From positions 1 to 64,000 of IMG/VR virus record IMGVR_UViG_3300031760_000018: a stretch of DNA of 64,000 nt; one strand, 5' to 3'. A program made the translations under genes and the position numbers. Of this stretch, positions 1 to 64,000 are shown one piece after another (within the stretch, counting starts at the first letter, position 1; each line of letters begins with the position of its first letter). Below the pieces are notes generated by a model. It saw nothing but the letters and a program-made list of their open reading frames with translations, was not told the DNA's origin and made no database searches. This DNA is from a virus. Its lineage: Duplodnaviria > Caudoviricetes.

Positions 1-3000
1 ACCATTAAATACTTCAGCTTTTGAAATCGCCCGTAATTCATAGCCATTCCAACAGGCTAACCATGTAATATCAGAAGCAGCTAATCCTGATTGACTGTAT
101 GCTAATGCAGTACCTGTACCATTATATGAATCTGCAAAATATACTCGATTATTTGTGTCTATTCGTGTTACACAACGTCCAGTGCCAGAGCCATGTGCAG
201 GTATCCAAATACCTCGATCTCCTGCTACAGCAGCATGCGCAAATAAATAAATCGAACCGGCACCAGAACATGCTCCCACATCACGTTCTGCAGTAGTATC
301 TCCATCGATACCTGCCCATAAACTTCCTTTTGGAGTTGTAAAATTACCATTACAGAACTTAGAATAAGTAGAACCAATAATAAGACCTTCAGTATTTCCC
401 CAGGGGTTATTGTCTGTTGCAAATGGAATAATTTGAATTACACCATTAGTATCTCCAGTATTATGGCGTCCAATACCAGGATAATAAGATTTACCATAAG
501 TTGTAGTTTTATCCCAACTTATAATTTGAGTCCAATTTGATGTATCATTCTATATTTGTCTTATTCCACCACTAACATATGTTAATGTAGTCGCACTAAT
601 AGCATTGACTCCAGAATAATAAGCCATTTTATTTGCAGTACCTGCATTTACTGTAGCTTTTAATGTATAAGTTGTTGCAGTTGCTACGCCAGTAGTACTA
701 ATATAAACTGGTTGTTCAGGTCCACCTGCTGCTGTACCAGGAGTACTAGTAACTACTTCGCGCCATGCTTTTTTAGTTGAAATTTGGTCTCTAAATTCCA
801 TACGATTTGCCGCAGTTGAAATAGCTAATTGTGCATCATATCCACCATTATTATCCCAATTCATTTGTAAGACATTAGCATCTCCCATAGGTGGCTTACC
901 ATTATCAGTAGCACTAGTTGATGAAGAAGCTACTAAATGGAACATAGCACCTGCGCCAACATAATTTGCAGCTTTATTTAATGTAGTTGTTGTACCACGT
1001 GCTTCATATAAGTTAAGATAATTAGCTGCAGTAGCAGTACCAGATATATTAATACCCCATGTTCCAGAAGCGCCACCACCTGTTTTAGTTACTGTATATG
1101 TCGTATAATTTATCTAATCCAATACTTGTATCCAACCACTACTATTAGTAGAAGTATTTTGTATTGAACCATTGTTAATACGTTTATAATATAAACTATT
1201 TGCATTAAATGGAATAGCTAAATCAGTATAATAACCTGCATTATTATTATGGTTACATCTTAAAATATGCCACCATACCTTACTGTTACTTGTACCAGTA
1301 GGAGCATCATTAGTTTTAACTGTAGTAGATGGATAGCTACTATGATTAAAATAATTAATGCCGTTCCAAGCATTACTATTACCATAAGTTAATTCATTAT
1401 TTGCACTTAATCGCTTAGTAGTTGTTGCTATTGACCAACCAGAACTACCATCTGCACTAGTACTTCCAGTAGTATCTCCTGTTAATTTAATAGTTCTTGC
1501 ACTACTAAATTTAGTTGCAGTTGAAGCATTGCCACTTAAACTACCATAATATGTACCATCAATGCGCATATTTAATGTAGCTGAATTAGATGTTGCGCTT
1601 GGTGTCAACCAAATTACCCAATCACCAGTATTAGTAATTGGTGTTGCAGAACCACCCTCTGGAGTATAAGTTAAAGTAGAATCACTAAATTTTTCACCCC
1701 AAACCTGTTTAGAACCACTTGGAATATTCCAAGTAGATGCACTTGCGGTTGTAGTGGTTGCAATTGGTTTAAGTAATTTTGCAAAATCTGCCGTACTAAC
1801 TGAAGCTTCACTATATTTTGTGCAAGTTTGAATATCTCCATTAGAATCAATAAAAACTGGTTGTGTACTGCTTCCTATAGCTGTTCCAGCAGTTGAAGTA
1901 GGAATAACTTTCCATGCTGTAGTAGTATTCAAAGCAGAACCATTAAAATTTCTATAATAAATTCGTCCATTAGAACTAAATCCTAATTGACTATCATAAT
2001 TACCAGAATGCTTATTAAAATTGAATATACTATTTGCGTTATTAGAAGCAGGGAATAATCCTGTAATTCCATTAGATACATTATAAGAATATCTTAAATC
2101 ACCAGTCCCACTCGCTGTCGTAATCGCGGCAGAAGTTTCTGTTGCTCCAGATAAAATACTGGTAGTAGTAGCAATAGTCCATCCAGTGGTACCACCATCT
2201 GAACTAGCACTTCCAGTAGTATCTCCTGTTAAAGTAATGGTTTTTGCGCTACTAAATTTACTTGCTGCTGCAACACTTGCATTAGCATAAGCAGTACAAG
2301 GTAAAACTTGTCCAGATGCGCTAACATATACAGGCTAATTTAGACCTCCTGTTGAAGAAGCACTTTTAGCAACAGTAACAACTTCACGCCAACTATTATA
2401 AACAGATGTATATCCATCTGTATCATTACCAGAAGATGAAGCGCTTCTAATTTGCATACGAACAGATTCATTTGCAGCATTAGCAGGGATAGAAATAGCA
2501 ATCTATCCCATTCCTCCACCACTATCCCAAGGAAGATTTAATACAGAAGTATTAAACGATGGAGTGTTTGTTGCATCTTTATTACGTGACGTAGAATCGT
2601 AAATTAACCAAGTTAATTTATTCCCTACTGTTGTAGGATTAAATGCAATAGCTGCAGCACTTGCATTAATATGTCCTTGTCCACTAATACGATCAGTTGT
2701 AGTAGCAATAGACCATCCTGCGTTGGTAGTCCCGCCTGAACCGCTACCAGTTGTATCACCAGTTAATGTAATTGTTTTTGCTGCAGCAAAGCCATTAGAA
2801 GTAGTTGCATTACCTGTAACATTGCCTGTAACATTTCCGGTAACATTACCTGTTAAACTTGCTTTTATTGTCGCAGGTAATTTTAAAGTAAAATTAGCAG
2901 AACCATCTATATCTGTATTCGCTTGAGTATTAGTTCCACTATTATCAGAAACAGTAATAGTACGTTTGGTTCCCCATTTTGCAGTGGTAATATCTGCAGT

Positions 3001-6000
3001 ACCATTAAACGATGTACCATTTATATTTCGCGCATTAGCTAATTTAGTTGCAGTTGCAGCATTACCAGAAATACTAATTCCCCAAGTGCCAGACGCTTTA
3101 TTCTTAATATAATTATAAGCACAAAGCGCAGTTCGTCTATAAACTTTACCTTGAGCATTAGTATCAGAAAATCCATTATCAGAAGCATAAGATGTTAAAA
3201 TTTCAGTCCCATCAGTCCAATTTGAACCACCAGAAATTAAAGAATCCGCGCCTGATTGTTGAATCTCATTCCATTTAGGCCATCTTGTCGCCTAATCAGG
3301 TTTACCAGTTACACCGCTCCAAGCGACTTGACTTGCTGAAGCTGCATTACCAGTAATACTAATTGCCCATTGAGTACCAGATGCTCCTCCTCCTGTTTTA
3401 GTAACTGTATAATTTGTATAATTTGCAGTATCTAATAGCATTCGATCAGCACTCCAAGCAGTTGCATCATTATTTGCAGGTCTCCAATGGATTCCATCTG
3501 TAGCAACTCCATTGGCATCACTATTAAAACGTCGTGCCCAAATTTCCCAACTACGAGAATAATCTCCGCCGACATGTAATATTGCAGCATAAGCCATATT
3601 GGAAATAGTCCCAGTCCAACTTCCTCCGCCACCAGTATATACTGCAGTTTTAGATCTATCTATATCTTCTTCAGTATTTACTGAAGTTGCACTTAAATAC
3701 TTTGTTGTAGTAGCAATACTCCATCCATTTCCACTATTACCACCATTACCTGAACCTGTTGTATCTCCGGTTAAAGTAATAGTTTTTGCAGAAATAAATC
3801 CTGTAGCATTACCATTTAAAGTAGCAGTAATAGTACCTGCACTAAAATTACCACTTGCATCTCTCTTAACAATAGTAGAAGCAGTATTAGTATTTGTTGC
3901 GTTAATCCAAGTTGGTGCAGCAGATCCATTCGCCTAAAGTAAATATCCTGATGTACCCGCCGCAGTTGATGTAACATTTGTTGTTGTGCTATAATAAGCA
4001 ACTCCCCATTGAGTTGCATTGTTTAATGTAGCTTTGAGTGAATAAGTACATGCAGCAGGTATACCATCACCAGTAAAATAAACTGGTTGATTTTGACCAC
4101 CTTTTGCACCACAAGATAATGAAGTAGCAGAACCAGTTAAAGTTCCAGTAAAACCTACTGTAGCTTTAATTTTAGGTGCGATAAACCATTCATTACCTTG
4201 ATTTCCTGCCAAAGTTAAAGAAGCTGGCGCTGCAACAGTATCATAATCACTAAATGTTAAACTAATATTCTAATTTCCTGCCGCATTTTTAAAATAAATA
4301 GCAGGATTTTGAGGACGAGTATTGTTCTAATATGCAACTGTGGCTGAAGTAGATCCTTGTAATACTAAAAATCCATTACGTCCACCATCTTCTGGCGCCG
4401 CGCGATATTCAGTATTGGGATTAGTTCCTAAAAATCCCTAAACATAACGAATCTTGAAAGTTTTACCTTTTAAATTACCACTAGCTGCCTTAATACCAAA
4501 ATAAGAATACTCATAAATACCTCGTTTATCTGGCAACTAATTAGCTCCAGCAGTAGAAGTAGGAGTTCTCAAATTAGCATGTTGATACCATACTTTAGTC
4601 CAAGTATTAGCTGGAATATTTGTACTACTACCTGTATGATTAGTATAAAAATTATTCCCCGTATATCCATCTGCAGCAGTTTCTAAAGCAGTATTTTCAT
4701 CATATCCAAATACTGCATCAACAGGTGACCAAATTTCACAAGTAAGAGTGAAATAATGGCCCCAAGGGATTAATACTTTATTATTTAAAATTACTAATCC
4801 TAAATACGCGGTATCCGCGGCGGTACTTCCACTTGAAACTGTTAATGTATGAGTCGCAGTAAAACGATCATAAACATCTGTAACTCCATTGCCTTGAATT
4901 CCAAGATATGCGGTAGGAATCATATTCTCTCCAGCATAATCCATTTCTGTTACTTTTGGCAATCCGTTTTCTAACCAAATAGGTATAGTTTTACTTCCTA
5001 TTGTAGAACTTCCTAATTTAGTTGCAATACCAACTGTAATATCTGCAGGCTTTTTCCAAGCAGGTAATCCACTAGTTACAGCTAACAAATAATCAGACGT
5101 ACCAATCGCAAGTTTGGCCAAAGTATTTGCGGCAGAAGCATATATTAAATCGCCTTTTGTATATGATGTTAAATTTGTACCGCCTCTTGCAATAGCTAAA
5201 GTACCGGCATTAGCTTTACTTACATCTAAAGCGGTAACAGGGATAGTAATATTACTTGAACCATCAAAAGACGTAGCGGTGCCAGTTGCGCCGCCAGAAA
5301 TAGCGATAGTTTTTGCCGCAGCTAATTTAGTTGCAATATCTGCTGTTCCAGCAGATAGAATTTTCCCAGGTAATATACCATCGGTTCTAATATGATAATT
5401 AGTTCCATCGTAATAAGTCATATAAGAACCCGCTGGTAAAGTATAATTAGTAGAAGAAGAAGCTACACCATTAATATAGATTGGTTTTGCTCCTCGACTA
5501 TTTATATTTAAAGTAAGTGCTCCAGCCGCAGTATTTGCATTTGCTAAAATAAGCATGATATAACTTTGACTCGCTAAAGTATAACTAGAACAACTTGCAC
5601 TTTTTGCGGCGGTTGCTGCTCCAGTAGTACAAATAGCAGAAGGAACTGTATTACTATCGTAATTTGTTCTTGTCCAACGTCCTGTGGCAGATCCAACTGC
5701 AGCTAAACCAGAAGTCGCATTACTAATCCAAGTTAAATGAATAATACTATACTAACCATAATGTGTAGTCTAACGACTATTATTTGTATAAAATACTGGT
5801 TCTGCCGCAGTAGCAACATTGTTTGCTAAAGTTAATTGTAAAGTGGCTGCAGTACCAGTACCAGCAAAAGGTAAATAATAAGCTATTGTTAATCCATCAT
5901 ATAAACTTGATACTTGCGGCAAACTTCCGGTCCAAGCATTTGTTGCCGCAGTCTAAGTTCCTTTAACAAAGAAAATACCATTATTAGATATGCTTGCCCT

Positions 6001-6150
6001 ATTAACAGTTAAAGCGGCCAAATCAACTGATTTGGCCGCACTTCCGTCGTACTCAACGCTCCCACTACCGGTATTAGTGAGGGTTAATTTTTGAGGGTTA
6101 ACACTTTTATGCGTACTAACTCCTGATAATGGCAATCTAAAATCCGCCAT
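1..6150 (-). CDS. Long tail fibre / receptor-binding protein, at least 2050 aa, runs off the window (TAG read as Gln)
   Basis: ATG at 6150 follows AGGAGG. ORF-track pieces 5953-6150, 4537-5556, 3934-4212, 3292-3597, 1114-1932 and 550-945 share one frame, and the piece ends I checked are TAG. It is Thr/Ser/Gly/Ala-rich with repeats such as 'KTITLTGDTTGS..GWSIATT', 'GNA.TA' and 'PVY....G...CT'. A possible carbohydrate-binding segment lies near 4400-4930. Confidence 0.85.
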
Positions 6151-6174
6151 AGAATTAGACCCTCCTTTTTCTCA

Positions 6175-8415
6175 TTATAATAATCTTCTACAAAATACTG
6201 TAATAGTACCAGTAGTAATAGCAGATTCAGATAAAATTTCCAATTTAAGTCCAGTGGTAGAATTAGTAGTGCGTACTGTACGAGCATAAATACGAGAGCC
6301 GCCTAATGTAGATCCTGCTGCGTGAAGTAAAATTTCATCACTATCAGAACCAGATGGAACTGCATCATACCAGCTCATTACACCGGTAAATCTTTCTGCA
6401 CTAAAATCTCCACCAGAAACTGCAATTTGAATCAACCAAGAACCAGTTGACAAATCACCTTTATGACAAACTTCTGTCCAACTATTAGCTGCGATAGAAG
6501 TAAGATTAAATACTTTATCAACGAATACATTACTTACAGCAGTATATGCTCCATTATTTACCTGTGGAGGACGAATATCAAGTTTGAAACTAACATTCGC
6601 AGTACTTTGTCCATAAGTAAATGTCTAAGCAGTACCAGTTGATGCTCCATCAACTCTATGTACTGTATAAGTTAATGTATACTTTAATTTATTAGCAGTG
6701 GTTGCTGTTGTTGCACTAGTAGCATTACCACTTAAAGCACCAGTAAATGTAGTAGCAGTAACAGTACCAAACTTAGCATTTTCTGGCATTTTAAGAACAT
6801 AGCCACTAATTGAAGAACCATCAACAGATACTGCGTCACCAGCATTAGTAGCATCATAATCTTTAATAGTAAAATTACGTGCTGCTGCCCACCTAGTTGC
6901 AGTTGCAGCATTACCAGTAACACTAACTTCAAGAGAAGTACCACATTGAGTAGGAGTACCATCTGCAGCAATATAAATAGGTCTTGTAGAACTACCAACT
7001 TGAGTGTGTCCTAACTTAGTTGCCTCATCAGCGATACCCGTCAAATTACCAGTTACATTTGCAACAATAGCAGCAGGTAATTTTAATGTATATCCACTAA
7101 TGGAAGATCCATCAACAGAAGTATTACTGCCTGTATTAGCACCAGTAGCATCAGAAATTCTGAAATTACGAGCTGCAGTCCACTTGCCTGCGCTATTAGC
7201 TACTTCTGCAGAAGATGCAGCACCTGCGGCAAACTCTGCATAAGCCATATCATTTGCACTTGCACCAACAGAACGTAATGTAGCATCGCTACCTGTTGCA
7301 GCATACAAATAATATAAAGTAGTTTTATTATCAGAATCAACGTAACGAACAGTATCACCAATTTGTAAATCATCAGCAGTGATAGCTGCTTGAATACGTT
7401 GTGTTACAGTTTGTCCACTAGTATATCCAATAGTAACAAATCTTTCTTGTGCTGCTTTTGGAATATGACTAATATCAATAACTCCACTAATTAAAGAAGC
7501 AGGAATATTTGTAATAACAGCAGGTACACCACTACTTTGAATATAAACAGGAGTATTTGTATCACCATAACCAGCAGTTAATGCTCCAGCTTTACCAACA
7601 GTAACATTAGAAGGATTAACCCAAGAAGGAGCATTATTATTACCATTAGATTTTAACAAATAACCAGAAGTACCAAAATCTAATTGCCCAAGAGTAGTAG
7701 TATCAGTAGCATAAATAAGTTTATTTTTAGTCCAAGAGTCTTTACCAGTACCACCTTTATTTACTGGAACAATTGTGGCATAAGTAGTTGCAATAGACCA
7801 TCCACTACTACCATCAGAACTTGCTGAACCAGTAATATCTCCAGTTAAAGCAATTGTTCTTGCACTACTAAATTTAGTTGCTGCAGTAGCAGTTAAACTA
7901 ATACTAGTACACTTAGTAATAGTACCATCCGCGGCGACATATACAGGAATGCTTGCAGAGCCTATTGCCGCAGATGTAGAAATCTTTTTAGCATAATCAG
8001 CAGTACCAGTTAAATCACCTGTGACATTACCAGTAACATTACCAATAAGAGCTGCTTTAATAGTTGATGGCAATGGCAACGTATAACTTGCTGCGCCACC
8101 ATTGACACCAACAGCAGTACCAGTATGACTACCATCACTATCTGAAATCTAAAAATTGTGCGCAGATGCCCAAGTATTGGCGACTGCTGCAGACCCTGCA
8201 GTTGTTGCATAACCTGCGCGCCAAGCATCTAATTTATATCTTGTAACGGCTCCTGTAGAAGCATTTAAGGCATCTACATAAAAAATATTAAAGCCAGTAT
8301 TGTCATTACTTGGTAGCGTAGCATTCTACGCTAAATATATAGTACCATCAATAACGTTGGTGGGGAGGGAGCCCGCCGCACCACGTTTAAACTTTAAGAG
8401 GACCTGGTCCGCCAT
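6175..8415 (-). CDS. Tail fibre protein, 746 aa (TAG=Gln)
   Basis: ATG at 8415 follows AGGAGGG. It begins MADQVLLKFKRG, joins ORFs 6625-8079 and 6175-6453 in frame and ends in TAA. It shares the 'ATKFSSARTIALTGD..GS.SSDGSSGWSIATT' and 'PVY' repeats with the downstream fibre. Confidence 0.85.
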
Positions 8416-8426
8416 AGTCTCCCTCC

Positions 8427-9173
8427 TTATTCTTCAACGATGTCAATCCACATTAATTGCTTTTCTTGAATAGCGGTTCTAAGTTGATTATAAGAATCCA
8501 TAATAATTGCTAATGCTTCAGCATCAACATCAGTATACTATTCTTCAAAATCTTTAAAATCTAATGGTAAAGAACCTACAATTCGAGTTTGGAAAGGAAT
8601 AGTACGTAAACTATAAACAACTTTATAGGTATCTGGAACATCTGATGCAGAAGTCTGCGCAAGAACTTCATCTTCATTCCAAGAATAGCCATTATTATTA
8701 TCGGTTCGATTTGCTTCATTCCAAGTTATATCATTAATATGATAGAAACGAATAGCAAATTGAACATCACCTTGTTTTACAGTTAATCCTGCGTCAATTG
8801 TCCAGTCAAAGATAATCTTATCTTTAAAAGTGGTAAAATCTTTTACAATAACTGGAGCAACGCGAGCTGTACCAAGAGCATTGACATATTCTACAACAAT
8901 AGAGCATCTTGCTAAATCTACATCATCAAACCAACGATCACACATAAAAGTGAGAGTTGTTGCTTTATGTTCATCGATGACACTAATAAAATCTTGGCAT
9001 TCACTTGGAGGAATAATTTTACGACTATCCCAATCAATTTCAAACAAATGAATTTGATCAAGATTTTTTTGCTGCTCCAATGAAGTCACTGTATCCTACA
9101 GTGACTTCAAAACAGCAGCGTATGTATTCTCATAATAGGTGTTACCATCTTTTATAACAGTTCTACGTGCCAT
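8427..9173 (-). CDS. BppU-like baseplate upper / fibre-attachment protein, 248 aa
   Basis: ATG at 9173 follows AAGGAG. TAG readthrough extends ORF 8538-9089 at both ends to TAA at 8427. Motifs 'FEIDWDSRKI', 'LTFMCDRWFDDVDL', 'IIFDWTI' and 'GDVQFAIRF' resemble BppU N-terminal-type domains. Confidence 0.7.
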
Positions 9174-9194
9174 CGCTTACTCACTCCTTACAAC

Positions 9195-11192
9195 TTACTC
9201 ACCATCGTCGAGAGGATCTGGATCTGAAGAAGGAGTTTGATCACCAGGCTCTGCAGGTTCAGTAGTCTCAGAAACATGAGGAGTTGCAGGAGCGTTGGTT
9301 CCAGAAGCGGTATGTTCAAAGATAGTACCTTCACTATCATTGGTATCTACACGATTTAATTGATTATCTAAAGTGAACTGGGTAACAGCAGTTTCACCAG
9401 TGCCACCTTCACGAATTACAGCAGGATCATCATCAAAGACAACTTCAACTGCGGTGAACTGATAGAAACCAGCTTCACGGCACTCAAATGCAAATTCTCC
9501 AGCAGTTACAATATCCTTCAAAATCATAGTAGTATTATAGTCAGGAGAAGTCCACTGTAAACGATAACGAATCTTATGGAACTTATGATGTTCACCCTGA
9601 GTGACGCTAGCAGTCAATACATGAGTGTAAGTATTATATGCACTATTAAGAATAATGCCTTGAGGCTCAATACGAACATCAGCAGTACGAGTTACATCAG
9701 GCTGATAAGAATTGGTTTGATCCTTATTCTTAGTATTGTAAGCAATACAATAGTACAAGCCTTCTGCAGTAGGAGCATAAGTAGAAACTGCATCCTCGCC
9801 GATTTCAGGATTCTGTTCATCAACAATAGTATCTACTCCATCATAAATACGATGCCACTTGAAAGAAATCTTACCATTGACATCGTCACGATCACGTACC
9901 TTAACCTTAAGTACAGTACCAGAGATAGAACCATAGTTAGCATATGCCTTAGAAATTAATTCATCCTCATCAAGCCAAATATTAGTAGGATTAGGAATAA
10001 TAACTGTATCACCAGCATAGATATAACGAACAGTAGAACGACCAGCCATCTGGTTACCAACCATAAGAGAGTAACGGCCAACACCATCTGCATAGTAAAT
10101 AGATTCACGAGCATTTACATCATCAGTTTCATAATGCTCAATGTTCTCACCAGAAACACCCTGCTTAACAGCGTTAATCTGAGCAGCAGTAGCTTCTTCG
10201 CCTTCCTTAGTAAGACTACTATCAGGAATTGGAGAACCATCTTTATACCAAACAAAGCTTAAAGTCTGAGCAGCAGAAGTTGCAGCAGAAGTAGTAGCTA
10301 CAACAGGAAGAGCATAATAACCTTCATTATCCAAATCCTTTTCGCCACCTTCAAGAGGAAGCAAAATAACTGCGGCAGGACTATCAACACTATTTACAAC
10401 GCCAGAATACATTGGACGAGTATAAAGTAAATCTTCCCAAGATTCAGCTACGATAGAACCATCAGTCATATTGAAGTTCAAAGTAGTCTTAATCTCACAA
10501 GTAGCAATCTTAGTTGCATAGTTGTAATCAACTTCATGATTAGCATTAATGCTTAAGAAACGAACAGAGAATTGTAAAGTACCAGCTTCGCCAGATACCT
10601 TCTCACCAATAGGCCAACCAAAGTATACATAATCTTCGTCCCAGGTCATACCATAAGCATAATCAACACCACTTTGGAATTTCTCTTCTTTTGCGGCAGG
10701 ATTATACCATTCAATATAACAGTGCTGTCCAGAATGCTCATTACTATCACCCTGTCCAGGATTTGCGAAAAGAGAAAAGTCCATTAAATCGTAGAAACGA
10801 TTAATGCGGAACCAAACGATTTCAGCAAGCTGATCGCCCTTAACAGTCAAACCATTCTGCTTATATTGAGTAGGAACTTCAATTTCACGAGCATTAGCAT
10901 CAATAATGAAAAGAGGTTCTCCTTCATTAAGAGCATTGCCGCGCTCATCATAAGTTACTTCCACTGGGATGCGTAAAAGATCATAGTAGTTAGTGTTTTG
11001 ACGCAATCCATAAGTCTGAAGAGCAGAAAGATAATCATTCATATTATTGATATGAATTTCAATATTTCTCTCAGAACGAACTACGTTTTCCATTCTTGTG
11101 AACAAAGCTCTATACATATCAGAAGTCTTACGAGCTACTGCATCGGCCTATTCATAAGCAATAGGATCAAGAACATAACCCTTAGTAATCAT
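9195..11192 (-). CDS. BppU-like baseplate protein with C-terminal Ig-like domains, 665 aa
   Basis: ATG at 11192 overlaps the upstream TGA (ATGA). A single TAG lies at codon 15, then ORF 9195-11117 follows. The N-terminal part has 'FIIDANAREIEVP', 'AEIVWFRINRFYD', 'YFGWPI' and 'GTLQFSVRF'. Ig-like motifs follow ('LSFVWYKDG', 'FKWHR', 'EGLYYCIAYN'). Confidence 0.75.
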
Positions 11193-11653
11193 TCATTAGT
11201 TCCCCTTTCTTTAATTTCATTATACATTTTTACAATCTATTCATAATAGCTTTTAACGGCTAAATGAATCTCTTGCGCTAAAGCAGTCTATCGTGTTAGC
11301 GCATACTACTCTGTTTTTAATGTACAAACAAAAGGAGTAGTAGTTAAAAATACTTCACAATCATCACTAAGGCACAAAATTCTCATTTGAACTTTTTCAT
11401 CTTCTAATCGAATCTTCTGTCCAGGGACAATGTGATAAGTGGTGTGAGTTTTGCTATAAGGACGAACGACAGTTAATCTTAATATATCAGATAAGTTACT
11501 TTTTTGTCCTCGCAAAATCACATATAATTGATTACCTTTAGTTATGGAGTTTTCTACATTAAAGTTTAATTCATCAATAGATAAATTTCCGCCAGGTGCT
11601 ACACCTATTGGTTGTAACTTTAAATCTTTACTTACCATCATATTAAGTGCCAT
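11189..11653 (-). CDS. Hypothetical protein, 154 aa
   Basis: AAGGAG RBS and ATG at 11653. Reading through three TAGs reaches TGA at 11189, which overlaps the next ATG. Confidence 0.75.
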
Positions 11654-11673
11654 TCTCTCAACTCCTTTTACGC

Positions 11674-11709
11674 AAAAAAGCGGGGCTTCTCAAAAATAAG
11701 AAGCCCCAC
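11674..11709 (-). terminator. Intrinsic terminator
   Basis: Minus strand reads GTGGGGCTTCT-tatttttg-AGAAGCCCCGC followed by TTTTTT. Confidence 0.8.
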
Positions 11710-11716
11710 TAACTTC

Positions 11717-11765
11717 TCTAAATAATATCAAAAACAATAAACATTATTTAGCTATTTCCACCCAA
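11717..11765 (-). promoter_or_regulatory. Candidate phage late-promoter motif, copy C
   Basis: TTGGGT-N26-TTTTGA-N8-AGA. The same layout recurs at 23132-23180 and 41370-41419. Confidence 0.5.
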
Positions 11766-11966
11766 AGGTACTTCTTCCCACTGATCAATATCCTCTTCAG
11801 GAATTAAAACAGTATGAACCAAGCTATCTCCATCAACACGCTTGAGCGCATGCTGAGAATCTGCGGTGATTCTCAACATGCGTACGTAATAAACGTCCTC
11901 AAGATGGATGGGAGTATCTAAAGTTCCATTTGTACCTAAGTAACGATACCATACTTCTTTCTTCAC
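11748..11966 (-). CDS. Small hypothetical protein, 72 aa (possible assembly chaperone for the upstream giant protein)
   Basis: GTG start after AGGGAG, TAA stop, no TAG. The function is guessed from position only. Confidence 0.7.
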   Translation of the reverse strand: MKKEVWYRYLGTNGTLDTPIHLEDVYYVRMLRITADSQHALKRVDGDSLVHTVLIPEEDIDQWEEVPLGGNS

Positions 11967-11986
11967 GTTACTTTACTCCCTTCTTA

Positions 11987-14900
11987 TTAAGCATTCATTG
12001 GCTCATTAAACCAAACTTCAATAATGCTACGATCCCATTGATTTACAACAGCAGAAGGATCATTCAAGATTTCATTTGTATAGTTTTTACCATAGAAATA
12101 AATCTTTTGTACACCATTCGAACCAGAAGAAGGATCAATCTCTGGAGAATATGGAAGATTATTCTGCTGCATCTTATAGACGCCGCCAGAAGTTAAGGTT
12201 GGGAAGTCAACTAAAAGACCATTTGAATTGCGGTCACTATAAGTACCGAAGCAAATAATTTGCCAGCCAGCCTAACCTAAACAGTTCATACCATAATTAG
12301 TTAAGTTATGGCTTAATGTTAAAGTACGGCTATAATTACCATATCCATGGTCAATTGCAGTAGTACCAACATTTTGTAAAGCATATTGTCCAATACTAGT
12401 TACATTATCTAAAGATGCAAAGATTAAAGAGTTACATCCAGCTAATGAATTAGTGCCCAAACTAGTGCAAGAGGTTGGGAAATCACACCATACCAAATTA
12501 TATGCACCATAGAAAGCATTCGCGCCAATAGAAGTAAGATTTGCTTTATCTGGATAACCTTGGAAGAAAATATGAGTAATATCAGAGTTATGCTGGAATC
12601 CATTACCAGTATATCCTTCAGGTGGTAATGGTCCATCTTCAGCATATTTTCTATTGGTAATATCCCAGTCTCCACCAGGAGTGAAAGTAGTACCTTCAAT
12701 AAGGACTCTCTGATATACAATATTTCCTAAGTCGTCCTGAGAACTTACATCAGGGCCCATTACTTGAACGATAGGGAAGGAAAGTCCTTCTCCATTAGTA
12801 TAGAGCTTAGGAATACATACTTTACCACCAAGATGACGAGTTACTCCATAAAGTACGGCATAACCATTACGCGTTACATGACATTGTAACCATTCATTAG
12901 GAATTGGATTATCATAAACACTTTCTTCACGGAATACTGGCCAACGCTCTAAATCTTTCTAAGAGATTGTGCGCATATCAGTTACAACAGTATAAGTACC
13001 AGTGCCACTGTCACGAGCAACTGACCATCCTTTAAATGCCCAAACCTTAGTTAATTGCTGAGAAGGCTAAGTTTTGAAAGGAATATTCTTAGGAGGATAT
13101 TGACCAACAATGCTACCAGAAGGTACTAATACAGTTTCATAAGAATCAACAGGAGGATTATCTCCACCTGCAACATATGCGTCATAATCTAAAATATATC
13201 TAATCTTATATTTATGCAATACAAATACTGCATAATAAGTAGTTTGAGCAATATTGTTATTATCAGGATTGACAAAAGTTACATTATAATCATTACTATG
13301 CGCAGGATAGAAATCAATTAAGTTTTCTAATACTTCGCTATCATCAGTAACTACGCTGCAAGTTTCAACAACACTATCATCAGTAGTCCAACCCATGAAA
13401 TCATAGTGGTTACGTACTGGCTTAGAAGGAACAGGAACTTTCTCTGTACGTGTGCGCGCACGATAAGTTGCATGCTCTTGCTGAATACCTTCAGGACTGA
13501 CAACAACAAACTTTGCACGTGGACAAGGATTAACTTGTGCTGCAGTAATAACTAACTTAGTTTCTTCTTCATCCAAACGAGCATTGAATTTAGTCATGAT
13601 ATCATACAAATCATATTCGTCAATTGCTGTACCAGAAGCATTATCTACATAAACTTCACCAGTAATAGTGGGCAAATATTTTGCACTAGAACCAGTAATA
13701 GAAGCAGCAGTCTGGAATTTCTAAGCAAGTAATGGTTGTCCGTCGCCAGTCTTAGTAAGAGTATTATCTTCATAATCTTGTAAGATGACTTTGAAAAGAT
13801 TCAAATTAGGAATACCATTCTTAACTTCATTATTAGAAGGATCATAAGTCAATTTGTTATTATTTTTAAGATATACGCCACCAAGATTTTCTTGTGCATA
13901 TCTAAATGTCTTATTCAAAGAAGCTAAAGTACTATAAGTCAAATCATCGTTACGTACCCAATATTCAGCTCCAGAGATTTCAGAAGCATTAACATCTTGT
14001 TTCTCGAAAGGAGTCCACTATACATCAGAACATTCAATACGTACAGTACGTTTGATTGTCGCATCAGTAGTAGACAATGCTTTATCCCAATACATTCTAA
14101 TTTTCTCTTTGATGATATAATCAAGCATTTCGTAGCTGTAGAAACCTAATTTACCACCAGCGACAACATACTGATCCATTGGACAAGGAGTATATTTAGA
14201 AGTATAAGTTATAGGATCACTTTCCATAATACCTGGGATAGTATTATAAACTTCACGATGATTTTCTTCTAAGTAAGCCATCGCACCAGCACGATTTCCT
14301 TTATAAGTTTGATACAATACTAAGAAATCTTCATCAGTTTTAACACTCATCTTATCAGTAATATTCTCATAATATAATCCTTCTGCAGGAGTATTTCCAT
14401 TATAAGAATAAGTAAGTTCACGATTACGTACTACTGTATTAAGAGCTTGAGACTGAATCAAATTCAATGCAGTCATTGTAGCAGGGAAATATGCACGACG
14501 TAATACATTACCTTTTGCTACATCAATAGTAAGCAAGTTAGTTCCTAAGGTCTTCAAAGTCTTTAACTTCAAGCAACCAGAAACATCAAGAGTCTGATTC
14601 AAACCTGCAATATTACTTACATCAAGAGTTTCAAGTAATGCCTTAGCATTAGCATTTAACTTACCTTCAGAAGTAGTATAAGAACTATCTAATTGTAATG
14701 TACCACTATTCATACCGCCATTCTTATAAAGAGGATTGTCGTTACCAATAATCAAACTATTCAAACGAACTGCGGCAGAAGCAAAGAACATATCCAAATA
14801 CTTAAGACTTAAATCGCCTAAATCACGAATATATTCAGGACCATAAATATAAACTAACTATTGACTTAATGCTTGTCCAGCATCAATCTGCTCTTGAATG

Positions 14901-17900
14901 GAACTAAGAGGAGGAATTTTAATATACCCCTCATCAGTAACAATATCATAACGAGCTGGTGTAGTAGGAATTTCATCGAAATATGCAGAACAATACTGAG
15001 TCAAATAAGGTTGTACAGTAAAGGTTGCATTTGCATCCAAACCAGCCAAACGATATTGATTCTTTTGTCCAACAGGAATATCGCTTGCATCAGGGTCAGA
15101 AGTTCCAGTCCAGTTAGCATCATAACGCATAGAGATACTAGAACCACCTTGAGTACGATAAGAGCCTGCTAACCATTCAGAGTCTTTATAATTCAAACGA
15201 TTGCGGAAGAAGGCAGTACGGTTAAGTGAACGGTCTCCTTGCGCGCAATAGAACATATCAGAGCGAGTATCTGGTTCACCACTTTGATTGACATATCCTA
15301 CAGAACCAAGAGAAGGTCCGATATACTTATAGAAAGCATCGCAGTTCTTCATAATAGGAGTCCAACAATCTGCACTACGAGTATTGTAGAAATCAATTAA
15401 AGTTTGTAATTTAATACCATTATCATTTACACGAAGTAAGCGATAGAACTTCTTCAAATCATCTAAGAAGCAAGCAAAGAAATTATCCCATAATACAGAA
15501 CCTGCGCCAGAGAAAATTCCATCTGCTTGAGCATTAACATCATAATCCCAATATACAGAACCAGAGTTGTTAATACCAAGTTGAGTATCTAAATCGTAGA
15601 AAATTGGATACCAAACGTAATTGCCATTAGAACCTTGTTCAGGTCCATAAGTAGCAAGCATCATATTCTTTTCACGAGAATCGTACAAAATAAGTAAGTC
15701 AGTAAGAATTGCATACAAGCACATATAATCAAAATTAAAGTGCTGACGTAATTCAGAACGGTATTTACTTAAACGATAATTCTTATTATCGCGATCATAC
15801 TTTTCATAAACTTCAGAAATGGTCTTCTGATCTGTTGAATCTTGAGGATTGCGGCAAACAGTCTTATAACCAATAATCTGTTCATTAGAACCTTGTGCAA
15901 AAATAGCTTGACGAGCAAACCAGTTTAAAGGAATTGGCTCACTATTTACATCAAAGTAATAAGTCTTCATCCGTACAATTTGAGATTCGTCAGGAACGAC
16001 TTCATCAACCATAGTGATTTCGCCAGTTTCTTCATCTACATCTTGTACTTGAATTGTCTTGGTACCAAACTCTAAAACTTGGAAATCAGTATCAAGAGTG
16101 TGTAAATATTGATCTTGAGGAACTCCATTACTATCTAATAATAAACCATTAATTTCATCCTCAAATATCAAAGCTGCACTAGCAATAGCACGACCATTTA
16201 AAGGATTAGTTACAGACCATCCATTATCATAAGCCCACAAATTCTCAGGAATCTTAGTAACAAGACCTTCATTATCTTTAACGTAATAATCACGTAACAA
16301 AGTAGGATGATTATTTTCATCTACAATAGGAAGATGATTACTATCACGAAGAATAAGAACATCATTGAAGTCTGCAAGAGCAGTCAATTTATGAGCTTTA
16401 GGATTCTTTTCCCAATCAGGCTGTCCTTCGTTGTCCCAATAATGAACATTAGTAGAATAAATCCAACGAGATAAATCCCAAATATTTCTACAATAGTTAG
16501 ATAAGTTTTTACGTGCAGTTGCTTTAGTTGCACTTGGGTCAGAAGCATAAACACCTATTGCTTCACCTGGATCCATAATATGATAACGACATTCAAAGAA
16601 CTTAAAGAAATCTAACTGATAATCAGTAGTACTATAAGCTGTGAAGTCATTACGTGTGAATCCAGTAAAGCCATGTTGGTTAGAAGTTAATTCCCAACAT
16701 TCTGCGATTTCTTTATAAGTCGCAGGACGATCGGCAACTTTAATCTCTAATGGAGCTAAAGTTTTATTAACATCTTTTAATGTTTTTTTAGTCTTCTGAG
16801 TTCCAATCTTAGTAAAGTTTTCAGCAGCTTTAATCCACTCATGTCCATTCCAACCATATACATCAGTTCCGATAATATAACCGTCTGCAATAGCAGGAGT
16901 TTTACCTTCTGCGGCAAGCGATTCAGTATATGCAGTAAGAGCTTCAACGCTATCTTTATCGCCCTTATATTTTACAGGCATAAAATAAGTAGCTTCTGCA
17001 TTTTTATTAAATTCAGTCTGAGCAGATCCTTCTTCAAATCCGAAAGCATCATCTTGACCTTTATGGATATTGAAGTTATAACGACCAATGAAAGTAGGAG
17101 TAGTTTCTCCGCCTTCAGGATCTTTAAAGTCCCAGAATAACAATGCAGGATACCCATAAACAGTAGTACGATAAGGTAAATCATTATCATCAAGAATTCT
17201 CTTTAATGGATGACGCAAATCATAACTACCAAGGTTAGCATCATTAACTGCGACAGACAAGAAATCAACTAAGTTCGCACCAGGAGTATTATGAGAAGAA
17301 GAACTATCCATGTAGTCTGCTTTCAAACAGAAACTTTCACAAACTAATCCATCTTTAATTTCAAATCCTTCACGCTCTTCAAATCCGCTACCATTCCAAA
17401 CCTCTTCCGCGGTGTTAGGCCAAATTTCACGCTTAGCATCATCGCCATCCCAAGTAGTCATATAGAATGGGAATGCATTAAGATATGGATGTGGATCAGG
17501 CTTTTTAAACTTAGCTTTATAGTTACGAATAGGATAGCCTTGAGAAGAAGTTCCTTGTACGTCAAATTCAAAGTCTTGAACTTTAAATGACTTACGCTTA
17601 GAAGGATCTTCTTGATATTTATCTGCTGGATCGTAATAACGGAAATCGCAATATTTAATATTACCTTTCTGATAAGGTAATTTTGCGGTCTCATTATTTT
17701 GAGTTAAGTTATATGGATAACTCGAAACAACCATAATAGGAAGTCCGCGAGGAATCTGAGAAATATTACGTACACCAAGTTTTAATTGCTTTTGATAATT
17801 CTCTTCAAGAGCATCGCTTAAATGACGTGCAGATTCATAATCAATAGTAACGTAATCTAAAGTTTGTCCTTCACGATTAACGTACTTAGTAGTAATATGA

Positions 17901-20143
17901 TTCTCTAAATAACGCTGACGCTTTTCATCAAGATTTGGCGCATCAGCAATCCAGTTCGTAACAATATCATCAAAATCAAGAGGCGCACCATAAACACGGA
18001 TATTATACAAATCCAAATCGCAATAATCAGAATTGAAAATGAATTTTGCACTACCAGTATCAAAAGTTTCACCATTGATCTTAAATTCTTCCAAACCAGA
18101 AAGAACACCATTAATATAGATATATAAGAAAGCAGGCTCTTTACTTGCTACAACAGAAACCTTAACCTTTTCACCATCAGCATAACGAACGTTTACAGTA
18201 TGTCCAGAAGATGCGAAGAAAGCTTCTTGAGTACCAAAACAGAAACCTTTATTTTGCCCGAAGAAATAACCAACTGCATTTTGAACGGTACCATCCGGAT
18301 TGGTCTTAATAGTTTTAGTAATTTCAGTTTTCTCAATAATACGATTACCAAAACTATCGTAAATAGGATCACCATTATCATCTGTTGCATAAGTATCAAC
18401 AGCAGTTAAGTTCAAAAGCTTAGAAAAGTTAATAGCATTGCGGCACTTAAATTCTGCCTCGATAGTGAATCCATTACCGACATCAGATTCTTGTAAAATA
18501 CCATTGAAATTAACTTCAACCTTTGCGCCATTACTTAAACGCAATACTTCGTCGCCATCATCATCTGTAGTCCAACCATTGTTATACCAGTTGAATCCAG
18601 TGAATGTAGAAGTATATGAACCATAATTCCAAGTTCCGCGCTTAGAAGCAACTTCTTTATTAGAACGCTCTTTAGCAGTTAAATATAACAACAAGTTATC
18701 AGTTACTGGGTCCAAATCCATTGAACTATTTTTAGTAATAGTAACAGACCAAGTTTTACTTACACTAGTCTGAGCAGTTTGAGCTGTCATCTGGAAACTA
18801 TTAGGCTGCTGAGCAATATCAGATACATAGTTAGTAATACGCCAAGTATTCCAACCAAGTAACTTATTGTCCCAAGTAACCTAAATAGGAGAAGTTGCTA
18901 ACTCATTATTATTTAAATACAAGTGAGTTGAAACTTTCTCTAAACCTCGAGCATAGATAACGTAAGGAATTTCAATAACATTATAATTCTCTTCTGTTGT
19001 TACAGCAGGATAAGATGAAATAATAATTGGAGTAGAACCGCCTTCATCAGTAACCCAAATGATTTCATATTCATAAGAATCAACAGGGAAAGCTTCGCCG
19101 CCAATTAATACATAGCCATCAAAACGAATTATATGCATTCCATGAGGGATGTCCGCTAATTCTGGAACTGCACAATTTACAATAACAGAACCAGTATTAG
19201 TTACAATATTACCAATTTCATAACCACTTGCATTATCCATTGCTGTACTTGCCGCAGTAGTAACGATTTCTTCATCATCAATATAAGTACGAACAATACC
19301 AGTAACAGTTTTAGCTTGAGCGTCCAAGCCATTAAATACAAATGGGAAAGTAATAGTATTTAACAATCCAGTATCAGGAGTCTCAGAAGGAGTATAAGGC
19401 TGACGCTGATTCCAGCTATTGCCAGCTTTAAACTCTGCACGGATACCACTAATATCTGTTTCGTAAACTTGGGTAACACCATTTACCTTTAATTCAACAT
19501 GGATAGTATTAGTGCCATTAATTAAATTGTTTGCAGGAATAGTGAAAGTCTTATTTACACGCAATTCTTGACGAGCATTGCTTAAATAAGTAAGCTCTTC
19601 TCCATTCAATTCAAATTTAACTGCACCCACTTTATCAGTTGTTGTTGAAGATCCAAAACGAAGAGTAATGGATAAAGGCTGGGTAATTAATGCACGAGCG
19701 GGAATGTCAGAAGCTTCAACAATGGTAAGTCCTCCGCCACCTCCTGCGACGCCACCACCAGCGATAATTTTTGTGTGTACTGTTACATTATGATCTTCAT
19801 CTTCTGTAATTTTTATTACACGATACAAAACATTATCATCGGTGATTAAAATGTTATCAACGCTAAGCTTTTCAGCATCAATAGTGCCTCTATCAAAAAG
19901 ATATTCATCATGTTCAATATCTCTAACAGGTTCACCATGACACTTTAAAAAACTTACATCTCCACCACCTGCGACGCGGTGACGTTTTGCTTGCGCATCG
20001 AAGTAAATTACATCATTATCGTAAGCAAAATAAACATTACCATCTTTGATTGGAGTTTTTGCAATGTCAGCAATATTTTCTTCTGTTCCGCGATAAACAG
20101 TAAAAGCATCAGTTGTAGATACTCTAGTTGTTACTCTCGCCAT
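11987..20143 (-). CDS. Giant virion-associated protein, ~2718 aa, with LamG-like, CotH-kinase-like, LRR, Listeria/Bacteroides-repeat-like and BspA-type LRR regions
   Basis: ATG at 20143 follows AAAGGAG. Seven ORF-track pieces from 18881-20143 to 11987-12172 share one frame, are separated by TAG, and end in TAA TAA. LamG-like: 'GFTIEAEFKC..YIYINGVL..DLDLYNIRVY'. CotH-like: 'VQGTSSQGYPIRNYKAKF', 'CLKADYMDSSSSHN', 'DSREKNMML', 'WYPIFYDLDTQLG'. LRR: 'LETLDVSN..LDVSGCLKLKTL'. Repeat-like: 'KPVRNHYDFMGW'. BspA-like: 'LTSIGANAFYG'. Confidence 0.8.
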
Positions 20144-20169
20144 GTCTTAAAAACTCCTTTCTCTCTATA

Positions 20170-21855
20170 TTAGAAAGATCCCCAAGTAAGATTAATTTGA
20201 GTACCATTGTTGTTTGCAGTAAACTTCAAAGTCTCAGAACTAAATGTATGGGAACCTGATCTAGCTAAGTTATGTGCATCAGTTATTGTATGAGTAACTG
20301 TTGCAGAATTATTATCTTGGGCAGCAGAAGAAGAAGTGGTTACAGTTGCAATACTGTTTTGAGTATCAACAGCAGTAAATGTAGTCTTCTCAATTCCAGT
20401 AATATGCCCAGTAGAATCTACAGTAACGCCAGTTACAGCTTGAATAGAAGCAGAACCTTGACTCTATTGAGTGATAGCGGTTCCTGTAGTATTAGTAACA
20501 GTAATTGTTGCATGAGTAATGATGATATCACGCGCAGTTGTACCTTGTCCAATAGTAATAGAATTATTAGCTGAAGTTACATTACCAAGGAAATTATTTT
20601 TACTATCTTTAAGTACGATTCCATGATAAGTATTATCATACTCTAAAGTATAGGTACGAACATCATCATCACCAGATGGAATATAAATCCAAGCAATATT
20701 ACCAGAAGTAATATATCCATTTGCGTCCTCTGGAATAGTAGTATCATCTAATGTGGCAATCATCATATCACCAACATTACAACGTTGCCCTTCATATGTT
20801 CCAGCTGTAGTAATTTTATAAGTATCACCAATACTTACATTAGTAGTAGGCAATGCTTGTAAAGTATCCCAAAGATTTGCTCCAACAGAACCTCTGAATG
20901 TCATAGCATTCATTGAACGTCCTGCTTCACTAATAGCAGCATCAACTTCGCTCTTAGTATAAACATTAAGAACTGCAGTTCCACTTTGGAAAGTAGCACT
21001 TGATCCACCATTTTCACCATAAGTAATAGTAGGAGTAAGTCCGGCAGAAGAAATAACGTTATTGTTTAAATCTTTTACTTGGAATACATATTTACCAGTG
21101 GCATCAAAACTATCCATCAACTATTGAACACCACCGCCACCTGCAATAGTAATAACACCATTAGAGGTAGACAAAGTAATTCCAGTACCACCTGCTAAAG
21201 AAACAGAACTTGTTTGAGATTCAGTTCTATTAACAGTGGAGCCATCTGCGCCAGTACCTGTAGTAGTATTAGTGATAGAAATAGTAGCAGTATTACCGCC
21301 ACCAGAAGCTGCGCTAATAGATGCCGCAGTAATTAAATTTGCAGTTCTAAAAGTAATAGTACCTTTAGTAGACGTACCATTCGCAATATTAACAGTATTA
21401 CCTTCAACAACCAATAACTCAGCATCAGTAGTATAATAATCAATCGTTAATTGCTTATTAACATTATCAGTACCAGTAATAGTCTCTGTAAGAACAGCAC
21501 CAGAACCATCAGTTAAATCTTGCGGCAAAGTAGACAAACCAGCTGCCGCAGATTGATAATTACTAATTAAAGCAGCGAATGTTGCAGTAATATTAATCTA
21601 GCGGAATGCGCCTGTAGAAAGAGCTTTATATAATCCTTTAGTTTCTTCTACATAATATAAAGCCTATTCATCTTTTGGCAAAGTAGCTAATTCTTGAATA
21701 GTTGCTGCTAATAAAAGTTGTCCAATTCGAATTCGATTAGTGGATGAAACGTCTACATACATTGCTTTTTCGTCAGTAGTAATATACACTGAACCATCAG
21801 TAATGGTTGCTGGTAAATCAGCTTTTAAACCACGTTTAAAAACAATATTAGCCAT
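20170..21855 (-). CDS. Virion appendage / fibre-like protein, 561 aa
   Basis: ATG at 21855 follows AGGAGGG. It begins MANIVFKRG and joins ORFs 21664-21855, 21121-21537 and 20464-21120 through TAG. It is Thr/Gly-rich and ends NLTWGSF-TAA. Confidence 0.8.
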
Positions 21856-21871
21856 TTATTCACCCTCCTTT

Positions 21872-23101
21872 TCAAATATTCTCCCATTCTAAATGAACGT
21901 CATTAAATACTGCTGTTACATAATCTTCTACTGTAGGATAAGCAGTATTAGCATAGGTTAAATTACCTATCCGACTATCTGCAGGCTCAATCCATGCTCC
22001 AGTAATACCTAAAACATAATTAGCATCAACTCCATTATCTGGGACTCCAGGAACCAATCCAGGAGTGCTACCTTCAAAAATAGGAATAGATACTATTCCT
22101 TGAGCATTTGGTGTTAAAGGAGTATTATCAATAACAATTCCATTAACATGATTTTGCTCTAAAGCATCTACTCGTTCAATCAAAGAATTATTTACATAAG
22201 GAGTATCAGTTACGCCTACGATTGTTTCAAGAGTATTAAGGCGATTTTGTAATGGAGTAAAATCTAAATTTATACCTAATTCTACCCATGCAGAACCATT
22301 CCACACATACTCTTTATCACCAACTTGATATACATCGCCATTACGAGGATTTTCTACTGCATTTAAAGCTTCCATAGTTTCTAAAGAACCTTGGAACATA
22401 AATGCACTACCTAATGCAGCAACATCTTCTTGTAATTCGAGTATATCATTAATATTCGTCGCCACTTGACCTTCAACAATAGTTACTCTATCTTGTAAAG
22501 AATCAAGTGCATTTGCTAAACCAGAAACAGTTTCTGTATTCGGTTCATACCATCCTAAAACCAATTCTTGTTCGGCCTAATCGAAGACTACTCTCGGTTC
22601 TAGCCCAGCCTTCCAAGGATGAGTATTATTAACCTCTTGGACTTCATAATGTGCAGCAATATCATGTTCTTGATCGGCAGGAATATATCTATAATATTTA
22701 ACGCCATAATCTTTTAAAGACAATAAATTATCTTTAAGTTCAATACTGACATCATCTACATTTGTTGCATGCGCCGATCCACTACCAGAGCCAGTATTGA
22801 TTTGACGCCAAACTAAATCTGACGTATAAATATATACTTCTTCTGAGTCAGTGTTATTTAAGAGTAAGATATCACCAGGAATTACAACGACATCATCTAT
22901 GATACGTAATACCGCATCTTCAAAGGTTTCTCCAGTTTGATAAGTGCCTTCAAAAAAATGAGGCTGACCGATTTGAATAAAGCCACGATACAATTCATTA
23001 GTATCAAGTAAGAAATATAAAATATTATCTTGAATCTAATGTTCTGATACGGCTAGTTCATAATCTTGTCGCGTACCAAATTTGAATACTACCTATGCCA
23101 T
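21872..23101 (-). CDS. Virion appendage protein, 409 aa
   Basis: AAAGGAG, then ATG-GCA-TAG-GTA-GTA-TTC-AAA (MAQVVFKFG). It joins ORFs 22577-22993 and 21872-22564, has short coiled coils and 'GDVYQVGDKEYVWNGSAWVELG', and ends LEWENI-TGA. Confidence 0.8.
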
Positions 23102-23131
23102 CTACTTCAACTCCTTTCTAAGTGTATCTCG

Positions 23132-23180
23132 TCTTTTATTATTCAAAATCTTGCATAACAAATTAAAGGGGCTCGTCCAG
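23132..23180 (-). promoter_or_regulatory. Candidate phage late-promoter motif, copy B
   Basis: CTGGAC-N26-TTTTGA-N8-AGA, about 30 nt upstream of the 23101 start codon. Confidence 0.45.
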
Positions 23181-23200
23181 AAAGACAAGCCCTTTTAATT
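23161..23200 (-). terminator. Terminator-like hairpin
   Basis: Imperfect inverted repeat AATTAAAAGGGCTTGTC-tttctg-GACGAGCCCCTTTAATT immediately after the TAA at 23201. Confidence 0.6.
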
Positions 23201-25384
23201 TTATCCTCCAGCTGGAGGGTCTTCTGTAATTAATCCTTCTGCTAATAAAACTGCATGAATACGAGCATCAATAGCATCTCGTAAAGCTTGTGTTGATACT
23301 GTTGCGGAAGGATTTCGTTCATCCTATATAGAAACGTTATTAATCCAATTAGCCAATGCTTCAACAGCTAAATTCATACGTGTTTCCTTGAGTCGTTGAG
23401 TAATTGTTCCATCATCTTTTACAATATCAGTAATACGTCCACTTAAAGCAGAATCAGCATCGCCACGAGTGGTAGCTTCATCAGATAAAGCATCACTTAA
23501 AGCAACAATACGACTATCATTATCATCTGTTTTAAATTCTAATTTTCCAATAGCAACACGTAAAGAATCAGTACCGACAATAGAACTTGATGCTTGCGCT
23601 TTAGCATAATTGGTCATATTATAATCTAATACATGTTTTAATGTACCTGCGCCAGAAACAACTTTACTAGCATTCTCTGGTAAAATTTCTGCCTCTGCCG
23701 CAGTTAACCAACCTGTTGTAGTATTAGAAATAATTAATCTATTTTTATTCTATAAGATAAGACCAATGTCTTCAATAAGATCCCAAATCTGATGCATAAC
23801 TCCCCAAACAGAGTCATCTCTTAATTTTTTAGTAACTCCATTATATACTAATTCATGGCCCATTAAAGTATTATAGCCAAGCATCATACCATAAAAGCTA
23901 TCTTCATAATCAGTATTTAATTGAACTAAAGTCCAACGAGGAATTGCATAATAAAATTGTTGACCAGGACTTTGTTTATATACATCTAAATTTACTCGAC
24001 AAAATTCATTACGAGCTGAATTTAAATAATATAAAGGACTCCATTGTATAGATGCATTAGTATCAATATTAGCAACAACAGTTTCGCCTTCGCCACTTGT
24101 ATAGGTAACTGTGCTTGTGCCATTTTCAACATAATTAAAAGTGCAAGGAGTATACAATGGATAAGGTTTAAAGAACCAATATACTTTTGGTTGAGTTGTA
24201 TTCCCTCCATTGGAGCTGTCTCCTAAATCATAATAAATCTTTTTACTATCTTCTACATTATAAGTAAAACATCCAGGAGTTAAAGTACTTTTATTACGTT
24301 GAACTGCAATATATCCATAAGCGTCTCTAATTTGATTTAATCCACCAATCATACAAGAAGTCTTATATGTTACATCTGAATCTGGATCAGAGCGACGAGT
24401 AGCCAATTTTGTATATCTATGCTAATCATTTTGTTCCCATCCATACATTAAATCATACATATCACAAACTGCATTACCAAGAGCAGGTAAATTAATATAC
24501 CAATTACGCAAATCATCTGCAACAGTACCATTTAAATATACGCCAGTTTTAGGAGTATTTTCAGAAAAGTATTTACGACCACTTGCTGTTGCTTCAAAAT
24601 TAATTCCATTAACAACACTAGCTGGAGCTTTAGTATGAACAGCTTTATTAAATCCTGCTTTATTATAATAAATACGAGCAGGTCGTGTTAACATCGGTCC
24701 AATAGTATAAGACTATCCATCCGCACTATCTACCCACGTAATATCTCTCTAAGTAATATTCTCATCAGAGTGTTGAGTAGTAGCATCTGTTACTACTGCA
24801 ATCTTATCTCCCCAAGCTGCCTATACATGAAGATAATAGTCTATATTGGTTGAGTCTCTATCAAAATAAGGCGCTGTAGTTGTATATTCAGGAGCATCTA
24901 CTGCTAAATGGAATGTTGGAACTACTGTATTCATTTCTGCAATCAATACATAGCGCCAACCATCTGTAGTGCTATCATATGATTTCATCCAAGCCGTAGA
25001 ATCATATGAGCGTCCATACTATCTTACATCTTTAGCATAATTAGCAGTATAAGTAGTAGCTGTTGCACTTTCAACTGAGACATATTCTGTACCATTCCAA
25101 GTATAAAAACTATACGAAGTACCAATAGCGGTTAAATCTTGATAAATAACATCTTCACGAGGAATAATGCGCGAAGCCGTTTGAAAATAAGCAGATGTAT
25201 AAAAATTATTACCATTTTTATATCCAGTAATAGGTGGTTCACTATATTCTACTAAAACAAAACGACCATTTACTACTCCATCTGTCGCAGCATTTTCATC
25301 CATAGCTTTACGACTACGATAAATTTTATCAAACTAAAATGCTACTCTATTGGCAGTTGATAAATTAGTTCCATAAAATCCCAA
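23201..25384 (-). CDS. Putative baseplate/tail structural protein, 727 aa
   Basis: TTG start after GGGAG. It begins MGFYGTNLSTANRVAF(Q)FDKIY. ORFs 25019-25303, 24422-24694, 23750-24406 and 23324-23617 share this frame, ending at TAA 23201. Confidence 0.75.
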
Positions 25385-25389
25385 TTCAA

Positions 25390-25725
25390 TCAACTCCCTT
25401 GTTCATAAATAAAATCAACATATATATAAGCGGCATCATTACGAGCAATAGTTTCAAGTGATGTCGCATCAAATTGCAAATCTGAAATCGTAGATAATCC
25501 TTCGATATCTAATTCATATATTCCAGTAGATCCTACTACTACAGGAGTAGTATATCCATTAATATAAAATTTAGTACCTGGTAATGCCTAAACTCCTAAC
25601 CGAACTAACGGATAGTATTTAGAAAATGCAGTACCATGCCGCATTTGAGTGGAAGTTAATCCACTAGGATAGTTTTGAGAACTACCATTAGCAAAAAAAC
25701 GAACCTACCCTACTTTACGTGCCAT
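25390..25725 (-). CDS. Small putative structural protein, 111 aa (absent from the ORF track)
   Basis: AGGAGG, then ATG at 25725. The translation is MARKVG(Q)VRFF...LGV(Q)ALPGTKFYING...IYELDI...YVDFIYEQGS-TGA. It exactly fills the gap between its neighbours. Confidence 0.75.
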
Positions 25726-25738
25726 CTCCATTTCCTCC

Positions 25739-28700
25739 TTATATTACTCGTTCTCCTGCACGGTTTGCAGTAATAGACATTAACCCATCATGTGCAAGAG
25801 ATATACTCATTGATTTAATTAAGTAATCTCCATTAATTCCTGTTTTAGTATCTTGTACTAAAATACGAGTATTTGGCTCTAAATAATAAATTGGAATACT
25901 TTGTAAAGTAATTGTGTCTTGATAATAACTATGTTGATATAATAAATTATCTAATTCTTCTTTCGCACTCTTACCTTGAGAACTGATATGTAAATAAGAA
26001 TTTAACCATGCATTAGTATTAATATGCTAATAAGCTAAATTCTCATAGCCTACTACCTATTCTGAGTGATCAAGGGTATTATCAACAAATAACATTTCTG
26101 GAGTTTCTCTATAATAAATAGCTTTTACCTTATCATCTTTTATTGCTTTAGCCCTGCGGCCAATCAATTGCGGCAAATAAGGTAATAAATCTCCTCGATA
26201 ATCAATAAAATCTAACCAGAACAATAAATCCTATGGACGAGAAATGGTTACTTCTCTTGTTCTAAAATTATAAATAAAATTATCTGGATTCCAATATCCA
26301 TTACGTCTCCACTTATTAAATTCTGCCATAGTCATTTTCTATTTAGCAACCTATTGATAAGCTCCACTATCTTGTAGCACATAAGTCATAGATTGAACCT
26401 CTACAGGATTGCCCGCAGTATCAAAAGTAATTGTTCCATCTTTATTATATTCATAATCATGATCTTGTGAAATTTTATACATAAGTGGCCAAAAAGCTAA
26501 AATATCTGCATAATAAGCATCATATCCAGTATTAAAAGAAGCTTGCCACTATTCGATTTCTTTAGACATTAATCTATTAGCTTTTGCCGCGAGTAATCCA
26601 GCAGTATCAGGACTTTCATCAAGATAATCATTTATAGTTTTTAATTCTCCCAATTTAGCTTGATATCTTGCACTATAATCTTCAAAAGGCTGAGTATAAG
26701 TAACTCGATTATGATTTTCATCATATAAAATATATACTGGCTAATTATTTGCTCGAGCCACATATTGTGCTTCAATTGCTTCCCAAGCAGCAGTATAAGC
26801 ATCCCAGCGCTATTGATCATTTGAATAGCGTTGATAAATTGCACTAGTACGATCCCATAAATAATCATTTTGCATCTAAGTCTATCGGCTCCAAACTTCA
26901 CTCATACCTTCCCAATATTCTTCTTGATATTGATTCGCTATAGCCATTACATTATTATTCCATTCTTCCACATGAATTTGAGCTTCTCGACGTAAAGCTA
27001 CTTCTTCAACATCAGAAAAATCATAATAACTATAACTAGGATCTTTTCCATAAATAGCATTACCATTTACCATATAGGTACGCAATCTATTATATCCTAA
27101 TACCGAAGCAGCAACAGTTGAATCTGGATCAGGATTATAACTCATAGGAAGGAAAGCGTCTACTAAACTATTATAATAATATGTTAATGGCCACATTGAT
27201 GAAGTAATAAGAGTTGGATCATATTGATACATGCCTACTTTTAAACATTTTTTTAATCCCGCAATACGAGTGCCTGATAACATATTATCTTCTGCCATAA
27301 AATAAATTAGTTGCCGCCAATCATACCCAGTCATATCTGCTTGAACTGCAGATGCAATATCTTGTAAAAACTAATCTCTTAAATCATTATTATATGGTCG
27401 TTCATACCCACAATGAGTAATAAGATATTCCATAATATCTTCATATGCAGCTTCTTCTAAAATTTCTTGAGAAGCTTTACCTGCTCGAATATCAAGAGCC
27501 ATTTGATTTAATGGATGGATAGAATTTTCTGCATGAAAAGCTGTACGATATTTACAACTATAATAATTAGTTGGCTTTTTATCAATAGCATAACGCATAT
27601 GAATATCAACAGTTTCTCCACTCGCACTAGTTTTTTTACCCCAAATACTAAAGTCATTTTTAATCTATTTTAATTCAGGTTTATTCTAAATAGAATTTAA
27701 TAAATAATTGCCTTTAAATTCATAACTATAAGGTGTTGCAGTAGCAGTTGCATCATAATACTTTTCTTGTGCAGCATCATTTACAACTGCATTAGACCAT
27801 GATGAATTAAAATAAATTTTCTTTCTTTGAAAAATAAAATGCCCTTCAGTATCATAATAATATTCAAACTCTCCAAGCATTTCTACAATTTTATCTAACA
27901 TTTGTACAATAGTACCATTAACATCAATAATTAAATCATTAGGATAAATTAAATCTGTTGCACGATATCCTATTGCGTCTCCACGAGTAGCTCTATTAAT
28001 TAAATAAATATCCGGAGTGCGTGCATCAAACCACCCAGGATAAAAATCACGTACTTTAACAGGCTCTTGAATACGTCTACGCCAGCAATCCTCATAAACT
28101 AAATCTTCAGTTAATCCTTCTGCTAAATCTTCTGCTAATTTAGCATCAGTTATAGCATCTAAATTAATAGTGGCTGGTTTAATATCCCAATGTAAATTAC
28201 CATTAGATTCTTCCGTCTAATAAACAAAACAAGGATAATCTCCCCGCCATTCAATTAATTCTACTCCACAAGTATCTAAATCATTAATATAAATATTATG
28301 ATAAGGTTCTTGCGCATATGTATGGACTGCTTCTCGAATAATGGTTTTAATTGGGATATCTTCTTTTTTATAGTTACCATCATTATCAAAAATATAAGTT
28401 TTTCCAAAATCATGCGACGCGAATAAATTACCTCCTAAATCTCCATTTAAAAGACACATTTTATCTCTTCCCTGAATAGAAATAGTGTACCCACTATTAT
28501 TTAATGTATTAGAAAAACTAGTAAGAATAAACATCCCTTGTGGGAACCAAATAATGGGTTCGTATTCTTCTGTAATATCATTCTATAAACCAATATAGAC
28601 TTTAATCTTAGTTCGTAAAGTCCAATCTATATTTTGAATATCATTAGTATTAGCTACCATTGTAATATTACAAGTTCGACGTACTCTGGAGGAACCATCT

Positions 28701-28852
28701 AAATTAATAGTTCCTCCAGTAACCATGCCTTGAATTTCTGCAATAGGATTTTCATCCCAATCAAGAGCAATAACTTTTGCATAAATGATACGCTCATTGA
28801 CTTCATCTAATTGTTTTAAAAAAGTCGTATCCAATAAAGGATTTGCATACAT
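25739..28852 (-). CDS. Baseplate hub / Tal-like protein (DUF5048-like), 1037 aa
   Basis: ATG at 28852. The N-terminus has 'GGTINLDGSSRVRRTCNITM', 'ISIQGRDKMCLLNG' and 'FEYYYDTEGHFIFQRKK'. The C-terminus is 'PIYYLEPNTRILVQD..TGINGDYLIKSMSISL'. Five ORF pieces share one frame, ending at TAA 25739. Confidence 0.7.
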
Positions 28853-28855
28853 TTA

Positions 28856-31795
28856 TCATCCCTCCTATTGCTCTTGTAATACTTGTCTTAAAATTCTAAA
28901 AAAATTAGAACGAGCAGTTTCATAATCTCGTTGATAACTTGCAATAGTAGTAGTTGTTACTCCATTATTAATTGAGGTATATGCTTTTTCTACTCCAGGC
29001 AACCATCTTAATCTTTCATTATCAGTAAGTCGATGGAACCGTTCATTTTCATATACATAATAAACATCAACATTTTCTTGAGTAATATTTGGTATACGTA
29101 ATGCAGCAACATCATCGTCCATTTCACTTAATCCCAAAATAGCCTATTGATATCGTTGCTTTGCATTAAGATAAAGAGCTTTCGCTTCACGGACATCATC
29201 ATTTAATAATTCACAACCATAAGTAACTCGACGTAAAATATAACCAATTTCTCCTTGTACACCAGCTCCCCAACTTAATTGGTCAGGAATATCTACTTCT
29301 CTACCTATTTCAAATGAACCCAAATGAGCAATATCAATTTCTTCATCTTCATAATAAACTTTAGTATCTATTTTATCTTCATTATTAACTCGTTGGTAAG
29401 TTGCTCCAACATAACTACCACCATCTACACCAGTATCATAACGATAAGTCCAATATCGAACCGCACCATTATTTTCAACAGTTTTATAAATAGTATCTGG
29501 TAAAGTTAATTCCTGTCCAGTTCGAATAGATGCCCACATATTAGCAGAAAGATTTTCTCCCATAACAAAACTGTTAATATTTCGTACATAAGCTTGTAAA
29601 GCATTTTTGAGTTGAGCTTCTGTTTTCTATGTCCACACAATATTTGCACGAGGTGTAAATCGAGCCCAACTAATAGATTGAATTGTTTCTTTCTCATTTG
29701 TATGAGATTGAATAAATTCTTGAAGATTACGAATACCAAGATTTTCAAGAGTAACTTCCTCTACTTCGATTTTAATAACATCATCAAAGTAACTAGCTAC
29801 CTAATCATTGACTCCATAAGTAATAATTCCAGACATATTCTATGACCAACTTAATAAACGTAAATCATACATTTCCTAATCATAAGTCATTTCATAAGTG
29901 CCGGTCGCACCAATAGCAAAAGTAGTACCATTAATAGAAAATAATGAACCTGGATAAAATTCTTCAAATTTCAAATATTTGCAAGGCTCACCATTCAATA
30001 GATCAGTATTCTAAAGAACATTAATAACTCGTTGATATTCACTTGGCGTACGATTCTATACCATGGCTTCAATCTTTGCGGCACAAACAATAGTACCAAA
30101 TTGTAGTTCTTTACGAACACTATTAGCTCCTTTAAAGAATCCTCGCGCTTCAAGATTTTTCATTGTATAATCTTCAACTTCATCTGCGGTACAAGTAAAA
30201 GTATGAAGCATACGACCAAGCTAATCATTAGGACTTAATGAAACATTGGTTAAGCGTACTATATAATTACCTTCTGTAGGAGATTTAACTAATTTAACTT
30301 CTCCATTATTAAGCCACTCTAATACTTTTAATTTAAATTTGCGTTCATAAGCAATATTTAAATCTGAAGGGTCTGTTGTATCTTCCCAAGTATGTTTCAT
30401 TTTAAGTTCATCAGCGCGAGACATAAAATATTCATCATTATCACTAAGATATGATAATAAACCTGAAATAGGAAATTCTTTATAATTAATAATACCATTT
30501 CTAAAATAGAAAGGGTATTTAGCTCCTAAAGTGTCTTTTTTACTTTCTTTTACAATAGCCTTAAAAGAACTTACTTTAGGATTAAAACGCACTTTTAATT
30601 GACGCTATCCATCATATATAAATAAATCTTCATATTGAGCTAAAATTTCAGTAGTTGTATCAGTCTTTTTAGTCAAAGGATTATAAAATGTCCAAGGCGC
30701 CCCATCATTATATAATATTGCATAAATACGAGTTGAATAAATACCATAATCATTGTATTGCTATATAGCATATTTATAAGTTATACCTTGCTCAATAGCA
30801 AAATCTTTATAAAGCCAATCAGAAGGTGGCTATCCATATAAACTAAATTGGCATAACGTAGTCCACATAGAATAATCATCTTCTGCGCTCGCGCGCGAAA
30901 CAATAAAACGACCAGTACATTGCAATTCTTCACCTATATAATTGCGGGCACCATGTAATTGTAATTTTATAAACCCATTATCAAAATCTGGCTCAGCAGA
31001 TAATTCTGCGGTTAAATTCGGTGGAATACTATCTAAAGAAGTAATATAATATCTATCTGTTGATATTTCAAGTTTATTCGCAGTAATTACATTATAAATA
31101 ATATAATACTTGCGGCCATAAGCAATATCCCAATGTAACTAATACTCATCCGTAGATTCATAAGGATTGTCGGTTCGATCATCCTATTGACTATTATGAG
31201 TTTGCCATCCAGATGATTCAACCAACCGATTACTGATACTATCATATAAATCAAATTTATATTGAAAAACTCGTTCAGTAAAATCTTCATTATGATAAAG
31301 CCCGATATAATTTTTTATATCAACATTTACAACCCCAATATCTAAACCTTTGAGAGATATTACTGGTTGACAAGTATATTTAGCGATACCAATTGTAGAA
31401 TAATAACCAACTACATCATTAATACCGATGTATGCCAACTACATTTTATAAAACTCTCCAGTTGTTATATTAGCATAAATTTTTTTAGCTGCTTGAGTAT
31501 TATCATCATCTCGACTACTAATAGGATCACTTGATAAAGTAAAAGTAACAGATTTATTTGCATTATCAGACCATTCATGATGACTAGCAAATTCTATTGA
31601 AATAGTACCCAAAAGCTAGTCAGTTAATCCACTTTTAACTCGCAATGAAAATCCTTTAATAGTATCTGCGCTAACTAATTTATTCATAGAAAAAGGGACT
31701 GTAATCAATACAGTCCCCGTCTAATCACCAGTTATTGCTTTGTAAAATGATGGGAGAGTTCCTCCTACAATTGGCGGGTATAATTTATCCGCCAT
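28856..31795 (-). CDS. Putative distal-tail/baseplate protein, 979 aa
   Basis: ATG at 31795 follows AGGAGGG (MADKLYPP). ORFs 31184-31438, 30221-30592, 29144-29563 and 28865-29137 share one frame. It contains 'RFNPKVSSFK..KYPFYFRNG..YKEFPISGLLS' and 'KSPTEGNYIVRL' and ends in TGA TAA. Confidence 0.7.
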
Positions 31796-31798
31796 GTA

Positions 31799-32203
31799 TT
31801 ATCCCTCCTGAGTATTTTCCTCATCATCAATAATAAGTTCCAAATCAGCAAGTTGCTTTGGAGTAAACTCCAAATCTTCCAAGAGAGAAATAGGGATCTT
31901 GCGTAACTGCACATCAGTAGTAAAATTATTCAATTCCATACGCGCAGTACGACACTCTTCTTCCATACCTTCCTTAATGCGGAAAATATTAGGAGATTCC
32001 TCTACAAACTGACCGGTTTCTTCATCTACAACAAGGAACTTTTGAGCGAAAGCCCGCTCCTGCTCTATATAAAACTCTTCTTCCTTCTTTAATGCAGTAA
32101 TATCTTTTGCAAGGATAAGACTAAGTTTAAAAGGCATCTTCTGTTCTTGAAGGGCCTCAAGACCTTCGGTAAGAGTAGCAATCTGATTAAAATTAAGATT
32201 CAT
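31799..32203 (-). CDS. Hypothetical acidic helical protein, 134 aa
   Basis: AAAGGAG RBS, ATG start, TAA stop, no TAG. Confidence 0.8.
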   Translation of the reverse strand: MNLNFNQIATLTEGLEALQEQKMPFKLSLILAKDITALKKEEEFYIEQERAFAQKFLVVDEETGQFVEESPNIFRIKEGMEEECRTARMELNNFTTDVQLRKIPISLLEDLEFTPKQLADLELIIDDEENTQEG

Positions 32204-32227
32204 ATATATTCTCCTTTATCTCTTTAT

Positions 32228-35200
32228 TTAACTAACTGATGCTCCCGTAATTTTAGGATTAATGTTAGCTAAGGTATATCTAGTTGCACCATCTGAACGA
32301 CTATAACAAGTACCAGATGCAGTACATCCAGAAGGCTTAGTTTTTGATGACGTTTTATAAGTCATCTCGCCATTTGCTGCTCCTTTAGCTAATGTAACAT
32401 TTATAGTAAAATTTTTAGTACGCCCGCCCGGACTCTTAACAGCGATAGTAACTGATTTATCTCCTGTAGACACTACCGATGCCGAAATCGACTCCCACCT
32501 TGATTCAAAACATGCTTCCACTGCAGCCTATAGATCATATGATATTGATAATTGACTACCTGCAATTGTCCAAGTTACACTACTACTTAATGATCTAGGA
32601 GACCATGATGCTCCACCAAATATTGAAACACTATTACTTTGACCAGCACCTTGTCCAACAACAGATCCATTAGTACATGTTAAACTTCCTCCAGATAAGG
32701 ATAAAGTCGGTTTATGACTGTGCGCTGCTGAAGCGAGAGCAGGTGAAGTTGCAGTTATCATTTCTCCATTAATTCTAGTTGCCCATACAGCAACAGAAGT
32801 TGTTCCTGCACCACGACCTCCACCACTAACACTCGGCACCGTTATATGATCAATAGCTCGTCCTAAAGCTTCATTGGCTAAATCTGCTGCACGCTACGCC
32901 GCAGCTGCTGCTGCTTGAGCTTTTCGAATACCTCTCCAAGCTGCTTCCATCGCAGCATTAGCACGATCTAAAGCTCGTTTAGCAAGGTTATTAACTGCAA
33001 CAATACGATCAGATAATGCTTCTACAATAATACCTAACCACCATTCAGTTACAACCATATGACCTTTACGTGGATGAGGCTAGTCATAATCAATTTGCGC
33101 AGAACCAGCAGCAGTTAATATTAAATGATTATTACTATCGCGCTTAAATTTATATTCATCTTCTTCTAAGAAGATAGCTAATGAACCATAAATATGTTTC
33201 GCATAAATACTATATCCTGAAAAATGCCAATTAAGTAAATAACCCGTAGAACCTTGTGGCTTAAGAATACTAACCATAGGTGAACTACTAACTATTTCAT
33301 ATGGGTCAGATTCACTTGCTCTTGTAACTTCATATCCAATTTGAAGAGCAATACCTTTTTTACCGCTTCTTCCAGGACGAGATTCATCATTTGTAATATA
33401 CAACTAATTTGCAATAATATCAAATGTTTTAGTTCCTTGCGCGCCACCATATTTTACATAAGCAAAATTCCAAGCGTTTTGAGATTTTCCTTGTACAGGA
33501 TATACTCTATCATTTGTAGCTTCTTCATCAGTATAATCAAGAGATGCTTGATAAGCTGCAATCTCAGCTCGGTATTCAGCAATTATATCATCGTAATTAT
33601 CTATAGTAGACTATGGAACTAATTCTGCGTATTTAAAAGCATTTTCATTATTATCTGTAAGAACAATTGTGTAGTTATTATTTTTTAATACATTGCCCGC
33701 GGTACGAGAATCATAATAAAATACAGAAACTGGAATAATTGTAATATCTCCAGTCAAACTTAATTTATGACCAGTAAGTCCTGTAGTTCTATCTGTTGTA
33801 GCCCAATAAAAATCTATAGAATTTTCCCAAGGCCATCCATAATATACTGGATTAGTTATTTCTGCTTGACTAATTCCTGCCTCTAAAGCTAACTAAGATT
33901 GTTCTTCTTCAATCTATTGATTCAAACTTAAAATTTCATTTTCTTTATCTTCAATTTGTCTAGTTAATGCAGCAAATCGTGCATTATTCATAGCCAAAGT
34001 ATCAATAATGCCAGAAAGTTCTAATTTCTATTGCTGTAAAATTTCTAAATCTGTTTGTGCAGTTGTTAATGCTGCACTTTTATTTGCTAATTCACCATCA
34101 ATGCGAGCTTTTTCTGCAGTCCAATAGTCAACATTTTGCTAAGCTGTTTCAGATAATAGTCCACTTGAACTATTTAATAAATTAATAACTGCTTGAGTAT
34201 TAGAAATTAATGTCTATAAACGAGTAATTTCCTCGTCTTTATCATCAATTAAACCTTGAAGATAATTTCTTTCTGCGTCAGAAGTTGCCGCATTATAACG
34301 AGTAACTAAAGCCGCACGTTCCTATTGAGCCGTTGCAAGTTGATCTTGGTAAGCTGCTAAATCAGATTCAAACTAACTAACATCCATACCACCATTATCA
34401 ACAATATCCTGCCAATATTGTCTATTATTTTCTGCATTTAATGAAGCAGCAGTAAGTTCTGAAATTTCTTCTTCTAAGGTTTCAATTTGATCTTCTTTAG
34501 CAGCAATCTAACGTTCTATTTCTTGTAAAGCAGTTAAGTCATCTCCACTTGCCAGCTCTAAACGCAATCGGTCTCGCTCTTGTTTTAACCGAAGCAATTC
34601 TGCCTAAGCAACTTCTAAAGCAGATCTTAATTCTTCCAAATGAGGAGAAGTTAAATTATAAAAATCAGAACCTTCTGCGGTATATGTTGAACAAGGAGTC
34701 CAATAATGATCATGTGCATCTATTAAAGCATTCATTTCATCGGTCTTTTCTTGGATTAATTGACCGATATAAGCGCGCATATCATCACCATCATCAACAC
34801 TTGAATCTCCAATAGTTCCTTCTGAGCCTGAACCATTAGAGCCGCCACCAATAACATTCCATTTATAATTAGTAGTAACTACTGTGGGTACAATAGTAGG
34901 AGGTGGATTTAATAAACTAGCAAGAGTATCATCAATACCTACTCCACCCCCTGTTGCTGGCACACTATAAATATCAAAACCAGCAATAGAAAGTTTCGCA
35001 TTATGCTCTAATGTACCTAACATAATGGTCGCATCTCGACCATTTAGCTCAACATTTTTATGCCATGCTACATTTTCTTGAATCCAAGATAACTTATAAG
35101 GATTAACTTCTACTCCTTCAGGAGGATTTAATGTAGCAACTAAACGACCATTTTCATCAACAGGAACTTCTTGTCCGGCGCGGGTTCCAGTAGTAAAAAT

Positions 35201-38200
35201 TGGAACATAATGACCTAAGAAATTATCAGAAATAGACCATCCACCGATCATACCTCTACGAGCAAAAACAGTACCATCAGTTCGTAGCCCAAAAGTGATA
35301 CCATCATTTTCATTACCAGCATAAATGGCAAAATGCCCATACTCTAATTCAATATATTCTTTTAAAGTATTTCCAACAAATTTTTCTCGAATTACTCTGG
35401 TTAAAGGTCCAAGATAAAATTCATTAAGAGTATCTTGATCATTCCAAGCATTTTTTAATAATTTTAATGTCTTTCGATCTTGTTTTGCAACACTCGTCCA
35501 ATCACTTATTCTACTTGGCGCATTTGGATCACCTAAGAAAATAGTACCAAATTTTTCAGAGGTTGTCAATTTTACGCTCTAAGTCATACCATAATCTGTA
35601 ATAAACCAAGGAGAAGTACTACCTATTTTTCCTGCGCGAGCAGTCATATAGCCTCTCCAGTTTACACTAAATAATGGTTTATGATAATCATTTTCTGAAT
35701 ATTCATTTTCCCAATCAGGATAATACCCACAATAAATAGCATATTTATGCTCTTCATCTAAACGATAAAGTTCTTGTAACTATTTTTCATATAACTAATT
35801 TTCTCGATTAATTAAAACCTAAACTGTTGCGTCATATAATGCAGATGATTTTGGAGTAAAGAAACCTGGCCAATGTTCACGCATATAATCCCAGTCAGAT
35901 TGCGGAATAGTATCACGCTCAATAGCTAAGTAGTACATCTCCATTAGCTATTTATAACAATCTTGTAAATAAATTTCATAACCAGCATTACATTCTGTTA
36001 TAATAGTTTCCAATACACTTGCAGTAACACTTTGTCCACTAGAAGTCCAATAAGGATTAATAGTGGCTACTGAAACCGCAGGGTTATGCGCATAAGCTGC
36101 TGAATAAGAATAACGACTACCCTAATTATAACTTTTTGAAGCTACATGAGTAGAATGATTATAAGTATAGCCTAAAATTGGCCCCATTGTGTATTGCCAA
36201 CCAGTACGGTAAACGCCTCTTACTCTACCATCAGAATAATAATGATAGTGATCAGATGCGGCATAAGTTTCTTCATTAAAAATATCTGAAATATTTTCAT
36301 TAATCCAAGTGGTATATGCAGTAGATTCTTGACCATATCCTACATCTTCAAGACATCTTGTTAAATAATTAGCTACTTCAAGATATCCCCAGCCAACATT
36401 CATGTAGTGATATGGATCTAATTCAAATACATCATTTGGTAAATCTCGAACTCCATCATGTACTTGATTTTTTAGCCACTCTAACATTTCAAATAACATT
36501 TCTACAGTTTCATGCAAATTTCGCCCATAAGCATTTAAAGCATCTAATCTTTCTAAGTGTCGAATATGAATACAACGATAAATTGATGCAACTCTAATTG
36601 CACTTATTGCTGAATTATTATATTCATAATCATCTGGTAATTCTGTTTTTCCTTCAGGTAAGCTAGCATTATATGTTGCCATATCAGTAGAACTTAATAA
36701 ATTTTTAGGTCTACCGTCATATTTACTTCTTCTTTCAGGATCTGGCTCTGGATCTATATAAACTTCAACAGGACCTTCATATAAATTACGATAGTGCTAA
36801 ACTACACTAGCATCATCAATCCATCCTCCAGTAATATTATAGCCTAAATACATATAACGACTATTTGGAGGAAGAGTGACACCAGTCTATCCAGGTATAA
36901 CTTCTAAGCCTTCACCAGAAAAATATTGGTACATACCATGCTTACCAATCATCCAGTTACCAATTTTACCATAAGATGCAACGACACCACCAGTAGTAAT
37001 CATGCCATGATTTGGATCTACAACAAAATAATCATGAGTTGGATCATTAAAAAACTTAGATGCCCAACGAGTAGTTTGTTTTAAATCTTCAACATCTTCA
37101 ATAGAAGTTATATCTACACGACGTTTAACTTGCGCGTATAAGAAATATGGAGAATATCCATAATAAGAACCAGGTGTAAATTGGCTATCAGAAGTTTGTG
37201 TAATTGGATCTAAGTTTAAATAACAAGTACGATCATAATTACTAATTAAACTATATTTGCCATTAAAACAAATCTATCCTTTACCTGCTTTTCCAATAAA
37301 ACCAGTAGCGTCATTTTTAAATCCAAATACCTAAACACCAGCATTAAATCCATATAAGCCAGGAATATCAATAGAACCATCATTATGATTGTGCCAATCG
37401 CCCATCATAACGCCACTGAATCTATTATTACTATCTTTAGTACCTGCGCTAATCATTTGCGCCATAATAGCATTATTATCTTCATCAATAGTTAACTGAC
37501 CATCCCATGAATTAATTAAAGAAGAAGGATAAACATTACGACAACATACAATAGCCTAACGATAATAAGATTCTCCTACTTCATATCCTATATAAGTATA
37601 ATAATCAGTATCCATTCCTTCTATCCAAGCCCAAGAAATACGAGGCTTATTAGTAGCAGGATCAATATATGGATCTAAAGTGTATTCAGTATACGCACCG
37701 CGCAATAATCCAGCTCCTTCAAGGATTATATCATAAGCATCTCCTCTAATAAGAGCTTTTTGTTGATTTAATAAAGCAGTATCTTGTCCACTTTGTAACC
37801 AAGCTTCCGCGGCGATTACTTCAAGTTCGTTTAAGTATTCTTCTGCATCATCTAAAGTATATGTTCGAGATTCATCCATTAATGTCCAATTATACTGATA
37901 AGCCATTTCTCTCAAACAATTATTTACTCGTCTAATCGTATTAACTGGCAATTCAATTACTTCATTCGTAGTTAATTGCGCTGCACGAGTACGAGTACTT
38001 ATAAGTCTAAAGAACTCAGGAGTCTCTAAATCTACCCAAGTATCATTTGAAAGACGCTATTTCTATTTTAATTGCCATTCAGGGTACTCATAATTAATTT
38101 CATCATTTAACTAAGACCATTTCTAAAATGGACTAGCCAAATAATTAGGACTCTTACCATCAGATTTAAATTCTACTCTTGAAGGAACAGAATATTGATA

Positions 38201-41200
38201 CTCTCTAACCAAATCTCCCCAGTTATTAGTTAACGTACATGCTTTATAAGCGCTTAAAGTATATGGCGCGCAATTACGCACTTCGACTTTAAAAATAGGC
38301 GGCATTTTATTTCTAACAAAACCAGTAATACCATTTCCTAAATAATTGCCATAAGTTGTAATATTAAGCGTGTCCCATTGAGAATGTTGCCAATCATCTG
38401 GAGAGATAGCTTCTCCGTTGGTCTAAGTAATCGTAGTTGGAGAGAGCAAATACCAATCAAAAATAAATCCCGCGCTTTCTGCTCTGCGGCCAAATCTATC
38501 TCTAACTTCTGCTGCCAATTTAAAACGTTGGCCTTCTTTTAATCCAACTGTTTCAGGTTCTACTTGATGAATAATAATAGTCCATTCTGAACCATCGGTA
38601 CCACTACGGCCAAAGAAAAATTCTTTTTGTACATGGTAAGTATGTCCCATACGAACAATAGTAGCAGCAATAGTATTATTTGTATATCGAACGTCCCAAA
38701 AATTATTTATTCTAAATTTCTATGTTGTTTTATAAACGTACTATTTTTTTAGTTGTTTTAAATCTTCAGAGTCTTCTTCAGTACTCATATCTGCAAGATC
38801 TAACATTTCTATTGCTTCTGCATCTGTAACATCTGATACAGAATGAATCATAGTATAATTACCAGGGAAGTTCCATTTTACAGTAAAATGATCATCTGAT
38901 TCATCATTTACTGTTAATGGAATATAATCATTAGATACTCGATTTTTCATCCAAATTTGAATATACCAATCAATAGTACTATAATCATTATCTGCTTCAT
39001 CTCTAATAACTTTACTCTATTCATCATAAACAAAAAATGCATCTCTACCTTCTTCAACAGCAATATGCCCATCAACATAAGTGCCTTCTGGAGTAACAGT
39101 ATATTGTTTGCGCAAAATCTTAAAAATAAAATCTGCATCAGATACTGCTCCTTCTTCAAGAGTAGTATCTAAATTAGTAAAAGTAATAACATCAGTCATA
39201 CGATGCCCGCCAGGATATTTAACAACTGCGCGGAATCGTTCTGCTAAACGTTCTGGATCAAGTCTAACATTTAATGTAAATTTGTTATAATTTTTTTGTT
39301 CTCCTAATGCTGCCAATTCTTCCATACATAAACGACGAGCATTTTCAATCTTTCCATCCCACTCCATATCAACTTCCATGCGCCAATATGCAGCTTGTCT
39401 TTCATCATATTGATGAGTATCAATTTTTGCTTGAATTAAATCATATTGATTTTGTTTTGCCGCAGTATATTCTTTATAATGTTGTACACATTCTTTATCT
39501 GGAAAGTCTAATAAAAATTCATCAAAGGTATAATTAAATGATTCATAATTATCCATTAATCTAAAATTAGTTCCAGCATATCTTTCTGGTTCATTTGCGC
39601 CATTAATTTCTACATTATAATCATAACGATACCAATATATCTATGCGTTATAAAGTTTTAGCTATTCAGGAGTATTAACTAATACATAAGTATCTCCATC
39701 TCTATGTACCCAAATAAACTACATATGTTTATCTAAATCTAAATCATCTGTATCTGTAATAGTTAATGGATTAGCTCCATAACTAAGTTTATCATAAGTA
39801 TAAATAAAAACTCGTTCATCTTCTACTTCATCGGCAGTCATACCCAATAATACTCTTAATCCACTGATGCGAATATTCGGTTGCTAATCTTTATAAGGAA
39901 TTTCTCTACCAAATTCATCAATAAAATTATGATCTTGCCAAAAGTAAATAGAAATTGATTGAATTTCAAAAAACTTAGAAATATCAAATATAATCTACTG
40001 AGAACGAGGCATTGGATAATTATATGGATTACCATACATCTAATTACTTTTGAAATACAAAGTCTAAGATTTTATCTCTGAAGGGTTATCTTCATTAGCC
40101 AATGTAATTCCAGTAACCTCAATGCGCAATCCATAAGTACCAGACAATGGTGCATACGCACCTAAATAACTTGTCCAATAGGTATCAATGCCCATTTTAG
40201 TACAAACGGTTGCCGCAGACCGAGCACCTTTTTTCCAAGTCCATAATAAATTATGATTTACATCAGAATTCTCTGCATACTAAGCTTGTAAAGCTTGATA
40301 TTCAGCTTCTCGCTCTTGATCTAAAGCAGCATATTTCTCTTCAATTTTTTTCTTAGCGGCTTCATATAAATCAGTTAAACGTTTATACTGAGTCTATCTA
40401 TCTGCTAAACGACTATGCATTTCTTCAACTTCAGTATCATTCCAATATTGCTTCCATAAATTCCCCAATATTCCTGCGCGCTCACTATCATTAAATACAA
40501 CAGAAGCTTGAAAAATAGCTTGCTATACTGCATCTAATGTCCACATAGGAATATCCGCAACATTAGAAGGACGAGCAACTTTAAAAATAGTCTACCACTT
40601 ATTCTATACTTGCGCCAAAGTCCAATCAGTATCATCTTCTGAATGAACACTATTGGCACCTGCAACAATAACATCTGCCAAACAAGGTTTCGCAGGAGGT
40701 AAATATTCTGCATCAGATTTTAATTTAGGATCTAATGCAATTTCAATATTCTTTGCATCTTCTCCGGCAGAACCAATAACATTACCTTGACTATCAACCA
40801 AACCTTCAATTTGTCGTTGATAATTACTTGTTAATGTTGCTAATTCTCTTGCTTTATTTGCAAACTATAAATTCCATTTAGTTGTTAATGCTGCCATAGC
40901 TTGAGTATAAGCTGGATCAGCAGAAAGCTCTTTACCATCTTCTGGGTCATTAGCTTTATATCCTCTTGGCAAAGTTGGCGCGGAATTGCCAGTTAAATCT
41001 TCAAAAGTAATGAAGTTCTATAATGGAGTAGTGTATGTAAAAGGATAAGATTCTCCACCTTCCGCATTAATTTTACGACCGATAATAAACTTCTGTTTAC
41101 TATAGTCACCAGAAGGAATATTTACATAAACTTCTTCTCCTACATGATACTCATTTCCATTTATAGAGTACGCTTCAAAAACCGTATGCTCTGTAGTAAC

Positions 41201-41344
41201 GACGTAGAGGTCTTGCTATTTATTTGCATCCGATTTTATTACGCCTTCAATAGTTTGGTCATATTTTAATTCTTGAATCTTAGAATCGGTTATCATAGAC
41301 ACAGCCTAAAATAGCTGATCAGTAAGTTCATTAGTAGTAGCCAA
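32228..41344 (-). CDS. Giant tail-tip / central spike protein, ~3038 aa
   Basis: TTG start 9 nt after AAAGGAG. Eleven ORF-track pieces from 40604-40801 to 32228-32521 share one frame, ending at TAA 32228. The N-terminus has 'YHVGEEVYVNIPSGD..KFIIGRK'. It also has 'SAGTKDSNNRFSGVMMGDW', repeated 'G.IG.W.I' motifs and a coiled coil near 33900-34600. It lies directly after the TMP. Confidence 0.75.
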
Positions 41345-41369
41345 ACTATTCATCTCCTTTTTCTCTACA

Positions 41370-41419
41370 TCTACTAATATTCAAAAATTATTATATAAGT
41401 CTTATCACTTTATACCCAA
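41370..41419 (-). promoter_or_regulatory. Candidate phage late-promoter motif, copy A
   Basis: TTGGGT-N27-TTTTGA-N8-AGA, between the TMP terminator and the RBS of the 41344 gene. Confidence 0.5.
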
Positions 41420-41420
41420 T

Positions 41421-41452
41421 AAAAAAAATTGGGCGGAATTAAATCCGCCCAA
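41421..41452 (-). terminator. Intrinsic terminator after the TMP gene
   Basis: Minus strand reads TTGGGCGGA-tttaat-TCCGCCCAA followed by T8. Confidence 0.85.
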
Positions 41453-41457
41453 AATTT

Positions 41458-44400
41458 TTATCGACGATTTGCATATTGTGCCGCACGATTAATAAGATCA
41501 TCAAATGCCGCACTAATTTCATCACGATTCTCTGCGTTAGGAAATTCTGCATGAATTTCTACATTTTGTTGCATTTCACTTTGATTGCTTGTAACGGAAC
41601 CTGCCGTAATACCTCCAAATGTGGATAACATTGCCACTGTTGTCATTTGTAACGTATTCAAAATGTCTTTTACTAAATTAGAATCTAAAGATGCAACTTG
41701 TTCAACAGCATTAAACATTTTTTCAGTATCTTTAGCGTTTAATATATACTCTGGTTTATTACGAGTTCCATCTAACCAAGCAGGTCCAGTGAAATCAGCA
41801 AGACCGCCCTCTTCATATTCAGTATAATTTTTAATACGCTTTTTCTTAATCCAATACTTATCTCCACTATTTGCGCCAGAAGTAAATTCAACATAAGCAT
41901 ATCGACCTTCGAATTTGAATACATCAAATTTATCTCCTCGACGGCTACCTCTAATTTTGCGGCCATTCTTATCATGAGTGCTACCCTCATTTAATGAACC
42001 ATGACCTATTGCCCCATTATGATCATCTTGTTGCTGCTATTCTTGCTATTGAGGAGTAGAAGGAGTCTATTCTGGTTCTGGAAGTTCAGTAGGTGTATCT
42101 GGATTTAATGCACCTGTTCCAAATAGATCTAACCATCCACCTTGTTGTAATGAAGCTAATTGTTCAGCCATAGCTTCAATTTCCGCACGAGCTGCAGCAA
42201 TAGCAGCTTGTAAATCATTCCAAGCTTGACTCTATTCATGAACCTGAGAATATAAATCTGCCATATCATCAACTAATTGAGAAGCTGCTTCAGATGCTGC
42301 AGCCATTTCATCATTAGTGTCTCCTAATGTTTCAGTCATACCTTGTAAGCCTGTACCAGTTTCACCAGACACTGCATCAATAGCTAATCTATACGCCTCT
42401 AACGCAGCGATCATATCATCAGAGCTTGCCTTCATTTCAGTCTTTAATGAGCCCCAATTAGTAATCATAGATTGTACATCAAGATTAATTTGATCTGTAA
42501 TTTCAGTATGTTTCTCGCCATAATGATCGAAAATAACTTGCTAATTAGTCATTAAATTACTGGTTGCAATTCCATACTAATCAGAAATCCATTGTAATTT
42601 ATCTGCATATTTTGCATCTAATTCTGCTAATTTTTGAATACGAGTTTCTTCATCATCAGAGAAAGCTAACATAATTTCTTCACGCTTTTGCACATAATCA
42701 GCAATAGTATCAAGATATTGTCCCTCTAATTCTTTTGCCCGTTCAGCAGATGTTTCATTAATCTATTGTAATACGTCTTCATATTTTTGTTGCTTTTCAT
42801 CAATCTTATCTTGGTCTGCAGTATATTGATATCCCATATTGCCATTCTAATCTCTTATAAGTCTTACAGTACTCTTTGCGTTCTTTGCATTTTCTAAATC
42901 ATCCATGGCTAACAATAATTGATATTGTAAATCCATCATCTTAACATCGTATTCAGTTAATTCATTTAATTCAGATTGTTTGTTAATAACTTCTTGTAAA
43001 TTGCGGAAACGTTCTTTACTTGCTTTATTACTTGCATCATTAGCCGCTTTATCAATCTAACGATTCAATTTAGAAACTTCATAAAGTTCTTTAGATGCAG
43101 AAATGTATCTTTCTTGTTCTTCAGTATACCAGCTATAATCATCAACTAAATCTTGGAAAGTCTTATAAGAACCAGTTAATCCACGTTGCCAATCTTCACT
43201 AATACCATGAATTGTATTCTCATACTTATCGCGCAATTTTTGTAATGTCTATTCAGTATATTCAAGCAATTCATCTTGAGCTTCATTCATCGCCTATACA
43301 GCTTCCCAATATTGTCGTTGTTCAAGTTCAGAAAGTTGAGTAATATCTCCGCCGCACTTATTATAAAAATAAGATACTTCATTTGCTTTTGTTTCATACA
43401 TTTCTTTTGCGCGATCAATTAATGTATCATAAGTTGCTAATTCATCTTCAATAATTTGATTCTTAAACCAATAATTTGTTTCTTGTCCCATTAAATCTAA
43501 CATGCTCATAAATTTATCTGCTAAATCTACTCGATGTTTCATAACATTAGTAAATGTAGTCCATTTTTCTTCACTTTGACTTAATAAGTTACTATATGCT
43601 TCTTCAATTTCTTGTTGCTTAGTAAGCATATCATTAAGATATTGTAAAAATTTATCTCGTTCTTCTTTAAGATATTCAAAAAATGTTTGTTCATCAATAT
43701 AATCATCTTTAGTTAGATTTAATTGTTGAAGAATTTGCTGTAAACGAGCTTCCATTTGTTCACCGGTTAAGCCTTCTTGTTCCATTAAATCTAAATAAGG
43801 TTTAATTTTTTCAAGGTAAACTCGATATTTTTGTTCAGCACCCCGCATACCAGTTGTACTAGTTGTACCAACTTCTTCATGAAATTCATCCCATATACGT
43901 TGCATTTGAGTCATTGTAGTTCTCATTTGTTCAGGAATGGTTTTAAATGCATTCCATCCAGTTTTCATTTTTTCTTTAAAATAATCATCAAATTTTTGTA
44001 AAAATTCAATATCGTTAACTTTAAGTTCAACAGCATAAGTAATTTGCTCCATGTTATTCGCAGAGATCTAACTAATCATATCAAGGACTTCATTATAGGC
44101 TTCTCTAATACGATCTAATGCTTCTTCATACTTTTGAATTTGTTCCATTACTTTATCCCATTCTTCGAACCAAGCATCAAATTCACTTTGACGTTTTTCT
44201 TGTGCGTCTGCACTTAGTCTATTCCATTCATCGATTTTCTTATTATAAGCATCAAACATTTTATCTTGATATGCATCAAAATCAATTTCTCCATTTTGAT
44301 CATAAGTTGGTTCAAATCCTAATTTAAATGTTCCACTTCTAAGATTCCCATCTTCATCTGTATATTCATATTTACGACCAGATTTCATAAAATCTTGTAA

Positions 44401-47400
44401 TATTTTTTTATCTTGTTGTGCGTATTTTAATGCTTCTTTAGCTTTCTATCCCTATAATTTAATTTGTTTTTCAAGTTGTTTATTTTCTGCTTTAAGAGCA
44501 TTTAAATAATCAGAACCATATTTCATATCTTTTAATTTTTGAATACGCTCTAATTTATTTTGTTGCGCGCCTAATGTACGATCAGTTTGATGATATCGTT
44601 CTTTTTCTCGATTATCTTTATGTACTTTATCTCTTCTTCGACGCTCTCTTCCTCCACCTTTATTATGCGCAAGAATAGAATTTTTACCAACATAATAATT
44701 GTGATTATTAGATACTTCAAAATTAAATACTGGTAAAACTTTAAATTCAATACCGATATTTAAAATTTTATGCCAAGTTCCATTAGCAAATAAAACTTCA
44801 TCATTAATTTGTAATTCAGATGCAGCAATCCATTTTATGTGATTTTGTCGTTTTATATAAAATCTATGAATGCCAGTTACAATTAATTCATCGTCTTCAA
44901 TAAATAAAGTGTAAATTGGCTCAATAACTATATGGATCATAGTCTATTGAACTTTACTATATTCATTTCTTTTTAATTGCTCATTATATGATAAAACAAT
45001 ATCTCCTATTTGAATATCTTCAATATTTTTATAAGCATTTTGCATTTTAATTAAAGTGCCTGCGGCGAAACATCCTCCTCCGCCGCCTCCTTTATTATGA
45101 GCTAAAATTCGATTTAATCCAACATAATAATTATGATTATTTAACACTTCAAAATTATATACCTATATTTTCTAAACTTCAAAAGAAATATAATTAATCT
45201 AATGCCAAGTCCCATTTGCAAACATAACCATATCATTTTGACGTAATTCAAATACGGGTAACCACTGAATGATTTCATTTCGATTAATTAAAAATCTATG
45301 AATTCCTGTTACTTGAAGCTTTTCTGTTCCAATATATAATGTATAAATTTTTTCATTAACTATATGAATCATAGTCTAAACTACTTCATCATATTCATTT
45401 TGTTGTGTTTGTTCATTATATGATAAAACAACATCTCCTTTTTGAATATTTTCTATTTTTTTATATCCATTAATTGTAGCAACTAAAGTACCCGCAACAA
45501 AACAACCTCCGCCACCGCCAGGACGAGTACCTGTACCTTCTGGAAATTTTGGTACACTAACAACAGTTTGACCATCACCAGTTAATTCACCTTCTGCAGT
45601 TCCTGTTGCAGTACTTCCATTTGGAATTGAAACAGTAACTGTAGAATTCATTGGCATATCAATAGAGTTTTCTCCCTATACATCTTCCATAGTAGGCTCT
45701 CCAGGAGGAATAACTGTATAAGTAATAGTTCCTTCTTGATCTAAACATTCAGTAATCGCGTCAGGATTTTCAATTAAATATTCAACAGGTATTTCAATTC
45801 CTTGAGCTGCTGCAGCATCAGATATAGCCTAAAAATCCATACTTTGACCTAAAGCCGCTGCGCCTTCTGCATTAGTTGCAACATATTGATAAGCATCGCC
45901 AACTTTTTGAACTTGCATTCCCATATCTGCCAAAACAGTATTAGCGTCTTCTAAACTATCAAATTGAGCAACATAATCTGCTGCACTCATTACTGCTCGC
46001 TAAGTAGCATCATAAGCAATACCCATAGTATCTGCTAAACTACTCATTTCTTTATTTGTTAATCCTAAAGACTTTTGCATTTGTAGTAACTATGAAATAT
46101 CATCTCGTTTTAATTTTTCACCAAATTTTAAACCATTTCCAATTTTATTTAATGCTTCTAATTCTTTTGCACACTAAGCTGCACTTTTACCAAATTTTGC
46201 CATCATTTTATCTAATTGCTAACTTAAAATGGCTTTTTCAACTTTTTCCATAGCTTCTATTGATCCTTTTGCCCATTCTTTAATATCTTCTAAATTATCT
46301 TTTACAAACTAAGTATCAACTGCTCCATCTAAATCGTTAAAATAATTATTAACAGCATCTCTCAAAGATTCATAAGCAGTGGTCTGCTATTCTAAAGTAG
46401 ATGTTGAACTTTCTAAAATAGCAAAAGCTCCAGAAGTAGCTTTTAATGCAGCTTCTAATGCCTAAACAGCCTAAGTACATTTATCATATTCAACCGCAGC
46501 ATTTGCCATTAATACAGGATTTTCTGCATTCATTTGATTAAATGACTCTGTTGTACCTTCAGTAGTAGCCAAAGCTTCTTCATACTCCTGTAATTCTTGA
46601 CGAGTTTTGCCTAAAGCTTCAGCTGCATTATTTAAAGCAACTTGAGTATTATCGGTTAAAGACTATAAATTTTGCTAAGCTGCTTGAATAGTTGCATCAG
46701 CAGTAGTCTAAATACTCTAAACAGCTTCTTCAGAAATAATTTTTGCAACTTCACCTGTATCCATTCTTGCTTCATCTGCGGCCATTGGAGCTTCTTCTGT
46801 TTCAGTTCTCGCAGTGCTTTTATCAACACTAACTTTTTTACCATACTAATCAGTACCTTCTCCAATTTGTGCTTTAGTCTACTCTGCAACTAATGCTTTC
46901 TATTCTTCTACTAACTAAGTTTGGTCTAAATAATTCTAATGTACTTGCGCAGCTAAATCTGCATTTGAGGCTCCTAAAGCCTATAAACGTTCCCATTCCT
47001 AAGCTGTAAAAATTCCTTCTGTGCTTTGTCCTTTAACTCCGAATGCTTTTTCATTTTTTATACTCATAGCTTTTTGTAATAATTCCGCATCTCCCTATTG
47101 CCACTAACTATTATAAGCTTGTAATAAACTTGCCATATCTGTAAATTCTTGTCCATTAAATTTTACTGTTTGCTATAAAGCTCCTCCAGTAACTCGCTAT
47201 TCCATATTTGTTCCATTTTGTTCAATCTATTTATTTTTATAATATTCTGGTGCTGCAATTACTGCAGCGAGAGCTTCTTGCCAATCACGATCACTGAATA
47301 TTCCTTTAATTGATTCTTTTTTAGCTATTTGTTCTCCAGTTGCTTTATTTGTAATAGTTTTAGCTTCTTTATCAACAGCATATCCAGCTTTATCTAATAA

Positions 47401-50400
47401 TGCTACAGTTTTATCCGTCATACCTTCAACAAATTCTGCGATTGAACCTGCATTACCAAACAAATTATCTACAACATCTTGCTAAAAAATTTCAAGTCCT
47501 TTTTCTCCACTATATCGATCAGATTCTTGTAATGCAGTACCTGCTTCATTCCAATTTGCAAATCCAGCTAAACCTCTTGCAGATGTAGCCATATCTCTTG
47601 CAGTTACTACATCAGGAGATAAACCAGATATATTTTCTTGCGCTTCTTTCCCTCTACTACTAATAAATTCAGAAAATTCTTCTGCTGTAGTCGAACCGGA
47701 TGCAATAAAAGCATTAATATAGTCATCTATACTTTTTAAACCTTGAGATAATGATTTACCGCTAAAAGCAGCTTCATGCATCGCAGCAATAGTTTCGAAA
47801 GTACTTGTCCATATTGCTAATACTTCAGATGCAGCAGCCTATTCTGCTCCAACTATAGAACTAATTGAACTAGACCAATTATCTTCAAGAGATGTAACCA
47901 CTTCAGCAAGAATTTCTTTTGCATCATCACCTGCTTGTTGACATGCCTCAATAAAAGCATTCCAATAAGTAGTCGCATCTGCGCCAGATCCTATTTCATT
48001 TATTGCCGTATTAAAAGCTTCTTTCATTGCATTTTGTACATTTGCCGGCAATGAACTGAAACCAGGCTTACTTAAAATTTCTTGGAAAGCTTTAGCTGCA
48101 TCATTACCATTCGCTTCTAAAGCAGATTTCCAATTTATAATAAAAGTATCTGCTAAGCCTCTTGCCTAACGAGGATCTGTAATTACGGATAAACCAGGTA
48201 CATTTTCTAATCCTAATGCTCCAGCATTTTTCGCACTTAAATAATCAATTTGTTTTAAAGCTTCTTGTGCTTGTGCTTGTGCAGCAACTTTTGCTCGTGC
48301 CTATATTTTATCTCCTTCACTCTTATTAGCTTCTTCCCATTTATCAGTTAATCCCATCTAAGATAATTTACGAGCAGTAGCAGTCCCAATTTGTCCTTTT
48401 TCTAATGCTTGCATTAATTCTTCGCCAGCACCTGCAATTTTATTATATTCTTTTTCTAATTTAGTTGCTTCCCTAGTGGCGCGTGCCATTGCGGCAGATA
48501 TATTAACTCCAAGTTCAATAGCATCAGTTGATAACCCTTGCTAAGCTGTTTTAGCTTTTTGCATTCCTGTAACATAATCATTAAAAAACCCCATTAATTT
48601 TTCGTCGCCCTCTGCCCATGCTCGCTATTCGTCAGTTAAAGTAGATAACCATTCATCATATGTCATTGTCTCAGTAATATTATCAAACATATTAGAAGAA
48701 TATCCATTATTTCCTGCACTATATGTTTGCATCTATTCTTTATAGCTAGCAACTAATGCATCTTGTGAATTTTTTAATTCAGCCATTACAGATTTATACT
48801 ATTCAGCAGTTCTTATCATCGTAGGATCTTTACCTACCGCTAATAACTATTGAGCTGTTTCTGCAGTTAATTGACCCGTTTTTAAGAAAGATTCATAATT
48901 ATCATGCATAGTTTGACTTAATGAAACCTATGAATTTAAACGCTCCTAAGTTCGATCCATAGCACTCATTTGTTTATTTAATTTACGTTGTTCTTCATCT
49001 TCTTCAGCTTTATCTCCCTATCCTGTCATTTGTGCAGCATTCTAATTTGCCGCCCTTGCTTTTCTCATCATTTGATTATACTAACTATTCCAATCATCTC
49101 TCTAAGCTTGTTTTTCTTCTTCAGTAGCATAAGCCTCTAATTCTTTGTCCGCTTGAGCCTACCAATGATTCGCTTCCTCAATATATTGCTATGCAGCATC
49201 ATCATAAAATTGTCTAATACTAGCTCCAGCTGCTTGTGCGATTTCTGTTTCAGTTAACCCTTGTGTAGCAGCATATGTTTGCCAATCTTGAGTTTTATTA
49301 CTTGCAGCATAAGAACTTACCACATTAGCAATACGACTTTTTTGACCGACTTCATCTTCAAATTTAGCAGCTCCTTTTTGCGCTTCAGCCATACGTTCTG
49401 CACTTTGTGCGGCTTCTAAAGCTGCTTGGCCAAAAGCTGATAAACCTTCTTCTGTATTTTCTAATGCCGCAGATAATTCAGTTATTGCATCTGCTTGACC
49501 AGATAAAGCTGCGCTAATTAATTCTTGAGCACTTTGATATTCACTACCTTCTTTTGGTGTCCAACCTGCTTCTGATAAAGTATTTTCCCAAGTTGAAGTT
49601 AAAAATTGATCCATAGTATCTTTGTTAACTGTAGCTCCACTAATTTCTCCATTAGTAATTCCTTCAAGGAATTCTTCCGAGCTATATTCTTTTCCATTAT
49701 ATTCAATTTTGCCTTCTTTAGTTGTTTCCATTTTTGCATCAGCACGATACGTTAATCCTGCTTGCTATGCAGTTTTATAACGAACATAATCCATACCTGT
49801 ATATGTACCAGACTCATCGCCTATTCTAGCATGAGTGTCAGGTAAATAATCTAAACCAAGACGAGTTCGTTCAGCTTTCATCCAAGAGTCAACCATATTC
49901 TCATATGAATACATATCATTATTTAATTGACCTTGACGTGCCATTGATAAGAAATTTTCTACAGTACCATTTGCATTTGATTGTTTATATCCTTGCCACA
50001 TAGCTAATGCTTGTTGCTTATTCGCGGCAATCATATCAATTTGATTAGATCCACTTGCAATACCAGAACGTATTGATTTAATCTAATTAAATGCATTAGT
50101 CCATGCTGTTGCAACTGCCTATGCTGCATTTTGTTCTAAAGATAACTATGTAGAAATAATAGAGCTCATTGAAGTACCAAATTCAGTAGCTAAATCAGTA
50201 AGAGATATTTCTGCCGAGTTAGCCGCTTCTGTTAAAGCCTATATGAAATTATCTCGGATTGTTTCTGCACTATCTCCAGCATTAATTGTTACTTGTGACC
50301 AAGCATTCTACATTACTTCTTGAAGATCTGCATCTTCAATTCCAGCAATCCATTCTTCTACCTAAGTTGAAATTTGTTCTGTACTATCTCCATGAAAAAT

Positions 50401-53400
50401 ATCGTATAAAGGCATTCCATGCTCATCATATTTCTACAATGAATGAATTTGATTAATACCTTCAGTTACATTTTGTATAGTAGATTCATACTATTTAGCC
50501 TATCCAGCGAATCCAGTCATTGTCATTTTAGATACAGCATTAAAACGCTATTCTGCAGTTGTTGCTCCTTCCCAAGCTGTCATAATACCTTCAGTGTTAA
50601 TACCAGCTTGTTTAGCTAAAGTTAAATATTTCTGTAACGCATTCTAAGATTCCTATGATAAAATTCCAGTTTTCGCATCTGCAGCTAATGATGTAGCTAA
50701 ATCACTTCGAGCTTTTTCAGCATTCGCAGTCCGTTCTTTTTCTAAATTATTTAATTTAGTTTGAGCTTCAATTTGTGCTTTATAATAAGCCGCAGTAGTT
50801 TGATAAGATTTATCAGTTGCATTCTATTTATTATTTTCCGCTGCAACAATTTTTTCTTCATTTGCAATTACTTGATTCTACCAATAAATATATTGTGCTC
50901 GTGCTTCATCAGTATCTAAAGAATCAAAATCTCCCATAGCATCTAATTGACTTTGCGCATAATTTTTTAAATCAGAATATTGTTGTATTTGTTGATCATA
51001 AAAAGCTTGAGATAATTCAGTTTGTGCATGAACTTTATCTATATATGAACTACTTCCTGCAGTTAATGTTTCAAAAGCAGAAGTAACACTTTCATCTCCT
51101 AAAGCAGTAACTGCATCATATAAATTTTCATACGCCTAAGTTCCTTGCTCAGGAATAGTTGCTAAATTACTTAAATCAATATTTGATAAAACAGACAAAC
51201 CCTCTGTAGTATTTTGTAGCTATGTATTCATTGTATTTTGTTTATCAGTATATTCAGTAACTGCCATTGTATAATTTTCTAAACGAGCAATGGCCTCATC
51301 AGCTTCATCTAAAGCAGTTTGAGAAACAACCTATTTACTCATAATTGCATTTTTACTACGAGTATAATATTCTGCAGTCATTGGCTATTCTAATGCCGCA
51401 TCATTTAATGCCTGTAATTCTTGTTGTTGGCGTTCTGCAGTTGTCATATTTGCACGCTATTGTTTCATTTGAGCTAATAAAAACTACTATCTTGACTATT
51501 TAGATTCCCAATTTATTCCTTCTTGATCCTATAATTGCTAATAAGTTAAACCCGTATTATCCATTAACGTTTGCCAATCTTTTGTTTCTAAATTATCTTT
51601 AGAAATTAATCCACTTAAATTTGTTAGTTTTTCTGAAGATCGTAATTCTCTAGTAGTAGATACCGCAGAAGTATCCATTGTCTAAATTTCTGTTAATCCA
51701 TCAGCCATATCAGCAGTAAAATAATCTTGAGCACGCAATCTACTTTCAAAACTGTCTAATGTAGCTAAATCATTTCGTATTTGCGCAGCTCTATTTTCAT
51801 CTGCGGTAATTAATTCAGTTTGTAACTCTTCTCTTTTCTCTTGAATTCCATTATATAAATTTGTTAAAGATTCTGGTGTTGTCTCTGCATCAAATACAAC
51901 CTTATCTGCATTTGATTCACTAATTGACTAATAAGCTTTTGGTTTCCCATCTTCCCCAACTAAAGTTCTAAGAAGTTTACCATCCAATAAACCACTACGA
52001 GCAATATCTCCATAAGTAGCTTTTAAATCTTCATATACCTCTTCTTGCCATTGTTTTTCATTTTCTTCCATAATAGTTTGATATTGTGATAATCCTTGCG
52101 CTTGAGCTTCTGTTCGAACTTCATTCATCTATGAAGCCATTAATTGTAACATTTCTTGCTAATGTACTGCATCACTATTAATAAATTCATCCCATTTGCT
52201 CTCATATAATTCAGCATCATTTATACTGCCTTTTTGACCGCTATAAAAAGACTAAAATAAAGACTAAGCTGCACTTTTATTTTCTGCCTTAGTATCAAAA
52301 GTTCCTACATTTTTATAGACTTCCTAAAATGATTCTTCTGATAAACCAATTAACTAATCCATAATACCAGCCATTGGCGCAGCTAATTTTGAAGCTCGTC
52401 CCATTCTATGAGCTATTTCAGAAGAAGTAGCCTATTCTTCTAATCCTAACCCACTTAAATCAGTTAAATTACCTAAAATTTCTATAGCATTTGGTCCTAA
52501 AGCTTCTTCAATCTCATTAGCCCGCTATCTTCCATAACGAGTTTCAATTATAGATAAATTAGAACTGCCTGCAACATAATGCCGATTTGCAGCACCTTCT
52601 GTTAATCCATTGCTACTTAAATACCCACTAATAGCACTTCTAACTGCATTTTTACTATCAATATTTGGATTATAGTATCCTTGTTCTGATAATGTACGAA
52701 TTACCTCTGCTTCTACTTCTTGCGGAGAAGAACTAGCATTAACTTTTAATGCAGACATTATAGCTGGTACCTGAGTCTAAATATTAGCTGTTCGTTGTTC
52801 TTTTAATACTCCTCCAAAATTATTAGCAATTTCTGCTAAATCTGCAAAACCACCTTTAGTATATAGTTCATATAATTCGCCACCACTTTGACGCATCTAT
52901 TCCAAACCTTCATAAAATTTTATATGTCCTTCTGTTGTATTAGGTATATATAAATCGTCTCCCTTTACAGTAACACCTAAAACTTGAGACATAAAATCTT
53001 CATAAGAACTATAATCTTTGCCATGATATAATTGTTGGAATTTTTCTCGACCACTAGTAAATCCTGGCAAAACCATAGAAGACAGTTCATTAACTGATGC
53101 ACCACCAACTAAAATATCTTCATTACCAGTATTCGTTACCTATAATTGTCCATTGGTATTATCAACAGTAATTTCTCCACCTTTTAAACCAAATATGCCA
53201 GTTCCTCCTGGATTAATAGCATTCATAATATCATCAAATGTCCATGAACTTACATCATTTGTAACAGGATTATTAAAATTACCATATTCTGTATACATTT
53301 GAGTTAAAAGAGATTTAGCCCAACTTCCTCCACCCCAACCAGTATCTCCATCATCAGGAATATACTACAATACTTCATCTAAACCAATAGAAGTAGTGGC

Positions 53401-56400
53401 GCCTGGAGCAAGAGGAGCTTTTCCTGTATCAGTTACAGTATATCCTTCGACATTCAATTTTGCTATTTTCCCTTTTAAAGAACCATATCCTTCAATATTA
53501 TACCCATTAGCAGAGTTTAAAATCGCAGCTTCTGTTTGTCGATAACTCTGACCAATCTAATTTGCATTATACTATAATTTTGCATCTACAGCAGACTATA
53601 TACTTGCTGCTAACTAATCGTAAGAACCACTTAATAAATATACTTTTGAACTTTCATCTTCTAAAGCAGATAAAATTGAATCTACTGCTCCAGTATAATC
53701 CGCAGTAATTTCCCCTGTTTTTTTACGTTCTTCATTTGCTTTTTTAAATGCGGCATAACTTTCATTAATTGAATCAGTTTCCTATTTAATAGACTATACT
53801 TCTTCAGCTTTATTTTTAGCTATTTTTTGCTATAATTCAGAAGATTCCTTTAATTTTTGTTCAGCTTTTTCAGTTGCGGCAATTGAATAAGCTGCAACTC
53901 CAGCTAAAGCTATCATTATTAAAGAAATCCAACCAAAAGCAGCTTGAATACTAAAACCAGCAGTTGTACCTGCCGCCTAAATCGCTTTAAATGCCTATAC
54001 TCCTAATGTAGCTACTGGTACAATAGCCATTCCAATACTCGTAATTTTAGAACTTAAATCCATTTTATCAAAATTCTTTACTATATTTGACATTCTCTAA
54101 AATAACATTACACTTTGCATCATAGATTTAGCCATAAGCTAAAAATTCTAACTACTATTAGAAGAATTATCTTTAATATTATTTAATCTTTTATCAAAAT
54201 CTTGTAATCCAACATTTACAGTAATAGTTGCCTACCCTAATTCTTGAGCATGTTGAGCAATATTACTAAAAACCGCTGATAAAGTGTCACTTCCGCTAGA
54301 CCCTATAATTCTTTCTTGAGCTTGCGAATATCCTTGTAATGATTGCACAATTCCATCAACTGCATTAACATCTTTTTCGGCAACCGTATGATTCGCCGCA
54401 AATTCAGCATTTAAAGTTCGAATTTGTGCAGCTTGCTATCCAAAATCTGCTGCATCTAAATGATTTGCAAATATATCCATTGCTTTAGTCGCCGCAGAAG
54501 TATCGTCAACAGTACTCCCTAAAGCGTGCTATAAAGCTGCAAGTGCGTCATTTCCACTACCTAATGCAGTATTTAAAGTTTGGACACTACGAGTATATCC
54601 TTCTGCAGTTCCATCCTATAAACGAAAAACATCCTAAACAGTATAAGATTCAGTTTTTTGAATATCATTGCCTTTTCGATCAGTAAATGTTACCGGAATT
54701 TGTAAGGTATCATTTTGCTAAACAGATGTATTTAATCTATCTAACATAGTTTTTCCTTCCATTTTTGTCGTTTCTAATAATTTTTCTCCTTGAGTAGAAG
54801 CTTTTTCCATGGCATGAGTTATATCTCCATACGCTGTTTTCTACTCTTGTAAATTTTGTAACATTTCTCCTTGCGACTATAATTGAGTTTGAGCATAATC
54901 AATTTCTCTTTGACTCATATGAGAACTATTTTTTATTAAAGACTATCTTTTTTCAATTAATTTATTGCTTCGATCTAAAACTTCATTTTGTAAAGTTGCA
55001 TAAGAATCTTTACTATCTTGAGACCAAATTTGTTCACGAATATCTCCTCCGATAAATTCTCGAGCACGCTCATTTCCTGCTTTTAAATCTTTTAAATTTT
55101 GTTCATATTGTTGCATTTCTGTAGATGTAATAGAAGCAAAACTACCTAAAAGTCCTTTTCCTCCAACTATGCCTTCTTTAAATTGAATGGTTTTATTAAT
55201 TAATGAATCAAAACCTGCACCAATTTCTCCAGAAAATTTAGATACAAATAAAGATGAAACTGTTGTAACAATACCAGATAATCCACCTAATGAATCTGTT
55301 AAAGTTGTAATTCCATTGGTTAAAGTAGTTAAACCTTCTGTCCAGGCTTTTAATGCCTAATCATCAATTAAAGAACTATATAATTCTTCTTTTGCTGCCT
55401 AAAAACGCTTTTTTGAAGCTTCTAAACCTTTTTCATATTGTCCAAATTGTTTATCTAAAGTTCCCTGAGAAGATTCTGCTGTTTTTAAATTCTATTCATA
55501 TTTATCTGCGTTTGACATTAAAGCCATAATAGTTGTATACTGTCTTGCGCCACCAATTAACTAAGCAGTTGCATTCTATTGAGCAGTAGATAAAGTTTTC
55601 CATTTACCCATCAATTCTGTTATTACAGAACCCATATTGCGCAATTCACCTTGGGCATCTAAAACATTAATTCCAATAGATTTTAATCCAGCAGAATATT
55701 TATTTAAATCCACTCCATCTTCTAATGTTTTACCTAATTTTAAACCTCCAATACGACTTAAAATAGTCTACATAGAAGTACCAATAGATTCTGCAGACTA
55801 ACGAGTAGTAGAAGATACGGTTGCAATCATAGCAGACATTTGTTCTACATTAACTCCAACAACATTAGCTGTAGCCGCAACTTTTTCCATTGCTGTCATA
55901 ATTTCTTCTGAAGAAGTTGCAGTACTTTCACCCAATGCTGCCATAACATCAACATAACGTTGTAATTCTGATTCGCCTACATTATATGAATTCCAAACCG
56001 CAGTTAGCATTTGAGACATCTCTTTCGCACTAGCACTAAATGCAGTCGCCGCAGCTTTTGTAGTAATTTCTGCTTTTTTTGCTGCTTGTTCAGCAGTATT
56101 GCCCTATTGATAATAAATTAAAGAAGCATCTGCATAAGCTTTTGTTGTAGTAGATAAAGACTATGCTGCTTTATTTGCTTGTTCAGCAAATTTTGCCATC
56201 TCTGCAGTAGACTATCCAGTAACAACTGAAATATTAGTTAATGTTTTATTTAAATTTTCAACGTAAGAAACCGCTCCCTACATTGTACCCTAAATACCAT
56301 GAACTAACTAAGAAGATAATTGCCATTTAACGGTATTTTTTAAAGTTGTTAAAGCAGAAGCTAAAGTACCATTTAATTTTTTAATTGGCGCGTCTGCTGT

Positions 56401-56742
56401 AGCTATAGAAGTAGATAATTTAGAAAACGCAGCTGCACCAGTATTACCTGCTAATAATAACTAATTAGTTAAATCAGTTAAAGATTGTTTAGACTATTTT
56501 AAACTGGCATTAAATGCAGACATATCTAATTTACCAGAAGTAGGATTAGTGGCTTTAGATAAATGATTAGAAATTTCTTTTGCTGCATTTGCTGCAGCTA
56601 CCAAATCTCTATTTAATCCTTCTCCAAATAAACCTTGCTATTGAACAGTTTTTAAACTATTCTATAATTCTGCGATTGCAGCTTTTGCCTAACTAGTATC
56701 AGCTGTTACGCCGATATTATACTATCTGGAAGCGCCAGCCAT
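41458..56742 (-). CDS. Tail tape measure protein, ~5094 aa, with two internal Hint domains (TAG=Gln)
   Basis: GAAAGGAG, then ATG at 56742. Fifteen ORF-track pieces share this frame and spot-checked gaps contain only TAG. The N-terminus has TP901-type TMP motifs: 'LTNISVVTG..EMAKFAEQANKAA..LSTTTKAYADASLIYYQ(Q)G' and 'AESIGTS..TILSRI'. A hydrophobic stretch 'FGWISLIMIALAGVAAYSI' lies near 53900. The body is Ala/Gln/Glu-rich and helical, and the C-terminus has 'GGLADFTGPAWLDG..KPEYILNA'. Confidence 0.88.
44662..45072 (-). other. Hint (intein-like) domain 2 in the TMP, 137 aa
   Basis: It starts CFAAGTLI and has block B 'VTGIHRF' (TxxH), block F 'VFNFEVSNNHNYYV' and block G 'ILAHN'. It is followed by KGGG. 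Confidence 0.92.
45094..45504 (-). other. Hint (intein-like) domain 1 in the TMP, 137 aa
   Basis: It starts CFVAGTLV after GGGGG and has 'VTGIHRF', 'VYNFEVLNNHNYYV' and 'ILAHN'. It is followed by KGGGGGG and contains four in-frame TAGs. Confidence 0.92.
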
Positions 56743-56764
56743 ATACATAACTCCTTTCTCTCAT

Positions 56765-56797
56765 AAAAAAACAACCTGCTTTAGCAGGTTGTTTTTT
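56765..56797. terminator. Bidirectional terminator-like hairpin immediately upstream of the TMP gene
   Basis: AAAAAACAACCTGCT-tt-AGCAGGTTGTTTTTT, which leaves a T-tract on both strands. Confidence 0.75.
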
Positions 56798-57320
56798 ATC
56801 CCATTTTATCAAGAACTTCTTTTACCATCCCAATTTTATCTGGTTGGTCTAAAGTCGCCATTATTTCTTCAACATTTAATTTAGTTGCATCATAATCTTG
56901 AGTAATAGTTTTCATCATTCCTACAAATGAAGTATTATATTGTTCAATATGCGCAACACATCCATAAACAAAATGTTGTAACTCATCATATTCTGCAACT
57001 GGTAAAGCTCGTTTTATAGTATCAATAACATTATTCATTACTAAACTATCATAAGTCTTTCCTGCATTTTCAAACATTTTTTCAGTAATATTTATATTAG
57101 TATAACAACGGATTAATTCTAATCCAAAATAAATATTAATGCGTACAGGACTCGCCATACCACTATCATCAAATGATGCCGCTAAAATCCGTTCAATCAT
57201 TTTAGCTTTATCATCTATAGGTAAATATTGTTTTACACTAACCTATTCATTTCCTATTGTAATAATCTTATCTTCTAAAGATTTAATAGGAGTAATCTTA
57301 CTAAAAGCAAGTTTAGCCAT
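56796..57320 (-). CDS. Hypothetical protein, probable tail assembly chaperone, 174 aa
   Basis: AAAGGAG, then ATG at 57320. One TAG at codon 26 joins it to ORF 56796-57200. It lies immediately before the TMP. Confidence 0.7.
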
Positions 57321-57353
57321 AATCAAATCTCCTTTTTCACCTAAGTTAATATA

Positions 57354-57382
57354 ATTGTACCAGAAAAAAAATAATTTGTCAA
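57354..57382 (-). promoter_or_regulatory. Sigma70/SigA-type promoter
   Basis: TTGACA (57382-57377), a 17-nt spacer ending in TGG, then TACAAT (57359-57354). This is a consensus -35 with an extended -10. Confidence 0.8.
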
Positions 57383-57387
57383 ATTTA

Positions 57388-58701
57388 TTACCCCAATTCT
57401 GCTAGTAATTCATCTGCAGTGCGTTCTAAATAATCTATTATTTGTTTATTACCCTAAGCAATTTTTGCTTTTGCTATATCGGCTTCTAAATACTAATCAA
57501 TATATTCTTTTATTTGAGATTGATCTTCAATAGATACTCGCAATGTATCTAAAAGCCCATTAGCTAAATTATAAACTGACTATAAACTAGCAATATCAAC
57601 CTATTGATTTCGACCAAGCATACTTTTAACCTATGTTTGATTAACATCGCCTTGTGCCCACCATATAGCTTTACCTAAAGATTGCCCAAAAATGCCATGC
57701 AATTCTTCCATTGTAGAAGCTGCGTTAGGATCCTAACTAGTGGCCTATATAACTCTTTCTAAAGATTCCATAATATGACCTCTATTATAGCTTAATGCAA
57801 TATTGTACGTATTTCCTTTTTTACTTAATTGAGTAGACTTAATTTTAGGCATTGGCCCAGTACCTTTATAAAAATCCATAATCATATTATCTATATTAGG
57901 AGTTGTGAATAATGTTCCTAAATCAATAGCACGTGTTTCTAAATGTGTTTGGAATAATTTCCGTAATTGTTGTACTTGATTTTCTCGTTCTTGTCCTAAT
58001 TTTTGTTTATGCCGTATTTCTTCTAATTGATTTAATTTTTCTAGTAATCTTTGTAACTATTCTGCTCGTTCTTTCATACGATTTAACGCATCTTGTGATA
58101 ACATGCCTATCTAATCTTTATAATTTTGTAAATTAAAATTTTCATCTTGAACACCAATTTGTTTAACAATACCTTTAGTAAATCTTAAATTTACCATCTA
58201 TCCCCCTCTGGTAGTTTTCACCAATCTACTTTCATTTCCAGATAATTGCCCCCAAGCTTCCAAATCAGCTTGACTAACTATAGAACGAATAATTGTAGAT
58301 TGATTTCCATCTCCAGTAGTTAAAAATACTGCATAATCTAATGTTTCTGAATCTGGAGCTAACGCTCCTAAAATATTATGCTCTAAAAAAAATAATCTCT
58401 ATGTTAATGATTCTATACTACTTTTCATAGAAGCTTGTTCTACTTGTGTAGATAACTAATACATTATAGATTGATTATCTATTAAATGTTCAAAAGCAGC
58501 TTGATCGCCACCTGCCGCAAATTTATGTCTATTATCTAATTTAAGATAAACAGATTTAATTTCTGCAACCAATGACTATAAATCAGAATAATATCCCTAT
58601 AGTTGTGGTAATTTTTTAGAGGATAATGACTAAAATAATTGCTAAGCAACTTCTGGTTTTAACTCTCGTAAAAATGCACTAATATCAATGCCTAAATCCA
58701 T
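57388..58701 (-). CDS. Hypothetical protein, 437 aa, with a possible PD-(D/E)xK nuclease-like C-terminal region (absent from the ORF track)
   Basis: I translated it codon by codon. It is open from ATG 58701 to TAA 57388 with 16 TAGs and no TAA or TGA. It contains 'YNRGHIMESLER...WWAQGDVNQT(Q)VKS'. Confidence 0.75.
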
Positions 58702-58720
58702 TTGTCATCACATCCATAAC

Positions 58721-58756
58721 AAAAAAAGAGGGGAGATACTTATTCGTATCTCCCCT
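58721..58756 (-). terminator. Intrinsic terminator after the tail tube gene
   Basis: Minus strand reads AGGGGAGATAC-gaataa-GTATCTCCCCT, then C and T7. Confidence 0.88.
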
Positions 58757-58772
58757 ATTGTCATAACCAAAA

Positions 58773-59810
58773 TCAGCCTTCGTTGCCACCACGAACAACA
58801 GCACCGAACAAGTCCTTGTCCTCAACAATCTGAAGAGCGGCAATAACTTTCTTGGTCTTATCAAACTTAGTGTAATCTGGGAAAGCGTCCATTGTGAAGG
58901 TGAAGGTAGAAGGATCACCAGTAGGAGCCATAGTGAAGGTAAAGTTAGACTGTACCTTGCAATTAGGAATAATGAACTCTGCAGGATAATCTTCACCAGT
59001 AGCCTGATCACGGAACAAGGTAGAAGCCTCAAGATAGTAAGATCCACCAAACTTAGAAGCCTCAATATCAATCTGCTTTGCGCCAGAAGTTGCTTCTACA
59101 TAATAGTCAACATATACAACAGAACCCTGATCGTCAGAATCTGCGGCACCAGTCAAATATACACCATTAGTACCAGTGAAAGCATTCTTCTCAGCTTCAG
59201 TTGCAACTCCAGTAGGAGCTTCAACAGCAGTAAGAACCTGAGCAGCAATCAACTCTGCGTGACGTACATCACTATTATACTCAGTTGCCCAAGCAGCAAA
59301 AGCACCATTATCTCCACCAAGAGCGAGTTTAAGATCATCGCTAAGGTTACCAATAACGGCAGTAGGCATCTTCATAGGAAGCTGGTTAACATCAATAGAA
59401 CCATCTTCAGTCATAAGCATAATATACATTTCACCTTTGGTAGAAGGCTTCTTAGAAAGAGTAATAGTATCATTCTTTACTTCAACAGTCTCAGTTGTAT
59501 GAACGTAAATAGGAGCGCCTTCTTCTGCATCAATAAATCCAGCACCAGAAAGAATAGAGAAACTCTCTGGACTAATCAAAGCATCTTCCATAGTGAAGGT
59601 AACAGTACGGTCACCTTCCCAAGCAACCAAGCGTGGGTTACCTTTGCCGCCCTGAGCGTAAACAGTGGTAGCCTGACCTTCCAAACTAGAGGTCTTCAAA
59701 GTATCGAAATAAAGAACTGGCATTCCCTTATCAAGATAAAGCTTACCAAAATAACCTGCGGCCTTCTTCTTGAAAACGACGTCGCAAATTTCGCGTACAC
59801 CAAATTTCAT
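58773..59810 (-). CDS. Major tail (tube) protein, 345 aa
   Basis: AGGAGG RBS, TGA stop, no TAG. Motifs 'LKTSSLEGQATTVYAQGGKGNPRLVAWEGDRTVTFTMEDAL' and 'IPNCKVQSNFTFTMAPTGDPSTFTFTMDA'. It lies between the head-completion genes and the TMP. Confidence 0.85.
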   Translation of the reverse strand: MKFGVREICDVVFKKKAAGYFGKLYLDKGMPVLYFDTLKTSSLEGQATTVYAQGGKGNPRLVAWEGDRTVTFTMEDALISPESFSILSGAGFIDAEEGAPIYVHTTETVEVKNDTITLSKKPSTKGEMYIMLMTEDGSIDVNQLPMKMPTAVIGNLSDDLKLALGGDNGAFAAWATEYNSDVRHAELIAAQVLTAVEAPTGVATEAEKNAFTGTNGVYLTGAADSDDQGSVVYVDYYVEATSGAKQIDIEASKFGGSYYLEASTLFRDQATGEDYPAEFIIPNCKVQSNFTFTMAPTGDPSTFTFTMDAFPDYTKFDKTKKVIAALQIVEDKDLFGAVVRGGNEG

Positions 59811-59828
59811 AGGTTATTTCCTCCTTTA

Positions 59829-60581
59829 TTAATGTAGGTCTTTCATCCAATCATCTGGCTTACTATCGGGTTTTCCACCAGCCAAACGAGAACGAATATC
59901 TAAATCCCAACTCATATACAAGCCATAACGTTCAATAAGATCGTATAACTAATATACTGTGAGACTTAAACAATCTTGTAAGCTCATAGATTCAAGCCCA
60001 ATAGTAAGAACCGAAACATAACGAGCTAATATTCCATCCGATTTTTCCCCTCTAAATTGTGCTGCCTTCTAACGCCCCTTCATAATCTTCGCCGCAATTT
60101 CAGCAGCCTTTTTACTACGAGGATTAAATCCAGCATTACTACCACCAGTGGTATTATTAATTGCACCAACTTCTGCAATTACTGATTTAAAAATATCGAA
60201 ATTATCTTCAGTAATAACAAAATGATGTTTGGTTTCTGGATTATTAAAAAACAACATTCCATTAGGGAGAATTTGTAACTAATGATCTGGAATAAGTAAT
60301 GTAAATAAAGAATATAGATTATTTAATTTTACTGACTAATCTGTTCCAGACTACATCAATAATGTCATAAATATCTAAAAATTGTTCATTGCTTCTAAAC
60401 TTGCCTTGCCCTATGGATTAGAAGCTATAATAACATTTTTATCAAAACACAAAAGCTAAAGTGTAGAAAAATATTCTAATTCACCCATATAAGAAATTTC
60501 TTTGACTGTTGGTTGATGAATACTAACTTCTAATTCAGGAATAGGAATATCTATCCCTGAAAATAACATTAATTTATTCAT
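59829..60581 (-). CDS. Conserved morphogenesis protein, 250 aa
   Basis: ATG at 60581 overlaps the upstream TGA. The translation runs MNKLMLFSGIDIPIP..HQPTVKEI...FNPRSKKAAEIAAKIMKGR(Q)...LTVY(Q)LYDLIERY...WMKDLH-TAA. Confidence 0.75.
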
Positions 60582-61114
60582 GATAATGGATCAATTTTAT
60601 CTTCAATACCATGGATACATTTATAAACTAAAGTAATACCCATATATTGGTCATTTAAACAAAATGAAAATCCATCAACAAATAAAGTCTCTCCAATGCC
60701 AGTAAGTTTTTGATTAGAAAACATATTATTTAATTCGCCAGCAATTTTATACGGACGCAACTAAAAATTTCCTAAATTCCAATGGTCAGGATGACATAAA
60801 ACATGCATGGCCATTGTATAATCTAAAAACTAAGGATTAGTGGCATTGGGTTCAAATTCACTAAACATAATAAGAATTACCGTAGGACAATCCTTATCTA
60901 TTACAAGTTTAGGAACGATCTTTATTTTCGTATCAATTAAAGATAACTTCTAATTAGGGGTTAAATTAGCTGCTTTTAAACAATCTTTCTAATCATAATA
61001 TAACATTTTAGCAATACGATCATTACTTAAAATTTTATTTACAATAATAGCACTATCTTTTTCCATTGCTAAAAAGTTAGCTTCTGGTTTAAAAAATTCT
61101 TGTCCAACTTTCAT
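60578..61114 (-). CDS. Putative tail terminator / tail-completion protein, 178 aa
   Basis: AGGAGGG, then ATG at 61114. It joins ORF 60578-60760 through TAGs and contains 'HVLCHPDHW..LRPYKIAGELNNM..LTGIG'. The function is assigned by position. Confidence 0.6.
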
Positions 61115-61126
61115 TTAAACCCCTCC

Positions 61127-62077
61127 TTAGAATAAAGATTCAACTAACACAGTTTTTTCTAATGGCCCGTAATGCAAAATATACGAACCACTAGTCATTG
61201 CAGTCCATGTTACTTCAATTTCATTACCAGTGATTTTGTACTCAAGTACATCATCAATCTCTTTATTCTTTTCAGCAGGCAAAGAAATTGACCACTCATA
61301 TGCGGCCAATGCTAAACGAGGTCTAAATGTATGAGGATCTAGAGGTTTTACAAAAGTATCACCAAGAATAGAATTCTTAGTATCTGGTACTACTGGATTC
61401 GGATCTACAACCTCTATAAGTGATTCATTACCATGACATTCATAGTCTTCTTCAACAGTAATATTAAATACTCCTGGAGTACTTATAAAGTCAGGAGCTT
61501 GAACCATCCAGTATCTATCATCAAATTTAAAACGAGAATATCTCTAAAAAGTTCTTCGATTCTATTCGGTGTCTGCCATATAAATATCAAGAGTTAAGTT
61601 AGGAACGTCTGCAACAATACCTGCTTTCTATACGGTATTAATCTTAGTCTCAACTGGTCCACGAATCGCACACCATTGTCCAAACTTCTCTTTTGTTTCT
61701 GGATCAGTAGCTTCCAAATACTGGCATCTACGGATGTTAGCGCGCAGATAGGCTAATTCAGTATCTTCTCGTTTCAGAATTATCCAATGGCTACCAGTAT
61801 CCCGACCCCATTCAAAAGTGTCACCCGAATGAAAGTCGTACTCCCAATCAACCGAAACAATTTTTTCGTCGTAGTCGAACTTAACCCTATCAGGGTTAAT
61901 TAATGCACGAACCCAATCGGCATCTTCAACTCCGTCTTTTTTAATCCAAGCTGCCTAATATGAATATAACAAGGCACGATGCATTGACCGCTTTCTATCC
62001 AAAACCATTCGGTTATGTTGGCGATCATTATTTGCCGCCAATGCCCGCTTCTTGAATAATTCAAGATTTTCTAGCAT
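61127..62077 (-). CDS. Putative head-closure / neck protein, 316 aa
   Basis: ATG at 62077 is in frame with ORF 61127-61507 through TAGs. It contains 'RALINPDRVKFDYDEKIVSV..GDTFEW..HWII' and ends in TAA. Confidence 0.65.
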
Positions 62078-62372
62078 TTAACACCTTAACGAGCTCGGTA
62101 ACAGAAGTCAACACACTGAATACCGTAGCTCTATATATAGAAAAATTATCGGCCATTTTTAATCCTTCTAATTTAGACAAAATTAAAAGGAGACTTAACT
62201 GATCGCCAAACATCAAGTCTAAGCCTCTAATTTCAACTAATATGGAATCTAATTGCTTACGCCAATCCTCATTATTTTCTCGCATTGGAAGAAGCTTCCA
62301 TATCTAATTCACCAAGCGCCGCAAATCCTTAGCTACTATATGGTCTGAAAAATCTAACTCATAATATTTCAT
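62061..62372 (-). CDS. Hypothetical protein, 103 aa
   Basis: ATG at 62372 overlaps the upstream TGA. One TAG (RLVN(Q)IWKLLPMRE) joins it to ORF 62061-62285. Confidence 0.75.
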
Positions 62373-62953
62373 TCGCTATCTCCATAGATAGGCTCCCAAT
62401 TCAATTCTGAATCATCGCCATCAGTATAAACATTAATATTATAAGTTTCATAAGTATTTCCAGTAATATTACCCTGCGGCCGAGTAGTATCATCAATAGC
62501 AGTTTGATTCAACGTCATCCAGTTAGACATAACAGAACCATCAGTTCTAAATCTACGACGTTTATATAAACGTTGCGCATGAATGTTTTCACGATGATTC
62601 TCAGCTTTAAGATTTAACAACTTAGCTAAATGGTTAGCCTAAGAAGTAAACTTAAAATCTGCGCCAGAATATTTCATTCGAGTAGTTTCAACTGAATTAA
62701 TCTAACGGTCTAACCAGGCCTATTTCATTAATATAGCAAAAATGTTGATCTCTTCTTTTGTGAGATCAACATTATAAGTGCCAGATTCAACATCATAATC
62801 ATAAAGTCGGAATCTTGGAAATTCAAAATAAGGAATGGCATCAAGCAGATACTATTTAGCATCACGAATGGTATCTTCTTCAGTAAGTTCTAAATACATA
62901 TCATCCGTAATCTTACTCAAGAAGGCATCTATGATGGTATCGAATGATGTCAT
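62369..62953 (-). CDS. Putative head-tail adaptor/connector, 194 aa
   Basis: AGGAGGG, then ATG at 62953 (MTSFDTIIDAFLSKITDD). It contains 'YSGADFKFTS(Q)ANHLAKLL', joins ORF 62369-62620 and ends in TGA. Confidence 0.65.
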
Positions 62954-62954
62954 A

Positions 62955-63563
62955 TTACCCCTCCTTAGGCGTTACAACCTTATACTTTGGGGTTTCTCGG
63001 CGGCCACCATTGCTATTGCTCTGCTGAGCTGCAGCTGCCTGTACACGCCGCTGAGTAGCACGCTCAACTTTCATACCACTATTGGTTTCCTGCTCCATCT
63101 CAGCTTGTTCTGCAGCAAGTTCAGCCTTATGCTGAAGTGCCTTAGCAACATCCAATCCAGTCTTATCTTTAATAGCCTGAATCTTACGAGTGTCAGTTAC
63201 AGGAAGATCAACAGCATATTTCTGTACCAAATCAATAACCCCACCAGGTGCAAAGTCAAGACAATCGAGAAGGGCATCTAAGGAGCCATTCTTTAGAAGC
63301 TCAATAACTCCATTGGCATCTAAATAATACTCCGGTTCTACATGAATTGTAGTCTCCTTCACCGTATCAGGGTCATGTATATACAATTCGTCGCGTAAAA
63401 TAGAGAGCCCACCGCTCTTCTGAGCTAGCGCCACCAACTCTGAAGCCATCAGAGTCTTAGTCTCACCGGGTGCGAATTCTCGGCGGACGCCCAAGTCTGG
63501 CACCCTATAAATTACGACGGAACTGCTACGATTAGTAACTTGTACCTTCTTGTTCATGTCCAT
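62955..63563 (-). CDS. Hypothetical protein downstream of the capsid gene, 202 aa
   Basis: AAGGAG, then ATG at 63563 (MDMNKKVQVTNRS). No TAG; TAA stop. Confidence 0.8.
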   Translation of the reverse strand: MDMNKKVQVTNRSSSVVIYRVPDLGVRREFAPGETKTLMASELVALAQKSGGLSILRDELYIHDPDTVKETTIHVEPEYYLDANGVIELLKNGSLDALLDCLDFAPGGVIDLVQKYAVDLPVTDTRKIQAIKDKTGLDVAKALQHKAELAAEQAEMEQETNSGMKVERATQRRVQAAAAQQSNSNGGRRETPKYKVVTPKEG

Positions 63564-63589
63564 ATTCAATTATCTCCTTTTTCTCATAC

Positions 63590-63613
63590 GCGGGCGCGTG
63601 TATGCGCGCCCGC
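63590..63613. promoter_or_regulatory. GC-rich stem-loop after the capsid gene
   Basis: GCGGGCGCG-N6-CGCGCCCGC is a perfect 9-bp all-GC stem in AT-rich DNA. There is no U-tract on the coding strand. Confidence 0.65.
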
Positions 63614-63629
63614 ACAATTTATATATCAA

Positions 63630-64000
63630 TTAAGGGTTCCCAGGATCTGGGGTAGGTGTGACAGGAGTAGTAGGATTCTGGTCACCAGTATAAACACCAA
63701 ACTGACCTTCAAGATCCTTATTTACATAAATACAAATATCAGGAGTCATAACTACGCCTACGCCAACCTTCTTATAAACCTGAATTTCACGAGAACGATC
63801 CTTGTTAACATATTCATCAACAATGGTGGAACCTTCCATAACGATCTTAACAGGTTTTACATTTCCAGGAAGAATGTAGCAATAACCAGGATCAATAACC
63901 TTGGTAGTATGAGTTGCATCAGTGAATCCCTGAGGAAGAATGTTAATAATATGATTACGATAAGATGCAAAACGTCCATTGTTCCACAAAGTATCCTTCA
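63630..64000 (-). CDS. Major capsid protein, C-terminal part (5' end outside the window)
   Basis: 'KPVKIVMEG..DRSREIQVYKKVGVGVV' resembles HK97-fold capsid C-termini. It precedes the head-tail joining genes, has no TAG in the visible part and ends in TAA. Confidence 0.7.
   Translation of the reverse strand, partial: KDTLWNNGRFASYRNHIINILPQGFTDATHTTKVIDPGYCYILPGNVKPVKIVMEGSTIVDEYVNKDRSREIQVYKKVGVGVVMTPDICIYVNKDLEGQFGVYTGDQNPTTPVTPTPDPGNP

Follow-up and report, generated by a model that had tools for sequence, protein, structure and literature searches.

Tape measure proteins (TMPs) may mature through proteolysis, as in phage lambda, in which gpH is converted to H*. Processing of the lambda type is assembly-dependent and, to our knowledge, is not autocatalytic through an embedded Hint domain. 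The closest described relatives of the Hint domains analysed here are the bacterial intein-like (BIL) domains, of which the characterised members, including that of Clostridium thermocellum (2LWY), "produce predominantly cleaved products", an outcome that is attributed to the lack of a nucleophile at the +1 position (PMC7664689). According to one review, the A-type BILs are unable to ligate their flanks (PMC7765530), and the reviews partly disagree on the outcomes of BIL activity (PMC7664689; PMC7765530). [quoted passage not shown]

The tandem Hint pair described here lies in the window analysed (the whole stretch of 64,000 nucleotides), in the giant TMP of an SPbeta-like phage of the cattle gut, with the tube gene setting a siphovirus tail-module context. 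When TAG is read as Gln, a single minus-strand open reading frame spans positions 41458..56748 (Table 1), and its translation contains the string that a sequence-only reading of this DNA had quoted: ...TRPGGGGG/CFVAGT...TGIH...RILAHN/KGGGGGG/CFAAGT...TGIH...SILAHN/KGGGRERRRR, where the slashes mark the edges of the two Hints. The N-terminal part of the protein, before the first Hint, has 3748 aa, rather than the ~3746 aa given by that reading, while the length that it gave for the C-terminal part, 1067 aa, stands.

A Pfam search of the N-terminal part (3736 aa) recovered PF10145 as its sole domain, and the PHROG TMP families match both parts, which map to the N- and C-terminal positions of the same profiles. 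The C-terminal module is homologous to the C-end of giant TMPs that have no Hints, and to the C-terminal positions of the PHROG TMP profile. The gene is located downstream from the YomU-type tube gene and the genes in the chaperone position, in an order that is collinear with that of its relatives, and the tail genes other than the tube are 50-79% identical to those of a syntenic relative, whose TMP is Hint-less. These identities, like that of the tube gene, are derived from BLAST comparisons with the called genes of the relative, which carry precomputed YomU, YomV, and YomW labels. A Pfam search of the genes neighbouring the TMP within the window returned no matches. At the level of sequence and gene order, PF10145, the PHROG families, and the YomU-type tail synteny confirm that the giant protein is a phage TMP, and that the Hints are placed inside it, as had been claimed.

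Table 1. Positions of the TMP gene, its parts, and the tail tube gene in the window.
Feature	Position	Strand	Details
Tail tube protein, YomU-type	58773..59810	-	65% identity to the YomU_Tube gene of a relative with a Hint-less TMP
TMP gene	41458..56748	-	5096 aa, TAG read as Gln; 142 in-frame TAG codons
PhageMin_Tail domain (PF10145)	55555..56175	-	aa 192-398; profile match E 8e-27
Gly5 run closing the N-terminal part	45505..45519	-	aa 3744-3748; Gly = -1 of Hint1
Hint1	45094..45504	-	aa 3749-3885, 137 aa; Cys1, T66-G-I-H69, H124, H136-N137
Inter-Hint linker, Lys3886-Gly6	45073..45093	-	Lys3886 = +1 of Hint1
Hint2	44662..45072	-	aa 3893-4029, 137 aa; catalytic set identical to that of Hint1
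Lys4030-Gly3	44650..44661	-	Lys4030 = +1 of Hint2, first residue of the C-terminal part
C-terminal TMP module	41461..44661	-	aa 4030-5096, 1067 aa
TMP stop codon	41458-41460	-	TAA/TGA-type

The Hints occupy a low-complexity, disordered hinge rich in Gly, Lys, and Arg, the sequence of which varies between relatives, and which separates the long N-terminal ruler part from a conserved C-terminal module of ~1000 aa. A stretch rich in Arg, Lys, and Glu follows Lys4030-Gly3, and reaches a conserved ERYH motif. The two domains align without gaps, with 62% amino acid and 71% nucleotide identity. In the Hints, 5 of the 18 Gln codons are TAG, which is a host-like frequency, and the GC3 is also host-like, which indicates that the domains are long-resident and are translated in the recoded context.

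The PT-HINT profile (PF07591) matches the protein in two stretches (E 5e-30, 105 bits, cut-off 27.7), and a genome profile scan placed both copies individually above the cut-off. In the PDB, the best phmmer match of the Hint is 2LWY (E 2e-13, 30% identity), which is also the top Foldseek match of the AlphaFold2 model (pLDDT 91; TM 0.91, rmsd 1.5 A), followed by the Tetrahymena BUBL BIL2 as the second-closest structure (E 3e-9, TMt ~0.80, 26% identity). The similarity to PT-HINT and 2LWY far exceeds chance expectation. As expected of type-A BILs, both copies have Cys1, the TxxH motif, and the terminal His-Asn, with no Cys, Ser, or Thr at +1, and are sited in a variable region of a non-conserved protein. 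A homing-endonuclease insert is absent, as the sequence-only reading had stated, given that each domain has merely 137 aa. Of the intein profiles, TIGR01443 scores above its cut-off (28.5 against 15.6) and TIGR01445 below (20.4 against 24.5), and the canonical class 1 intein is contradicted by the Lys at +1 and by the location in a disordered hinge, rather than at a conserved functional site. Judged by the profiles and the predicted fold, both domains are type-A BIL/PT-HINT domains and not canonical inteins, which agrees with the A-type resemblance noted previously, and the Hints in the TMPs represent a variant of an already known type of domain.

In comparison with the described systems, the TMP Hints share with 2LWY a length of 137-138 aa, the Cys1/TxxH/His-Asn set, the lack of a +1 nucleophile and an endonuclease, and the position in a variable region of a non-conserved protein, but differ from the 2LWY-type BILs in the phage TMP as host protein, the invariable +1 Lys, the presence of 0-3 tandem copies, and the single fixed hinge. 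The Tetrahymena BUBL1 BIL2 (6Y75/6TMM) is similarly located between repeated units, and its N-flank ends in Gly. Its host is eukaryotic, however, its flanks are ubiquitin-like, and its Lys is found inside the folded C-flank, whereas the TMP Hints are found in phages, with disordered linkers and the Lys at +1. The Pfam search of the N-terminal part found no ubiquitin-like domain directly upstream of the Hints, where the flank is of low complexity. The PT-HINT domains of the polymorphic toxin systems are also placed just upstream of a C-terminal module, which acts on another cell, whereas the downstream module is, in this case, the C-end of the TMP, with no toxin domain, and the +1 residue, which is variable in the wider PF07591 family, is Lys in the TMP Hints. 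The maturation of lambda gpH offers a further parallel, as a post-translational processing of the TMP near its C-terminal part. The canonical inteins of phages, including those of the actinobacteriophage TMPs (bioRxiv 10.1101/2025.01.02.630785), are similar in the Hint fold, the insertion into a phage protein, and the occurrence of occupied and empty alleles, but carry a nucleophile at +1 (class 1 or 3), in many cases together with an endonuclease, and are inserted at conserved sites, and none of these features is found in the TMP Hints.

The Hint region is not a product of misassembly, the objection that the sequence-only reading had raised against itself. An independent Logan contig of 31 kb, although from a run that is possibly the source sample, covers the region with one difference, and contigs from two other studies (X2, 44143-45152; X3, 44507-45213) bridge the second Hint, the linker, and part of the first Hint. 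The X3 contig, which represents a related strain, lacks one Gly codon of the inter-Hint linker, at 45073. Short joints (e.g., 44676>45122) were considered as deletion alleles and rejected, given that they rest on matches of 20-40 bases from the Hints of other phages, and the contigs of an RNA library (X4, ~90% identity) were rejected as a sign of transcription, given their origin in a relative.

The tandem pair is real, but is not peculiar to the window, and represents one of the 0-3-copy states of a widespread polymorphic insert. A search of TMPs recovered more than 120 giant metagenomic proteins with one to three such Hints, all at the same disordered hinge and, in nearly all cases, about 1000-1400 aa from the C-end. 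The 119 giant TMPs that have no Hints share the C-terminal module with those that bear them, and the comparison of occupied and empty alleles, as had been proposed, revealed that, in most of the Hint-less proteins examined, a G(n)-[S]K linker runs without interruption through the corresponding point. A difference of one Hint unit separates the members of four close TMP pairs, with a clean indel in three of them (near-identical TMPs), and the copy changes among the close pairs are of one versus two only; the best 0-versus-1 pair found among the TMP sets compared is merely ~40% identical. The empty allele of P0022/P0112 (...KGKGGK-G7...) is very similar to the product predicted for rejoining, and in P0020/P0116, mosaic recombination is seen at a Hint boundary. 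In evolutionary terms, the Hints behave as optional units, easily gained and lost, in 0-3 copies, and their conserved DNA is located at the junctions at which TMP modules recombine.

Arrays of up to seven Hints, of the form HN-K-G-G-CF, occur in other bacterial proteins. In the INPHARED phage records, the Hints found no match in a TMP; 68 records were matched with less than 40% identity, and those listed comprise unannotated proteins of Ruminococcus phages, as well as inteins of helicase or RNR genes. A search for stand-alone genes for the C-terminal module, as in a split TMP, among proteins of 586-1866 aa gave three weak matches from the 8000 candidates sharing most words that were scored, which favours neither a split nor an undivided TMP. 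No paper was found that describes such Hints in TMPs.

No variation is seen at eight residues (C1, T66, H69, N117, E119, H124, H136, and N137) across 156 TMP Hints with a median pairwise identity of 59%, so the catalytic residues reported in the window are retained throughout the homologous copies. The +1 Lys is present in every TMP Hint listed (156-157 copies), and is never replaced by Cys, Ser, or Thr. In the non-TMP relatives, this position is occupied by Lys in 74% of cases when another Hint follows, in 51% of those with long tails, and in ~24% of those with short tails, where the background frequency of Lys is 6.4%. The TMP Hints are far more conserved than their flanks, with a median identity of 61% versus 26%. 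For the single pair with DNA sequences, dN/dS is 0.037 in the Hint (dS 0.33) and 0.055 in the PhageMin_Tail domain (dS 0.32), and 0.4-1.2 in the remainder of the TMP. Given that dS is the same in the Hint and in the PhageMin_Tail domain of this pair, the high conservation of the Hints is explained by strong purifying selection, and recent horizontal transfer is not required as its cause. The signal of the +1 Lys may be partly inherited from the site, given that basic residues also follow the poly-Gly in the empty alleles, and the invariant Lys could instead assist the cyclisation of the Asn, or form the N-terminus of the released module.

The occurrence of 0-3 copies in related phages, each always followed by Lys, suggests that the Hints may excise themselves, with the flanks being rejoined through the Lys amine, by either a peptide or an isopeptide bond. 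This reading, in which both domains would be active in autoprocessing, and which draws on the alleles and on the analogy with BUBL, is given roughly even odds (a probability of about 0.5). In the mechanism that we infer, in all of its steps, the Gly(-1)-Cys1 peptide bond of each Hint would be converted, following translation, into a thioester by Cys1 and the block B Thr-x-x-His, while the terminal Asn would cyclise with the help of the penultimate His, freeing the C-flank, which would start at the invariant Lys. The thioester would be attacked by a Lys amine, either the epsilon-amine, acting before the Asn cyclises, as in the Tetrahymena BUBL BIL2, or the alpha-amine that this cyclisation exposes. 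The attack would release the Hint and join the parts of the TMP by a peptide or isopeptide bond between Gly and Lys, and the result would be a continuous Gly(n)-Lys-Gly(n) hinge, of the same kind as that encoded directly by the Hint-less relatives. Rejoining is favoured by the likeness of this linker to the empty alleles, by the Hint-less relatives, in which the TMP is continuous through the hinge, suggesting that the ruler has to be so, and by the copy number, which is dispensable between near-identical TMPs. A narrower proposal is distinctly doubtful, that is, that the Hints form a phage splicing class, in which the epsilon-amine of the +1 Lys would replace Cys, Ser, or Thr, so that an isopeptide bond between Gly and Lys would link the halves of the ruler and leave the alpha-amine free. 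In that case, an equivalent of the ciliate BUBL reaction would exist in hundreds of phages of the gut and rumen, and in other bacterial proteins.

In the foremost alternative, which is considered to be somewhat unlikely, the Hints would cut at their N- and C-ends, by the hydrolysis of the thioester and the cyclisation of the Asn, with no rejoining, leaving a ruler of ~3748 aa and a module of ~1067 aa that starts with Lys. The best Pfam match, PT-HINT, is a family annotated as freeing C-terminal modules by autoproteolysis, and the Hints are placed exactly at the boundary of the conserved C-terminal module. The TMPs of other phages are known to mature by cutting, that of lambda (gpH to H*) being one example, and the conserved catalytic residues are as compatible with cleavage as with rejoining. 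The mainly N- and C-cleaved products of the characterised BILs, including 2LWY (PMC7664689; PMC7765530), favour cleavage and, together with the review that denies A-type ligation, argue against rejoining. Cleavage is weakened, however, by the single continuous TMP that runs through the hinge in the Hint-less relatives of the same phage group and in the PHROG TMP families, and by the variation in Hint copy number between near-identical TMPs. Pure cutting would also leave the invariant +1 Lys unexplained, and a cut before tail assembly would sever the N-terminal part, which bears the strongly conserved PF10145, from the tip-binding C-end, in which case the ruler would presumably not work.

It is highly improbable that the Gly-thioester is attacked by a Lys or amine of another molecule, such as a neighbouring TMP, a protein of the tail tip, or the cell wall, to form a ubiquitin-like intermolecular isopeptide bond. 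The second-closest structure, BUBL BIL2, does conjugate its N-flank to the lysines of other proteins (PMC8616854), and the poly-Gly run that closes the N-flank of the TMP Hints is sterically open, as is the C-end of ubiquitin, but no ubiquitin-like or other folded domain was found upstream, where PF10145 is alone in the N-terminal part, the conserved Lys in cis at +1 favours an intramolecular reaction, and the variation in copy number between near-identical TMPs is hard to reconcile with a stoichiometric cross-link. Canonical class 1 mini-inteins, to which the TIGR01443 (intein_Cterm) match and the inteins listed in actinobacteriophage TMPs (bioRxiv 10.1101/2025.01.02.630785) might point, and inactive relics kept as structural spacers, are already largely refuted by the sequences, the former by the Lys at +1 in all copies, the TIGR01445 score, and the variable hinge, which is no conserved active site, and the latter by catalytic residues that are all invariant at a dN/dS of ~0.04, unlike those expected of relics. 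Overall, the interpretation offered by the sequence-only reading is partly supported.

If the flanks are rejoined through lysine, the Hints would represent a natural, compact, nucleophile-free splicing or ligation module of 137 aa with an unusual product, which would be of interest for protein engineering and for the chemistry of inteins, and the BUBL mechanism would be known in phages as well as in ciliates. If the Hints only cleave, a TMP would for the first time be seen to carry its own self-contained device for maturation, and very long tails could be built on a two-piece ruler. Under either reading, the Hints are a common, unannotated element of the giant TMPs of gut and rumen phages, including those that recode TAG or TGA, and mark a recombination junction for the exchange of TMP modules.

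Stop codons of the standard genetic code interrupt both strands across the region of the tape measure protein (TMP), and the reading of TAG as glutamine yields a single ORF (see the table). That this giant protein is a TMP, as the sequence-only reading had proposed, is borne out by matches at both ends, to PF10145 and to the PHROG tape-measure families. The same families are matched by the initial 1000 aa and by the final 1067 aa, at N- and C-terminal profile positions, respectively (76-508 and 1994-2336 of the 2675 positions of phrog_34405, and 482-955 and 2503-2608 of the 2625 of phrog_4211). The virion genes upstream are collinear with those of one relative, with 50-79% identity, and the products of the latter are labelled YomU_Tube, YomV, and YomW, the tail type of the SPbeta siphoviruses. 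The window belongs to a 98-kb IMG/VR virus record, estimated to be 57% complete, and DNA near-identical to it is found in bovine-gut metagenomes.

Features of the window with TAG read as glutamine (aa positions are those of the TMP)
Feature	Position	Strand	Remark
TMP ORF, 5096 aa	41458-56748	minus	142 TAG codons
PF10145 PhageMin_Tail	aa 192-398		N-terminal; E 8e-27
Hint1	aa 3749-3885		follows G5
Hint2	aa 3893-4029		between K-G6 and K-G3-RERRRR
Gly codon of Gly6 missing in a related strain	45073-45075		
Overlap of the 437-aa and 205-aa ORFs	57388-57413		26 bases
Tail-tube ORF	58773-59810		zero TAG
Giant ORF, 3041 aa	32228-41353	minus	downstream of TMP
Giant ORF, 2718 aa	11987-20143	minus	downstream of TMP
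Giant ORF, at least 2050 aa	1-6150	minus	downstream of TMP

The recoded codon is unevenly distributed, accounting for 40% of the glutamines in the part of the TMP before Hint1 and 15% in the part after Hint2 (the C-module), and the ORFs adjacent to the tail-tube ORF contain 1-17 TAG each. The place just upstream of the TMP is usually that of tail-assembly chaperones with a programmed frameshift; the two ORFs immediately upstream here overlap, and their counterparts in the related phage L004 do not. A Pfam search of the 3041-aa ORF returned no match, and its homologues directly follow the TMP in relatives.

The pattern of glycine linkers, lysines, and two domains of exactly 137 aa described from the sequence alone is present without deviation. 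The two Hints align without gaps (62% aa and 71% DNA identity), and Pfam PT-HINT recovers both stretches (E 5e-30; 105 bits, cut-off 27.7). Among solved structures, the nearest in sequence is 2LWY, a bacterial intein-like (BIL) domain of C. thermocellum, aligned end to end (E 2e-13). This domain is also the best structural match (TMt 0.91, rmsd 1.5 A) of the AlphaFold2 model of the pair (pLDDT 91), followed by the Tetrahymena BUBL1 domain BIL2 (TMt about 0.80), with canonical inteins and Hedgehog behind. Given that 5 of their 18 glutamine codons are TAG and that their GC3 equals that of the remaining gene, the Hints are long-term residents of the recoded genome. Misassembly, which had been named as a danger, finds no echo in other assemblies: a 31-kb contig, counted as independent although its run may be the source sample, covers the region with one difference, and two other studies supply contigs of 94-97% identity that run through Hint2 and the linker into Hint1. 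In one related strain, from another bovine-gut study, one codon of the inter-Hint Gly6 is missing, and the length of this linker is thus polymorphic.

The survey of Hint profiles and of occupied and empty alleles proposed in the sequence-only reading found one to three Hints in at least 120 giant TMPs, together with Hint-less relatives. The assignment to type-A BIL-like domains that lack a nucleophile at +1, the first residue after the terminal His-Asn, stands, and the tandem pair is one state of a widespread element of zero to three copies. A search limited to proteins of 2802-8918 aa gave 141 matches, and all 120 of those listed contain PF07591, nearly all with PF10145 as well. Counted with an HMM built from the window's two copies, the giant TMPs from the matches listed contain one Hint in 89 cases, two in 27, and three in five. 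Every hinge Hint begins with CF..(G)T, ends with (A/V)HN, has Lys at +1, and lies in Gly/Lys/Arg-rich linkers, preceded nearly always by Gly or Ser (Arg or Lys in a few), and in nearly all TMPs about 1000-1400 aa follow the last copy. Across 156 full-length Hints (pairwise identity: median 59%, minimum 43%), C1, F2, T6, T66, H69, W81, N117, E119, H124-N-Y, H136, and N137 are invariant. Some of the phages read TGA as Trp instead of TAG as Gln, and the architecture therefore spans different genetic codes. Among related giant-TMP phages, L004 and L005 use TAG=Q and L006 and L007 use TGA=W, with Hint-bearing TMPs under both codes and a YomU-type tube gene recorded in L004 and L007. Besides the hinge Hint, P0036 (aa 3117-3265) and P0040 (aa 3132-3280) carry a divergent copy some 113 aa before the C-terminus, at a second site of insertion, close to the end that binds the tip.

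A search with the C-module recovered the two-Hint TMP P0007 first, followed by 119 giant TMPs with PF10145, in which our HMM, run to E 10, found no Hint. The best matches among these 119 align with 98-99% of the module at 30-33% identity. The corresponding point lies about 15-25 aa upstream of a conserved (K/E)ERYH motif, and there most of them have an unbroken G(n)-[S]K linker and the three closest a Pro/Arg/Glu-rich one; the Hints thus sit at a disordered hinge of a chain that is continuous in relatives. On the C-module tree, where the Hint-less P0262-P0264 are the nearest neighbours of the window's TMP and P0007, presence or absence requires at least nine changes (well-supported branches force at least three) and copy number at least 28. 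Tandem Hints are almost never each other's nearest kin, and pair by position across relatives (P0001_1 with P0007_1, P0001_2 with P0007_2), a matching accounted for by events in four close pairs. In three of these (P0022/P0112, P0021/P0114, and P0014/P0094), precisely one Hint unit has been cleanly inserted or deleted between flanks that are otherwise conserved. The fourth pair, P0020/P0116, is about 95% identical across the Hint that both share and all that follows it, and unrelated in all that precedes it; a recombination breakpoint at the Hint boundary here joins [N-part + its Hint] to [Hint + C-part].

Median identity is 61% among Hints and 26% among the adjacent 700 aa, with the Hint more conserved in 99% of pairs. 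In the one pair with DNA, L006/L007, dN/dS is 0.037 for the Hint (dS 0.33, dN 0.012), 0.055 for the PhageMin_Tail domain (0.32, 0.018), and 0.4-1.2 for the rest of the TMP (0.6-0.9, 0.24-1.14). Purifying selection on the whole Hint is thus as strong as on the TMP core domain, with which it was co-inherited in that pair. This selection shows that autoprocessing probably matters, and would fit equally well a useful device or a parasite obliged to leave an essential protein.

For the outcome of the reaction, we infer, with a probability of about 0.5, that the Hint would be excised and the TMP parts rejoined through the amine of the +1 Lys. This outcome is favoured because Hint-less relatives and PHROG TMP families have an uninterrupted ruler, because cutting before assembly would presumably sever the link between the N-part, which is conserved, and the C-end, which binds the tip, because copy number shifts freely between near-identical TMPs, and because the invariant Lys would then have a role. 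The empty allele of P0022/P0112 reads ...KGKGGK-G7..., and the occupied allele would, once excised and rejoined, become ...KGKKGKS-KGGK-G8.... In the wider family, the share of Hints with Lys at +1 is 74% where another Hint follows, 51% where the tail is long, and about 24% where it is short (background 6.4%); Lys is thus most frequent where something follows. Among Hints ending within 12 aa of the protein C-end, Lys is at +2 in 16/33 and at +1 in 8/33; some short-tailed ORFs may end early at recoded stop codons. A precedent for lysine as the nucleophile is BIL2 of the Tetrahymena BUBL1 locus, which forms an isopeptide bond with a lysine of its C-flank (PMC8616854).

Cleavage into two pieces that are never rejoined is a serious, if less likely, rival: characterised bacterial BILs without a +1 nucleophile, including 2LWY, "produce predominantly cleaved products" (PMC7664689), and a review considers ligation impossible for A-type BILs (PMC7765530). 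Against this, the title of the primary paper on these domains reportedly names "protein splicing and auto-cleavage". One mutation turns bacterial BILs into efficient splicers (PMC7664689). An intermolecular cross-link is quite improbable; BUBL loci have a ubiquitin-like flank, which the window's Hints lack. A canonical intein, defined by the +1 nucleophile that Lys replaces here, or an inactive relic is the least credible.

Outside TMPs, arrays of two to seven Hints with HN-K-G(G)-CF junctions occur in P0125, P0184, P0137, P0248, P0176, P0123, and P0127, for example, following a leader of about 25 aa (three to four Hints, then a Tim44-like domain), a subtilase-PKD region (four), or Listeria-Bacteroides repeats (two, C-terminal); this tandem layout of Lys-linked BILs is therefore general. 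Heliusvirales phages of cultured hosts, such as Ruminococcus phage NatCom_3870 (PV036417.1), have up to three Hint-matching places (about 31% identity), in proteins that lack annotation and are not of TMP size.

Full-text literature searches (tape-measure Hint/intein, phage PT-HINT, tail BIL) returned no description of such domains in TMPs, the nearest being a preprint in which TMPs are on the list of proteins that host canonical inteins of actinobacteriophages (bioRxiv 10.1101/2025.01.02.630785). The window's Hints agree with the type-A BIL / PT-HINT family, including its catalytic residues, in every sequence and structure feature tested, and what is new is the TMP host, the fixed hinge site, the polymorphism of zero to three copies, and the absolute +1 Lys. 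The case is clean and widespread, is easy to test, and could involve unusual chemistry.
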